Made by a program: the position numbers and the translations under genes. A stretch of 64,000 nt of DNA, from positions 1-64,000 of the forward strand of contig CAVUWV010000027.1 of assembly GCA_963745075.1 (NCBI GenBank), written 5' to 3'. Shown piece by piece: positions 1 to 64,000 of this stretch (position 1 is its first letter; the number at the start of each line of letters is the position of its first letter). The notes beneath the pieces are model-generated. The model was not told the origin of the DNA. It worked only from the letters and a program-made list of their open reading frames with translations, and did not search any database. The stretch is from Candidatus Hydrogenedentota bacterium (lineage in GTDB: Bacteria; Hydrogenedentota; Hydrogenedentia; Hydrogenedentales; SLHB01).

Positions 1-123
1 AATGTCTATGTTGACCTGGTACGTCTGGTCCTGTCGCTGGATGGAGATACCTACACGGTCGCCTGGGACCCCATCACCGGGGGCGCGCACCTTTCCCAGG
101 GTGGAGGAGATTCCGCCTTATGA
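1..123 (+). CDS. 3' end of probable T2SS minor pseudopilin GspH-like gene (partial)
   Basis: Frame 1 is open from base 1 (NVYVDLVRLVLSLDGDTYTVAWDPITGGAHLSQGGGDSAL*). The stop overlaps the next ATG (ATGA). It lies directly before gspI-J-K. Confidence 0.6.
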   Translation, partial: NVYVDLVRLVLSLDGDTYTVAWDPITGGAHLSQGGGDSAL

Positions 124-578
124 CGCCGCAACGCCGAGACGCCGCAGGGTTCACCCTGATCGAGGTCATGATCGCGATGGCGGTGCTGGGCTCGGCGCTG
201 TTTATCCTGTTGCAAACGCACCACGGCGCCCTACGAAATCACATTGAAATGCGCGACGAAGTGCTGGTCCGGAATCTAACGGCGCTCGCCGTCGGTATCG
301 CCGAAGTGGAAGTGTCCGCGGGCAATCTCTCCGACTCCGATGACTTCGGCGACCGCTACCCGGACTTCAAATACTCGTTTGATGCCCAGCCGGTAGGCGA
401 GGGGTATCCGGCTCTTTACGATGTCCTCGTGACGGTGGAAGGCCCGAACGTGGACCGGGAGATTCATACCTTCATGCTGACCCGCGATCCGCAGGCGTTT
501 CTGGCAGCCGGATTAAATCCCGACGCGGTCGCCGCCGCGGCGCAGCAAATGGGCGGAAAGGCCGGGGTCACGCAATGA
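120..578 (+). CDS. gspI: T2SS minor pseudopilin GspI-like
   Basis: Class III signal G/FTLIEVMIAMAVLG; 152 aa; H-I-J-K-L-M gene order. Confidence 0.8.
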   Translation: MTPQRRDAAGFTLIEVMIAMAVLGSALFILLQTHHGALRNHIEMRDEVLVRNLTALAVGIAEVEVSAGNLSDSDDFGDRYPDFKYSFDAQPVGEGYPALYDVLVTVEGPNVDREIHTFMLTRDPQAFLAAGLNPDAVAAAAQQMGGKAGVTQ

Positions 579-1519
579 ACCGCCATGGTTTCACGCTGAT
601 AGAAGTCTTGATTGCCATCTCCATTCTGGCGGTGATCGTGCTGGTCTTGTACGCCAGTTTCAGCAGCGTCACCAATACCATGGAAAGCGCCCGAGTCAGT
701 GAAGAGGAAATGCGCCTGCGCATGTTCCTGCAACGGAGCTTTCGCTCGAATTTCACGTCCGTCTACACCGACCGCACGATGCAGAACGAAGTGTACCGAT
801 TTGTCGGGATCGACGACGAAACACGGGACGGTCCGAACGACAGCATCCGCTTTGTCTCCGTCAACACGTTGATGGGCGGGCGGGCGCTTCCCGGCGATCT
901 GAAGGAAGTCCGGTACGGTACGATTGGCGGAGACGAATCGGAGTTCAATCCCATCGATTTCAGCGACGACCCCGAATGGCTTCTGGACGACCAGCGCAAG
1001 CTGGAGGCCTTGGAAACGCCGATCTTCGGATCCAACGCGCAAGAACTCGATCCCGATACGGGATTCTTGAAGCCCCCCGAGGAGCAAGACGCCAACTCCA
1101 GTATGAACATCGGCGATCAGCCCGTCTACGAATCCCCGTCGTGGTCGGTCCCGATTCGCACGATCGATTTTTCCTACTACGACGGCACCGAGTGGGTGGA
1201 CGAGTGGGATTCCCAACTGCTGGGCCGGCTTCCGTGGTGTGTCCGGATTCGCATCAATTTTGCGCGGACCGATCGGCAACTCGAAGAAGAGCGACGCGAA
1301 GGGTTGGATATCGAGGAGAACCCCGACTTCGACATGGTCATCCCGCTGCCGTCCGGGATCGGTATGACCCAGGATGCCCGAGCGTTACAAGGGCTGTCCG
1401 GCGCGGCGCAACAAGGGGAAGAGACCGGCGATCCTCACAACCCGAACGACGATCCACCGCCTACGGAATACGCGAAACCTGATGACCTCCCACCCAGCGG
1501 AGGGAAACGCCCCAAATGA
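575..1519 (+). CDS. gspJ: T2SS minor pseudopilin GspJ-like
   Basis: G/FTLIEVLIAISIL signal; C-terminal FSYYDGTEWVDEWDS...LPWCVRI typical of GspJ. Confidence 0.85.
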   Translation: MNRHGFTLIEVLIAISILAVIVLVLYASFSSVTNTMESARVSEEEMRLRMFLQRSFRSNFTSVYTDRTMQNEVYRFVGIDDETRDGPNDSIRFVSVNTLMGGRALPGDLKEVRYGTIGGDESEFNPIDFSDDPEWLLDDQRKLEALETPIFGSNAQELDPDTGFLKPPEEQDANSSMNIGDQPVYESPSWSVPIRTIDFSYYDGTEWVDEWDSQLLGRLPWCVRIRINFARTDRQLEEERREGLDIEENPDFDMVIPLPSGIGMTQDARALQGLSGAAQQGEETGDPHNPNDDPPPTEYAKPDDLPPSGGKRPK

Positions 1520-2607
1520 TGGCCGTACTCCCAACCCGGCGTAACGGGAACGATGAAGGCGTCGCGCTTCTGTTGACCCTGCTGTTTGTCGTGCTGCTTA
1601 CGGCGTTGATCGTGGAGTTCGTGTACGAAACCCAGGTCGAAACCGCCGTGGTCGACGCCAACCTGCGGGATTTCGAGGCGATGACCGCCGCCAAATCCGG
1701 CGTCATGACCGGCATCTCCTTATTGATCGCGGACGCCTTCGCCCTGCCCAGCGATTCCACCGGCAATCAGTCCACCGCGACGACCTTGTCGTCCAATTCC
1801 ACGCAGGCCATTTCCGGCGGGATTGCCTACGACAGCCTGGATGAACCGTGGGCCTATGGCGTTCCCTTTCAAGAACTGAACAACGCGGTGATGGAATGCT
1901 CCATCTCGGACGAGTACGGAAAGCTCAACTTAAACGCGCTTTTCAGCAGGCAATCCGAGTCCGGCGGCGCGAACCCCACCCTCGAGGAGACCCTGCGCGC
2001 CCTGTTTGTGGAGCGCGGCGCCGAGGTCGACGTGACGGACGCAATACTCGATTGGCTGGATCCCGACGACGACCCTCGCCCCATGGGCGCGGAAAACGAC
2101 TATTACCAATCGCTTGAAACGCCGTACACATGCAAGAACGGACCCATGTCATCGGTCGAGGAATTGCTGCTGGTCCGCGGCATGACTCCCGAACTCTATT
2201 TCGGCGATCCCGCGTTGGACCAGCTCCCGCTGTCGGAGTTGTTCACCGTGCAGGGGGACGATCGGGGCCGTGTCAACCTCAATACCGCGCCCTATGAGCT
2301 GCTCCTCGCCATGGGAGAGGCGATCGGCATGCCCGGCTTGGCCGACATCGCCGTTCAGGAGCGCGAACTGAGTCCTTTCGTCAGCGTGGAAGATATCCAG
2401 AGCCGGGGCGTGGTTCCGGCGACCGCCGATAACGAAAACGGGGAAACGCGGCAAGTGCAGCCATTTGTCGTGCAAAGTAACGTGTTTCGCCTTCGGGGCA
2501 ACGGATTGGCCGGCGAAGGGCGGGTGCGTATCGAGGCCTTCCTTTGGCGCGACGTCCAGCTCGGTCCCGAAGGGTTCCGCATACTGCAATGGAGAGAATT
2601 ACGATGA
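1516..2607 (+). CDS. gspK: T2SS minor pseudopilin GspK
   Basis: G/VALLLTLLFV signal lacking E5; motifs DEYGKLNLN, ILDWLDPD, GAENDYY, KNGPMSSVEELLLVRG and VNLNTA. Confidence 0.9.
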   Translation: MMAVLPTRRNGNDEGVALLLTLLFVVLLTALIVEFVYETQVETAVVDANLRDFEAMTAAKSGVMTGISLLIADAFALPSDSTGNQSTATTLSSNSTQAISGGIAYDSLDEPWAYGVPFQELNNAVMECSISDEYGKLNLNALFSRQSESGGANPTLEETLRALFVERGAEVDVTDAILDWLDPDDDPRPMGAENDYYQSLETPYTCKNGPMSSVEELLLVRGMTPELYFGDPALDQLPLSELFTVQGDDRGRVNLNTAPYELLLAMGEAIGMPGLADIAVQERELSPFVSVEDIQSRGVVPATADNENGETRQVQPFVVQSNVFRLRGNGLAGEGRVRIEAFLWRDVQLGPEGFRILQWRELR

Positions 2608-4169
2608 AGCTTTCGGCGAAGATCGCCGCGATCGAGATGGATGGTGACGAGGTCCGCATCGCGGTGGTGAAAACCGGCGGTCGCAAACCGGCGATCGTGG
2701 AGACGGTCATCGAGCGCGCCAAAGACACCACGCCAGACGAACGGCGGAATTCGATGGTGCAGGCGATTCGGGACGCCAACGGCCGTCTCAAATCCAAACC
2801 CAACGTGTACGTGCTCTGTGTCGGATGCCAATACAGCATGGTCCGGGCCCTGACCATCCCCTTTCGGGGGAGCCGCAGGGTGGCTGCGGCCGTGGCGTTT
2901 GAACTCGAGCCCTACCTGGCCGTGCCCATCGATGACCTCATCGTCGATCACTGCACGATCCGCGAGGTGGAAGGCGATACCGAGGTGCTTGCCGTCGGCG
3001 TGCGCACCGAACTGCTGGAAGAGCAGGCCGGATTGCTCGGAGAGGCCGGGATCAATGTCGAGGGCATTACGCTCGACGTGGCCGGGCTGACGTCGCTCTG
3101 GATGGCCCGCCGCAAGAAAGTGGCCGGACTCCACGGCATCCTTCACGTTCGCGAAAGCGCGAGCATATTGACCATCACTTTCAACCGCTCCATCGCGTTC
3201 TTTCGCCCCTTGTCGATTCCCGCGAACCGGTTGCGCGAAGAACCCCAGGCCGCCTCGCGCGAAGTGCGGAATTCGCTACGCGCGTTCATGGCCACATGGC
3301 GCGGCGAGGAAACCATCGCCGAGATTACCGTCACAGGCGTCGATCTCAACCCCGCAGAACGAGACGCCTTCGAGGAGGGTCTCCAAGCCGAAATCGCTTA
3401 TGAAAACCTCGCCGACGGCATCAAGGGGACCGGCCATCTCGCAACGCCGGAAGCGGCGCCCGGGGGAGAATCGGCAGGTGAGGCGTTCCCGGATGCAACT
3501 CCCGTCAACCTGAAAGAGCGGCCGAACTATTGGGAGGCCACCGTCGGCGCCGCACTCTCCGCCGCCGGAGGGGGCGTGAACTTCGAGTTTCGCAAAGGCG
3601 CCCTGGCGCCCGCCGGCGCCATGCGCAGCATGGCGTTGCACGCCGTATTTTCGGCCGCCTTATTGGTGCTCGTGGTGGTCTTCTTCGGGGTCTACTGCAT
3701 GGTGGACTATCGGCGCAACGTGGCGGAGATTGAACGGTGTGGCGATGAAATATGGCGCATCTATGCAGAGACTTTTCCCGATTCGGAAATTGTGAAGAAC
3801 GGCCGGCTTCCAACGGACGTGGGCGGCATCCAAAGTATTCAGGCTATGGAAGACGCGTATAAGATTGCGACAACCCGGGGAACCCATATTCCCGTAGAAC
3901 TACTCACCCGGCCGAACTTCCTCGATATTCTCAAGGAGATCAGCCAGAGACTTCCCGGCGATACAATAGAAGTGACCGACATCAACATCCGCGATAACCG
4001 GGGTGACACGCAGACCGTCACCATTCAAGGCGAAGTGGACGACGGCGCCGCTTTGAACAAAGCGTTTGATGACCTCAAACAGTCCAAATTGTTGCAGGTA
4101 AGCAACGATCTGATTCGGCAAACGAAACCCAACGGCAAGACGACGTTTACCATTACGGCCACCATCTGA
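2604..4169 (+). CDS. gspL: T2SS assembly platform protein GspL (actin-like PilM domain, TM, PilN-like periplasmic domain)
   Basis: ATG 2604 overlaps the gspK stop; AVAFELEPYLAVPIDDLIVDH motif; single TM near residue 350; ferredoxin-like C-terminus. Confidence 0.8.
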   Translation: MKLSAKIAAIEMDGDEVRIAVVKTGGRKPAIVETVIERAKDTTPDERRNSMVQAIRDANGRLKSKPNVYVLCVGCQYSMVRALTIPFRGSRRVAAAVAFELEPYLAVPIDDLIVDHCTIREVEGDTEVLAVGVRTELLEEQAGLLGEAGINVEGITLDVAGLTSLWMARRKKVAGLHGILHVRESASILTITFNRSIAFFRPLSIPANRLREEPQAASREVRNSLRAFMATWRGEETIAEITVTGVDLNPAERDAFEEGLQAEIAYENLADGIKGTGHLATPEAAPGGESAGEAFPDATPVNLKERPNYWEATVGAALSAAGGGVNFEFRKGALAPAGAMRSMALHAVFSAALLVLVVVFFGVYCMVDYRRNVAEIERCGDEIWRIYAETFPDSEIVKNGRLPTDVGGIQSIQAMEDAYKIATTRGTHIPVELLTRPNFLDILKEISQRLPGDTIEVTDINIRDNRGDTQTVTIQGEVDDGAALNKAFDDLKQSKLLQVSNDLIRQTKPNGKTTFTITATI

Positions 4170-4202
4170 GGAGCAGGCCCGCGATAGAGAGGATATGAAT
4201 TC

Positions 4203-4724
4203 GTGCCAAATGTAAAGCTGCAACCCCGCGAGCGGATAGTCGTTTTCGGCGGCGCAATCGCGCTCCTGGCGATCGTCTTCTACTGGGGCTTTCAGGGACC
4301 CTACGAAACCTACAAGAACTCCGCGGCGCAGGTGAAAGCCGCTCGGGTCCGGCTCCAGCAAGCCGAACTGTGGCAAGCCGAGGTCAATGCTGCCCGGGAC
4401 AAAGAAGCCCAACTGCTCAGAATCATGCAGACGCAGACCAGTAATTTCGACCTGTGGACGCACATCGATCGGGCCGTGAAGGACAGCAATCTGACCGGCC
4501 GTGCCGAAGTCAACAGCAACCGGACTGGCGCGGTACCGGGGAGCAACATGTCCGCCGTCGATTTGACACTGAAAGGTGTATCGACCAGCGAATTGGTTGA
4601 CTTGCTGCACCGGATCTACGAGAACCAGCCCTTCGTCGTTCTGGCCCGTCTTGACCAGTTGCGCCCTGCCGCAAGCGGGCAAGGGCTGGATTGTCGCATG
4701 CAATTTGTAGCGCCAAAAGCCTGA
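4203..4724 (+). CDS. gspM: T2SS GspM-like protein
   Basis: LQPRER followed by a TM, then coiled coil and 'VDLTLKGVSTSELVDLLHRI'. The best RBS/ATG (4195) is one base out of frame, so a T may be missing. Confidence 0.8.
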   Translation: MPNVKLQPRERIVVFGGAIALLAIVFYWGFQGPYETYKNSAAQVKAARVRLQQAELWQAEVNAARDKEAQLLRIMQTQTSNFDLWTHIDRAVKDSNLTGRAEVNSNRTGAVPGSNMSAVDLTLKGVSTSELVDLLHRIYENQPFVVLARLDQLRPAASGQGLDCRMQFVAPKA

Positions 4725-5184
4725 CACGCCGTATCTACCCAACGCGCTCTCGTGTAAGTCGCCATGAATATATGCCTTACACGCAGGGTGTGACGTTGGG
4801 GCTGCCCTCGTTACGCGCGTCCATCCTCGTGACGTTTTCCACTCTCCGGTTCCTGTGTAGAATCCCGATAAACTTGACTTTCCGGCGTATGTACGGGACA
4901 ATGCATGCACGTACGGGTGCCGGTCACGAGGGCGATTGTGGGATCGGCGTGAGGGTGCGGTTCTTCTGTGGGTGAAGATCTGGTTGCTTTTGTGCCGGTT
5001 CGGCACAACCGATGGGGATTCCATACGTGCATTTTGGAGCCAATCGCAGCAAGAATCCGGTGATCCTGCGTGCGCTATCCTCACCTCTGGACGGGCGTTT
5101 TCCGGAGCCCGCGTCCATTCTTGACAATCGCGGGCGGTTTTTTCTGGTAATTTATTGACAAATATGGTCGTAAGTTGAATTATA

Positions 5185-5239
5185 TCAATGAAATGTAGCA
5201 CTATTTTCATTGACTTTATTGGGGATTCTCTGGTACAGT
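5185..5239 (+). promoter_or_regulatory. sigma70-type promoter with overlapping 9-bp inverted repeat (candidate operator) upstream of pilB
   Basis: TTGACT(5210-5215)-18 bp-TACAGT(5234-5239) with extended TG; inverted repeat TCAATGAAA-N11-TTTCATTGA (5185-5213); locally AT-rich. Confidence 0.55.
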
Positions 5240-5268
5240 GTAGACGCTCAAGACAAGGGTGAAGGACC

Positions 5269-7137
5269 GTGGCACAACTAACTACCAATATGGGTGGAAG
5301 GCCTCCTGGCGCAGGCGGGTACAGCCTGTTCGGGCAAACTCTGGTCGAACGGGGAATCATTACCCAGAAGCAACTCGATGAGGCGATTCATCGCCAGCAA
5401 ACTTCGCTGGGAACGCGCAAGCTGGGCGAGATACTCGTCCGCTTGGGATACATCAGCAAGAGCCACATCTCCGAGGGCCTCGCGGAGCAACTTGGAATTC
5501 CGATCATTCGGTTGTCGGACCGCGAAATCCCCGAACGCATTCGAAACATGATCGAGCCGTCGGTGGCGACCCTGTACCGGGTGGTTCCCATCGGCGAAGA
5601 GGGCTCGGCCCTTATGGTTGCGACGGCCGACCCCACAAATGTTACCCACCTCGACAATTTGGAGCGGCTGCTCGACCGTCAGATCGTACCCCAACTGACG
5701 ACCCCCGAAGAAATCCGCGAGGCGCTTCGCAAGTACTACAACATGGAAGACAAGACGGTCGCAAGCATGCTGTCGACCGTAAGCAGCGCCAGCACCATGA
5801 GCACGCTGAGCACCATGTCCAACGTAAGCTCCATGGGTTCCTCCATGAGCAGCTTGGGCAGCAGCATGTCGGCCAGCGATATCAGCCTGAGCAGCATCAG
5901 TGTCGACAGTGTGGACATGGATTCCGATCTTGGCGGCGCGCTGGGTGACGACGACGACGACGCAGACAGCCCGGTGGTTCGTTACATCAACCACCTCATT
6001 CTCGAAGCCTTCCGGTTGCGCGCGAGTGATATTCACGTGGAGCCGGGCAAGTTCGACGTGAAGATTCGCTACCGGATCGACGGTATCCTGCATATGATGC
6101 CGCCGCCTCCGAAGCGGGCGCAGCCGTCCATCATATCGCGCCTGAAGATCATGTCCGGTATGGACATCTCCGAACGGCGGATTCCGCAGGACGGCCGTAT
6201 CAAGCTCCAGTTGGCGGGTAAGATGGTGGACTTGCGTGTCAGTGCGCTTCCCGCCAGCTATGGCGAAAGCGTGGTCATGCGTATCCTGGACAAGAGCGGG
6301 CTGCTCTTGGGGTTGGGGCAATTGGGATTTGCGCCCGAGGATCAGCGGCGTTGGGAAGAACTGCTGGGCCAAGCCACGGGCGTGGTGTTGGTGACCGGCC
6401 CCACCGGTTCCGGTAAGACAACCACGTTGTACGCCTCCCTGCACCAGTTGAATCAGCCCGATACCAAGTTAATCACCGTGGAAGATCCCGTCGAGTACCA
6501 GTTGAACGGAATCAACCAGGTGCAGATTCACCACGACATCGGCTGGAACTTTTCCCGGGCATTGCGCGCCATTTTCCGCCAGGACCCGGACATCGTGATG
6601 GTCGGTGAGATTCGTGACCAGGAAACCGCCGAAATCGCGATCAAAGCGGCGTTGACCGGTCACCTGGTGTTTTCCACACTCCACACGAATGACGCGCCCA
6701 GCGCGTTCATTCGTCTGATCGACATCGGGATTCGCCCGTTCCTGGTGGCATCGGGTGTGCGCGCCGTACTGGCGCAGCGCCTCGTGCGGACGATCTGCTC
6801 CACGTGCAAAGAGGTGCACCAGCCCACCGAGCTTGAAATGGAACGGCTCGCACTGGACGTCGACTGGAGCAAATCAGAAGTCTTCCACGGCGCGGGCTGC
6901 GACAACTGCAATCACACCGGGTATTCCGGACGTATCGGCGTGTACGAGCTTATGCTGACGACCGACGAAATCCGGAACTACATCATGGAAAGCACGGCCT
7001 CCGGCGCGTTGCGGCGTACCGCGCGGAGGTGCGGCATGACCACCATGCGGCAAGACGGCTGGAAAAAGGTCCTTAACGGTGTGACGAGTGTGGAAGAAGT
7101 CATTCGAGTAACCCAGGCCGACGAACCGCTCAAGTAA
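5269..7137 (+). CDS. pilB: Type IV pilus extension ATPase PilB/GspE family, copy 1 (MshEN N-terminal domain)
   Basis: Walker A GPTGSGKTTT, ITVEDPVE, RQDPDIVMVGEIRD, TGHLVFSTLHTN and CxxC...CxxC zinc site. Confidence 0.95.
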   Translation: MAQLTTNMGGRPPGAGGYSLFGQTLVERGIITQKQLDEAIHRQQTSLGTRKLGEILVRLGYISKSHISEGLAEQLGIPIIRLSDREIPERIRNMIEPSVATLYRVVPIGEEGSALMVATADPTNVTHLDNLERLLDRQIVPQLTTPEEIREALRKYYNMEDKTVASMLSTVSSASTMSTLSTMSNVSSMGSSMSSLGSSMSASDISLSSISVDSVDMDSDLGGALGDDDDDADSPVVRYINHLILEAFRLRASDIHVEPGKFDVKIRYRIDGILHMMPPPPKRAQPSIISRLKIMSGMDISERRIPQDGRIKLQLAGKMVDLRVSALPASYGESVVMRILDKSGLLLGLGQLGFAPEDQRRWEELLGQATGVVLVTGPTGSGKTTTLYASLHQLNQPDTKLITVEDPVEYQLNGINQVQIHHDIGWNFSRALRAIFRQDPDIVMVGEIRDQETAEIAIKAALTGHLVFSTLHTNDAPSAFIRLIDIGIRPFLVASGVRAVLAQRLVRTICSTCKEVHQPTELEMERLALDVDWSKSEVFHGAGCDNCNHTGYSGRIGVYELMLTTDEIRNYIMESTASGALRRTARRCGMTTMRQDGWKKVLNGVTSVEEVIRVTQADEPLK

Positions 7138-7196
7138 GGGCGGCGCGGGCTCGCGAAAGGCGTGTTTCCGGCAAAGAGTATCGAAGGAGAAGTGCG

Positions 7197-8324
7197 ATGG
7201 CGTATGAGATGGTCAGCTTGCTGCGGATGCTGATTGACCGCGACGGTTCTGACTTGCATCTTGCCGTGGATAATCCGCCAGTAGGGCGCGTTCACGGCCA
7301 TCTTCAGTATTTCGGGGAAAACCCCCTGACGTCGGACGATACCGAACGCTTGATGAAAAGCATCGCGTCCGTCGACAACCAGCAGGAGTTGCAGGAAGTC
7401 GGGGGATCGGACTTCGGGTTTGCCTTCGAAGACATCGCACGCTTTCGTGTATCCATCTTCAAGCAAAAGGGCTACGTGGGGCTCGTCCTTCGCTTGATTC
7501 CGCGCAAGATTATGACCTTCGAAGAGATTGGCCTGCCTCAGAGCCTTAAGGCGGTAATCAATCAGCCGCGCGGCTTGATTCTGGTCACCGGCCCGACCGG
7601 TTCCGGTAAGAGCACGAGTCTGGCCACGATGATCGATTGGCTCAATACCGAATACGATCATCATTTCATCACGATCGAGGACCCCATCGAGTATTACCAC
7701 ACCCACAAGCGGGGCGTGGTTACGCAGCGCGAGGTCGGCGTCGACGTGCCCACCTTTTCCGAGGCCTTGCGGCGCGCATTGCGTCAGGACCCGGACGTGA
7801 TTCTGGTTGGAGAAATGCGCGACCTCGACACCATCGGGGCCGCCGTGACCGCCGCCGAGACCGGTCACTTGGTGTTCGGCACCTTGCATACCACCGGCGC
7901 GGTCCGCACCATCGACCGTCTGGTCGACGCCTTTCCCACCAACCAGCAGGAGCAGATCCGGACGCAGCTCGCCGGTAACCTGAAGTCGATTATCTCGCAG
8001 ACCCTGGTTCCGCGAAAGAGCGGTTTCGGCCGGGTGGCGGCGTTCGAGGTGATGATCACCACGCCTGCCATTCAAAACCTGATTCGTGAGAACAAGTCGT
8101 TCCGCATCACGTCCGCCATTCAGACCGGACACAAGTACGGCATGAACCTGCTGGACGAGCATCTCCTGGCGCTGTTGCGGAAAGGCATCATCAAATACGA
8201 AGACGCCCTCGTGAGAGCGCAGCAACCGGACGAATTCGAGACCAACGCACGGGCGGTGACGGCCGAAGGCGAGGTGCCGGCAGCCAAAACGCAGCCACGT
8301 CGAGGCGAAGGCATAAAGGTATAG
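7197..8324 (+). CDS. pilT: Type IV pilus retraction ATPase PilT
   Basis: SDLHL, GPTGSGKSTSLA, TIEDPIEY, QREVGVD, ALRQDPDVILVGEMRD and AIQNLIRE (AIRNLIRE) motifs. Confidence 0.95.
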   Translation: MAYEMVSLLRMLIDRDGSDLHLAVDNPPVGRVHGHLQYFGENPLTSDDTERLMKSIASVDNQQELQEVGGSDFGFAFEDIARFRVSIFKQKGYVGLVLRLIPRKIMTFEEIGLPQSLKAVINQPRGLILVTGPTGSGKSTSLATMIDWLNTEYDHHFITIEDPIEYYHTHKRGVVTQREVGVDVPTFSEALRRALRQDPDVILVGEMRDLDTIGAAVTAAETGHLVFGTLHTTGAVRTIDRLVDAFPTNQQEQIRTQLAGNLKSIISQTLVPRKSGFGRVAAFEVMITTPAIQNLIRENKSFRITSAIQTGHKYGMNLLDEHLLALLRKGIIKYEDALVRAQQPDEFETNARAVTAEGEVPAAKTQPRRGEGIKV

Positions 8325-8337
8325 AGGTGCAGCCATC

Positions 8338-10083
8338 ATGGCCGTAATCCAAGATAGACAACTCGGCGATATCCTCGTAGAGCAAGGCGTCATCAGCCCG
8401 CTCGAGTTGGACGAGGCGTTGCAGCGGCAGCGGCTGACCGGCGATATGCTCGGGCGCGTACTCTTCAAGATGAACCTGTGCGAAGAGCAGGACATCATCG
8501 ACGCACTCGGCATACAGGCCGGTATGGAGCGCGTCGACATCACCAAGCTTAAGGTGCCGGACGAAATCCTGCGGAAAGTGCCCGCCGACGTTGCGAAATT
8601 CTACAACGTGGTTCCCGTGCGCGAAACCGAGGGCAAACTGGTCATCGCCATGGCGGACCCCCTGAACCTGGGGATTCGCGATACCATCCAGCAGATCGTC
8701 GGTCAGGAGGTGAAGGGCGCCATCAGCAATCCGCAAGACGTGGCGGCCTTCATCAAGAATAATTACACCTTCGAAACCGACAACATCCACGAGACCTTGA
8801 ACGCACTGATCGAACGCGTGGGTGACGCGGAACTTACGGCGGAGGAACTGGGGCAGCAGGAGATCGTCGGCGACATCGACAACCTCGTACAGTTGGCCCA
8901 GGAGCCGGAAGTCATCAAGATCGTCAATCTCGTCCTCCTTGATGCCGTCACCAAACGGGCTTCGGATATTCACTTCGAAGTGTACGAAGAGGACTTTCGC
9001 ATCCGAATCCGCATCGACGGCGTGCTTCACGAGATCTCCAGCCCGCCCAAGACCTTGGCGCTCGCGCTGATATCCCGTGTAAAAGTCATGTGCAACATGG
9101 ACATCGGCGAACGCCGGCTGCCGCAGGACGCGCGTATCGAACTCAAGATCGGCGATGCCGAAGTTGATATTCGTGTGGCGACCCTGCCGACCTTGTACGG
9201 CGAAAATGTCGTCATGCGTATTCTGGACAGGACGGCGGTACGTGTGGAGATTGACAAGCTCGGGTTTACGCCTCAAGCCGCAAAAGCGATCCGCAACGTC
9301 ATCAGTAAGCCCAACGGTATCTTCCTCGTGACGGGACCCACCGGTTCCGGTAAGACGACCACCCTTTACGCCTGCCTGAACGAGCTGAACGAAGTCGGCG
9401 TCAAAATTATTACTACCGAGGACCCGGTCGAGCTTCAGATCGATCGGATCATTCAGGTTCAGGTGCGCGAGGAAGTCGGGCTGACCTTCGCCGCGTGCCT
9501 GCGCTCTATTCTGCGCCAGGACCCGGACATCGTGATGGTCGGTGAAATTCGTGACTTGGAGACGGCGCAGATCGCCGTGGAAGCATCCCTCACCGGTCAC
9601 CTGGTTCTGAGCACCATCCATACCAACAGCGCGCCCGAAACCATCACCCGTCTCCTGGATATGGACCTCGAGCCTTTCCTGATTACGTCGTCGTTGGAAG
9701 CCGTATTGGCGCAGCGTTTGGTTCGTACGGTGTGCAGGCATTGCCGCAAACCCTACCGCCCCGACGAAAAGGAAATGGACCTGCTCGGGCTCCCGCCGGC
9801 GTGGCGCAAAGATCCCAACCTCAAGTTTTACAAGCCGGAAGGTTGTCCGGCGTGCGACTACATCGGCTACATGGGCCGTGTGGGTTTGTTCGAGTTGCTG
9901 GTAGTGGACGAGCGGGTCTGCGAAATGATCCAGGACCGCGCGATGGCGCACGTTATCCGCCGCTACGCCCGCAACACGCTCGGCATGAAAACGTTGCGCG
10001 AAGAAGGAATCATCAAGTGCGCGCAGGGCGTCACCACGGTCGAGGAAGTCTTGGCCCACACCGACAAGTTCGAGGACGATTAA
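8338..10083 (+). CDS. pilB: Type IV pilus extension ATPase PilB/GspE family, copy 2 (MshEN N-terminal domain)
   Basis: RQLGDILVEQG N-terminus, Walker A/B, Asp/His boxes and zinc-binding Cys pairs. Confidence 0.95.
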   Translation: MAVIQDRQLGDILVEQGVISPLELDEALQRQRLTGDMLGRVLFKMNLCEEQDIIDALGIQAGMERVDITKLKVPDEILRKVPADVAKFYNVVPVRETEGKLVIAMADPLNLGIRDTIQQIVGQEVKGAISNPQDVAAFIKNNYTFETDNIHETLNALIERVGDAELTAEELGQQEIVGDIDNLVQLAQEPEVIKIVNLVLLDAVTKRASDIHFEVYEEDFRIRIRIDGVLHEISSPPKTLALALISRVKVMCNMDIGERRLPQDARIELKIGDAEVDIRVATLPTLYGENVVMRILDRTAVRVEIDKLGFTPQAAKAIRNVISKPNGIFLVTGPTGSGKTTTLYACLNELNEVGVKIITTEDPVELQIDRIIQVQVREEVGLTFAACLRSILRQDPDIVMVGEIRDLETAQIAVEASLTGHLVLSTIHTNSAPETITRLLDMDLEPFLITSSLEAVLAQRLVRTVCRHCRKPYRPDEKEMDLLGLPPAWRKDPNLKFYKPEGCPACDYIGYMGRVGLFELLVVDERVCEMIQDRAMAHVIRRYARNTLGMKTLREEGIIKCAQGVTTVEEVLAHTDKFEDD

Positions 10084-10179
10084 CCCCGCGACCGGCGGGT
10101 TGCGACGCCGAGTCCGGGTTGGAAACGTGGGGAACGCGTGCCCGTCACGCGGCGCAGTAGGAACGTAGGAGATTGAACG

Positions 10180-11418
10180 GTGGCAAAGTTCGCATATAAG
10201 GCGATGAACCGGGACGGCAAAGAAGTCTTCGGCGTCATCGACGCCGAAAGCCAGGCCCTGGCGATCAACGACATTCGCGGTTTGGGTCTTTATCCGACAA
10301 CCGTTCGTGACGCGCGAAAGAGCGACGAGCGCCGCGCCCGCAAGCAGAAGAAGGGTATCGGCGACATCTACTTCGGCGGGATCAAGACCAAACAGTTGGT
10401 GATCATGACCCGTCAGTTGTCGACGCTGATCGACGCCGGCCTGCCCCTCCTGCGGAGCATCAACGTGCTGATCGCTCAGCAAAAACCGTCCAAGCTCAAG
10501 GACGTGCTCACGGAAATGTCGTCCGACATTCAGACCGGTGCGACATTCTCCGAATCCCTCGCCAAACATCCCAAATACTTCGACCGGCTCTTCGTGAACA
10601 TGGTTCGCGCAGGCGAAGTCGGCGGTATGTTGGAAGTTGTGCTGAACCGGCTTGCCGTGTTCATGGAACGCCGCGAGGCCCTGAAACGCCGCGTCAAAGG
10701 CGCCATGATCTATCCCATCGCGGTATTAACCATCGCGACGGCGATCGTGTTGTTCCTGCTGTCCTACGTGGTGCCGGAATTCGCCGAAGTGTTCAAGGAT
10801 TTCGGCGGCGAGCTTCCCTGGATGACCCAGTTCCTGATCAAAGTCGGGGACTTCCTGCGGTTCAAGTATTGGAAATTATTGCTGTACTTCAACGGCACGA
10901 TCATCTTCTTCAAGATCCTGTTCAAGATTAAATTCACCAAGCGGGTTACGGACCGCGTGTTCCTGAAACTGCCGTTGATCGGCGATCTGGTCACGAAGGT
11001 GGCCGTTGCCCGCTTCTCGCGTACACTCGGCACCTTGATTACCTCCGGCGTGCCCATTCTGCAGTCATTGCGCATCACCAAAGAAACCATCGGCAACGAA
11101 GTCATCGAAAACGCCGTGCAAAAGGTTCACGACAGCATCAAGGAAGGCGACACCATCGCGGCCCCGCTCGACGAGGCCAAGGTGTTCCCGGCAATGGTTG
11201 TGAACATGATTGATGTGGGAGAAGAGACGGGCAGTCTGGACTCGATGTTGATGAAGGTGGCCGATATTTACGACGCGGAAGTCGAGGTCGCCGTGGAAAC
11301 TATGCTGCGATTGATGGAACCGGCGATGATCGTCATTCTCGGGTTCATCATCGGCTTTATCGTAATCGCGCTGTACCTGCCTATCTTCACGTTGGCCGAC
11401 GTGATCAGCGGCGGGTAA
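10180..11418 (+). CDS. pilC: Type IV pilus/T2SS inner-membrane platform protein PilC/GspF
   Basis: Two T2SSF domains (RQLSTLIDAGLPL; AGEVGGMLE; GEETGSLD) and LEP/LYLPIF end. Confidence 0.95.
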   Translation: MAKFAYKAMNRDGKEVFGVIDAESQALAINDIRGLGLYPTTVRDARKSDERRARKQKKGIGDIYFGGIKTKQLVIMTRQLSTLIDAGLPLLRSINVLIAQQKPSKLKDVLTEMSSDIQTGATFSESLAKHPKYFDRLFVNMVRAGEVGGMLEVVLNRLAVFMERREALKRRVKGAMIYPIAVLTIATAIVLFLLSYVVPEFAEVFKDFGGELPWMTQFLIKVGDFLRFKYWKLLLYFNGTIIFFKILFKIKFTKRVTDRVFLKLPLIGDLVTKVAVARFSRTLGTLITSGVPILQSLRITKETIGNEVIENAVQKVHDSIKEGDTIAAPLDEAKVFPAMVVNMIDVGEETGSLDSMLMKVADIYDAEVEVAVETMLRLMEPAMIVILGFIIGFIVIALYLPIFTLADVISGG

Positions 11419-11470
11419 ATGCAGCCATGGCGTGGCTGCGGGAGCCCGCTGTACAAGGAGACAGGTGGAC

Positions 11471-12229
11471 ATGAAACGCAACGAAGCTTTTACGCTGGTG
11501 GAGCTGTTGGTGGTGATCGCAATCATCGCGATCCTGGCCGGCATCATCCTCCCCAACGTGCCCAGATATATCGCCAAGGCACGGATGGTCCGCGCCTATG
11601 GCGAGGTCAAAAACATCGACCTCGCCCTCACCAAGATGTTGACCGACGCCAACCGTCAGGATTTTCGCAGCGGATTCTTCGACGCCTATCCGAGCGAAAC
11701 CTTCGGCACCGCCGTGGACACGTATCAGAATGTGTTCTACATTCTGCTGCGGAAAGGCAAAGCGGCCGAGGCCGATCCGAAATGGCCCGGGGGTGTCGTC
11801 ATCAACACGGACGTTAAGCGCAAGCTTGGTTCGCAGTACATGGACCTGGCCGCCGACCCGTGGGGCCAGTTGTATTACTTCTATCCCGGGCCGTGGCGCG
11901 ATCCCAATGACGAGTTTGGAGGTCGTGTGCCGTTCCGGATCTATTTCCCCGATCTTTCCGTACCGGGTGGTCCCGTCACGGATGCCGACTCGGTCACGGG
12001 TGTGGTAGACCCGGACGATCCGGACGGCGAGCCCTTTGACGTTGGCTATCCGGCTGCCCGGGATCTGACGGTGTACGTGTGGTCGTCCGGAATGAATCTC
12101 CTCGTCAACCAAGTGGGCTATCCCAACTACGACGGAGACCCGGCGGAAGTCGGCCTCGACTTCATCGGGGGCGGCGACGACATCAACAACTGGGACAACG
12201 ACCAGAGCTGGCAAGGGTTTTACAACTAA
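11471..12229 (+). CDS. Major (pseudo)pilin, GspG-like
   Basis: A/FTLVELLVVIAIIAILA signal; DPWGQLY and VWSSG...GGGDDINNW GspG-type motifs; RBS AAGGAG upstream. Confidence 0.8.
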   Translation: MKRNEAFTLVELLVVIAIIAILAGIILPNVPRYIAKARMVRAYGEVKNIDLALTKMLTDANRQDFRSGFFDAYPSETFGTAVDTYQNVFYILLRKGKAAEADPKWPGGVVINTDVKRKLGSQYMDLAADPWGQLYYFYPGPWRDPNDEFGGRVPFRIYFPDLSVPGGPVTDADSVTGVVDPDDPDGEPFDVGYPAARDLTVYVWSSGMNLLVNQVGYPNYDGDPAEVGLDFIGGGDDINNWDNDQSWQGFYN

Positions 12230-12324
12230 GCTCGGCACGGACGTTGCGCCGCCATCGGGAACGGCGCGGCAGCAGGATGCATGGATGAGGACCTGCGGGT
12301 CCTGGAGTGGATAAGGTGCAAGGA

Positions 12325-13098
12325 ATGCGACATAGGCGCGACGGCTACTCGCTCGTCGAACTGCTCGTCGTGATGGCGATATTCGCGGCGCTGGTCGGCC
12401 TCGCGCTTCCCGCGATAAACCGGGCCGGCGGATTCCTGGGCGACGATCCGGACCTGGCCGCCCGCGAACTCTACGCCACGCTGCGCGCGGCCCGTGTCTA
12501 CGCCGGCACCTACCGGGTGGACACCGCCGTCGTCTATGGGTTGCGATCCGGAAAGCTCGACGGTACGGGTCCGGACGTGCTCTACATCGACTCCTACGGA
12601 ATCGCTCGGCAACTGAACCCGGACGAGCGGGAAGCCATTGGTGTGCCTCGAGACAACGAAGGCGCGTTCATGATGGTTCAGAACCGCGAGGCCAGTTTCC
12701 GGAAACTCCCCGAGAACTCCTGCATCCTGTCCATCGACAACAACTACGACCCGACAGTGGGCATAGCGGCCGACGGCACCGCGCGTGAGGGTTTTCAGTT
12801 TATCGAACTCTACACCGACGGTGGCTTTGTACCGCCGATCGTGACGTTGCCGGGAGGGGGCGATCTCTTTCCCGCGCACGTCTTCACCGCTGCCGGATTC
12901 ATGGAACCCCAATCTTCACCCGTGGCACGTTTCACGATCAACGTGGCAGTATCACCCGAGGCCTCACCGGATGAACGGTATACGATCCTTCCCGGCGACG
13001 AGGACGAAACGGGGACGGTGCTGCCCGAGGGTCAGTTGAAAGTGCCAGTCCGGATCGAGCTGTTCCGGACAACGGGGCGGGTGAAAATGACTTCGTAA
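12325..13098 (+). CDS. Minor pilin (GspH/FimT-like)
   Basis: G/YSLVELLVVMAIF; AARELYATLRAAR helix; C-terminal IELFRTTGRVK. Confidence 0.8.
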   Translation: MRHRRDGYSLVELLVVMAIFAALVGLALPAINRAGGFLGDDPDLAARELYATLRAARVYAGTYRVDTAVVYGLRSGKLDGTGPDVLYIDSYGIARQLNPDEREAIGVPRDNEGAFMMVQNREASFRKLPENSCILSIDNNYDPTVGIAADGTAREGFQFIELYTDGGFVPPIVTLPGGGDLFPAHVFTAAGFMEPQSSPVARFTINVAVSPEASPDERYTILPGDEDETGTVLPEGQLKVPVRIELFRTTGRVKMTS

Positions 13099-13108
13099 GG
13101 AAGTGACT

Positions 13109-13534
13109 ATGTATCGAGTATTACGAGAAGAACGAGGCTTTTCGCCGATCGAAGTGTTGATTGCCATGGCCATTCTCGCCATCGGGATTCTCGCGGTGAT
13201 GAAGCTGTTCCCGTCGGGGTTGCGCGCGTCGCGCGTCGCCCAGGAACGCACCATCGCAGCCGAACTCGCCGATGCGAACCTCGGCCGGCTCCGCATGACC
13301 GGCGCCAGCAACGTGCTGGGCATGGCGACCGCCGCCGCCATTTATAACACCAGCACGGCCGCTGGCGTGTACCTCGACGGCCGCATCGACACCGACGGCG
13401 TTATCGACGGCTATTCGACCGTGGTCTCCCGTGTAGGCGGCCCCCTGGATGAGAACCGCGTGCGCCTGGTCTTTTCCGTCGACTTCCCGGACGGACGCCG
13501 CGAGAACTTTGTCACCTACGTGACAGATTACTGA
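13109..13534 (+). CDS. Minor pilin (PilV/GspI-like)
   Basis: G/FSPIEVLIAMAILAIGILAV; short protein. Confidence 0.8.
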   Translation: MYRVLREERGFSPIEVLIAMAILAIGILAVMKLFPSGLRASRVAQERTIAAELADANLGRLRMTGASNVLGMATAAAIYNTSTAAGVYLDGRIDTDGVIDGYSTVVSRVGGPLDENRVRLVFSVDFPDGRRENFVTYVTDY

Positions 13535-13560
13535 TGCCGTTCGGAACCGGGGCGCAGACC

Positions 13561-15126
13561 ATGGGTCGTACGCAACGAAATCGAGGGTTCACCCTCACGG
13601 AACTGCTGGTGGCCACCGCCATCTTCGCGATCATTATGTCCGCGATCGTGGCGTTGTTCGTGGCCAGCGTTCGCGCCGTAAAGTCCGCCTATCTTGCCAG
13701 CGACGCGTACGAGACTTCCCGCGGCGCGTTCTCCGTAGTCGAGCGCGACCTCTCCACCGTGTTCACCATGCGCGACTACGGCGACTACTACCAGTTCTTC
13801 GGCACCCCCGAGGGCATGACCATGATCGGCGTTATCAGCCGCCCGCCGAAACCGGGCGAGACGATCACCGCCGAACTCAAGAAGCGCAAGACGCTGGGCC
13901 GCATTACCTACGTGATCTTCCCCGTGACCGTGAAATACAAGACCTCACCGCAAACCAATCCCGGCGATTTTGCCGTCACGGATCCGTTCGACCTGCCCCA
14001 GCTCAACACGCGGCCGGTGCCGATCCAATACCTTGACGACAAGGGCAACGCCGACCCCACCGACGACACGATCGAAGACGGGCTCGTCGGCACCGTGGCG
14101 CTTCTCCGGTTCATCGAACCCGGCGTCGAAGATTTGGATACCTATCCCTTCGACTGGAATAACCTCATCAACGATCCCGAAGTGGGCAACAGCATCAAGG
14201 AAGAGTTGGATACGTCCATCGCCAACCAATACGGGATTCCGCAGGATTCCAGCGACCCGAACATCCTCATTCGCTTGAATTCCGTGGAGCGGGAAAAGCT
14301 CGCCGCCAAGAAACGGGAACTCTGGATCCGCATGCTGGCGGGTCAGGAATACTGGATCCCGCTGTTGCAGGGGTTTGCCCCAAATCTTCCGAACGTATGG
14401 GCCGACGGCTGGTTGGACCCCGATGGCAACGCATTGAATCCGCGCGATTACGTCGTGGCCGAGAATATCGGCGTGGCGACGCCGGTGGGCCAAGTCCACA
14501 CCATTCCGTTGTTTCCCATGCAAGTCTTCGGTCCGACCTCGGATCCGGTGCGCAGCGTTTTTGTGATCGGCAATGTGAACAACTCCCTCAATACGGAGTT
14601 GCCCTCCGGCGTCCCTCTCGTAGACGGCACGCTGGAGGTGAAGACGTACCTCAACGGAAAGTTGTTCGGCACGACGCCCGTGACCATTACGCCGACCATG
14701 AGTCTTAGCGATCTCAATGACGCGCTCGGCGGCGTACCCGGCATCTATTCCTACGTAAGCGACGGGACGATCGAAGTGGGGCCGATCGTGAATTCGGACC
14801 CGTCCGGCCAATTCAGTTTTACGTTCGGCGGCGACACGAGCGGCGTGTTGCAGGCCCTCGGCTTGTACTGCCAGTTTTTCCGGTACGGGCGCGTTTTGGC
14901 GACCTCCGCATTGGACATCCGGCCCACGTGGAACTCGGATGTGAATCTCGTCAGCACGAACAATGTGGGCAATCCGCTGACCCCGCGCTTGCCCGAGATC
15001 GTCGCGTTGCGGTTGCCGTTTGCCTACGAGCGCCCCTATCCGACGGCGCCCCAGTTCGAGCGGAATTTGGAACAATTGATCGACGTGCCGACCGCGTACA
15101 CGCGCACGGCGCTATTTAAACCCTGA
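13561..15126 (+). CDS. Large minor pilin (PilW/GspJ-like) with inserted domain
   Basis: G/FTLTELLVATAIF; 'VERDL' helix; C-terminal WNS...LPEIVALRL as in GspJ/PilW; ~520 aa. Confidence 0.8.
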   Translation: MGRTQRNRGFTLTELLVATAIFAIIMSAIVALFVASVRAVKSAYLASDAYETSRGAFSVVERDLSTVFTMRDYGDYYQFFGTPEGMTMIGVISRPPKPGETITAELKKRKTLGRITYVIFPVTVKYKTSPQTNPGDFAVTDPFDLPQLNTRPVPIQYLDDKGNADPTDDTIEDGLVGTVALLRFIEPGVEDLDTYPFDWNNLINDPEVGNSIKEELDTSIANQYGIPQDSSDPNILIRLNSVEREKLAAKKRELWIRMLAGQEYWIPLLQGFAPNLPNVWADGWLDPDGNALNPRDYVVAENIGVATPVGQVHTIPLFPMQVFGPTSDPVRSVFVIGNVNNSLNTELPSGVPLVDGTLEVKTYLNGKLFGTTPVTITPTMSLSDLNDALGGVPGIYSYVSDGTIEVGPIVNSDPSGQFSFTFGGDTSGVLQALGLYCQFFRYGRVLATSALDIRPTWNSDVNLVSTNNVGNPLTPRLPEIVALRLPFAYERPYPTAPQFERNLEQLIDVPTAYTRTALFKP

Positions 15127-15136
15127 GGAATAAGTA

Positions 15137-15420
15137 CGAAGCACGAAATCCGAAACAAATGGAAGAAAATTCGAAATTCGAAGCACGAAATCCGAAACAA
15201 ATTTGAATGACCGAAATGGGGAAATGACCGAAACGAGGATTCTGGTGAGCCGTTTATGTCCGTGACCGTCCGTGCGTGTCCGTGTAGGTCCTAAATGACG
15301 GAAACGAAGATTGTCTTCGGCTTGTCGTAAATAAAGCGAGTGACTTGCCAGCCGCGACGGGTCGTTTGAGACATTTGAATTTTGAATTTGTTTCGAATTT
15401 CGTGCTTCGGATTTCGAATT
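15137..15420. repeat. Inverted-repeat element built of 7-nt microrepeats (CGAAATT/CGAAGCA/CGAAATC/CGAAACA)
   Basis: 24-nt direct repeat at 15137-15160 and 15179-15202; ~40-nt arms 15168-15207 and 15381-15420 are near-perfect reverse complements; internal 10-nt GTCCGTG-period repeat at 15258-15291. Confidence 0.9.
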
Positions 15421-15545
15421 CTCTTTCGGGTGTTTCGATTTTGGATTTCAATACGCGCGGCATTCGGGGTGCCATCGGGCAGGAACGCAACCAAAACGGC
15501 CGGCGCGTTGTAGGTAGGAAGCCGGATCGACAAAAGGTAGCGAAG

Positions 15546-18500
15546 ATGACACAGGGATCAGAGAACCGCGGCGCCGCCCTCATTATTGCGGTCGCCATAT
15601 TCGCGATACTGCTCGCAATCGCGCTGACGTTCTATTCGTCAAGCCGCATCGAATTGCAGCAGGCGACCAACGTGGAGAACGGCTTTCGCACGGAACTCGT
15701 GACCAATGCGGGCACCGCGCAGGCCGTGTCCATGCTGCAAAACGATCTGGTGCTCTATCCCAACGCGACATCCCTCGACCATCCCTGGAATTCCTTCTTT
15801 AACGGCGCCTGGATCGCGGGCAAACCCTGGGCCTTCGCCGGCGGCATACCCTGGTCGCCCGATCCCACCGACGCAACCGCGCCGTTCGATCGACTCGCCA
15901 CCCCCCGCGTGGTCTACGACGACGTGTTGAATCTCCGAGGCGAAATTACCGCCGGCGTGCAGTCGGCCCTCTCGGCCAACGACCTGTCGCGCGTGGCATG
16001 GCTGCAGGGGGCCCGTGCGCCCCTGTACATTCCCCGGTTTCAACTGACCCCGACCCTCGCCGCGCTGGAATCCGGCGGTTTCGTGGTGCAATACGCCTTC
16101 GATCAAAGCGCCGTCGATTCCACCTTCGACCCCAGCCGAGACGGGATCACTCTCGGGGTCCCGCTGACGCCGCAACAGCAAATCGCCCAATGGGCCGACG
16201 TGGACAATGACGAAGACGGGTTGCCGGATTCCGTCTGGATTCCCGTGCCTATGGAGGAGATCTACGGCGGCGCGGATAAGAACGCGAACGGCGTCATCGA
16301 GGTTGACGAAGGCGGTGACGGTATCGACAACGACCTCGACGGGTTCATCGACGAAGACGCTGAGACGGCGGTCTTCGTCTATTGGGGCGGCAACGACGGA
16401 CTGGACAACGACTTTGATGGCGCGGTTGACGAAGCCGACGAACAAAAGCTGTTCCTGACGGCGCCCATCGTGGATCAGGACGGCAACTCCATGTTCGACT
16501 CGATTAACGTCCAGGTAAACCAGGACGTGTTGAAGGAATTCATCGGCGTTCCGACGAGCGATCCCAACATTACCACGACCGTTCAAAACGACTTTCGCAC
16601 GGGCTTCGGCGACGTGGATGCCATCGACAACGACTATTCCATGATCGTGAGCGACTCCCGAGGGTACGCGTACGACTATCTGAATGGAAACGCCCCGCCG
16701 ACGACCGACGAGGAACTCAGCTACGCGGCGCAGCAGGCGACCAGGGCCTACAACGTCATCGACACGAACATCTACCCAACGATTGCGCCGTACCAGGTCG
16801 TCTCGTCCAGCGGCGAACCCGCTTGCACCGTCGCCGGCCGCGTGGCCGTGCTGATTACCGACGAGTCCTCCAAGATCAACCTCAACACCGCGGCCGGAGA
16901 GGCGGTCGGGCCGGGCGGCCAGACCCCCGCCGACGGCGTGCGCTTGACGTGGGCCGCGGACCAGGGCATCGGCACCCAGGAAGTGGACCTGCGCAGCCTG
17001 CCCAACTTCGATGTGTTCACCGCCGCCCAGACGGCCCAGTTGCGCAACGGCTCGCCCGACGGCGCGGCGCCCTTCGCGCTCGACACCAACCTGGATGCCA
17101 CGCCCTACGATTACGACATCGCCTTGCCCGGCTACGGCGGCGTGGACGACAACGGGAACGCGCTGACCCTCTCCTTAAACGGCATCGACGACGACGGCGA
17201 CGCCCCGTACTACCTCTACGACGGCATCGACAACGATTTCGACGGCGCCGTAGACAATCCCGAAGAGTACTACGTGGGCGTGGATGAACTCTGGGAGGGG
17301 ATCGACGAACCTGCCGAGCATCAGTTGTTCCGCCCCTTGCGCAATCGGCTGGCTGAAACGGACCGCATCGACAACGATCTCGACCAGTCTGTGGACGAAA
17401 TCGGCGAGTTCGGCGACAAGGTGTTCCGAACGAAAGACCAGGTGCTTCAAATCAGTAACATCGGCGGCAGCAAGGCCGGTTGGGTCGGAAACAGCATCAC
17501 CACCCAATCCACCGACCGCAACGAACGCTTCCAGTACTACACGCGCGACGAGTCCGCCAACATCCTGCAGCAGATCTTGCCGCCTACGAGCGGACTCAAA
17601 CTAGACTACAACTACGCCCTGGCGGAGAACATCGCCCGGGCCCTCCAGGAAGACTGGGATTACCCCGCCTTCACGGATCTGCTGGTGTCGATTCCCGAAA
17701 CGCGCTACGCCGACGGCCTGCGCCGCGAAGACGCCAACATCGTCAATGCGCCGTATGGCGTGCTGGACCCCGACTCCGGCTTCATCGTCTTCGAAGCGGA
17801 CCCGGAATTGCGTTCTTATCAACTGGCCCTCAACGTGATGGAAGCGCGCGACCGCGACCACGCGGGGAACGAAACGGAAGTGCGCACGCCGGACCGCTGG
17901 TGGTACCAAGACGTGGGCGCCGACGGTGATCCAACAACGGAAGCCCCCACAAATGACGCCTTTGGCGAAAAGCGGCAAATCCGCTATCGCATGCGCGGCT
18001 TGGAAAGCATCCGAATCACCGAACTCATGGTGCGCCCCGTGCGCCGCGTCGAAGCCGAAGCCGATCTGTTGGATCCGCTCGTCCCGCAACAGTTCAACCC
18101 GAATGTGTTCAGCGATGCGGCGGGGCGACCACGTGGTATCGCGATTTTGACTATGAATACGAGACCATCCGGGATCGCTTACCAAGCGCGCCGTTCAACG
18201 GGACGTTTGACTGGGAGCAACGATGGTGTCGACATCTAGGGACCGGTGAGTTATTCGTACCGATTCAACGTTGGTTAACGATTCAGGAGTACAGCGGCCG
18301 AACATTATCCAGTTCAAGTTTGGACCAAGCCCCAACTTCCTCCGGGTCGATACTACCTGATGATCGATTCGCATCTGACGCGTCCGGTCAGCCCGACGGT
18401 TACCGATCCCGGCGATTTGGACTTCGTCGTCAAGTATGCGACCGACGCGGCACCGGACACGGACATTCTCGAAGACATCATAGCGGGTACCGATCCGTTT

Positions 18501-21500
18501 ACGTTCCCGACCGCCGGCGAGCCGCAGATCGGCTATCAAAAAGGCGACGATCCCTTGGCTGCGACCTATCCGCCGAGCGGCTGGGTGTTTTACCCTACGT
18601 CGGTCGCGGATGAACGGCCAACATGCCAGCCGGAGCGAAGGATATGCAGGAATCCCCGTTTGCGCGGGCAATCCAAAGAATGAAGCATTTACCGTCGTGA
18701 TTCCTCCTTACTCGGACGCCCGGACCAACCAGCGTTTATCTATATGTCGCCATTCAGAAGGCGAAGATGATCCCACCGACCCACCCTTGGCAGTTAATTT
18801 CTTCGATTTCAGTCAGGAACCCGACCACGAGTGGGTCGAAGTCAGCAATATCGCCGAAGATCCGAACGGTGTCGAATTGGCGGCTGGCAATTGGAGGTTG
18901 GCGGCGACGAGGACGACGCAGGCCGGCGCTTGTTCCAGGTTCCGCCCAACACGACCATCGCTCCGGGCGGTACCCTGCTGCTCGGGTTCAACAAATACGA
19001 TGTCGGGTCTGAGTTCTTTCAACAGAACGCGACTTCCCGATCCCCCCGCAGGCGTCCCCGACTACCGCGGATTGCGTGATTTCAACAAGAACGGTATCGG
19101 CCTGGTTCGGGGCCCCGTGACGGCCGCAACCTACGATTTGCGAAGCATCTCCGAGCCCCCGATTCCGCGCTACGCGGCCCCAATCGCGACCGGGAGAGCC
19201 CGGTTTCATAGCAAACGTAATATGGGGCGCTCCCGCTTGCGAATCCGGACGCCGATAGCGTGTTTTTCCGTCGAGCGGATACCGACTTTGTGGATCGCGA
19301 TGGAAATGGTGTCGCGGATACGGCCCCCACGCCAGACGACCTGGTGACCTCGACGAACGACGTAGCGCCACCGGGGATCACCACCTTTGACACCGCAACC
19401 ACGGACCCTGCGACCAAGGCCTGGGACCGCATCGTTGCAGCTCGAGCCGATACTTTCGGATGAATTGCGGGCCGTGAGCGCGAGTGAAGGCGACCAGCTC
19501 CTCAATGTCGCGAGGATGGTGCTGGGCGGCGGCGTCTTGCCAAACTATCCCGAGTTCGACCTGCTGGACAACGACGAAGACAATCGGTCCGTGCTGATGA
19601 ACGACCTTATCGACAACGACGGCGACGGCGTGATTGACGAGATCGGGGAAGGTATCGACGAAGGCCGGTTCCGCCGCGAAAATGGTCTGGTCGTCCCCGG
19701 CTCGTACGCGGCGGGCTCGTGACGGATTCCAGTGGGCGGGTCTTCGGATTCTCGGGTACCCCGGGCTACATCGCGGCGTTCCCAAGTTATCCCGATTGGA
19801 AGAACTTCGTCGAGCGGCGGTACTACCCGGGCGAGAGCGTCATCGTCACCTTGTACGACGGGCGGGCCGAAGCGGGCCGGATTGCCGACCGCGTCACCTA
19901 CACGCAAAACGACGTGGAGAACCGCTCCGTCGACGACGAGGTGGTCTGTCCGTACGATCCGGGTGAATTGCCTGACCCAGCCTTCATTACCGAATGGCCG
20001 GCGAACACGATGGGCATTGATTTCTACCGGTCCCTCGAGCGCCGCGATCCCCTGGACAATGGGGACCGTTTCGGCACCCAGAACCGGTGGCTGGCCACGG
20101 ACGGCAACTACGACGACTGGCATTGGGGCACGAACCGGTTCTATACCGATAACTCGATGCGGCACGCCCGGTGCTCGCGTCCATTCTTAACGTGCCGCCC
20201 ACCGGACCCGCGTCCGAATACGACGGGCATCTCGCGGGCCGCATTTCTTCAATCATGGCATCAGCGGGTCCCCCTTGCGGCCGAATTACTTCCAGCGCGT
20301 TCTCGAAGGGCCGGAACCTGGCGACCCTGGCGCGCGGCGTACGATCGACGTCGATCCCGACGTCGGGCCCAATGTACTGGACTTTCGACCGCGCCAAGGT
20401 GCGCAACCGCCAATTGGCGTCCCTGGGCGATCTCATGACCGTGCCCCATCTCACCTTGACGAAGACCCTGGGAACCAACGCCTACAACCTCCTCGGCGCC
20501 GAGACCATGACGGGCTCGACCGACCCCATCACCGGCGATTTCGTCACCGGCGCCATGGTGGGCCGGGACTATCCGAAGGATTTGCGCGCCTTGCTCGAAA
20601 CCGGTCGGCTGGACTCGATCGTGCTTAGTGTGGCCACGGCCGACTTCTATCCCTTGTATCCGAGTGTTTCGGCGATCCAGTCCGATCAATCGCTCGTGCA
20701 ATGGTCCAGCTTGCCGCCCGCCGCTTCGCTGGGGCTGGCCCCGCGCGGCTGGTCGCCCGTCTTCCTGACGCCGCTGGCGCCCGCGGGCGCCGAGCCTCCG
20801 GGCAATACCGTTACGACCGATGCGCTGGCCGTGCCGGCGTTTTATCCGCAGTTGAAGGATTGGACGTATCCCATCCAACTCAACTTCCTGTTGCAACCCA
20901 TCGTCACCTATCCGGGCACGGTGCCGGCGAATTATTTGCAGGATCCCGCCAGCCCGGCGCCGCGTTGGCCGCTCGAGAAGCGGGCCGTCATGTATGTGTC
21001 TTCCAATCCGCCGGACTTCGATCCGTACTCCGCCGATCACCAGACGGCGACGCCCGGGGGGCTCACCACGGATTATCCGTCCGAAGCCTTGTTTGTGTGG
21101 GACGGAGACGACGGCCTGCCCAACGGCGAATACGACGTCTACGTCGTCACGCTGGACGACGTAGACGGCCTCGTGGCGCCCAACACGCAAATCGCGGCCG
21201 CTACGACCGATTTCACACCGTCTTTCGTCGCACGGGCGCAAGCCGCCGACCCGAGCGTGACCGCGGTCGATGTCGCGGTCCTGACCGACACCAACGGCGA
21301 CCGCCGCGTCTGGGAAGACACGGGCAACCTGTTACCGGACACGAACGAACTCGGCCAGACCCCGGGGCTTCCGCGTCCGGAGAACTACGGGTTGAAGACC
21401 GGTCTGACGCCCGCGAGCGACGGTTCCATCCACTATGGCGTCGTCAAAGTCGAGAACAACTACCTGGCCGTGTTCGTGCGGAACTGGGCCCCGGCCGGCA

Positions 21501-22246
21501 CCCTTAACCGGATCTCCCGCGTCATCCTGACGTCGCGAGACAAGACCGCGGGCCGCATGAACATCAACACGGCGATCACCCGGATGGTGCAGACGAACAA
21601 TCCGCCCAACGATCCCACGAACTATTCGGCATACAACCCGCTCGTGGGTTTGCCGGGCATCGTCGGACTGTATACCCCCGACAACCTTGCCACGCCGGGA
21701 TTGGATCCGTCATTTAATTCGAGACCGTTCGGCGACGGAGATATCGCGCCTGCGGCCTTGGATAACGCGGGCATTGGTCCGTTCGATCCGTTGGCCCTGA
21801 ACGACGCTTTGGGCCGCGCGGAACGCGTATCGGCGACAACGGCCCGGGGTCCGGCAGGCGGCGACCCGGCGTACGTGACGATGGCGCGGTTGGATGGCCG
21901 GTATTACCAATTCCAGTCGGAATTGGTGGCGCGTGGGGACAACCTGATCAACGGGCCCGGCATTCAACTCACGCCGGCCTTGCTCGCGCCCAACACCATT
22001 GACGGGTCCGAGACGACATTACTCGAAGTGGCCGACAAACAGGCGACCCAGTTCGACGAGATGCGCGCGCGGTACGGGCGCATCGCGAACCTGATCACCG
22101 CGCGGTCCGATGTATTCGAGATCATCGTGACCGCCCAGAGCGGCTACGGTTTCGACGCCAACCACGACGGCCTGATTAACTGGCGCGATCCGGAAGAGTT
22201 CCGGGTCACCGGTGAACGAAAAACCCGCACGGTGTACGAACGGTGA
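15546..22246 (+). CDS. Giant GspK/PilX-like tip pilin (~2,200 aa) with DGxDNDxDG repeats and lamin-tail-like domain; multiple frameshifts in this sequence
   Basis: N-terminal G/AALIIAVAIFAILLAI; DESSKINLN; GRMNINTA; C-terminal LITARSDVFEIIVTAQ. Fragments 15546-18239, 18360-18683, 18831-19079, 19260-19463, 19387-19722, 19719-20438 and 20171-22246 read as one continuous protein across frame changes. Confidence 0.75.
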
Positions 22247-22564
22247 TCCACCGATTGCACCGATTGGGTCACGCGTTGCGTGACCATTAAAGACGAAGTT
22301 GAACGCGGCGGGACGTGTTATGGACAGCTTGTCCATGGTCCACAGCGCCCCCGCAGTGCAGTTGAAGATGGGTTCCCGCGTTCGCGGGAATGACGAAACG
22401 GGAGGTCCTCTCGCGGATACCCTTTTCCGTCATTCCCGCGAACGCGGGCATCCATCTTGAAGTTTGGAAAGGGTAATAACCATCGGTTGGCTTCGGATGC
22501 GCGGGATCGCGTTTGCCACGCAACGCGTGGCGCCGAATCGGTGACATCGGTGAAATCGGTGGAT
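22246..22564. repeat. Nested inverted-repeat element: 9-nt CACCGATTN microrepeat outer arms and REP/dRS3-like inner arms
   Basis: Outer arms 22246-22284 and 22515-22564; inner arms 22365-22395 and 22428-22458 (29/31 complementary, core TTCCCGCG-N2-CGCGGG). Confidence 0.9.
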
Positions 22565-22580
22565 AAAGGAGTCTTCATTC

Positions 22581-25500
22581 ATGCGGCATGGGACGTTTGA
22601 CGCGATGCGCTCGGTGGTTGCCGGCATGATTGCCGTTGCATTGCTGGCAGGGGCGGTACCGGCGTTCGCACAAGTCACCACCAACACCCTGATCGTGGCG
22701 TGCAAAGGCACGAACTGCGCGGGGTTGGGCGGCGCCGCGAATTCCCCGTACACCGAATTGCAGACTCCCCAAGGCGACGGCGCCATCGATGACGCTATTG
22801 CGCTGTCCGCCACCGTGGGCCGGGTGACGGTGCTCATCGTGGAAGACGACACCGGCGCCCCGTGGTCCGGCACCGCGCTGACCATCCCCGCCGATGCCGA
22901 TATTCGTCTCCTCGGCGTGCCCGACGATCCGGACGTGGGCGGCGCCTTCTCCGTCGTGCTCGAGGGCACCGGCGCGGCGCCCGTCATCACCATCGACGGC
23001 CAGGATTTGACGGAAGCGACGGACCGGCTCGAGATCGAAGGCATCACCCTGACCGGCGGCACGGACGGCGTCCTGGTCACCGGCACCACCGATGCCGGCA
23101 ACGCGACCGCCTACCAGCCCGTCATCAACCGCTGCTATATCACGGCCAATACCGAAAACGGCGTGCGCGTCGAAGGCAATGGCGCGCCGCTCCTGGTGAA
23201 CGACAGCATCAATCTCAACGGCGAAGATGGCGTCCACGTGGGCGACGGTCTGGGCGGCGTCGGGGCGTTCGCCGACCTGCTGCACTGCGACTCCCTCGAA
23301 AACGGCAACAACGGCGTCTACGTCGAAACCGGCAACGACGCCCGCGTGCGCAACTCGATCGTTTACCGCAACGGCGACGCAGACGGCGAAGGCGGTCTGG
23401 TCTGGCAGGCGAACGCTTTCATCAATCCGGATCAGGGACCCGTCGCCGGCGGCACGCAGGTCACTATTAACGGCACGAACTTCGGCGCGTCGCCGCAGGT
23501 CTTCTTCGGTCCGCCCAACCATAACGGCGGGGGACACCGAGCCTGCAACGTACGGGTCACGGACCGACACGCAGATCGTTTGCAATACACCGCCCGCGTG
23601 GACCGGAAACCCCGGGCCGGTCGATGTCTATATCGTGCGCACCGAAGACAACATGACCCAGGTCGTCCGCAACGGGTTTACCTACGTGGAAGCTGTTGGC
23701 ACCAGCCCCTCGGTGAGCAGTGTCGTTCCCGAGTGGGGCCCGCAAATCGGCCAAAACTGGGTCTACGTCTACGGAGCGAACTTCGACAGCAATCCCGGCG
23801 TGCTATTCGGCGGGGTTGCGTCTACGAAGGTCATCTGGCTTGATTCCGGGAAGTTACAGGTAAAAGTGCCTCCGGCGACGGCGCCGGGCAAGGTTGAAGT
23901 TCAGGTGCGAAATTCCAACGGCAACCTGAGCGCGATCGTACCCCCGGAAGACTACGAGTACCGTGCCACCACCGAACTCGCGCCGAACATCGTCCAGATT
24001 ACGCCGAACTATTACCGATCCCCGGCCGGCAGCGAAGCCAATACGAACGTTACCGCGCTGGCCGACGTGGTGGGTTTTTACTTTGTCGACGACGCCGTCG
24101 TGAAGATTGGCGGCATCGTATGTCCTCACGGCGACGTCACGATTATTGATGCGGCACACTCGCCGCCGTTGCTGAACATCACCGACGTGCAAATCCCCGT
24201 CTCGCAATTTGGCGCAGGGGGCTCCTACGACGTGGAAGTCGACAATCCCTCCGGGTTGCGCGACGTGTTGCCGAACGGCTTCACCTACTACGCCAACGGC
24301 GAACCCGAAACCAACCCGGACGGCCCCGCGGACGGCGGCGACGTTCTGGATGAAACCATGTGGCGGGCCGACCATCCCGACGTGCCCAGCGGCGGCAACA
24401 TGGTGCTGCTCGGGACGGCGATGAACCGGGTCCTTCTGGGCCACAGCTTTGACGAGACCATCGACGTCAGCTTCGATGCCGCTGGAACCGCCGTTGGCGG
24501 GCCAGTGACATATAACGGGGTTGGTCCAAACGATGCCAATTTCCCTCACAACCAACGGCAGATCCTCTTCCGCTTCCCGGACACGCCCGACGGCCCGCCC
24601 TTGTTATTAGCTGCAAGTGCGCGCGCGATCCCGGTGCAGGTGCGGAACACGGGCACGGTGCTGGGGAATGCGTCCACCGACTTCGCCACGGACACCACCA
24701 TGTACTACTGCCAGGACTTCGATCCGACCGCGCCTCCGGGTGCGGGTTCCGGGGACGGTCTCTATTTTGAAATCCAGGATGTGCGGGTCAGCGCGCTGGG
24801 CAGCCCGGACACGATCCAGATGGACGTCCGGAACTGGCGAAACAGCATGACCATCTTCGTCGGCCAGGCGGAAGCGACGCCGACCAATTCGCCTGTTCCG
24901 AACCCGGCTCCAGGTGGCACCACGATGGTCGAGTTCCAGGCGCCCACGCAGGGCCAGCAGGGCTTCTTCGGGCCGGTCGACATCCGCGTCGAGCTGCCCT
25001 CCGCCGACCCCAACAACGGCTTCGGCGAGACCCTCGTCACGACCGCGGAGAACGCTTACAGCTATCGCCGGGTGGACGACCCGCCCGAAGTCTATTCCGT
25101 CATTCCGCGCAGTGTTCCCGATACGAACACGCACGTCAAGGTGCTCGGCGCGAACTTCATCGGACCGGCGGGCACGACCAACGACGATGTCTTCACGCGG
25201 CTGGTACTGGTCTGGGCGAGCGGCGACGAAATCACCATCGCGCCGGGACAGGACGGGGTGAGTAACTACGAAGTGACCTCATTCGGTGAGATTAATTTCG
25301 ACTTCAATCTGTCAGATCCCGCGTTACTGATCCCGGTACGTATCTGCGCGGCGCGGCCAATTTGGTCGACGTCCGGGCCGAGCAGGTCCAGGGTACCACC
25401 GTGCTTTCGGATACCGGCGGTAACCCTCTGGCGTCGACCCTGGCCGATGCGCTGTACTTCCAGAGCGGTCCCCCGGAAATTACAAACGTCAATCCCACGG

Positions 25501-28500
25501 AGGGACCCGTCAGCGGATTTAACGCGATTACCGGGCTTCCCGTGAACGTGACGGTTTCGGGCGCCAATCTCGGTACGGTTGCCGAGCCGCCGATCGTGCG
25601 GTTTGGCAGTGCTGAAGCGCTCATCGTCGACCCCTCGCTCTTGCCCGACTCGGTCGTCGTCGCATTACCGCCCGCGCCGCAAGGCTTGCCGGGAACCTAC
25701 GACGTGACCGTCATCCATACGTCCGCCGACCAGCAGCAGGCGGTGCTCCACGACGCGTTCACCTACTACATGGATGGGCGCCCGGTAATTACCGAGATCG
25801 AACCGAACCATACGGAGTTCGATCCGAATAACCCGCCAACTACGACGGACAAGACCTACGTCACGATTCGCGGGTACAACTTTGATGATATCGTGCGCGT
25901 GCACTTCACCGATCCCAGCGGCGACGAGTACGAGCAAACGTATTACAGCGTTTCGCCGACCGAGATCGTCGTGTCTCTGCCCGATTTCCAGACCGAACTG
26001 GTGCTGGATGCAGCAACGGATTACACCAGCGGTGTGGCAACGCTGCAAGTCACGGTTCAGAACGATCCATTGACATTGCATACGGTGGCCGAAGAGCAAA
26101 GTCTTACCAGCGATCCGCCCACAGAATTCTACGTCTACAACGACGCGCGCGGCGACGTGACACCCGCGGGACCGATATTCGCTTTCAACAACGTCTACTT
26201 CAATCGGGAGAATTACATCAACAGCCAACCCGGGACCGGGAGCATCAGCGTCGATCCCATGTTCGATACCGGACAAGGCACCGTGCCCGTGCCGGGGCCG
26301 AAACTCGTGGCAATCCAGCCGGGCGGCTGGTGGTACGGCAAGCTGCTGGCGACCGCGCTGAGCGCCGGTGAGTTCCGCGACAACCCGGTCCGCAACAAGG
26401 CCGGCGAGTTTACAGCGGATCCCTATACCACCGCCGACTTCGAGTACGAGCCGCGACCGGATCCGCCCCAGAACCAGAACATCCAGGGCACCGGAAGTAC
26501 CGGGGATGAACTTCCCGACATCGGCGCGGACGAGATCAACGGCTTTAACGATGCCGATTGCGGGTGGCTCTTCGCGCGCCCGACGCCGAATCCCGTGGGC
26601 GCGCTGGAGGCGGGCGATTTGCAGGTCGAGATCCAGGTCACGCCCGGCTGCATCGATCCCGCGGCGTTCATCGTGCCCCAAGGCGCGGACCCCGAGTTGG
26701 ACGCGCACCGAATTCATCTCAATCTCATCGTTCGTCTCGGACGCGGCGGGTACCTGTACCGCAACGAGGAACCGATTCAGACCTTGCTCGAGGACAACGA
26801 CCTCGACGGCGAGCCGTCTCAAGGCGACTACCTGATGGACGGTCACGCCGCTATCTATCTCGTCGACGCCCGGGACGACACCAATATCATCGGGTACGAC
26901 GAGACGCTGGGCGTCGGCGACCTGACGGAAGGCGGACTCATCCAGTCTCAAGCCGTCTATGGCCGGCATTTCATCATCGACACGATTCCGCCGCGCATTC
27001 GCGTGGAGTCCGCGACCTACGGGACCAACGGATTCGACAACGTGATCATCGGGGCGAGCCCCGTGGGCATCATGACGGACAGCAACGACACCATCGACGC
27101 CAATGCCACGCCCGATGCCGCGTTGCATCCCTTCCCCCTGCCCCCAGCCCTGTTGCCTGACGGCACGCAGTGGGATCCCGCAAATATTGACGTCCCGGTG
27201 GACTACCTCGGCGGTATCACGCTGCCGCCGTTAGCGGGTGTAGACGGCACCAAGGTGTTCTTCAACCCCGGGTCCATTTCCAACTACGACGCGGCCAGCC
27301 CGCCGCCGACGAATCTGACCTTTACGGCGACCATCGAATACATCGATCCGCCCGTCACCGATCCCGACGGCAACGAGATTGGCGGCAATCCCGAAGACCA
27401 GGATATCTTTATCCCCGCGATGGACACGCGCCAGCGGGCCGGGTTCCTCCCGGTAGAGCCACCGACGGACGCCTTCGATATCGGCGCGGGCCGTTGGCTC
27501 TATGCCGACGGCACCAGTGCCAATTTCATGGCCGGGGCGCCCGTCATCGGCACCTACACCACCAGCGGTGCAGGTCCAGGCAGCAACCAGGGCGTGTACG
27601 ATCCGGCGTTCCTTGAAGCAACCGGCGATGGCGTGCCGCCGCCCGTGGCCGTCCAGGACATATCCAACGAGGTCTTGACGGCCACCTGGACCGTGCAGGC
27701 GCCGGGCATCGACTGGAATTTGGCGGATGCCGACACCTTCCATGTCGCCGCGCGCTTGATTGCCGAGGATCTCGCCGGCAATTCGACGCCCGATGAGGAA
27801 GATTTTAATGCCGATCCGCTTCACATCTGGTGGTTGCTCGAGGCGCAAAGCCGGCTCGTGCCCGACCGCGAAGGTCAGGCCACCAACCGGCCTACGTTTA
27901 CGATGCAACTGAATCGGAGTTACGATCCCCAGGCCGCAGGCGGTCCGGTGCCGATCTTTATGTACCGCATCTACGCCTCGACCGATTACCAGGGGCCGTA
28001 TACGCCCGTCACCGGTTGGTCGGCATGGACCGCGTCGACCTCGATCGACACCTTCAGCACGCTCGGCGTCGTGGGCCAATGGCTGCTGGTCGTATGCCAG
28101 GGCGCCGACGAAGCGGGCAACGTCGAACCGTGGTGGGGCGGGTTAACTGGCCCCACGCCGGTCCCGCCGGCCGATGGCCCCATCGATCTCACGGACCCGC
28201 TGTACGACGAGTGGGCGCGGCAGTTGCCGAACTGGCAGCGGTTCTTCTATTCCGGCATCGAAGCGCCCGATACCAAAGTGGATCCCACATTCTGGTACGA
28301 CGCCAACGACAACTCGGCCATCGATGCGGGTGAAACCAGCTTCGGTCGCAGCCGGCTGATCCCTTTGCCGGGGGATTACCGAGTCGTCCCTGTTCGAGCC
28401 CAGTTCCTGGTGTCGACCGCCCGGCCACCCGGCAGCAGCGGCGACTATCTCGTTCAATGGGAGTTCCTCCAAGACGGCAAGTTGGTGGATTCGCAAGTTT

Positions 28501-28826
28501 TACCACAAACGTTCACGTCCGACACCCAAGCCTTCGCTATATACGCGTCGACTCCACCGGTTATTACGAATCTTGACGGCACCATATTCCTCGGCGACGT
28601 GCCGCTGCCCGGAGAGAATCGTCCGCCCCAGCGGCCGATAACGTACGTCTTTCGTGCGCGCGCGTTCATCGATAGCGATGGCGACGGCGTCCCGTCCCTG
28701 GGAGATATTGCGGACCAGACCCCGGCCAACGTGTACTTCACGGTGGTGCCGACGGGGGTTCCGAACTACGTCAAGTCGCCGACGGACGAGGATTCGCAGC
28801 CGATCAAGGAGCAAGAGATTCGCTAA
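22581..28826 (+). CDS. Giant secreted surface protein (~2,080 aa): right-handed beta-helix plus ~8 IPT/TIG domains and C-terminal Ig-like domains; two frameshifts
   Basis: Sec signal ending AFA/Q; PbH1-like repeats (NTENGVRV, NGEDGVHV, NGNNGVYV); repeated P.I..V.P..GP..G...V.I.G.NF ... GFTY units; PDIGADE. Frame changes at ~23515 and ~25320. Confidence 0.8.
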
Positions 28827-28970
28827 ACAGTTGAGATAACGCGTTCGGATACGGTTAAATAAGAGCACGGCAACTCCGTGGTTTTGGGCGCAGGCGACTC
28901 GCCGTGAGGGGCCCGCGTCGCGGAGAAGTTCTCTGGGGTGAGGAGTTTGAGCCAACCTGCGAGGGTGTCC

Positions 28971-30377
28971 ATGACCGCACGCCAGTGGCCTGCTATCGGA
29001 TTGGTGATTGCCGCTGTCATTCTGACTTGGGCGGGATGCGGAGGCAACGAAAAACAGAAGTACCCGACAACCTTGGTCGTTGAAACGTCCCCCGAAAACG
29101 GGGCTACGGTCGCGATCGGCGGCGCACCTTACGGCCAGACACCGGTAACGGCGCAAGGGTTGGCGCCGGGGCCGGTCCTCGTGGAAGTCGCCAAAGACGG
29201 GTATAAGGACGCATACGAAACTGTGCGCGTGCCCGATAAAGGCGAGGTTCGCGTTACACTCGAATTGAAACCCTTGGTTGGCTACTTGACCGTTCAGTCC
29301 AATCCGGACCACGCGGATGTGTATCTGGACGGTCAGAAGTCTCTCGGCGTGACGCCGCTGACGGACATCCCGATTCCATCCGGTGAGCACACGCTGATGT
29401 TGAAGAAGGACAAGTACCAGGACACCAAGGCTTCTCTCGAGATTCGCACGGATTTCAAGTATCGCAAGAGCTACGAACTGAAGCCGAACAAGGCGCAACT
29501 GGAGGTATTCTCGTCGCCGACTGGTGCAAACATCTGGTTGAACAACCAGATCCTGGAAGACAAGACGCCGGTGAAATTGGCGCTTGTGCCGGGTTCGTAT
29601 ACGGTCAGTGTGTATGCGCGCGGCTACATTATGGCCGAAGACGTGGTCGAGTTGGGTCCGGCCGAAAAACGGTCCGTCGATTTGAAGATGAAAGAAGGCG
29701 CTGCTCCTCCCGGGATGGTGCTGGTTCCCGGTGGAGAATTCATCTGCGGCGAAGACGATCAGGCCCCCGACGAACGGCCGCGGCGGAAGCTCGACATGGA
29801 AGCGTTTTATATTGACAAGTATGAGGTTACGAACGCCCAGTACAAGGCGGTGTTCCCAACCCACACATTTGAAAAAGGCTTAGAGAACTACCCGGTGACC
29901 GGGGTTTCGTGGGAGCAGGCCTCTGCCTACGCCAACGCCGTGAAGAAACGCCTTCCCACGGAAGAAGAGTGGGAAAAGGCGGCTCGGGGCACTGACGGAC
30001 GCGAATACCCATGGGGCGAGTTGTTCGACCCGACCTTGGCCAATACCGGCGGGGCGCCCAACGCAAAGCCGGTCGAGGTAGGTCAATACCGGGGCGGGGC
30101 GTCCCCCTACGGATGCATGGATATGGCTGGAAATGCCTATGAGTGGACATCGAGCTGGTACAAGGCCTATCCCGGCAACCAGGAGATTAAGAAGGATTAC
30201 GGCCAAGTCTACCGGGTGTTGCGGGGCGGGTCGTTTCGCACCAGCGCATACGATGCCCGTTGCGCGAAACGGCATTACGCGAGGATGGACGCAGTTCGGA
30301 ACGACTACGGTTTTCGCTGCGTGGCCGATATCAAGGACGAATCGGGCAAACCCGGGCTGAATGCGGGGCTGGAATAG
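28971..30377 (+). CDS. Lipoprotein with three PEGA domains and a C-terminal FGE-sulfatase (SUMF1) domain
   Basis: Lipobox WAGC; PEGA repeats (V.S.P..A.V.LDG...G.TP); FYIDKYEVTN, RLPTEEEWEKAARG, DMAGNAYEW, RVLRGGSF, GFRC. Confidence 0.9.
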   Translation: MTARQWPAIGLVIAAVILTWAGCGGNEKQKYPTTLVVETSPENGATVAIGGAPYGQTPVTAQGLAPGPVLVEVAKDGYKDAYETVRVPDKGEVRVTLELKPLVGYLTVQSNPDHADVYLDGQKSLGVTPLTDIPIPSGEHTLMLKKDKYQDTKASLEIRTDFKYRKSYELKPNKAQLEVFSSPTGANIWLNNQILEDKTPVKLALVPGSYTVSVYARGYIMAEDVVELGPAEKRSVDLKMKEGAAPPGMVLVPGGEFICGEDDQAPDERPRRKLDMEAFYIDKYEVTNAQYKAVFPTHTFEKGLENYPVTGVSWEQASAYANAVKKRLPTEEEWEKAARGTDGREYPWGELFDPTLANTGGAPNAKPVEVGQYRGGASPYGCMDMAGNAYEWTSSWYKAYPGNQEIKKDYGQVYRVLRGGSFRTSAYDARCAKRHYARMDAVRNDYGFRCVADIKDESGKPGLNAGLE

Positions 30378-30411
30378 GAGCTGGAAACAGTTGTCACAGC
30401 GGATTTTATTG

Positions 30412-30440
30412 TTGACAACCTTACTTTCGTATACTACAAT
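30412..30440 (+). promoter_or_regulatory. sigma70-type promoter of pilM operon
   Basis: TTGACA(30412-30417)-17 bp-TACAAT(30435-30440). Confidence 0.7.
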
Positions 30441-30596
30441 CGAAACCAAGGGCTTAAGAGGTCAGCGGTGCGCGTGACGGGGTTCAGAATTCGTTTTTCG
30501 TTAAACGCGTGTGCTGTTGCCATCGCGGGACATTCTGGGGATGTCGGCAACAGTGGGGCTCCTTAATTTGCCGCCGGTGAAGGGACAAGTGTAGCG

Positions 30597-32774
30597 ATGG
30601 CCAAAGCGAAACGCTCACGGTTGAAGCGGCTGGTTCTCGACGTGGGTACGAGTGCCGTCCGGTTGTGTGAACTCTCACATACGAAAACCGGCTACCAACT
30701 CACAAAGTATTACCATCGCGAGTTTTCCGTCGATCCGTCCATGGACGAAGAGGAGCAGCGAAAACAACGCGCCGATACGTTGCGAGAGCTTCTCAAGGAC
30801 GCCAAGGTGCGCCTGAAAAAGACGGTCATCGGCGTCCCCGGTCAGTCCGTATTCACGCGTACCCGGGCGCTTCCCCCCGTTCCCGAATACAAAGTGACGC
30901 AGATTGTCCGCTACGAGATTCAGCAGCAGATTCCCTTCTCGCTCGACCAAATCGCCTTTGATTACCAAGTGCTGCAGCGCACCGAAGCGGGTGGTTACGA
31001 CGTTCTAATGGCGGCCATCAAGGTTGACGTGGTCGAAAAGCGGCTGGATATCATCCGCGACGTCAAACGCCAGATTGACACCGTCGATGTGTGCCCCTTG
31101 GCTGCGTACAACTGGCTCAAGTACACCGGCGAATTTGGCGAGGACGGCGACTGTGTGGCCTTGATCGATCTCGGCGCGGCAACGACCGATATCGTCGTCG
31201 AACGCGACAATCAATTTCGCTTCACCCGTAGCTTGAACCTGGGTGGAAACGACATCTCCTCGGCGGTTGCCGCCGAATTCGGGGTTTCCTTCGCGGAAGC
31301 CGAAAAAATGAAGCGTGAACGTGGGTTCGCGCCTTCCGGAGATCCGCAGCGCGACGGCAAAGGCGGCGAGGTCATCGGGCGCGTCCTGAGCCGGCTGGTA
31401 TCCGAGATTTCGCGCTCGTTCGCGTACTTCCGATCCCAGCCGGGCGGCGGCCCGGTTTCCCGAATCATCGTGACGGGTGGCGGGGCTTGTCTCCGGAACA
31501 TGATTCCCTATTTGCAGCGCCAGTTGGGGATCGAAGTGCGGATCGCCCAGCCCTTGGCCGGTCTGGCGATCGCCCCGGGCGCGCAAGAAGTCAATGAACA
31601 CCCCGAACAGGCGGCGGTGGCCTTGGGACTGGCGCTGCGGTGTTGCGAGCGGGTTGCCATTGGCGTGAACTTAATCCCGCCGCGAATTCTCGAGTCGGCG
31701 CGCCGTAAAGAGCAGGCGGTCTATTGGGGGCTGTCGCTCTTGACTCTGGCGCTCATCGTGGCGTCGATCATTCCGTCCTTGGCCCAGAAGAACCGGATGG
31801 TTCTCGAGCAAATCGAACTCGAGAAGACCGCGGTCAGCCGATACGATCCGCGATTGCTTAACGAGCCGGGTTCGCCCGAAACCTGGAAATCGCCCTATGA
31901 GAAAGACTTAGCCGAGGCCAAGTCCGAGATCCAAGCGCTACCAGGATGTTGTGGGTAAGTTGGATTCTGTCTACGCTTCCGTCAAACCTTGGCTCGAGTA
32001 TATGGTCTCGATCAATGATGCCCGGCCACAGGGGAAGCTGGTGCTTATCTGGTCGTTGGAGACGACGCTGTTGTCGCGTGCGCCAGAGTATGGTCCCGCC
32101 GAGACGCAGAGCACGGGGCCGGCCGGTCGTACATCCTTGGCGCCGCCACCGCTGAAATACAATAGCTCCGGATTCCGTGGCATCCAATCCGGAATCGGGG
32201 CCAGCCCTGTGTCGAGCCGCCGCCGCCACGACCGGGGTGCGAGATTCTCAACCACAGGCACAAGCCGGCGGCGAGGCAACGAACCAGCCGGCTCTGTACA
32301 ACGGCATCGCAATTCAGGGGTTTGCCGACAGTTTTGAGACGATTCAGCAATACGTGGCAAACCTGAAAGAATCGGGCGATTTCCTTGATGGAGATGGCGT
32401 GTTTTACGATGACCGCTTCACCAATCCGGTCCCCCCGTCCGCCTTGGAAAATGCTACGTCTTACGGGGTTTCGGCCGGCAGTAGAACGTCCGTCGGACAT
32501 GGGGGTTCGGGAGCAAGTTTGGGAAGTACTGGGAGCAGTCGACACGGCCGGGACGACGAGGACGGCGGTTCCGTTCTTAGCGGTCTCAGGGGTCTTCGCG
32601 CGCCAAGCGGCCGCTCTACTGGGCCCGGGAACCAGCCCGCCGGAAAGTCTGTGGGCGTTGCCTAGTTCCATTTATACATTCCGCATCGATCTCCAATTCT
32701 CCGGCGTGCCGGCGGATAAGCAAGAACCTCCGAGAACGGTACTGCCGTCCGGACGAACAGCGCATGGCCGGTAA
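30597..32774 (+). CDS. pilM: PilM-PilN fusion (frameshifted after ~31935)
   Basis: PilM motifs LDVGTSAVR, IRYEIQQQIPF, LIDLGAATT and IVTGGGACL, followed in frame by the PilN-type VNLIPP motif and TM. Continues via frame changes to IAIQGFA...YTFRIDLQF. Confidence 0.8.
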
Positions 32775-32792
32775 GGTAGGTAAGAGGAGCGC

Positions 32793-33702
32793 ATGAAGAA
32801 GCAGCATATCATTACGATCCTGGTATTGCTCGTCGTTGCTCGGCGCGGGGGGCGCGGTTTATCAGTTCTATTTCAAGGAACAGGTGGATAGGTACAACGC
32901 CAACGCGATCTATCTGAAATCGATCGAGAACAAACGTGCCGACTTGGATCGGAAGTTCAATGGTAAGAAGCCGGATGAGATGGTTGCCCGCTATCGGCAG
33001 CTCGTCAATCCTTGGATCGACGCCGCTGAAAGTCGTGCGCGAATCTTCAACATCGAGGATTATACCAAGGTCGATCCGGTCCCCGAAGGGGTTCTCGCAC
33101 GGCCGTATTATATCGAGCATGTGGAGGGAATGAAGAACCAGCTCCTCACGGACGCATATAACGCCGGTGTGGCGTTGGTGAACGTGGACACCTATTTCGG
33201 GCGTCCAACCCCCGCCGATCTGTCCAGTACCACGATAACGGCGAACGACGCGACGAACTGGCTGAGCGAGGTCCAATTAGGCTCGTCCATCATTCGTCTG
33301 CTCATATCGAAGGGTGCCATCCAAATCAACAATTTCGATATGTGGCCGGAGGAGTTGAAGGCAGAAATATTCTTGAGGCGCACATTCGGCGTGGATATGT
33401 GGATTCGGATGAGCAATTTCTGCAAGCTCGTCCAGGACCTGCAGTATGACGACCGTACCTTTTTTACCGTTGCGTCATTCCGCCTTCAAAATCCGCAACT
33501 CCGCAGCTACGATCCGCCGTTGCACGTCGAATTGATCATTACGATGGCGGACTACAAACCGCCAAAGGAGCTACAGAAAGCCACAGAAACTGGCGGCGCC
33601 TCGGTCGCCTCGAACGGCGCATCGCAATTGGATCAGGCCTTGGACCGCGTGCAGCAGACGCGATTGAATCGAGAATCGGAGACACAAAATTCCACGGAAT
33701 AA
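32793..33702 (+). CDS. PilO-like inner-membrane protein (frameshift near 32835)
   Basis: RBS AGAGGAG plus ATG 32793 (MKKQHIITILVLLVV) joins the 32836 ORF; N-terminal TM, coiled coil; position after pilMN. Confidence 0.55.
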
Positions 33703-33831
33703 CAAATGGGCCGGAGGAACCGGCGCGTGGGTGCGTCGTGTGCACGAGATGTGCGGCGAGCGTACAACATACAATGATGGACATGGTGATGACGGCGTTT
33801 CCGCAGAGGAAGGTTTCAGGCAAACAGTCCA

Positions 33832-34357
33832 ATGAATGATTTTCTGACAATCCTGCAGAAGACCGGCGCATGGATATGGAATCAGAAGGAAAAGATGGTC
33901 CTCCTGATTCTCGTGGGTGTGTTGTGTTTCCGGGTGTATCAAGTCGTCAACGGGCCGCCGCCTCAGGACAGCGACGTCGGGATCGGCGACTTCGTCGAAT
34001 GAGCCGGAACCTAAAGCACCCGCTTCCCGTAAGGAGCGCATCCGGCCCGTTGAGTACCAAAGTCTGGTTCAGCGAAACCCCTTCTCAATCTGGGGCATAT
34101 CCAGCGGCGGAGAGGATCAGCGGGGCGGCGAAGAGCGTATCGACCTGACTCTGGTTCGAATAGTCCCTTGGAACGATGGGACTTATCGGGCTGAAATCGT
34201 CAGTTCCCGCGATGCTCGACCCCGGCGGTATGAAGAGGGGGAACCCTTTGAAGGCTACCGAATCATCAGCATCGATCCGGCCGCCAATACGGTCACAGTG
34301 TATTCGAGCGAATACGACAAGAATTTTACGCTTAAGGCCCAACAAGCGGCACCTTGA
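33832..34357 (+). CDS. PilP/GspC-like protein (frameshift near 33990)
   Basis: MNDFLTILQK...LLILVGVLC TM, then RNPF motif and beta-rich YEEGEPFEGYRIISID end; position before the secretin. Confidence 0.55.
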
Positions 34358-34412
34358 GCGGGGAGAGTGAATTGAGTATAGTTGATAAAAATTGCGGGAG
34401 GAATACACGCTC

Positions 34413-37400
34413 ATGAGTAACTGGTTGCCGCGGTCGACCACCGCACACAGCCTCATTGTTGCCTTGCTGGTTACCTTCATGGCGCCCGTCGCCGGGGTCG
34501 CCATAGCCCAGCAATCCGATGCCCCGGCATCGGCTGATGCAGCAAGTACAGCAGGGGACAGCGCCGCTCCCGAAGGGATCTCCGAGGCCGATAAATACTA
34601 TCGGGAAGGATTGTCCCTATACAGCCAAGATATGTATCGGGAAGCGCTGAACGAATTCAACCGAGCCTTAGCCTTGGATCCCAATCACGAAAACGCCCAA
34701 AAAATGGTCGTTAAATGTGAGGGTAAGATTCAAATGGCTGCGGCCGGCGAAAAGCCAAGCGCAGTCGAAAGCTTCAATGTCTTCGACCCCGGAACAATCA
34801 AGAGCGAATCCGAGGGTGGCGCCCCGGAGTCCGCGGAAGACCTGAAGTACTCGCGGACGAAAGAGTTGATGGAACAAGGACAGTTCTATCTCGAAAACAG
34901 AAAGTACTCGAAAGCGCAACAGTACTTCGAGCAAATCCTCTTGATCGATCCCGGCAATAAAACAGCGACTCGACTGCTCGCCGAGGCCACCGTGGGAGCC
35001 TACAAGGACCAACTCCACGAGGACTGGCAACAGTTGGAGATCGACCGGCAGAAAATCCGGTCCGGCATCGAACGAACCAAGCTGCTTCCGGACGGGTCCG
35101 ATGACAAGGGGATCAAAGCCCCGCAGATTTCGGTGCCTGTTGAGGAAGAGCAGTATGCGACCGAGAAGGAAAAGACCGACGTCGAAAAGGCGTTGGATTC
35201 GCCGGTCTCGATCGAATTTGAAGATGAACACATTACGCGTATCACCGACTTCGTTGCCGAATACGTGGGGATCAACATCGTCGTTGACGCACGTGTAGTA
35301 CTACCCCCGCGGCAGACGCCCCCGGCCACTGCAGGCCCTGGAGGCGCAACGCCGTATCCGGGGGCAGTACCGCCTGCGGGCGGCGGTACGGGAGTCCCCG
35401 GCGGGCTTCCTCCGGGTGCGCTTCCCACCCCGGGAGCGGGAGGACTTCCGCAGCGCGGGCTCGGTTCGCTGAATCCCGGCGGGCTTCAGTATCAGCAGCC
35501 TGGACAGCAACAGACGGTTACGGGTGAAGAAGTCACGGACGGATACGTCCCTTATATCAAGCTCGAGGATGTTCCCCTCAGTGACGCCCTAAAAGCCTTA
35601 TTGCGTCCTTTGAATTTGTCCTATTCCGTACAGCCCGGTTTCCTGTGGATTAGCACCGCGGAGAAGATCCGTACGGAATCTTTTGAAGAACTCGAAACCC
35701 GCATCTACGAACTCCGCAACGCGGGCGCCGAAACGCTGTATAAGATTGTCGTCCGCAACCCCGGTGGCGAAGGCTCTCAAAACTTCGGGATTGGCGGCGG
35801 TGGCGGGGGCGGCTACGGTGGTGGCGGCTACGGTGGTGGCGGCGGCAACTTTGGTGGTGGCGGCGGCAGCTTTGGTGGTGGTGGCGGCAGCTTTGGTGGT
35901 GGCGGCGGCAACTTTGGTGGTGGCGGCGGCAGCTTTGGTGGTGGTGGCGGCAACTTTGGCGGCGGCGGCTACGGTGGTGGTGGCGGCGGCTACGGCGGTG
36001 GTGGTGGCGGCTACGGCGGCGGTGGCGGCGGCTACGGCGGCGGTGGCGGCGGCTACGGCGGCGGTCGCGGTGGCGGCGGTGGCGGCTACGGCGGCGGCGG
36101 ACGTCAATTCTCGAATATCTCTGATCTTTTCGGTAGCATTTCTGATACCCTCGTTGGTGAAACGCCGGCCGTAATTGGTCTGAGCGCAAGCGGAACTGGC
36201 CTCACAGCAGGCTCTCTCGGGGGCGGCGCCGCCGGTGGTGGCGGCCGTGGCGGCCGTGGCGGCCGTGGCGGAGCAGGCGGACTCGGTGCCCAAGGGGGTG
36301 CCGCCGGTGGTCAGTATGGTGGCGGTCTTCAGGGCAGTCAATACGGCGAATCGAGCACCAGTCTGGGCGGCGCGTCCGGCTTGGGTGGTTTCCAGGGGCA
36401 GGCGGAAGTTCTCACGATTCTCGAGAACGCAATCCCGCCGGTTATCGAACCGTACACGGGCGAAGTGCTGTCTTGGATGGTCTACAATCCAGCCATTAAC
36501 CAATTGCTGGTTCATTCGACGCCAACCTATCTGAACACGTTGGAGGAGTTGATCTCGAATCTCGACGTGACTCCGAAGCAGGTGAGCATCGAGTCGAAAT
36601 TTGTCACGATTAGTGTGAGCGACATGGACAAGATCGGGTTCACGTGGGATGTCACATTGAGCGATCAGAACGATCGGTCGCGTCAAATTGCGGACCTGCA
36701 GGATGCAACGCGTTCGTATGACGTAGACGGTGACGGCACGCTGGAGAGTATTCCGTTCTACTCGAAGCCCGATGGCACCCAAGTCATCGACAACACCGTC
36801 CTTTCAAGCGTTATCAACGCGGCGGCGAATCCGGGACCGGCCGGCACGACTTCGATTGCCGGCACGATTCTGAATAACGCCGACGGTGACACGCTCAGCG
36901 TGACGATGGATTATCTCAACAGCTTGACGGATACCGAGTTGCTGAGTGCGCCGCGCGTGACCACCATGAACCGGAAACCGGCGGTCATTGCCGACATCCT
37001 GACGCAGACGTTCAATACGCAGGTGATTTCAACGTTGCAGACGAGCGATGCCGGCTTTGGCGGCACACCGACGACCAGCGCGCAACAGCAGTTGCTGTTC
37101 ACGCAATTCTTCTTCGGGATTACCCTGTCGGTTACGCCGCAGATCACGGGCGGCAATCAGGTGCGTCTGTGGCTCAATCCTCAGGTGACGACCCAGGCGG
37201 GCATCGATTCCTTTGTCCAGCGCAGTGTCATCAACGGGGACACGCTCGAAGCGGAGATTTCGTTCCCGCGTACCTCGATTCAATCCGTCTGGACGAACGT
37301 CATCGTGCATGACGGCGATACGCTGGTGCTCGGCGGCTTGATTACGGACCGAACCACGAAAGGGCAGGAGAAACTTCCGTACCTGGCGGATATCCCGGTA

Positions 37401-37517
37401 ATCGGATTCCTGTTCCGCGGCAAGTCTTCGGAAATCAACCAGTCCAGCCTGCTCATCTTCGTCACGGTTGATATTATCGACCCGACCGGTGCGCGCTTCT
37501 TCGAAGCGGCATCGTAA
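34413..37517 (+). CDS. pilQ: Secretin (PilQ/GspD family) with N-terminal TPR repeats and Gly-rich insert
   Basis: Signal peptide; TPRs (FNRALALDPNH; FEQILLIDPGN); QVSIESKFV, LLSAPRVTTMN, GITLSVTPQI, VHDGDTLVLGGLI, LPYLADIPVIGFLF. Confidence 0.92.
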   Translation: MSNWLPRSTTAHSLIVALLVTFMAPVAGVAIAQQSDAPASADAASTAGDSAAPEGISEADKYYREGLSLYSQDMYREALNEFNRALALDPNHENAQKMVVKCEGKIQMAAAGEKPSAVESFNVFDPGTIKSESEGGAPESAEDLKYSRTKELMEQGQFYLENRKYSKAQQYFEQILLIDPGNKTATRLLAEATVGAYKDQLHEDWQQLEIDRQKIRSGIERTKLLPDGSDDKGIKAPQISVPVEEEQYATEKEKTDVEKALDSPVSIEFEDEHITRITDFVAEYVGINIVVDARVVLPPRQTPPATAGPGGATPYPGAVPPAGGGTGVPGGLPPGALPTPGAGGLPQRGLGSLNPGGLQYQQPGQQQTVTGEEVTDGYVPYIKLEDVPLSDALKALLRPLNLSYSVQPGFLWISTAEKIRTESFEELETRIYELRNAGAETLYKIVVRNPGGEGSQNFGIGGGGGGGYGGGGYGGGGGNFGGGGGSFGGGGGSFGGGGGNFGGGGGSFGGGGGNFGGGGYGGGGGGYGGGGGGYGGGGGGYGGGGGGYGGGRGGGGGGYGGGGRQFSNISDLFGSISDTLVGETPAVIGLSASGTGLTAGSLGGGAAGGGGRGGRGGRGGAGGLGAQGGAAGGQYGGGLQGSQYGESSTSLGGASGLGGFQGQAEVLTILENAIPPVIEPYTGEVLSWMVYNPAINQLLVHSTPTYLNTLEELISNLDVTPKQVSIESKFVTISVSDMDKIGFTWDVTLSDQNDRSRQIADLQDATRSYDVDGDGTLESIPFYSKPDGTQVIDNTVLSSVINAAANPGPAGTTSIAGTILNNADGDTLSVTMDYLNSLTDTELLSAPRVTTMNRKPAVIADILTQTFNTQVISTLQTSDAGFGGTPTTSAQQQLLFTQFFFGITLSVTPQITGGNQVRLWLNPQVTTQAGIDSFVQRSVINGDTLEAEISFPRTSIQSVWTNVIVHDGDTLVLGGLITDRTTKGQEKLPYLADIPVIGFLFRGKSSEINQSSLLIFVTVDIIDPTGARFFEAAS
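35793..36101 (+). repeat. Low-complexity tandem repeat encoding GGGGG(N/S)F and GGGGGGY units
   Basis: GGC/GGT runs punctuated roughly every 21 nt by TTT or TAC. Confidence 0.95.
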
Positions 37518-37539
37518 GCATCCATCAACGTACACGATT

Positions 37540-37577
37540 ACGGGCGGTCCGGAACGAATCGGACCGCCCGTTCCTTA
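37540..37577 (+). terminator. Probable intrinsic terminator after secretin
   Basis: ACGGGCGGTCCG-loop-CGGACCGCCCGT stem followed by TCCTTA; weak U-tract. Confidence 0.6.
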
Positions 37578-37584
37578 TCATGGC

Positions 37585-38847
37585 ATGATCTACGCCATCT
37601 ACGACATCGCAACGACACTGACGGCGCCTGTGGCGGCGGGCTGGCTGGCCCTTCGTCCTCGTTTGCGTCCCCTCCTGGCTCGCTTCCATCCTCAGACACC
37701 CTCTCTTCCCGGCCGACCGGTTTGGTTTCAGGCATGCAGCGTCGGTGAACTTGGCGTTACCGCAACCCTGATCCGGCGGTCGGTGGACCGTTGGCCAGAC
37801 ACGCCCTTCCTCATCAGCGCCTCGACCCTTTCCGGCCGAAAGCGCGCCGGTGAATTGCTCCCGGACACGCCGTTTGCATGGTTTCCCGTCGACCAACGGA
37901 ATGTCGTTTCAGGTTTTTTGCGGCGGGTGCGTCCCCGCATGGTGGTACTCGTCGAGACAGAAATCTGGCCGAACGTCATTCGTCTTGCGAAACGGAGCGG
38001 CGTCCCGGTCGTTATTGTGAACGGACGAATCAGCGACCGCCATTACCCCCGGTACTTGCGTTACCGCACATTACTTCGCCCTGTCCTGCAACAACTATCG
38101 GGGGTCGGAGCCCAGAATCCAACCTACGCTGAACGATTCGAACGACTTGGTGTTCCCCATAGCCGCATCCGCGTGACCGGCAACGCTAAATTCGACGGCT
38201 TGCTCAAACGCGTCGACGAAGAGAAGATTGCAGCCATTCGTGCCGAGACGGGGTTAGTTGCCGACGGGCCGGTTGTCGTCTTCGGCAGTACGCGGCCGGG
38301 CGACGAAGTGTTGGCCGCTGCGTGCTGGCGCGTCGTTCGCGAGGCATTTCCGCAGGCGCGACTCGTTGTTGCGCCGCGGCATCTCGAGCGCGTTCCTGAG
38401 GCACGGTCCCTTTTCGACGAGCCCGTCCGCCTGCGCTCCGCCGGCGGCACGGCGCGTTCACGCGCCCGGGTGGTCGTGGTTGATACGCTCGGGGAATTGA
38501 TCTACTTCTACGCACTGGCCGACATCGCGGTCGTGGGCGGAAGTTTCTTTCCCGGGGTGAACGGGCACAATCCCCTGGAACCCGCTGCGCTGGGGATCCC
38601 CACCGTGTTCGGGCCCTACATGAGCAACTTTATGGATCCGGCCACGGCATTGGTAAGCCACGGCGGTGCGGTTCAAGTCGACCGGCCGGAAGAACTCTGC
38701 GACACGCTGATGCGCCTCATGCATTCCCCCGAGGCGACACAACGTCTCGTGGCCTGCGCCCGCTCCGCGATACGAGCAAATGAAGGCGCAACCGAGCGAA
38801 CCGTGGAGTTCTTGGACGCGATCCTGAACGATGGTGCGAGCCGATGA
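37585..38847 (+). CDS. waaA: 3-deoxy-D-manno-octulosonic acid (Kdo) transferase
   Basis: WFQACSVGE, VETEIWPN, NGRIS, TGNAKFD, APRH.ER, DTLGEL, VGGSF and GHNPLEPA motifs. Confidence 0.95.
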   Translation: MIYAIYDIATTLTAPVAAGWLALRPRLRPLLARFHPQTPSLPGRPVWFQACSVGELGVTATLIRRSVDRWPDTPFLISASTLSGRKRAGELLPDTPFAWFPVDQRNVVSGFLRRVRPRMVVLVETEIWPNVIRLAKRSGVPVVIVNGRISDRHYPRYLRYRTLLRPVLQQLSGVGAQNPTYAERFERLGVPHSRIRVTGNAKFDGLLKRVDEEKIAAIRAETGLVADGPVVVFGSTRPGDEVLAAACWRVVREAFPQARLVVAPRHLERVPEARSLFDEPVRLRSAGGTARSRARVVVVDTLGELIYFYALADIAVVGGSFFPGVNGHNPLEPAALGIPTVFGPYMSNFMDPATALVSHGGAVQVDRPEELCDTLMRLMHSPEATQRLVACARSAIRANEGATERTVEFLDAILNDGASR

Positions 38848-38884
38848 GCGCGCCACTCGCGACGTTGGCGCCGGAACGTGTTGC

Positions 38885-39976
38885 ATGGAGAACGAGTGTG
38901 TCTCTGTACAGGGAAGAAAGCGCGACGACGTGAACGGATTGGTCGTATGGGGTGTTGGCATTCTTGCATTCGCCGCCTGTCTACTGTTTCGCCGGCCCCT
39001 TGGAACCGCGGGCGACACTTTCCTCGCCCGGTTGGACGACATCTTCGACCATGCCCGGTTAGCCCGATTCGGCGACGCTCCCAGCGCAGTCCTGCTGCTC
39101 GTTCCGGCTCTCATCATCCTCACCGCGTTTGGGTTTGCGCCCCTCCTGTATGCGGTCTACATCAGCCTCTTCGATGTTCGGGCAGGCGAATTTGTTGCGG
39201 TGGAGAATTATGCGCGCGCCTGGAACGATCCGGAGTTCTGGGGCAGCATCCGCGTGACGATCTACTACGCGCTCGGTACGATTCCCAGTACGCTCGTTTT
39301 GAGTTTCGCTGTCGCGTGGCTGCTCTTTCGCCTGGGGCGCGGGCGCGGGTTGTTCCGAACCGCGTACTTTCTTCCGTACATCACCTCCGTGGTTGCCGCG
39401 GCTACCGTATGGCGTGTCCTGTTGCGACCTCATTCGGGTTACGTGAACGCACTCTTTCAGGCGGTGGGCCTTCCCCCCCAGACCTGGCTCATCGAGCCGC
39501 GCGGCGTGCTATACCTGTTGACCCACGGGTGGTTCGCGCCCGATACGGGGCCGAGTCTCGCATTGTGTTGCATCATCGCATTTGACGTTTGGCACGCCAG
39601 CGGTTTTGCCATCGTTATTTTCCTCGCGGGGTTGACGGCGATTCCACGGGAACTGGAGGAAGCGGCCATCATCGACGGCGCCGGACCGTTCCAGGTTCTT
39701 CGCAGCGTAATCCTCCCGCTGCTGTCGCCGACGGTGTTCTTCCTCTTCATCGTCAGCGCAATCAAGGCCTTCCAGTCATTCAACAGCTTCTATACCCTTA
39801 CCAACACCGCGCGAAGCACCGACACGCAGAATCTGGTGATCTATATCTACGCACAGCTCTACGAGAACCAGCGGTATGGATACGGCGCCACCATTGCCGT
39901 CTGCCTGTGCGTAGCCATCGTCGTGCTGACGCTCCTGCAATGGCGTTTCCTGGGCCGGAAAGTGCACTACCAATGA
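38885..39976 (+). CDS. Carbohydrate ABC transporter permease (UgpA/MalF-like); start uncertain
   Basis: FRTAYFLPYITS, EEAAIIDGA (EAA loop), LPLLSPT. Confidence 0.88.
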   Translation: MENECVSVQGRKRDDVNGLVVWGVGILAFAACLLFRRPLGTAGDTFLARLDDIFDHARLARFGDAPSAVLLLVPALIILTAFGFAPLLYAVYISLFDVRAGEFVAVENYARAWNDPEFWGSIRVTIYYALGTIPSTLVLSFAVAWLLFRLGRGRGLFRTAYFLPYITSVVAAATVWRVLLRPHSGYVNALFQAVGLPPQTWLIEPRGVLYLLTHGWFAPDTGPSLALCCIIAFDVWHASGFAIVIFLAGLTAIPRELEEAAIIDGAGPFQVLRSVILPLLSPTVFFLFIVSAIKAFQSFNSFYTLTNTARSTDTQNLVIYIYAQLYENQRYGYGATIAVCLCVAIVVLTLLQWRFLGRKVHYQ

Positions 39977-40785
39977 ACCGGCGGATACTCTCGTACACGA
40001 TTCTGGCCGCAGGTGCGATGGTGACAACCTTCCCCTTCATGTGGATGATTGGGACGGCGTTCATGTCCGACCGGGAGGCATCCTCGATGTCACTGAGTTT
40101 CTGGCCGGCCGTATGGCATTGGGACAACGTCGCGCAGACGTTTCGGGCCGCCCCGTTCGGACAATATTTTTACAACAGCTTCCTGGTTGCCGCGATTGTT
40201 ACGGCGTCGGTCGTACTCACTTCTCTCTTGGCCGGGTACGCCTTCGCCCGGCTTCGATTCCTCGGAAACCGGCTGGTGTTCGCCCTCGTACTCGCCACGA
40301 TGATGATCCCGTTCGAGGTGACGCTCATTCCCAATTTCCTGATCATCCGCGATTTGGGCTGGTACAACACCTACGCAGCGCTGATCGTGCCCTGGTGTGC
40401 GAACGCCTTCTCCATCTTCCTTCTGCGTCAGGCCTTTCTGGCCCTTCCCGGAGACTATTACGATGCCGCCAAAATCGATGGATGCGGGCATCTGCGATTC
40501 CTGGTCCGCGTCGCCGCGCCGCTGGTGAAACCCACTGTGGTTACCGTCGCCCTGTTCGCTTTTCTCGGAAGCTACAACGCCCTCATGTGGCCGATCATTG
40601 TCACCAGCGATAAGGAAATGCGCGTCGTCCAGTATGGGCTAACTGTCTTTTGGGGCGAGGGCGGAGTGCGCGTGAACCTGCTGATGTGCGCGTCCGCCAT
40701 TGTCATCCTTCCCACCGTGGCGATATACTTCGCGGCACAACGGTATTTTCTCGAAAGTTCGCTCAGCGCCGGTATCAAAGGGTAA
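39973..40785 (+). CDS. Carbohydrate ABC transporter permease (UgpE/MalG-like)
   Basis: PFMWMI, AGYAFARLRF, MIPFEVTLIPN, DAAKIDG. Confidence 0.92.
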   Translation: MNRRILSYTILAAGAMVTTFPFMWMIGTAFMSDREASSMSLSFWPAVWHWDNVAQTFRAAPFGQYFYNSFLVAAIVTASVVLTSLLAGYAFARLRFLGNRLVFALVLATMMIPFEVTLIPNFLIIRDLGWYNTYAALIVPWCANAFSIFLLRQAFLALPGDYYDAAKIDGCGHLRFLVRVAAPLVKPTVVTVALFAFLGSYNALMWPIIVTSDKEMRVVQYGLTVFWGEGGVRVNLLMCASAIVILPTVAIYFAAQRYFLESSLSAGIKG

Positions 40786-40792
40786 GCCCGCC

Positions 40793-42118
40793 ATGTTCGG
40801 TCGAAAGACGTTCCACGTTCTTGTACTGCTTTTCGCGACGGGTTTTTTGATGCGTTGCGGCGTGCCGGGACGCTCGCCCGGAACATCGCCCGGTGCGAAC
40901 GGCGCGTTCACCCCAATCGACAAGAAGGCCGTCGTACTCTGGGATCGACAAACCCTGGAAACCGCCGATTTGATCGGCCAAATCGCAGACGATTTCAACG
41001 CCCAATCGCCTGGTTTGCCGGTGAAAGTGGAACACCTTGGCGGATACTCGGACATCAACCGCAAGGTCTCCGTCAGCATTCAGGCGGGCGTACTCCCTGC
41101 CATGGCGGTCGGTTACGCGACAATGACCAGCGAGTACCTGCATTCCGGCGCCGTGGCCCCGCTCGACCCGTTCGTGAACGATCCCGAAGCGGGTCTTTCC
41201 AAGGACGATTTGGCCGACTTCTTTCCCGGCATGATGGCGACGAACGTCTATCCTCAATTTGGCGGAAAAATCTATTCGTTTCCCTTCACAAAGAGCGTGC
41301 TCATGATGTACTTCAACAAGCGCGTTCTGAAATCCGCGGGAATCGACGATCCGCCGACGACTTGGGAAGAGTTTCTGGACCAATGCCGGCGGATCAAGGC
41401 CAAGGTGGGTATCAGCGCCTACGCAGTGGACATCGATTGCTCGACGATCGACGGGATGATCTACAGCATGGGCGGTGCGTTGGTGCGCGATTCGGAATCC
41501 CTTTTCGATCGACCGCCCGCGGTGAAAGTTTTTGAACTGCTCGAAACGCTGGCCAAGGAAGATCTGGCGTTTCGCATCCAACCCGGTACCTATGACGACC
41601 GAGAGGAATTCGCCCGCGACCGGGCGGCATTCTTTTTCCGATCGAGCAGTCACCGGCCCTATACCGCCGCGCTCATGGCCGCGGCTCCCGATGCCTGGGG
41701 AATGGCGATAATACCCCAGGCCGATCCTGCCAATCCGGTTACGGTGCTGTACGGGGGCGACATCAGCATTTTTCGCACCACTCCCGAACAAGAGCGCAGG
41801 GCATGGGGATTTGTGAAGTACTTTACATCTCCCAAGGTCTCGGTCCAATGGGCTCTTGGAAGCGGGTATTTGCCGATCCGGAAGTCGGCGGCGCGCGACC
41901 CGGATATGCAGGCGTTCTTCGATCGTTGGGAGTACAACCGCGCTGCCTTCGATTGTTTGCCCTACGCCCGGCCCGAACCAAACGTCGTCGGTTGGCAGGA
42001 AGTGCGTACCCTGGTGGAACGCGCGGCATCGGAGGTGATGACCGGTCTGAAATCGGCCGATACCGCCGCATCGGATTTGAAACGAAAGGCCGACGCTGTA
42101 TTGAAAGGGGCGCAATAG
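40793..42118 (+). CDS. Carbohydrate ABC transporter substrate-binding lipoprotein (UgpB-like)
   Basis: Signal with Cys; YSFPFTKS.LMMYFNK, PPTTWEEF, GYLPIRKS. Confidence 0.9.
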   Translation: MFGRKTFHVLVLLFATGFLMRCGVPGRSPGTSPGANGAFTPIDKKAVVLWDRQTLETADLIGQIADDFNAQSPGLPVKVEHLGGYSDINRKVSVSIQAGVLPAMAVGYATMTSEYLHSGAVAPLDPFVNDPEAGLSKDDLADFFPGMMATNVYPQFGGKIYSFPFTKSVLMMYFNKRVLKSAGIDDPPTTWEEFLDQCRRIKAKVGISAYAVDIDCSTIDGMIYSMGGALVRDSESLFDRPPAVKVFELLETLAKEDLAFRIQPGTYDDREEFARDRAAFFFRSSSHRPYTAALMAAAPDAWGMAIIPQADPANPVTVLYGGDISIFRTTPEQERRAWGFVKYFTSPKVSVQWALGSGYLPIRKSAARDPDMQAFFDRWEYNRAAFDCLPYARPEPNVVGWQEVRTLVERAASEVMTGLKSADTAASDLKRKADAVLKGAQ

Positions 42119-42145
42119 ACCTCGTCCGCCCCGGGACCGAACCGA

Positions 42146-42403
42146 CTATTCCGGCGAACCCTCAGCAGAGCCGTCGTGCTCGGCCGCAAAATCCTCCAAG
42201 GCTTCATGGATCTGCATTTTGGTTTCCCGTTCAAGGATATCGTGGTCCGTCTTCCGTCGCTTCAGCGTGCGCCGGTCGTGATGGGTAAAGACGGTGCCAC
42301 CTCCTTTGCGTCTGTCCGGAGACTTGCGGCGATCCTTCTGCCACTTGCCATGTTTGTCCTTGTAGAATCCCGGTCGATGTTCGTCGCTCACGTTGTGCTC
42401 CAC
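42146..42403 (-). CDS. Small basic hypothetical protein with repeated DRR motifs
   Basis: 85-aa ORF filling the gap between convergent genes; DRRKSPDRRK...DRR...RRKTD. Confidence 0.6.
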   Translation of the reverse strand: MEHNVSDEHRPGFYKDKHGKWQKDRRKSPDRRKGGGTVFTHHDRRTLKRRKTDHDILERETKMQIHEALEDFAAEHDGSAEGSPE

Positions 42404-42555
42404 TTGCCTGAATGCATGGGCTCGTTTTCCACGCGGGTTCCGCGCTTCCCGTGAGTATAGGGTGTGCTTGCTTTGCGGTCAAGGCATCGTGCGTGGGTAT
42501 CGTGCGTGGCGGACCGTAGGGGGTTCCGATACCATCGGCGCCGGACCTGTGCCAC

Positions 42556-43329
42556 TCACGTTTCCGGCGGCGGTGTCGCGGATTCCAATTGCCGGTTCCT
42601 TCGGGCGGCTTCGGGGCCGATGATTTCGGACAGCCAAAGGAGCGCCTGTCCGCAACTGGTTGCGGCCGCGTCGAAAATCTCCGTCCCGCTGGCCGGTCCC
42701 CCGTACTCGCGAATCTCACAATGCCCTGCGGCGATCTTCCGCAACGACCGGCAAGTCGCAGACGCAAGCGCGTCGTCCGACGAAACCATCAACAGTAACG
42801 GTCGCCGGCCGTAGCGGCGTATCGCGTCTTTAGCCGAGAGCCCGTCGTCGGTCCGCTGCGGCGAAAGAAGCACCGCCGCCTGGATGTCATCGTGCTCGGC
42901 GGCATATGCGATAGCCAGATTCGCGCCGTCCCGGTCGCCCACAATGGCGACGTTTTCCGGGTCGGCGCCCGCATTGAGCAAGGCCAGTCGCGCCGCCTCA
43001 ATATCGTTTAGTCCCGCCTGGGGATCCATGTCCGAACCGCTGCCCACGGCATCGCTTCGATCGATGGCGACGGAGAGGTAACCTTCCTGTTGTGCTTTCT
43101 CGGCAAACCGGACGAAATCCGACCGACCGCCATTTCGGGCAGGCACCAGGATCAGGCCGGCCGGACGTTTCCGAGTTGGAGCGTACAAGGTACCGACGAT
43201 ACGGGCTCCGTCCTGCGTGAGAAGGGAAATGTCCTGCGGTTTGGGCGTCTCGACCGTGGTGGGGGAATTGCATCGGAGCGTCATCGCAACGACGAACAGG
43301 ATTGCGCCGAAACGGAAAGATCGGGCCAA
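42556..43329 (-). CDS. Exported alpha/beta-hydrolase-fold protein, apparently lacking catalytic Ser/His
   Basis: TQDGARIVGTLY, GYLSVAID, VAIVGDRDGANLA, AAVLLSP; probable TTG start with a signal peptide. Confidence 0.65.
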   Translation of the reverse strand: MARSFRFGAILFVVAMTLRCNSPTTVETPKPQDISLLTQDGARIVGTLYAPTRKRPAGLILVPARNGGRSDFVRFAEKAQQEGYLSVAIDRSDAVGSGSDMDPQAGLNDIEAARLALLNAGADPENVAIVGDRDGANLAIAYAAEHDDIQAAVLLSPQRTDDGLSAKDAIRRYGRRPLLLMVSSDDALASATCRSLRKIAAGHCEIREYGGPASGTEIFDAAATSCGQALLWLSEIIGPEAARRNRQLESATPPPET

Positions 43330-43347
43330 ACCGGTTGGGGAAAGGCA

Positions 43348-43384
43348 AAGAAGTGAAAGGGGACCACCCCGCGGTAGTCCCCCT
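43348..43384 (-). terminator. Intrinsic terminator downstream of SCP2 gene
   Basis: Minus strand GGGGACTACC-GCGG-GGTGGTCCCC followed by TTTCACTTCTT. Confidence 0.6.
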
Positions 43385-43396
43385 GCCCGATCTGGA

Positions 43397-43723
43397 TTAG
43401 CCGACGGAAAACACACTCTGAAGTTTCATGGCAAGACTGACATCACCCTTGATCTTCAGCTTGCCGGTGAGAAACGCTGTCTGACCGCTGAGTTGCCCGG
43501 AGACGATCTTGAGCCAGTCTTCGTCGCTGGCGGTCAGGGTGATGCTTGGATTCTCCGCGGTTCCCTCGGAGACATCCGCTTGGCCATCGGCGATCTTCAC
43601 GTACCAGTCGCCGCCGCCATCGCCCGTGATCGAAAACTGGTAGGTGGCATTCATGCCACTGATCTTGGCGGGATCGACTTTACCCTGAAGCTCGGAAAAG
43701 AATCCTGCTACCGTATCTGCCAT
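43397..43723 (-). CDS. SCP2 sterol/lipid carrier domain protein
   Basis: YQFSITGDGGGDWYV...AFLTGKLKIKGDVSLAMKL, the classic SCP2 pattern. Confidence 0.92.
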   Translation of the reverse strand: MADTVAGFFSELQGKVDPAKISGMNATYQFSITGDGGGDWYVKIADGQADVSEGTAENPSITLTASDEDWLKIVSGQLSGQTAFLTGKLKIKGDVSLAMKLQSVFSVG

Positions 43724-44172
43724 TGTACGTTTTTCACCTCCGAGTTGTGCGGTCAGGCGTTGCCTGGCCTGGTTTTTTATTTTTGTGAACGGATCGTACG
43801 GCCCGTTCAAAACACCCGAAAATCGTCTTTCGCCAAGCGTCGGACCGTCGCCAATTACCGGAGCGAACACCCCAACCTGCGACCGATAATGTATCACAGC
43901 GTGTGTCGAGCGTCAACGCGGCCGCCGTAGTGCGCGTATGCTTCCGATCCTTGTTTCGCGCCCGATTCACAGGGGTTTTCAGCGACACGGGTTTGCTCGA
44001 TGTGCGACAAACGATCGCAACGCGCTTCGTTTTGACGAAGCGCCTGACGCGCGCACGGCGACGTTGGCCGTTTGACAATGTGCGACGAAACTCGCGACGG
44101 ATACGCGCTGTCGCAGGGTTCAAAATGCCCCCTACCCGCTCAAAAAAATTACGCGGATTCGAGAAAAAATGC

Positions 44173-44201
44173 TTGCTATTTTTTTAATTGTTTGCTACAC
44201 A
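44173..44201 (+). promoter_or_regulatory. Candidate sigma70 promoter ~630 nt upstream of histone-like gene
   Basis: TTGCTA-17 bp-TACACT with extended TG, in an AT-rich patch. Confidence 0.5.
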
Positions 44202-44833
44202 CTTATATAGACGGATTAACGCAAACGCAGATTGCGTTGCGAGCGGAGACAGTTGTAGTGCCAATACGGTGAGCGATACGCGGTCCGAGTGACCTGCTCA
44301 TCGAACCAGTTGAAGAACGATCGGAACGCATTTGTGGCGTCGGTATCCGTGCGCGGATGCCGGGCAAACCGTAACTTTCAGATTGCCACAGCGTGGATGA
44401 GTTCGGAGGGGGGGTCGTCCCGAGACCGGCGGAGGGAGCACGTGAGCACGTGAGCACTTTGAGCGATACGCGGTTTATCGCTCGCGTTATGTGCCCTGCC
44501 TGTTGTCGATTGTTATCGAAAACCATCCTGAGATTTTCCGGTTCCGTGCGCACGCAGTTCGATGGAGTAGGACCACCGGTTTGCGGCGCCTGAATTGGGT
44601 CACACGAATCGACGTTCCGATTGGGGCATGAATCCTTTCAAAACGTCGCAGTTCCCCGTTGCACCCGGGGAGCCACGGCGATATGCCAGTTGAACCAATG
44701 CGGATCTATGTCCGCTGGTTGAGCGTCCCATGGGCACCCATGGGAACGGCGCTGTCCGGGGTGGTCACCTGTGGTGGCCGGTACGAACCCCGCGGGCCGT
44801 AGGGAAAGAGGCAGCAGAAAAGGAGGAAACGGA

Positions 44834-45148
44834 ATGGCAGTTAAAAAACGGGCAGCCGCGAAGAAAAAGCCGGCTGCGAAGAAGAAGGTAGCGAAGAAGA
44901 AGCCGGCCGCCAAGAAGAAGTCGGCAGCGAAGAAGAAGCCGGCCGCCAAGAAGAAGGCCGCAGCGAAGAAGAAGCCGGCCGCCAAGAAGAAGAGGGTAGC
45001 GAAGAAGAAGCCGGCCGCCAAGAAGAAGAGGGTAGCGAAGAAGAAGCCGGCCGCCAAGAAGAAGAGGGTAGCGAAGAAGAAGCCGGCCGCCAAGAAAAAG
45101 GCTGCTGCGAAGAAGAAGTCGGTCGCCCGCAAACGTCGCAGGAGATAG
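44834..45148 (+). CDS. Histone H1-like Lys/Ala-rich nucleoid protein (Hc2/AlgP-like)
   Basis: Strong RBS AAAGGAGG; 104 aa of AAKKK/PAAKKK/RVAKKK repeats. Confidence 0.85.
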   Translation: MAVKKRAAAKKKPAAKKKVAKKKPAAKKKSAAKKKPAAKKKAAAKKKPAAKKKRVAKKKPAAKKKRVAKKKPAAKKKRVAKKKPAAKKKAAAKKKSVARKRRRR

Positions 45149-45285
45149 TCGCTGGGGCGAGCGTACCGAATCTTGACGGTACCTGCGTGAATACTCCCCG
45201 GTTCTCTCCGACGACAGTGCACCAAAGCGTGGAGAGGCCAGGGGGGTTGTAGGGTGGGTGCCCGTCTCGTTGAACGGTTTATTGC

Positions 45286-45334
45286 GCACGTTAGGAAGCC
45301 GTAGTTTGAACGCGGCGCCTGGCGTGCTTTTTTT
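45286..45334 (+). terminator. Intrinsic terminator after histone-like gene
   Basis: GCACGTTAGG...CCTGGCGTGC stem followed by T7. Confidence 0.6.
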
Positions 45335-45404
45335 GTCCCAACGTTCAGGGCAACGTTTCGGGACGGAAAGTATCGGCTGTGAGAGAATGCCCCAGGCATC
45401 GTAG

Positions 45405-46309
<905 letters not shown>

Positions 46310-46331
46310 GGTTACGGGACGGTCTTCCGGC

Positions 46332-46988
46332 TCAGTTACGCAGCGCCAGCTCCGCCACGGCCGCTGGAATCCCTGCCGGACTATCCACAACGGCGTCCGC
46401 TTCGGCCAATTCGCTGGGCACGCCGAATCCATACGAAACGGCGACGGCGTACCCTTCATGGGCCCGTGCGCTTTCGATGTCGTCGTGGCGATCACCGACC
46501 ACAACGAAGGGGCGCACCGATACCTCGCATAGGATCGCGTCGACCATTTCGGTCTTGCTCGAAAAACGCGTGCCCCGACAAAGCGCCGGTTGAAAGAACG
46601 GACGCAATCCCTGCGTGTCGAGGACTTCTGCAAAGTAATCCTCCGGCGCGTTTGATGACATGGCGAGGGCGCACCCCATACCCCGGAGTGCCGCGAGCAT
46701 ACCTAAGACCCCCGGAAACGGCTTGCCCGCATCGGTAATGAGCGCGAGTTCCCGCCGATCGGTTTCGGCAATGATCTCGTCGACCCGCCCCGTCGAACAA
46801 AGCCCAGCCAGCCAATCGTGGTATTCCTTGGCCGGCCGGCCGATGTACGATCCGATCTCCACCTCACCGGGCACCGCAAGGCCGTGCGCCGCAAACGTCT
46901 GTTGCACCGCCGGAATCGTCACACGGTGCGCGTCGAATAACGTGCCGTCGAGATCGAATATCACCAATGCGCGTTGTCCTACGGTCAT
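46332..46988 (-). CDS. HAD family phosphatase
   Basis: IFDLDGTL motif I, SSN motif II, K motif III, VGDRHDD motif IV. Confidence 0.92.
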   Translation of the reverse strand: MTVGQRALVIFDLDGTLFDAHRVTIPAVQQTFAAHGLAVPGEVEIGSYIGRPAKEYHDWLAGLCSTGRVDEIIAETDRRELALITDAGKPFPGVLGMLAALRGMGCALAMSSNAPEDYFAEVLDTQGLRPFFQPALCRGTRFSSKTEMVDAILCEVSVRPFVVVGDRHDDIESARAHEGYAVAVSYGFGVPSELAEADAVVDSPAGIPAAVAELALRN

Positions 46989-47142
46989 GAACTCCCCTTA
47001 TCTAATCCCGGTTCGGAACGCTCTGCGGATTGAAGACCGACATTGTACCGGGGAACGCCTGCGGCACCAAGGCGGGCGCTTAGGAACCAATTGGCGCCTA
47101 TGATATGCTTATCGGAAGGAGAGTAGGGGAAAGGACTGGACT

Positions 47143-48573
47143 GTGGGGTTGGGTAACATCGAATCGAAGTCCGCGCAGGTCTTGTGGGAGGACGTGGATG
47201 CGCGCGAAGCGCTGCTGCGCCGCATCGTGACCGAACGCCTCCACTTTGCTCCGCCGCCCACGTTGGACGACTACCTCGTCGCCACGTATTTCTTCGCGCT
47301 GCGGTCCACCAAGTTGGAAGGGGCCGCTGAGGAGATCAGTTACCTTGCTGCCAGCGGGGTCAAAAATCCGCCGCCGGGCTCCCTCCTCGACCAATGCTCC
47401 GCCAAACCCGCCGGTGTGGACGCCTTCGACGGCACCGGCCGTCTCGGTTTGGCTCACGTCGCATTCCCGCTCAAAATGATGGTCCAACCGGACGGCCATC
47501 TCACGTCGTGCGATATCCTGCATACGCTTGCCGGCGCGGGTATCTTCGATCTGTACGAACGGCAGGATGCTCGCCTCGTCGCGATCCAGATTCCGGACAA
47601 GATTATCCAAACCTTTCCGGGTCCCGCGTATGGGCCCCTGGGAGTACGCGAGCGCACGGGATTTGCGCCGGATCAGCCCGCCTTCGGCACAATTCTGAAA
47701 CCGACTGCCGGGATTACTGCGGATGACGTTGAGTTTCTCGTCGCCGAAGCGGCCCAATGCCCGTTGTTCCTTTTTGTGAAAGAAGACGAAGACCTGTACC
47801 CCAACCTCGATTACTCGCCCGTCGCGGAGCGCGCCCGGCGGGCCGCCGCGGCCATTGAGCGGGCCCGCGAAGCGCGCGGCGGTTTGGGGCTTCTCTTTGC
47901 CTCCCATATCACCAGCGCGCCCCATGAGATTGTCGATACGGTTCACGCCGTACTGGAGGCGGGCGCGACCGCGGTTATGTTCAGCGAAACCTTTGCAACC
48001 GGAACCGTGCGTATGGTTCGGGAGGCAACCAAGCATCTGGAGCATCCGCCCGCAATCTATGGCCACAACGCCGGCATCGGCGTCAAGACGCGTGCAATCT
48101 GGCGAGAAGTGATCGATTTGCTGGCACGGCTGGATGGCATCGATTTTCGGCAGACTGCCCCGGTCAAGGCGGGTGAACCCTTCCTGCGTCCCTACGGCGA
48201 GGAATGGCACGCATCAGAAACCACGCTGACGCAGTCTCTGCCTGACATCAAGCCGACGATGATCGTCCGCGCGGGCGGCTTGGACCAGGGCAACATCGGG
48301 TTGAATCTGCAGGACGTTGCGGTTCGCGGTATCACGGAGAACGTGCTCTTCCTGGCGGGTTCCGCGATCAATTCGATCAAGAACTCAAGCGGCAAAGCCG
48401 ACCCCAAGCGAGGTGCGGAAGCCATGATACAAGCGATCGAGGTTCATCGAAGCGGGACCCTGCGGAACGTGCCCGCCGATGAGCACACGCGCGCACTCTT
48501 CGCCCACGCGGAGATCCAGAAATTGGCGGCCCTTTGCGACGCCTTGAAACAACGCTATCCGGAGTTGTCGTGA
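47143..48573 (+). CDS. RuBisCO-like protein (form IV)
   Basis: FPGPAYGPLGVRE, GTILKPTAG, carbamylation motif FVKEDE, IYGHNAG, LARLDGID, AGGL; no small subunit or phosphoribulokinase nearby. Confidence 0.9.
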   Translation: MGLGNIESKSAQVLWEDVDAREALLRRIVTERLHFAPPPTLDDYLVATYFFALRSTKLEGAAEEISYLAASGVKNPPPGSLLDQCSAKPAGVDAFDGTGRLGLAHVAFPLKMMVQPDGHLTSCDILHTLAGAGIFDLYERQDARLVAIQIPDKIIQTFPGPAYGPLGVRERTGFAPDQPAFGTILKPTAGITADDVEFLVAEAAQCPLFLFVKEDEDLYPNLDYSPVAERARRAAAAIERAREARGGLGLLFASHITSAPHEIVDTVHAVLEAGATAVMFSETFATGTVRMVREATKHLEHPPAIYGHNAGIGVKTRAIWREVIDLLARLDGIDFRQTAPVKAGEPFLRPYGEEWHASETTLTQSLPDIKPTMIVRAGGLDQGNIGLNLQDVAVRGITENVLFLAGSAINSIKNSSGKADPKRGAEAMIQAIEVHRSGTLRNVPADEHTRALFAHAEIQKLAALCDALKQRYPELS

Positions 48574-49646
48574 TTGAGAAGGAAAAACGTCTGCTGCGAA
48601 TCGGGGTCCTCGGGTGTGGACCCATCGCGCAGTTTGCGCATTTTGATGCCTGCCGCAAGGGCCGTAACACGGAACTTTACGCCATTTGCGACGCCGCACC
48701 CGATCTGCTCGCCAAGATGGCGGCCGTCCACGAGCCCACAGCCACCTTCAACCGGTACGAAGACATGCTCGCCGATCAAAACGTGGACGCAGTCATCGTG
48801 GCGACGGCCGACGTGTTCCACGTGTCCCTCTGCCGACAGGCAGTCGCAGCGGGCAAGCACGTATTCGTGGAAAAGCCCCTCGGAGTTTCCGTCGAGGAGT
48901 GCGAAGCGCTGGGCGATGAGTTGCGCGGTGCGTCCCTGGTGTTCCAGGTGGGCACCAACCGGCGGTTTGACCCCGGCATCACCTTCGCGCACCGGTTTAT
49001 CCAAGAAGAAATGGGCGGACTGATGGCGTACAAGGGCTGGTACTGCGATTCCACCCTGCGCTATACCATGACCGACAACGTTCAGCCCATCCCGCATACC
49101 AGTGCGAAGGCACGGCGGCCCGAGGGAGACCCCAAGGCGGACAAGCGGCGTTATTTCATGCTTGCCCATGGCAGCCACTTGGTCGACACCGCACGCTTCC
49201 TGGCGGGACCTTTAGACGCGGTGCAGGCGCGGCTCGTCGAACGATTCGATGCCTATTGCTGGTTCGTCAATGTCGACTTCGCCGACGGAAGCGTGGGGCA
49301 TCTCGATCTGACCGTGCCGCTACGCGGGGACTTTCAGGAAGGGTTTCAAATCTACGGCGAGTTCGGGAGCGTCTACGGGAACATCCCGCTGCCCTGGTAC
49401 TACAAATGCGGTGACGTTGAATGTTTCTCCGTCAAGGATCGACAAATCCGGCGAGTACTTGGCGAGGACGCGTTCACCTACAAACTCCAACTGGAAGGAT
49501 TTGCCGACACGGTACTCCACGGACTGCCGATGCTCGGCGCCACGATCGATGACGGGATTGCCGGAATGCGGGCCATGGTGGCCATCGCGCGGTCCGTCGA
49601 AACGGGGGAACGGGTGCGTTTGGACGCCGTATCCGGCCAGGTATAG
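48570..49646 (+). CDS. Gfo/Idh/MocA family NAD(P)-dependent oxidoreductase
   Basis: IGVLGCGPIA, GKHVFVEKPL, GTNRRFDP, HGSHLVD; GTGA overlap with the RLP stop. Confidence 0.92.
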   Translation: MIEKEKRLLRIGVLGCGPIAQFAHFDACRKGRNTELYAICDAAPDLLAKMAAVHEPTATFNRYEDMLADQNVDAVIVATADVFHVSLCRQAVAAGKHVFVEKPLGVSVEECEALGDELRGASLVFQVGTNRRFDPGITFAHRFIQEEMGGLMAYKGWYCDSTLRYTMTDNVQPIPHTSAKARRPEGDPKADKRRYFMLAHGSHLVDTARFLAGPLDAVQARLVERFDAYCWFVNVDFADGSVGHLDLTVPLRGDFQEGFQIYGEFGSVYGNIPLPWYYKCGDVECFSVKDRQIRRVLGEDAFTYKLQLEGFADTVLHGLPMLGATIDDGIAGMRAMVAIARSVETGERVRLDAVSGQV

Positions 49647-49648
49647 AT

Positions 49649-50509
49649 ATGCACGTCGGAATTTTTGCCAAAACGTTTGTGAGATCGAAGCTGGAGGACA
49701 CGCTGGACGCCGTCAGCCAGCACGGTATTCGATCGGTTCAGTTCAACATGTCCTGCGCCGGATTGCCCACGCTCCCGGAATCCATCGATGAAGTATTGGC
49801 CGATAGCATCTGCGACGCCCTCCGGACGCGCGGCATCGTCATGGCGGCCGTATCCGGTACTTTCAACCTGATTCATCCCAACCATGATATCCGTGACATC
49901 GGCCTTACCCGGCTGCGTGCCCTTGCCAAGGTATGCAAGCGGCTGGGCACCTCGATCATCACACTCAGCACCGGCACGCGCGACCCCGAAAACATGTGGC
50001 GCCGTCACCGTGACAACGATACCCCGGGCGCGTGGGCCGATACGCGGGCGGCCATGGCGGAAGCCCTCCACATTGCCGGGCAATATCAGCTCAATTTCGC
50101 CTTTGAACCCGAGTTGTCAAACGTCGTGGATTCGGCCCAAAAGGCTCGCCGGTTGCTCGACGAGATGCAGTCCGCGAATCTAAGAGTCGTCATTGACCCC
50201 GCGAATCTCTTTCACCAGGGCGACCTCCCCCGTATGGCGGAGATACTCGACGAGGCCTTCGACTTGCTTGGCGACGCCATCGTGCTCGCCCATGCGAAAG
50301 ATTTAAGCCGCGACGGAGAAGCCGGCCAGCAGGCTGCCGGCACGGGCGCGCTGGACTACGATCGCTACGTCTGCTTGCTGGACCGCATCGGGTATCAGGG
50401 GCCGCTCATCTTGCATGGCCTGAGCGAAGACGAGGTGGACGGAAGCGTCACGTTCCTTCAAGAGAAGCTGAGCGCCCTCGAGCCGGGGGCGGCGCGCTCT
50501 CGGGAGTAG
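49649..50509 (+). CDS. Sugar phosphate isomerase/epimerase (AP endonuclease 2 TIM barrel)
   Basis: AFEPE, VVIDPANL, LAHAKD, GTGALDY metal-ligand pattern. Confidence 0.88.
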   Translation: MHVGIFAKTFVRSKLEDTLDAVSQHGIRSVQFNMSCAGLPTLPESIDEVLADSICDALRTRGIVMAAVSGTFNLIHPNHDIRDIGLTRLRALAKVCKRLGTSIITLSTGTRDPENMWRRHRDNDTPGAWADTRAAMAEALHIAGQYQLNFAFEPELSNVVDSAQKARRLLDEMQSANLRVVIDPANLFHQGDLPRMAEILDEAFDLLGDAIVLAHAKDLSRDGEAGQQAAGTGALDYDRYVCLLDRIGYQGPLILHGLSEDEVDGSVTFLQEKLSALEPGAARSRE

Positions 50510-50513
50510 GAGG

Positions 50514-51335
50514 ATGCCGGTCTTCGAACGGGATGGCATTCGATTCCATTACCGCGACGAGGGCGAAGGCATCCCCTTTGTGTTCCAGCACGGTCTTGGC
50601 GGGGACGTCGCGCAACCCTTTGGGTTCTTTGAAGGCTCCCTGCACGAGGACCCACGGTTCCGGCTCATCGCGCTCGATTGCCGTGCCCACGGCGAAACCC
50701 GCCCGGTGGGTCCCGAAGACACGCTCTCGATCGAAACGTACGCAGACGACGTGCTGGGTATGATGGACCGGCTCGACGTTTCGCGCGCGGTTATCGGCGG
50801 CATTTCCATGGGCGCAGCCGTCGCGCTTAACGTCGCGTTGCGTTACCCGGAAAGGCTCCGGGGTCTGATTCTGTCGCGACCCGCATGGTTGGACGAACCG
50901 GGCCCGGACAATCTCTCGATCCTGGGCACCATCGCGGCACTGATCCGCAGGTACGGCGCTGCGGAGGGCCGGGAACGATTTCTCCAATCCAACGAGTACG
51001 CCGCGATGGTGGAGGAGTCGCCCGATGTTGCCGGGTCCTTGCTGGGACAATTCGAGCATCCCCGCGCGGAAGAAACGGTGGCCAAGTTGGAACGGATCCC
51101 GCAGGATACGCCGTGCCGTGACCGTGCTGCCTGGGGTTCCATATCGATACCGACGTTGGTGCTGGCAAACCGCCAGGATCCGGTCCACCCTGTTGAATAC
51201 GGCGAAGTGCTGGCGTCTGCGATCCCTGCTGCGGAATTCCGCGAAATAACGGCCAAATCGGTTGACGTTACCCGTCACAACGACGATGTGCGCGAGTTCA
51301 TTTGCGATTTCTTCAACCGTCGCATCATGACGTAA
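50514..51335 (+). CDS. Alpha/beta fold hydrolase
   Basis: FQHGLGG, LDCRAHG, GISMG nucleophile elbow. Confidence 0.9.
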   Translation: MPVFERDGIRFHYRDEGEGIPFVFQHGLGGDVAQPFGFFEGSLHEDPRFRLIALDCRAHGETRPVGPEDTLSIETYADDVLGMMDRLDVSRAVIGGISMGAAVALNVALRYPERLRGLILSRPAWLDEPGPDNLSILGTIAALIRRYGAAEGRERFLQSNEYAAMVEESPDVAGSLLGQFEHPRAEETVAKLERIPQDTPCRDRAAWGSISIPTLVLANRQDPVHPVEYGEVLASAIPAAEFREITAKSVDVTRHNDDVREFICDFFNRRIMT

Positions 51336-51351
51336 CCCTGCGAGGTTTCCC

Positions 51352-51993
51352 ATGCTCAAGTGTTCCACATCCCTCTGGTCCGCCGACCTCAGCAACCTCG
51401 AAGCGGAAATCAAACGCGTAGAGCCGTACTCGGAGCGGTTTCACATCGACGTTGCCGATGGTCACTACACACCGGCGATGCTGTTTTTCCCCGACCTCGT
51501 GAAATCCATGCGAAAACACACGCAACTGCCCTTTGAAGTCCACCTGATGACCACCCATCCCTTGCAGTGGATCGAACCCTTCGTCGACGCCGGCGCGGAT
51601 GGGTTTATCGTCTACCTCGATTCCGACGACGATTCCCGCGAGGTCGTGGACACCATCAAGAAGCACGACAAGTTCGTCGGGATTTCGCTAGGCTTGAAAC
51701 AACCCCTTGATCTTCTCGAACCTTATTGGGATGAATTGGCCATTCTTTGCCTGTTGGGAACGGAGATCGGTATCAAAGGCGCTGGAATGGACCCGTCGGT
51801 ACCGGAGCGGATTCGAGCCGCACGCGCCATCATTCAGAAACGAGGTCTGTCGACGGAAATCGAAGCGGACGGCGGTATCCGGCGTTATACCGTGCCGCTC
51901 ATTCACGAGGCCGGCGCCGACTATATCGTCCCGGGTTCGCTAATGTTCGGCGAAGACCCGGTCGCCATGTGCGAATGGCTGGCTTCACTCTGA
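51352..51993 (+). CDS. Ribulose-phosphate 3-epimerase family protein (Rpe/AlsE-like)
   Basis: SLWSAD, FHIDVADGHY, EVHLM, IEADGGI, VPGS. Confidence 0.9.
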   Translation: MLKCSTSLWSADLSNLEAEIKRVEPYSERFHIDVADGHYTPAMLFFPDLVKSMRKHTQLPFEVHLMTTHPLQWIEPFVDAGADGFIVYLDSDDDSREVVDTIKKHDKFVGISLGLKQPLDLLEPYWDELAILCLLGTEIGIKGAGMDPSVPERIRAARAIIQKRGLSTEIEADGGIRRYTVPLIHEAGADYIVPGSLMFGEDPVAMCEWLASL

Positions 51994-52015
51994 TCGGAAT
52001 CGAGTGTATCCGCTA

Positions 52016-52208
52016 TCCTGTTTCCTTTCGTAATCGTAATCGTAATCGTAATCGTAATCGATAAGAAGTTTCGCTCGGCTCATGGATCGTGATGATCAAT
52101 GCGACTTCTATGGTTTTCCCAAGCAATTCGCACTGATTCTATGGATGATTTGGCATACTCGATTACGATTACGAACACGATTACGAGCCCGAGAAGAGGG
52201 AACAGGAA
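52016..52208. repeat. Inverted-repeat element with (CGTAAT)5 hexamer array between convergent genes
   Basis: CGTAAT x5 at 52029-52058; complementary TCGATTACGATTACGAACACGATTACGAG at 52159-52187; outer TCCTGTT/AACAGGA pair. Confidence 0.85.
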
Positions 52209-52219
52209 TCGTGAGAGTA

Positions 52220-53440
52220 TCAAGCCTCCTTGCCGGACTCTCTCGGTTCTTCCCGGAATAGCGCGACGAACACCATCGCCACGACGGCGCACGCCACGGC
52301 CGGAACCAACCAGAACGGCTGATATGCGACCAGACGCGTATTGGGGATGGTGAGCCCTTGCGCGAGCGTGCCCGCCAGCAGGCTTCCCATAAGATTGCCA
52401 AAGCCCGCGATGACCGTATTCAACAGCAACTGTGCGCCGGCCCGGTTTTCCCGGTTGCAGTGGTTGTCCAGGTAGATCATCGCCACAACGAAGAAGCACC
52501 CGTAGGTCAATCCATGCAAGCCGATCGCGGCAATCAGGAACGGGGTCTTGGGGTTCGTGGCGAAGATGGCGAATCGCGTGGCTTGCATGAGCAGCCCGAT
52601 CAATAACGTACCCTTCAGGCCGAAACGCCCAATCAGATGGCCCAACCCGCCAATGACAAGAATCTCCGATACCTGCCCCAAACTCAGTAACGGAAGAATC
52701 CAACCGTCGGCATACCCCAGTTGGCTCAGGTATGGGCTCATCCAAACAAGGTAAAACATGTTGAGAATCGAGTTGAGGAGGGTCACGGCGCATAGGATCG
52801 CCAGGCTGCGGTGCCGAAACACCGCCAATGCCGTCCACAAGGACGGGCGCTTGACGCCCGTCGACGCCGCTTTGGTTACGGGCAATGTCAGCGCATACAG
52901 CGCCATTACAACGGAGATGGCCGCGGACACCAGCAACGCATCGGGAAGGCGGCTTCGTTCACCGTGGGCATCACCCATCCGCAACCATGCCAATCCAAAA
53001 ACGAAACCAATGACGACCCAACCGATTGTGCCCCACATGCGGACCGGTCCAAAGTCCCGCCGTGCGTCGGGCAGATGGTGGAACGCGACGGTATTGGTCA
53101 TGGCCAGGGTGGGGGAGAAAACCAACCAGAATGCGAGGTATGCGGCAAGGAAAGAAAAGAATCCGGTTTGCGACCATAAGACGACCATGGCTCCAGCCGC
53201 CAGAATGTGCAGCACCGTCAGCATCCGTTCTGCGCTGATCCAGCGATCTGCCACGTTGGCGACGACGAGTGGCGACACGAAGGCCGCAATCGCCGGCATG
53301 GACAGAATGATTCCGACGCGGTAGGGATCCAGCGCCATATAGCCTTTGAGGTAGTGCCCCATCATCGGCATAAACACCCCCATGCCGACGTATTGGATGA
53401 ACATCATAATCGACAATCGTGACCGTATGGATAGTGGCAT
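52220..53440 (-). CDS. MFS transporter, nucleoside:H+ symporter (NupG/XapB/YegT) family
   Basis: RLSIMMFIQY, ADRWISAER, FGPVRMWGTIGW, SLGQVSE; ~12 TM. Confidence 0.88.
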   Translation of the reverse strand: MPLSIRSRLSIMMFIQYVGMGVFMPMMGHYLKGYMALDPYRVGIILSMPAIAAFVSPLVVANVADRWISAERMLTVLHILAAGAMVVLWSQTGFFSFLAAYLAFWLVFSPTLAMTNTVAFHHLPDARRDFGPVRMWGTIGWVVIGFVFGLAWLRMGDAHGERSRLPDALLVSAAISVVMALYALTLPVTKAASTGVKRPSLWTALAVFRHRSLAILCAVTLLNSILNMFYLVWMSPYLSQLGYADGWILPLLSLGQVSEILVIGGLGHLIGRFGLKGTLLIGLLMQATRFAIFATNPKTPFLIAAIGLHGLTYGCFFVVAMIYLDNHCNRENRAGAQLLLNTVIAGFGNLMGSLLAGTLAQGLTIPNTRLVAYQPFWLVPAVACAVVAMVFVALFREEPRESGKEA

Positions 53441-53452
53441 GCGTGGTCTCGA

Positions 53453-55186
53453 TTACTTCGTTGCCGGTGGCTGTTCCCGGTCGAATGTGGGGGTTCCAAG
53501 ACCATCGCGCAGTCCGGTCATGCGGAGGTCGTAGACCAGCAAACGCCGCGCCCGTTCCAGATCCAGGCTGCGCACAAAGCGGATGTTGTCGACGGTGTTC
53601 CCGTATGACGGAAACGCTTCCACCTCCAGAAAGATACGTCCAAAGTCCTGATGAAATGTGGCTTCCGGCTGCGCGTCGATCGGCAATGCAATCGCCTCAT
53701 CCGGGTATCTCCGATCGTACAGTTCCTGCCAATCGCTTACGTACGCAAGCGGCGGGGTCCGTCCTTCACCAAGATAGCGGTACAAACTACCACCTTCGCG
53801 GTGCTCCTGAAGCAGGTACGCTTCAAGCACCGACGACCACGCTGCGCAGGCGCCATGGTCCCCTTTGCTCTCCAGATACGTGAGCACCTGCGGATAGCCC
53901 GACCGGATAGCCAGAATCTCTCGGATGTGTATCAGGCTCGACGCGATTGAAACGGCCACCAGTATGGAGACCACCGATCGCAAGGCCAGCCGATACGGCG
54001 ATGGCCATCGCCAGAGGGCGATGACGGCCACAGCCAGAAGCGCCGTGAAGAACGGCAGGCCGAAGGTAAATGTCCGGGCGCCTTGCATGGTCTTCAGCGA
54101 GAAGATGAGTAGCGGGACGACAAACGGCACGACCAGGTAGACGACAGTTTTGTAGCGCTTCGCATTGGATCCGGCTCGGTGCGGTCGCAGGAGGACAAGC
54201 GCGCCCGCCCCCGCCAGCAGCAGAGCCGCAGCCACCGTGGCTGGGTACCCCTCGAGCGTACCGTGAAAGAATGGGAACAGCAGAAGCCCCGACGGATTCG
54301 CAGGAACCCCGCTCTGGCCGATGAACCGAGGCCACAGCAGTTCCAGAAAAGTCCCGTGGGGATACGCCATGCCCTGACTGCGAAACAGCAGGATCCAGGG
54401 ATACGTCACCGCTTCCGCAAAGGCCACTACAGCGAAGAATGCGGCGGCGATGGCGGCTCCGCCATAGACGAATCGCTGGAATGCCTTCCACAGGCTTCCG
54501 GGGCCGCGGCAAGTCAAGGCGTGAATGACGACCAGTGCTGGCAGTGCCCCTGCCACTTGGTAGTGCACCCAGAAGCTCAGACCGGCGCACGCCCCGCTTA
54601 CGGCTAGATACCAGTACGCGAAGCCTTCCTCATGTTTACTGGCGCGGGCGTGAGCCCACACAGCCAGAAGAAAAAGCAGGGAAGCAGTAGATTGCGGATA
54701 GGGGTTCCGTGCGTAATACACGCTGTACCCTGACACGGCCAGGAGGAGCCCCGCCAGAAGCGCCGTTTGCCGGTCCCGCAGCCACCCAACGAACGCCATC
54801 AACACTGCCACCAGTAGGATGCCTGACACGGCTTCGATGTAGTTGCATGCCGATACCCACGGTCCCGTCGCTGTCAGAAGTGCCGCCGTGAGGTAGGAAT
54901 ATCCGAGCTTGGGAGAAAAGGGGTGCTCCCGTTTCAGCCGATCCGCGGCCTCGGGCATGAAATCGGCGAGATAGAACGACCCGTCGCCCCGGATCTCGCG
55001 GCACTTTCCGCTAGCCAGTTGGGCGACATTCTCGTATTCGTAGACCTTGCTGAGACCATCAAGAATGTATCGGCCGTCGTCCACCCCGAAAATTCCGGCC
55101 TGCGAAAGCCCCGCCAAACGGACCGCGGCCGCGAGCAAAATGACGAGCGAAAACGCTGCGGTATACTTCTGCGATGGGTGACTCAC
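53453..55186 (-). CDS. GT-C (ArnT/PMT-like, family 39/83) membrane glycosyltransferase
   Basis: N-terminal TM then acidic DD..Y motif; HPF; many TMs; ALLAGLLLAVS...VYYARN; RBS GAGGAG. Confidence 0.7.
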   Translation of the reverse strand: MSHPSQKYTAAFSLVILLAAAVRLAGLSQAGIFGVDDGRYILDGLSKVYEYENVAQLASGKCREIRGDGSFYLADFMPEAADRLKREHPFSPKLGYSYLTAALLTATGPWVSACNYIEAVSGILLVAVLMAFVGWLRDRQTALLAGLLLAVSGYSVYYARNPYPQSTASLLFLLAVWAHARASKHEEGFAYWYLAVSGACAGLSFWVHYQVAGALPALVVIHALTCRGPGSLWKAFQRFVYGGAAIAAAFFAVVAFAEAVTYPWILLFRSQGMAYPHGTFLELLWPRFIGQSGVPANPSGLLLFPFFHGTLEGYPATVAAALLLAGAGALVLLRPHRAGSNAKRYKTVVYLVVPFVVPLLIFSLKTMQGARTFTFGLPFFTALLAVAVIALWRWPSPYRLALRSVVSILVAVSIASSLIHIREILAIRSGYPQVLTYLESKGDHGACAAWSSVLEAYLLQEHREGGSLYRYLGEGRTPPLAYVSDWQELYDRRYPDEAIALPIDAQPEATFHQDFGRIFLEVEAFPSYGNTVDNIRFVRSLDLERARRLLVYDLRMTGLRDGLGTPTFDREQPPATK

Positions 55187-55517
55187 GGCATCTCCTCACG
55201 GGCGCGTCCGCCGGGGTTCGGCCTCCCCGGTATGTGAACCGGTGCAACGTACCACGTGTTTTGCCCGGAATCAATGCGTGTCAAGGACTTGCGACGGTCC
55301 ATGGGGTCAAAATTCCTGTTGCAAGAAAACCGGAAATATGCTATATCCAAGGTGCGGAATGATTATGGTCCTGAGTAGGTGTATAGCTTTGTGTGACCGT
55401 CCTATGTTTTCATCGCTGCTGACGAATTCCCACCTTTCAATCAACCTCGCGAAGCTCGAGATCCAACGACCGGTTGGGCTTGCGGGTTCGGGGGAACGTT
55501 AACCGTGAGGAGGTAGC

Positions 55518-55796
55518 ATGAATATCTACGTTGGGAACCTGTCGTACCAGGCTACGGAGGATGAGTTGCGGGACGCCTTCGCCGCCCACGGCGACGTAAC
55601 GTCCGTCAACGTCATCGTGGACCGGATGACCGGGCAGTCCAGGGGGTTTGCCTTCGTCGAGATGGCCACCAAAGAAGCGGGAAAAGCCGCTATTGAGGCC
55701 CTCAACGGTTTCGAACTTCAAGGCCGCCCACTCCGGATTAACGAGGCGCGCCCTCGCGAAGAACGTCCCCGGCGCGAAGCGCGTCCGCGGGGCTAA
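55518..55796 (+). CDS. RRM-domain RNA-binding protein
   Basis: RNP2 IYVGNL, RNP1 [17 protein letters not shown]. Confidence 0.95.
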
Positions 55797-55823
55797 CCCT
55801 CCGACGACCCATGAGCCAAAGGT

Positions 55824-55856
55824 CCGGGCGGGCGGCGGATTCTACGCCCGCCCGGG
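55824..55856. terminator. GC-rich hairpin between convergent RRM and LOG genes
   Basis: CCGGGCGGGCG-loop-CGCCCGCCCGG. Confidence 0.6.
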
Positions 55857-56735
55857 CTAAAGATATAGTCGAGTCAATTCGTCTCGGACATACTCGAACG
55901 CCGAATCTACGTCGTCGGCGAGATGGAAGAGATCCAAATCCGAGCGACCAATCATTCCCCACTTCACCAGGGCGTCGAAGTTGATGACCTCTTTCCAGAA
56001 CTCCTTGCCGAACAGCACGACCGGCATCATCTTTGCCGTCTTGTTTGTCTGAATGAGGGTCAGCAGCTCGAACAATTCGTCGAAGGTTCCGAACCCGCCG
56101 GGAAAGACGATCAATGCCTTGGATAGATAGACGAACCAGAATTTTCGGATGAAGAAATAGTGGAACTCGAAGGAGAGTTCACGCGTCTGGTACGGGTTCG
56201 GGTTCTGTTCGAAGGGTAAGCTGATGTTCAGCCCGATGGAGTACCCCCCGGCCTGCGCGGCGCCCCGGTTCGCGGCTTCCATGATACCCGGACCGCCGCC
56301 CGAGCATACGATGAAACGCCGTTTCCTGCCGGGGATCGCTTTCGACCAACTCGTCAAACGCTCGGCGAGTTCCATCGCATCGTCGTAGTATCGCGCCATG
56401 TGACGGGCGTGACGAGCCCGGTCCAACGCTTTCTGCGCCGCCTTCGGAATCTGCTTGTTTGCGTTGGTCGCAGCCTTGGCGGCTTCGTATTCCGCCTGCG
56501 CCGTCCCGCTGGACACAATGCGCGCCGAACCGAAGAAGACAATCGTGTCCTTCACACGCATGCGCCGGAAGCGACTTTCCGGTTCCATGAATTCGCACAA
56601 GACCCGGATCTCGCGGGCGTCGCTACTGTTCAGGAAGTTCAGATTCTTATACGCCTTTTCCGGCCACCGTCCCCCCGGCACACCGGAGACATTGTTGACG
56701 TGGTTCTTGCTTGCGTTTCCGGTATTCTTGGCCAC
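55857..56735 (-). CDS. LOG family nucleotide 5'-monophosphate phosphoribohydrolase
   Basis: FFGSAR, SGGGPGIMEAANRGA, LPFEQNPN, FHYFFIRK, PGGFGTFDE. Confidence 0.92.
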   Translation of the reverse strand: MAKNTGNASKNHVNNVSGVPGGRWPEKAYKNLNFLNSSDAREIRVLCEFMEPESRFRRMRVKDTIVFFGSARIVSSGTAQAEYEAAKAATNANKQIPKAAQKALDRARHARHMARYYDDAMELAERLTSWSKAIPGRKRRFIVCSGGGPGIMEAANRGAAQAGGYSIGLNISLPFEQNPNPYQTRELSFEFHYFFIRKFWFVYLSKALIVFPGGFGTFDELFELLTLIQTNKTAKMMPVVLFGKEFWKEVINFDALVKWGMIGRSDLDLFHLADDVDSAFEYVRDELTRLYL

Positions 56736-56845
56736 GTTTCCCTCCCCATTGTCCCGCGTTGTACTACCACGATCCTGCCAGCAAGAACAGTATCATGAGG
56801 CCGGGGGGCACGGGAAATAGGCAAACGGACATTCGCGAGAGCGAA

Positions 56846-57664
56846 TCACCCGCCGGTATGGTCCTTCAAGAATGCGAGCGTACGCGGCCAGGCGTCTTGA
56901 CTCGCCTTGAGATTTGCGCCGTCTCGTCCGTCCTGTTGTCGCAGGAAGCCGTGGCCCGCGCCCGCATAGATCGCCTTCTCGTAAGGCTTGCCGAGTCGCT
57001 TCAATTCCTCTTCCGCAGGAGCGATGGTGGATACGACGCGTTCGTCCATCTCGCCGTACAGGCCCAGTACCGGCACGGAGAGCTTCGCAAGCGACGCAGC
57101 ATCCGGCGAAGTCCCGTAATACACGACCGCCGCGTCGAGTTTCGGCTGGGCCGTTGCGTAGCGGAAATTGGTGGTCCCACCCCAACAGAATCCAATCGCC
57201 GCACACTTGCCGTTCGCCGCCGGTAGATTGAGGCCATAGTCGAGGGCGGCATTCAGTCGTGCGACGGCCTCCGGGGGTTCGAGGCGTCCGATCGTTTCGC
57301 GCGGATTCTCTTCCGCGCCTTCCATACCGGAGATCAGATCCGGTGCAACTGCGATATACCCATTCGCTGCCAGCGCGTCGGCTACCGACCGAATCCAATC
57401 CGACATGCCGAAGATCTCGTGAATCACGACGATCACCGGCGCCTTATCCGAACGCTCCGGGTACGAGATCCACGTTCGCAATTTCACGTCGCTGTTCGGG
57501 AGCGGAATGAACGCAAACTCGCCATGGCGCGGCGAGTTCTCTAACGCCTCCTTTGCGGCGTCGCCGGATGGCGGCAACGTAGCGTCTTGGGCTATGGCCG
57601 AAACCGGGAGGGCCGTGAGGGTAACCGCCGTGAATAACAACCATGACCAGCGCGAACGAATCAT
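56846..57664 (-). CDS. Exported dienelactone hydrolase family protein
   Basis: Signal peptide; IHEIFG, APDL, GFCWGG, GAGHGF. Confidence 0.92.
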   Translation of the reverse strand: MIRSRWSWLLFTAVTLTALPVSAIAQDATLPPSGDAAKEALENSPRHGEFAFIPLPNSDVKLRTWISYPERSDKAPVIVVIHEIFGMSDWIRSVADALAANGYIAVAPDLISGMEGAEENPRETIGRLEPPEAVARLNAALDYGLNLPAANGKCAAIGFCWGGTTNFRYATAQPKLDAAVVYYGTSPDAASLAKLSVPVLGLYGEMDERVVSTIAPAEEELKRLGKPYEKAIYAGAGHGFLRQQDGRDGANLKASQDAWPRTLAFLKDHTGG

Positions 57665-57833
57665 GTTTTCCTCCTTTCCTGGAGTCTACGGCAAGGGAGA
57701 AACCGCGTTGGAAAATGCCGCGAACGATCTCCCCGTGCAAAACGTAAACACGGTACCCAACCTGGATTAATCCATCGCCTTTCGAGCACACCTGAAAACT
57801 CATTTAGTCCCGAAAAATAAAGGTGAAAACGTC

Positions 57834-57862
57834 TTGACAGATTTCCGACTCGGGGGTACAAT
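57834..57862 (+). promoter_or_regulatory. Near-consensus sigma70 promoter
   Basis: TTGACA(57834-57839)-17 bp-TACAAT(57857-57862), with an A-rich UP-like tract upstream. Confidence 0.75.
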
Positions 57863-57871
57863 CAGAGTGTA

Positions 57872-57995
57872 GCGCGGTTCGCCGATCGTACCTGACGGCC
57901 ACGGCGGGCCCTGGCGCGCACGTTGCGCAACACGGTGAAATACCCGAGCCGGGGACTCAGGCGCCTGACGGACGGGTATGAGCGGCGAACCGCGT
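57872..57995 (+). ncRNA. Candidate ~124-nt structured RNA of unassigned family
   Basis: Starts at the expected TSS; perfect 12-bp closing stem plus 9-bp stem, internal multibranch junction, T-loop-like GGTGAAATACC; followed by a U-rich tract. Confidence 0.55.
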
Positions 57996-58086
57996 GTTCT
58001 TTGTTTTCCCTCCGTCCCCTAAGTCCATTGCTTGCCCATCCCTCCGGCTGCTACCATTCCCGTTTACACCACCGAAAGGCTCATCC

Positions 58087-59145
58087 ATGAAAGTCGGGAT
58101 TATTGGCTACACCCGGTCGGGCAAGACCACCATCTTTAATTCGTTGACCGGCGCTCATGCCGCCGTCGGAACCTTTGGCAGCCGGGATTCCAATGTTGCC
58201 GTGCTCAAAGTGCCCGATGAGCGTGTGGATCGACTTGCCGAAATTCATAAACCCAAGAAGAAAACCTACGCCGAGTTCCAGTTCGTCGACATTGCGCCCA
58301 ACGAGTCCGGCGGCGACGACAAAGCCCTCGATTCGGCGGCCCTGACCGCGCTGAAAAATGTTGACGCGCTGGTTCACGTAGTCCGGGCGTTCCAAAATGA
58401 AGACGTCATGCATCCGCTCGGCGATGTGGATCCCGTACGCGACGCACGCAGCCTCGAAGAAGAATTGCAGCTCTGCGATCTCATTATTATCGAACGCCGC
58501 ATCGAACGTATGGAAAAGGAAAACCGCAAAGACAACGAATACAAAACGCTGATCCAATGTCGCGAGCACATCGAGAATGGACAGTCTTTGCGGACTCTGG
58601 ACCTTTCCGCACAAGAAGCGCGCGACATCGCGGGCTACTGTTTCCTCTCGCAAAAGCCACTTCTGTTGTTGGGCAACTATGGCGATGAATCCATCGGCAA
58701 CCCGGACCCGGCCGGGCTCGATGCGTTTGGGAAAGAACACAAACTAACCGTCATCGCTTTCTGCGGCGCCATGGAGATGGAAGTGGCACAACTGTCGGAA
58801 GAAGAGCGGCCCGCGTTTCGCGAAGACTTGGGATTGGGCGAGGAATCCCGCACACAGTTTTTGCAGACCGCCTACGACATGCTTGGCTTGATGAGTTTTC
58901 TGACCGCAGGCGAACCCGAAGTGCGCGCGTGGACCATTCCCAAGCACACCAAGGCGGTCGATGCCGCGGCCGTGATTCACTCCGACATTGCGCGCGGATT
59001 CATTCGCGCCGAAATCGTCAACTACGACCATTTCATGGCCGCCGGTTCCATGGCCAAGGCCAAGGAAGCTGGTCACGTTCGCCTTGAAGGCAAGGAATAC
59101 ATCATGCAGGACGGCGATATCGTTCTGTTCCGGTTCAACGTGTGA
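58087..59145 (+). CDS. ychF: YchF/Ola1-family P-loop NTPase (divergent G motifs)
   Basis: VPDERVDRL, DALVHVVRAF, FLTAGEPEVRAWT, IHSDIARGFIRAE, RLEGKEYIMQDGDIVLFRFNV. Confidence 0.9.
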   Translation: MKVGIIGYTRSGKTTIFNSLTGAHAAVGTFGSRDSNVAVLKVPDERVDRLAEIHKPKKKTYAEFQFVDIAPNESGGDDKALDSAALTALKNVDALVHVVRAFQNEDVMHPLGDVDPVRDARSLEEELQLCDLIIIERRIERMEKENRKDNEYKTLIQCREHIENGQSLRTLDLSAQEARDIAGYCFLSQKPLLLLGNYGDESIGNPDPAGLDAFGKEHKLTVIAFCGAMEMEVAQLSEEERPAFREDLGLGEESRTQFLQTAYDMLGLMSFLTAGEPEVRAWTIPKHTKAVDAAAVIHSDIARGFIRAEIVNYDHFMAAGSMAKAKEAGHVRLEGKEYIMQDGDIVLFRFNV

Positions 59146-59149
59146 AGAG

Positions 59150-59266
59150 AAGGCTGGAGAGCGGAATCTGGAGATAGAAGATGTGGATTGGACGAATCGG
59201 TCCGATCCGTCCAATCCGTCCAATCGAAACGCCTATGGATCCGCGAACGGCACAGTCTCCAGCCTT
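59150..59266. repeat. Nested hairpin with 9-nt TCCAATCCG-type microrepeats
   Basis: 11-bp perfect outer IR (59150-59160 / 59256-59266); inner GGATTGGACGAATCGG paired with CCGATCCGTCCAATCCGTCCAATC (59185-59225). Confidence 0.75.
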
Positions 59267-59287
59267 TCCCCACAGGAGTCACTCGCC

Positions 59288-60157
59288 ATGATTGTTGATT
59301 GCCACAACCATCCCGACTGGCATGGCCACGATTTGGACCGGTACCTCGCAAACATGGACCAGCACGGTATCGACGTGACGTGGTTACTCTCCTGGGAGTG
59401 TCCGCGCGACGAGTTCGATCCCAATTACTTCAAGGCCTGTCCGCACGCCGGGCCGGACGGCCCGATTCCGTTCTCACGCTGCCTGTACTACAAGGAACGC
59501 GTGCCGGAACGCTTCGTCCTGGGCTATGCGCCGGACCCGCGCCGGCCCGAAGCGATCGATCTGTTGGAAGGCGCGATCAACGTTTATGGCGTACAAACCT
59601 ACGGCGAATTGAAACTGCGCATGTGCTACGACAACCCCGACGCATTGCGCGTCTTTCGGTTTTGCGGTGAGAAGCAGCTCCCCGTCACGGTGCACATCGA
59701 CTACGAATTCGATACGGGAACCAAGTATCCCCGGCCGAACTGGTGGTACGGCGGCGGGTTTGACGCTTTTGCGCGGGCGGTGCGGGCTTGCCCGGAGACG
59801 GTGTTTCTCGGCCACGCACCGGGATTCTGGGCCCACATCTCGGCTGACGACAAGCACGACCGGGAACCCTATCCCGAAGGGCCGGTGATGCCGGGCGGCA
59901 AACTCGTCGAATTATTGCGCGAATGCCCGAATCTCTTCTGCGATATTTCCGCCGGGTCCGGATGCCGCGCGCTCAGCCGGGACCCCGAGTATGCGAAGGA
60001 GTTCCTCATCGAGTTTCAGGATCGAATTCTGTACGGGCGAGACTATTTTGATAACGTTCACCAGGAGTTCCTGAATGGGCTCGAATTGCCGGCAGAGATT
60101 CTGGAGAAGATTTATGCCCGAAACGCAAAACAATTGGCGCCTCTGAACGGCCCTTGA
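59288..60157 (+). CDS. Amidohydrolase family protein (Amidohydro_2)
   Basis: IVDCHNH, YGELK, PVTVH, FLGH, RILYGRD. Confidence 0.88.
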   Translation: MIVDCHNHPDWHGHDLDRYLANMDQHGIDVTWLLSWECPRDEFDPNYFKACPHAGPDGPIPFSRCLYYKERVPERFVLGYAPDPRRPEAIDLLEGAINVYGVQTYGELKLRMCYDNPDALRVFRFCGEKQLPVTVHIDYEFDTGTKYPRPNWWYGGGFDAFARAVRACPETVFLGHAPGFWAHISADDKHDREPYPEGPVMPGGKLVELLRECPNLFCDISAGSGCRALSRDPEYAKEFLIEFQDRILYGRDYFDNVHQEFLNGLELPAEILEKIYARNAKQLAPLNGP

Positions 60158-60253
60158 GGGCGACCCGTACGCCGCCTGAAGTCCAAGCCCGTTCGAATTA
60201 ACTCGGCGCGGAACTTGTGATGCTTCTGTATGTCCACGGGCGCGAGGATAACC

Positions 60254-61573
60254 ATGCAACATCGCAGGACATGTCTTGCCGGAGCAATACTGGCGGCTGT
60301 CTGCCTGTCCGGTTGTCCGAATCACGCGGATCCCATCGTCCACGCGTTGCACTACCTGGAGCGGACGCAGCTTTCCACTGCAGACGAGGCCCGTCTCAGC
60401 GGAACCCCCATCATCAACTATGCTGGAAACTGGCCGCAGGTATTCTATTTCCGCGGTGCGCCCCGTGTCCGTTTCCCCGAAGTGAGTCCGTTCATCGTGG
60501 GATTCATTCATCATGCCCTCGCCGACGTGAAGGAAAGCACGGTCGACGCCCTCGGTTTGGACCCGTCCGATGCCGAAGTGGCGAGAACCATGCGGCAACG
60601 AGCGGTGTCGTTCTTGAAACGTTTTGAATCGGATTCGGCGGATCCCGACGCCGGAACGTTCGGATTCTGGCCCTACGACCCGAACCCCGGCGCTCCGGAA
60701 TCGCCGCTCCAACAAATCGCCCTTGGCATATTGCAGGGACCCATTCTCGACGGAAACCGTGTGCCCGCGAACGTGCGAATCTATCCACACGCCCTCGGCA
60801 TTCCATCCGACGCCGATGTCACCGCCACCACGTACGCGGCGTTGCTCGACGACGCGATACTCGACGGCGGCCCCGGAACGGCTCAGCCGGTGGCACAGTT
60901 CTTCGCCGATTGGCGTGATACGGGCGCCGTGCCGTTGCGCCGCGATCCGGCCTGGCTTCCCACAAACAGCGGCGCCTACCTGACCTGGCTCGCGTACCAC
61001 GATCCCCCGGATCTCACGATACCGAACGACGTGGATCTCGTGGTCAACGCCAACGTGCTCTATGCACTGGCCCGTTTCGGCGAATCCAGCGCCCCGGGGG
61101 TTACGGAGTCCGTCGATCTCATCAATACCGTCGTTCAGCAAGGACTCCACCGCACGCAATTCAGCCAACTCACGGACTACTATCCCGACAGCTACGTTTT
61201 TCACTACTGCGTGTCGCGTGCGTTCCGCGAAGGACCCATTCCCACCCTCCTGCCGGCAGTGACCATCCTCGCCGGCGACCTCGTAAACGAGGCAATTCCC
61301 CTGCCGGGCGGCACGGTTTATTGGGATAAAGGCGATCCGGCGCTCAACACCGCTTTCGCAGTATTGACCCTCATGAACGCAGACGCAGATCCAGACCTCG
61401 TTGAGAGGGGAATCCAATACCTCGTCAAGACGCAGAATCCCGTCGACGGCGGCTGGCCGGAAGCGGTGTTCTTTCTGGCCCACACCGATGGAGGGCCCGA
61501 AGTACGATGGTCCTCCGGCGCATTGACAACCGCACTCGCCCTGGAGGCGCTTTGCCGGTATCGGTTGGAATGA
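60254..61573 (+). CDS. Lipoprotein with terpene cyclase/prenyltransferase-like alpha-barrel
   Basis: Lipobox LSGC; GTFGFW; PSDADVTA; VDLVVNANVLYAL; QW-like YLVKTQNPVDGGW. Confidence 0.6.
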   Translation: MQHRRTCLAGAILAAVCLSGCPNHADPIVHALHYLERTQLSTADEARLSGTPIINYAGNWPQVFYFRGAPRVRFPEVSPFIVGFIHHALADVKESTVDALGLDPSDAEVARTMRQRAVSFLKRFESDSADPDAGTFGFWPYDPNPGAPESPLQQIALGILQGPILDGNRVPANVRIYPHALGIPSDADVTATTYAALLDDAILDGGPGTAQPVAQFFADWRDTGAVPLRRDPAWLPTNSGAYLTWLAYHDPPDLTIPNDVDLVVNANVLYALARFGESSAPGVTESVDLINTVVQQGLHRTQFSQLTDYYPDSYVFHYCVSRAFREGPIPTLLPAVTILAGDLVNEAIPLPGGTVYWDKGDPALNTAFAVLTLMNADADPDLVERGIQYLVKTQNPVDGGWPEAVFFLAHTDGGPEVRWSSGALTTALALEALCRYRLE

Positions 61574-61779
61574 TGGAAAGGCCCGCTGCCGGGTCAAACT
61601 CCCGGCACAAATTGCGCCCGAACGCTTGACACGAGGCCGTGATTTTTGGCACGATCCGCTTCGGGCTTGGCCGGCTAAACCTCCCAACCTGTGTCACGTG
61701 GGCGTGTACGTGGGGAAGTGGCGTGCTCGCTGGCGAGGCCAATCCCCTACAATTCCATCAACCTGAGTAGTGGTGAACC

Positions 61780-62130
61780 GTGAAAAACAACGGAAAAAAC
61801 CAGAACTCCGCTTTGTCCGCAATTGCGCGGCACGAACGGGAATTGCTGGCCAAGCGCGAGCAAGCGGACCGGGATGCCGGCCGCCTGATTGCCGAGGCCC
61901 GCGCCGAAGCCCGCCGCATTGCGGAGCAAGAGGCCGAACGCCTCGCTACGGACGTTGCGGCCATCCGGAAAGAGGCCGAAGAAGTCCTGCACCAGGAACA
62001 ACTCGAGCAGCAGCAACAGGCGGAGCAGCGTCTGAACGAATTGCGGGCGGAAGCGCAAACCCGCGCGGAAGCAGTCGTTGCGGCCGTCGTGTCCCTTGTT
62101 CTACCCGCGGCTTCCGGAGGGCACCGATGA
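61780..62130 (+). CDS. A/V-type ATP synthase peripheral stalk subunit H/G
   Basis: Ala/Glu/Arg-rich coiled coil; stop overlaps the subunit I start (ATGA). Confidence 0.75.
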   Translation: MKNNGKNQNSALSAIARHERELLAKREQADRDAGRLIAEARAEARRIAEQEAERLATDVAAIRKEAEEVLHQEQLEQQQQAEQRLNELRAEAQTRAEAVVAAVVSLVLPAASGGHR

Positions 62131-64000
62131 TCGCACCAATGGACCGGCTCGAAATCGTCTGTATGCGCGAAACGCTGTCGGACATCGTCAATTTGCTTCA
62201 AAATGAAGGGCTTGTCCATATTGAAGAAGTCCCGCTGTCGGTTGCCGACGCGCCCGATTACCTCCGGCGGATTAGTTTGGGAAGCAACCAACAGCACGAA
62301 GCGGAATCACTCGAGCGGTTGTATCGCAGCCTGTCGGAAGTGGTGCCTCTGCTGGCGGTTAAGCCTCCGCAAACCGCAGTCGACGCGGCCGGCCATAGCC
62401 TGAAAGGCAAGACCGAGGCCGAGCTGAGCGACAGAGCCCACTCCTGGATCCGCGAATTGCGGTCATACACGCGCCGGCGCATCAACGTGCAAGACAACAT
62501 CGAGATTCTCACCAGTTTCCGGAAATCGCTCCAGGCCTTGGTGCCCCTGCTCGATGGTCGCGATATCGTTCTCGGTCACGATGCCCGCGCCTTCGTATTG
62601 AAGGGTGAAAGCGCGCGTGTCATCGGCCGCTTGAGCGAACGGTTGCGCGAACAAGTGGGAATCGAATCGCGCCTGGTCCACGAGAAGATTTCACGGAACG
62701 TCGTCGTCGGCGTCATCACCTATCCGCCCGCGCACGATGCTGCCGTCGCGAAACTGCTCAAAGACGAGCAAATCGCGCCAATGGAGCCGCCCGCAAAAGG
62801 CCTTGCCGGCGGAGGCCTCGAGGACGTGCTGCGGAAGGTCGACGAGGCCATCGCCAAGAATCAGGCGGACGAGGCCGAACTGGAAACGGAACGCCGCGCC
62901 CATTCCGAGGAGATCGGCCCTGAATTGATGGTAGTCGAGGCCAAGTTCTCGGATCGGATGTCGCAAATCTCCGCATTGGACCGGTTTGCCCAGAGCGAGA
63001 TGATCGGCGTCATTCACGGCTGGTCGCCTCGCGACGCTTCGGACGAGCTTATCAAGAAGCTGGATGAACGCTTTCCCGGGCAGACCTTGGTCAGCAAGCT
63101 GCCCTTCGGCGAAGTCGACATTCACGAAGTCCCCACGCAGCTTCGCAATCCCGGATGGCTCAAGCCGTTCGAGGTATTGTTGACCCTGTTCAGGCCCCCC
63201 GCGTACGGCACCATGGATGCCACCGCGCTCGTGGCCATTTCCTTTGTCATTTTCTACGGGTTTATTCTCGGAGACGTAGCCTACGGTATCGCGGTCGCCG
63301 CCTTCGGGTACTTTCTCAAGAAGAAATTCGGCCACATTCCCGCGGTGGACGCTGTTGGCACTGTTGCGTACTGGATGGCGGGCAGCACCATATTCTTCGG
63401 CGTTCTCTTTGGAGAGTTCTTCGGCGATTTCGGGGAACGATTCGGGATGCGGGTGCTTTGGTTTCACCGCGGGCACGAACCTATTGTTCTGATGCAATAT
63501 GCGATCGCTTTCGGGGCGATTCACGTTCCGCTCGCGTTGATACTCGGGATTCGGGCCGATTTGATCCATCACCATACCAAGCACGCCGCGGAGAAGTTTG
63601 CACTGTTGCTCGGCCTGCTCGGTATCGGGATTTTTGCGCTCGGCTTCTTTGGCGTCGGGATGTTCGACCACGCGTTCTTCAAGATGGTTTCTGGACTTTG
63701 CCTCGTTGCAATGATCGGAATCCTGGTCTGGGCTGCGGGAGCGATGGCGCCGATCATCGCTTTAGAGGTCGTTTCCCTCGTTGGAAACGTCCTGTCGTAT
63801 TGCCGTTTGATGGCACTCGGGCTGGCAGGCGTTCTCATCGCCGATCTGGCCAACGATATGGGCGGTGCGTTGGGATTGCTTTTGGGAGTCCCGCTGGCCC
63901 TGCTCGTACACACGTTTAATATCGGACTCGGCATGTTCAGTCCAACGATTCACTCCTTGCGCCTGAATTACGTCGAGTTTCTGCCAAAGTTCTATAAACC
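62127..64000 (+). CDS. atpI: A/V-type ATP synthase subunit I (a), runs off window end
   Basis: Absent from the ORF track because there is no stop. Reads MIAPMDRLEIV...GLVHIEE; PTQLRNP..LKPFE; FYGFILGDVAYG; GNVLSYCRLMALGLA; IHSLRLNYVEFLPKFY. Confidence 0.93.
   Translation, partial: MIAPMDRLEIVCMRETLSDIVNLLQNEGLVHIEEVPLSVADAPDYLRRISLGSNQQHEAESLERLYRSLSEVVPLLAVKPPQTAVDAAGHSLKGKTEAELSDRAHSWIRELRSYTRRRINVQDNIEILTSFRKSLQALVPLLDGRDIVLGHDARAFVLKGESARVIGRLSERLREQVGIESRLVHEKISRNVVVGVITYPPAHDAAVAKLLKDEQIAPMEPPAKGLAGGGLEDVLRKVDEAIAKNQADEAELETERRAHSEEIGPELMVVEAKFSDRMSQISALDRFAQSEMIGVIHGWSPRDASDELIKKLDERFPGQTLVSKLPFGEVDIHEVPTQLRNPGWLKPFEVLLTLFRPPAYGTMDATALVAISFVIFYGFILGDVAYGIAVAAFGYFLKKKFGHIPAVDAVGTVAYWMAGSTIFFGVLFGEFFGDFGERFGMRVLWFHRGHEPIVLMQYAIAFGAIHVPLALILGIRADLIHHHTKHAAEKFALLLGLLGIGIFALGFFGVGMFDHAFFKMVSGLCLVAMIGILVWAAGAMAPIIALEVVSLVGNVLSYCRLMALGLAGVLIADLANDMGGALGLLLGVPLALLVHTFNIGLGMFSPTIHSLRLNYVEFLPKFYK

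Follow-up and report, generated by a model that had tools for sequence, protein, structure and literature searches.

Between a hydrolase gene and ychF, the window (the whole 64,000-nt stretch of DNA that we analysed) carries a sigma-70-type promoter followed by a predicted structured RNA of ~125 nt. The features that matter for this account are listed below in window coordinates.

55518..55796, + strand: gene for an RRM RNA-binding protein (Rbp; NF058537 above cut-off), part of a shared gene cluster and a candidate partner only
55857..56735, − strand: TIGR00730-like gene (LOG-type Rossmann fold; 95.7 bits, cut-off 96.35)
56846..57664, − strand: hydrolase gene; best match the YghX family, below cut-off
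57834..57862, + strand: sigma-70-type promoter of the RNA; −35 TTGACA at 57834-57839, −10 TACAAT at 57857-57862
57869..58007, + strand: predicted RNA, with both putative ends placed from the fold and homologues; closed core 57872-57995
57872..57894, + strand: closing stem P1, 5' strand; the most conserved part (90% identity between genera)
57895..57908, + strand: central segment, 5' side, with the P2 5' strand at 57903-57906; variable in sequence, 16-18 nt in all copies
57909..57954, + strand: Y-shaped head; P3 (57909-57914 with 57949-57954), P4 hairpin (57916-57928) and P5 hairpin (57933-57946)
57955..57972, + strand: 3' side of the central segment, holding the P2 3' strand (57962-57965) or, alternatively, a hairpin (57957-57968)
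57973..57995, + strand: P1 3' strand, which can also fold as a terminator-type hairpin
57995..58007, + strand: U-rich tract and putative 3' end; 10 T within 15 nt after the stem
58028..58057, + strand: separate ychF promoter, outside the RNA; −35-like element 58028-58033, extended −10 element 58049-58057
58087..59145, + strand: ychF (TIGR00092 above cut-off), the downstream neighbour in genus g1 only

A preliminary description of this DNA had named the promoter, TTGACA-17-TACAAT, and a U-rich tract after the final stem, and both are present as claimed. The promoter matches the consensus at 11 of 12 positions around its 17-nt spacer. It is the sole promoter-like site within 57000-59000, but shuffles average 0.8 such sites, so a lone match is not significant by itself. 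We accept it as real because it is conserved across copies. TTGAC stands 37-39 nt ahead of the closing stem in 12 of 12 copies examined, and the hexamer after the 17-nt spacer is TACAAT in seven of them, TATATA in three, and TATAAT and TAGAAT in one each. Genome-wide, there are 23 TTGACA-17-TAnAAT sites, a set that includes this promoter and that of the rRNA operon. At the other end, the tract after the stem holds at least six T in 11 of the 12 copies.

Fold and conservation of the RNA

The minimum free energy fold of 57868-58010 reaches −73.4 kcal/mol (z −3.48), and none of 200 shuffles was equally stable. Three homologues fold with z of −4.2 to −5.0. Every helix named in the preliminary description is found in this fold, and a common architecture is present in all 12 copies examined: a closing stem of 22 bp and, carried on a stem of 5-6 bp, a head of two hairpins, within a core of 122-133 nt. 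The central segment pairs as P2 in genus g11 and as either P2 or two small hairpins in g1, the genus of the source genome, to which the alternative hairpin at 57957-57968 is confined. Two details noted earlier proved to be local. The T-loop-like loop is present here but is not conserved, occurring only in the source genome and three close relatives; likewise, the 8-mer CCTGACGG does appear twice, at 57891-57898 and 57964-57971, but in no other aligned homologue. Inspection of the copies by eye found no conserved small ORF or loop-loop pairing among them.

Comparative support comes from an alignment (A8) of 10 distinct rows, from which L063, L065, and L212 were omitted as near-duplicates. In this alignment, which was fitted to the structure model and whose rows form two related groups, so that independence is overstated and independent compensatory events are few, pairing is kept in 93.1% of 392 cells, and both partners have changed in 10 of 40 pairs. 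Its covariation score was reached by 0 of 500 shuffles, and slid controls pair at 28-45%. Within P1, 95% of cells are paired, with the central pair mismatched in 7 of 10 rows. The alignment puts three g1 rows in a second P3 register; a manual count in the better register finds the 5-bp core of P3 and the 4-bp core of P4 paired in all 10 rows, with one compensatory change each. The P5 hairpin also forms in all 10, and its sequence differs among subgroups.

Sequence conservation is unevenly spread over these elements. Identity between genera is 0.90 in the P1 5' strand, 0.74 in the P1 3' strand, and 0.61 in P3-P4, and it is 0.26-0.38 in the central and P5 segments. As a comparison level, four-fold sites of ychF are 0.41-0.44 identical between genera. 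Conservation of the P1 5' strand exceeds what pairing needs. Because the helices are conserved and the loops are not, the pattern suits recognition by shape or by a protein more than it suits a pairing seed.

In each of 11 copies, the P1 3' strand can instead form a hairpin with itself immediately ahead of the U tract, at −6.8 to −13.5 kcal/mol, with 90% of cells paired and one both-sided change. This hairpin is clearly better than dinucleotide shuffles in only 3 of the 11 copies and is weakest in the source genome (−6.8 kcal/mol, z +0.33). It and P1 are mutually exclusive, and both end at one U tract. Folds restricted to a 75-nt span are 8-25 kcal/mol less stable than the full rod. The 3' hairpin is likely an intrinsic terminator, which in this folding model would give way to the more stable rod.

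With its own promoter, a covarying structure, and no conserved downstream gene, the element has the general properties of a stand-alone structured bacterial ncRNA. The reading of the locus as a stand-alone ncRNA gene has thus held up, and we are confident that such a gene is real. The RNA is probably abundant and under selection, since its promoter is of the rRNA class and has been kept through genome rearrangement.

Distribution and neighbouring genes

A blastn search over 61 genomes matched five same-genus (g1) genomes at E ≤ 1.4e-18. The covariance model R1, built from the six g1 sequences, found four further copies in 133 genomes of the order, all in genus g11 (E 6e-6 to 2e-9). Two weaker R1 matches in the order were without a promoter and looked like coding sequence. 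In a pattern scan of metagenomes, 3 of 18 stretches were true copies, one of them identical to L071 in the RNA. Detection was reciprocal: model R2, built from the g11 and metagenome copies only, recovers all six g1 copies with genome-wide E of 1.7e-7 to 7.8e-10. A joint model, R3, places the RNA in 10 of 135 genomes of the phylum, representing 2 of 66 genera, at one locus each. In each genome, the model searches scored between 23 and 150 out of thousands of first-look candidates, and diverged copies may therefore have escaped them.

The ychF tree joins the carriers to a g8 genome, with support of 93/88 from a bootstrap that had not settled completely, and the RNA was not found by model searches in three g8 genomes nested among the carriers. 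As far as sequence comparison goes, this absence implies loss or divergence, with the RNA either dispensable or too diverged to detect in g8. One g11 genome without a match (G127) is 87% complete and in 700 contigs. Weak model matches in g8, G127, and other genomes were without a promoter and looked like coding sequence.

Other phyla were covered by a pattern scan that gave at least 120 matching stretches. Scoring 80 of these with R1 returned short generic hairpins only, and the best of the 80 (E 0.0019) lay away from the pattern site. A filter over the at least 120 stretches passed four, none with the conserved core among the matches listed. Judging from sequence, the RNA may still occur beyond the phylum. 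None of four stretches from a viral pattern scan was a true copy, and blastn against phage and plasmid collections gave one partial chance-level match in each. A separate observation concerns genome G034, where a near-perfect ~125-bp inverted repeat lies downstream of the LOG-like gene (L232:2440-2564) and matches the model on both strands, by structure alone.

The LOG-like gene is the divergent neighbour of the RNA in both genera. An older context of RRM gene, LOG-like gene, and divergent RNA is shared by G001, G002, G126, G062, and L217, and some g1 genomes (G000, G004, and G005) share it with the hydrolase gene sitting between the RNA and the LOG-like gene. G015, G068, and L214 have other neighbours and retain the RNA promoter. 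The RRM gene lies beside the LOG-like gene at 7 of 8 g1 and g11 loci vs. 0 of 22 loci of other genera, some of them cut short; the RNA was not found at these 22 LOG loci, several of which are cut by contig ends. Of 54 family genomes, 43 encode RRM proteins, and the copy near the RNA forms a g1 and g11 clade (97/94). We therefore rejected the RRM neighbour as independent evidence, as its position is explained by shared ancestry.

Several other observations were made in and around this neighbourhood. The source genome encodes four short RRM proteins, one in the window (55518-55796) and the others on contigs C17 and C24, with two in tandem. At g4 loci, a strong promoter divergent from the LOG-like gene is followed by a structured element, which we set aside as an L20 ribosomal-protein leader; RF00558, whose gathering score is 58.7, matches more weakly than that at L240:2710-2849 and L247:2601-2740 (50.7 and 44.9 bits). 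A small protein gene follows the RNA at two loci of the g11 type (L071, 1800-2210 on the RNA strand, and L217:1968-2306), and its product presumably resembles an SCP2 sterol-binding domain. Further along the window, positions 60230-61573 encode a 447-aa protein whose C-terminal part weakly matches squalene cyclase models (E about 1e-5, well short of the cut-off). A 116-aa ORF without an NCBIfam match opens the segment 61780-64000, and we take this ORF and the sequence after it to resemble the start of a V/A-type ATPase operon.

Relation to known RNAs and mode of action

The preliminary description could not match the RNA to known families, and our searches agree. A scan against Rfam 15 (4227 families) returned nothing at gathering level in the 64-kb window and nothing at E ≤ 10 in 57600-58200, and six homologue loci gave no Rfam match on the RNA at E ≤ 1. 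ARAGORN and Rfam identified no tRNA or tmRNA in the window. The source genome, which is 89.7% complete, carries 6S (C21, 61.7 bits), SRP (C8, 60.4 bits), and RNase P RNAs above cut-off as well as tmRNA (C10), all on other contigs. With these housekeeping RNAs accounted for elsewhere, the RNA is no diverged stand-in for one of them. It shares its size and irregular rod shape with small SRP RNA (RF00169), but it does not match that model at E ≤ 10, its head is branched, and the true SRP gene is the one on C8. A parallel may also be drawn with orphan motifs such as the raiA motif/ModT (PMC11706538), which are likewise clade-restricted, covarying, stand-alone, and without an assigned partner; by comparison, our RNA has a far narrower range (2 genera) and no Rfam 15 match. 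A literature search, composed mostly of titles and abstract openings, turned up no description of the RNA, and the main text of 10.64898/2026.10.21.760802 makes no mention of ychF, Y RNA, three-way or tRNA-like. We consider the RNA a candidate new family among stand-alone structured bacterial RNAs, outside the 6S, Y, SRP, and tRNA families.

The reading that we favour, at slightly short of an even chance, is that of a stable, structured RNA with a transcription unit of its own, which would work in trans through protein binding, either as scaffold or as decoy. Behind it stand the conserved promoter, the conserved fold, the single copy, and the independence from the downstream gene. Helices held at a fixed distance, variable loops, the lack of a conserved downstream gene, and the failure of our searches to detect an antisense target together point to a trans-acting RNA recognised by protein through its shape and the P1 5' strand. 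Under this proposal, RNA polymerase with the primary sigma factor would start near 57869, and the 3' strand would fold locally into its hairpin before the U tract and end transcription. The released RNA would then settle into the stabler rod, composed of the 22-bp P1, an irregular central helix, and the Y-shaped head. A protein would read P1, chiefly its 5' strand and mismatches, and the same protein would also read the stacked P3-P4 helices, a fixed 16-18 nt from P1, leaving the loops and central segment to serve as spacers. The neighbouring RRM protein is the first candidate partner, which we offer as a lead and not as evidence of binding.

The main rival is an RNA-polymerase decoy, that is, a short second polymerase-binding RNA working like 6S, in which P1 would correspond to downstream DNA, the centre to the open bubble, and the head to a shortened upstream arm. 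Like 6S RNA (RF00013), Ms1, CoRP, and scr0792, the RNA has a stand-alone gene with a strong promoter, and its two ends pair in a long imperfect stem; like 6S and other polymerase-binding RNAs, it has two helical blocks around what may be a looser centre, and a branched tip. These two conserved blocks flank a variable segment of 16-18 nt, near the 14-16 nt of the 5' bubble strand in the family's 6S RNAs. CoRP and the ~85-nt scr0792 are precedents for lineage-restricted polymerase binders, and ~160 nt is among the shortest 6S lengths known (accessible text of PMC11077062). In vitro, truncated Bacillus subtilis 6S-1 RNAs of 78-82 nt remain functional, binding holoenzyme about 10-fold more weakly and templating pRNA (PMC8876501, from the part available). 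However, the RNA is ~125 nt long vs. about 160-200 nt for 6S, and it has no RF00013 match at E ≤ 10, nor do six homologue loci at E ≤ 1. Conversely, R3 does not match six 6S loci of the family, and all six carriers tested have a 6S gene in addition to the RNA. The 5' strand of the centre has a G+C content of 0.50-0.88 vs. 0.27-0.40 in the family's 6S RNAs and is predicted to be largely paired; predicted folds close the bubble of some true 6S RNAs too. The upstream arm would be very short, with about 10 bp and a hairpin beyond the centre. The earlier suggestion of a short 6S-like RNA therefore survives as a possible way of working, not as membership of the family, and we judge even the former unlikely. 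Somewhat more doubtful is a specific version in which a second, miniature decoy of ~125 nt, with a branched head and no −35-like arm, would operate beside canonical 6S. Its P1 3' strand would double as the terminator, and once P1 was unwound, as pRNA synthesis might do, the 3' hairpin would form and release the enzyme. Between these two decoy readings in likelihood we place a pairing or switch RNA, in which P1 would open into a 5' hairpin and a 3' terminator-type hairpin and the invariant 57878-57884 loop would pair with a target. Both P1 strands are indeed self-complementary (94% and 90% of cells paired), the invariant segment forms the loop of the 5' hairpin, the central P1 mismatch described above recurs across rows, and the nascent 5' end of the g1 RNAs is able to pair with their central segment. 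Yet the switch hairpins are no better than shuffles (z −1.0 to +0.6 for the 5' hairpin and −0.9 to +1.0 for the nascent fold), and the nascent helix of g1 is not retained in g11. Pairing of the 5' strand with rRNA, tmRNA, SRP, and 6S was no better than that of shuffles, and a BLAST search for an antisense target gave no genomic match better than E 0.64. Complements of 15-mers in five carriers yielded 29 sites among the matches listed, six of which are the RNA itself.

The remaining readings are less probable still. A DNA-level element beside a promoter, such as an operator, recombination site, or mobile-element relic, would involve no functional RNA and would suit an imperfect inverted repeat of about 125 bp, a narrow distribution, and conservation concentrated just after the start site. 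We think it very unlikely: there is a single copy per genome, one-sided changes keep G-U pairs at 7 of 21 P1 pairs, the model scores the promoter strand at 134.8 bits vs. 29.3 for the reverse, and the phage, plasmid, and viral collections showed no related match. Below even this ranks a Y RNA that has lost Ro60, whether orphan or derived. The RNA does resemble bacterial Y RNAs (Yrn1, YrlA RF02553) in its size, its multibranch head, and its long terminal stem, whose 5' strand is better conserved, as at Ro60 sites (PMC4201824, accessible part), and one YrlA of the family shares eight terminal-stem letters with it. According to that paper, Y RNAs bear a motif, GNCGAAN0-1G, near the 5' end; here, five of the six letters of GNCGAA are found in 9 of 10 rows, but the full motif in 0 of 10. 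The Y-RNA-like or tRNA-mimic identity proposed earlier is already largely refuted, because a TROVE/Ro60 search found none in the 10 carrier genomes (72-99% complete), although Y RNA genomes should encode Ro60, mostly no more than 4 kb away, the T-loop is not conserved, and the RNA has neither T arm nor D arm. TROVE is present in 3 of 54 family genomes, all of them non-carriers; genuine YrlA-type RNAs, complete with T and D arms, sit at these three TROVE loci and are not matched by R3. RF02553 matches the family's Ro60 loci but neither the RNA nor its homologue loci, and local alignment to the RNA array of G067 equals that of shuffles, 28 of 200 of which scored as high as the best. Least probable of all is a cis-acting leader or attenuator of ychF, the other identity put forward in the preliminary description. 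In all six g1 genomes, ychF follows the RNA at a distance of 80-90 nt on the same strand, and a terminator-type hairpin is possible, but ychF is preceded, past the RNA, by an extended −10 element of its own at 22 of 30 family loci, compared with 0 of 201 control windows. In a synteny search, the RNA was also absent from 26 of the 30 ychF loci, and not one of the four g11 genome copies sits upstream of ychF. In that genus, a different gene follows the RNA, and in L068 and L070 it runs convergently.

Within a small phylum, the locus offers a comparatively supported candidate for a new RNA family that Rfam 15 does not contain. Binding to RNA polymerase would make the RNA a natural minimal 6S-type RNA, and binding to another protein would define a new ribonucleoprotein. 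Its importance is tempered by its narrow range of 2 of 66 genera.

The search for Ro60 also brought to light RNAs of another kind. Beside the family's three Ro60 genes lie YrlA-like RNAs, at L270:2252-2360, L269:536-672, and L268:2735-2837, each below the gathering score. At L270, one promoter precedes three tandem units that share a 9-letter motif, and only the last of these matches YrlA. On this sequence likeness, the first two units are candidates for further Y RNAs.
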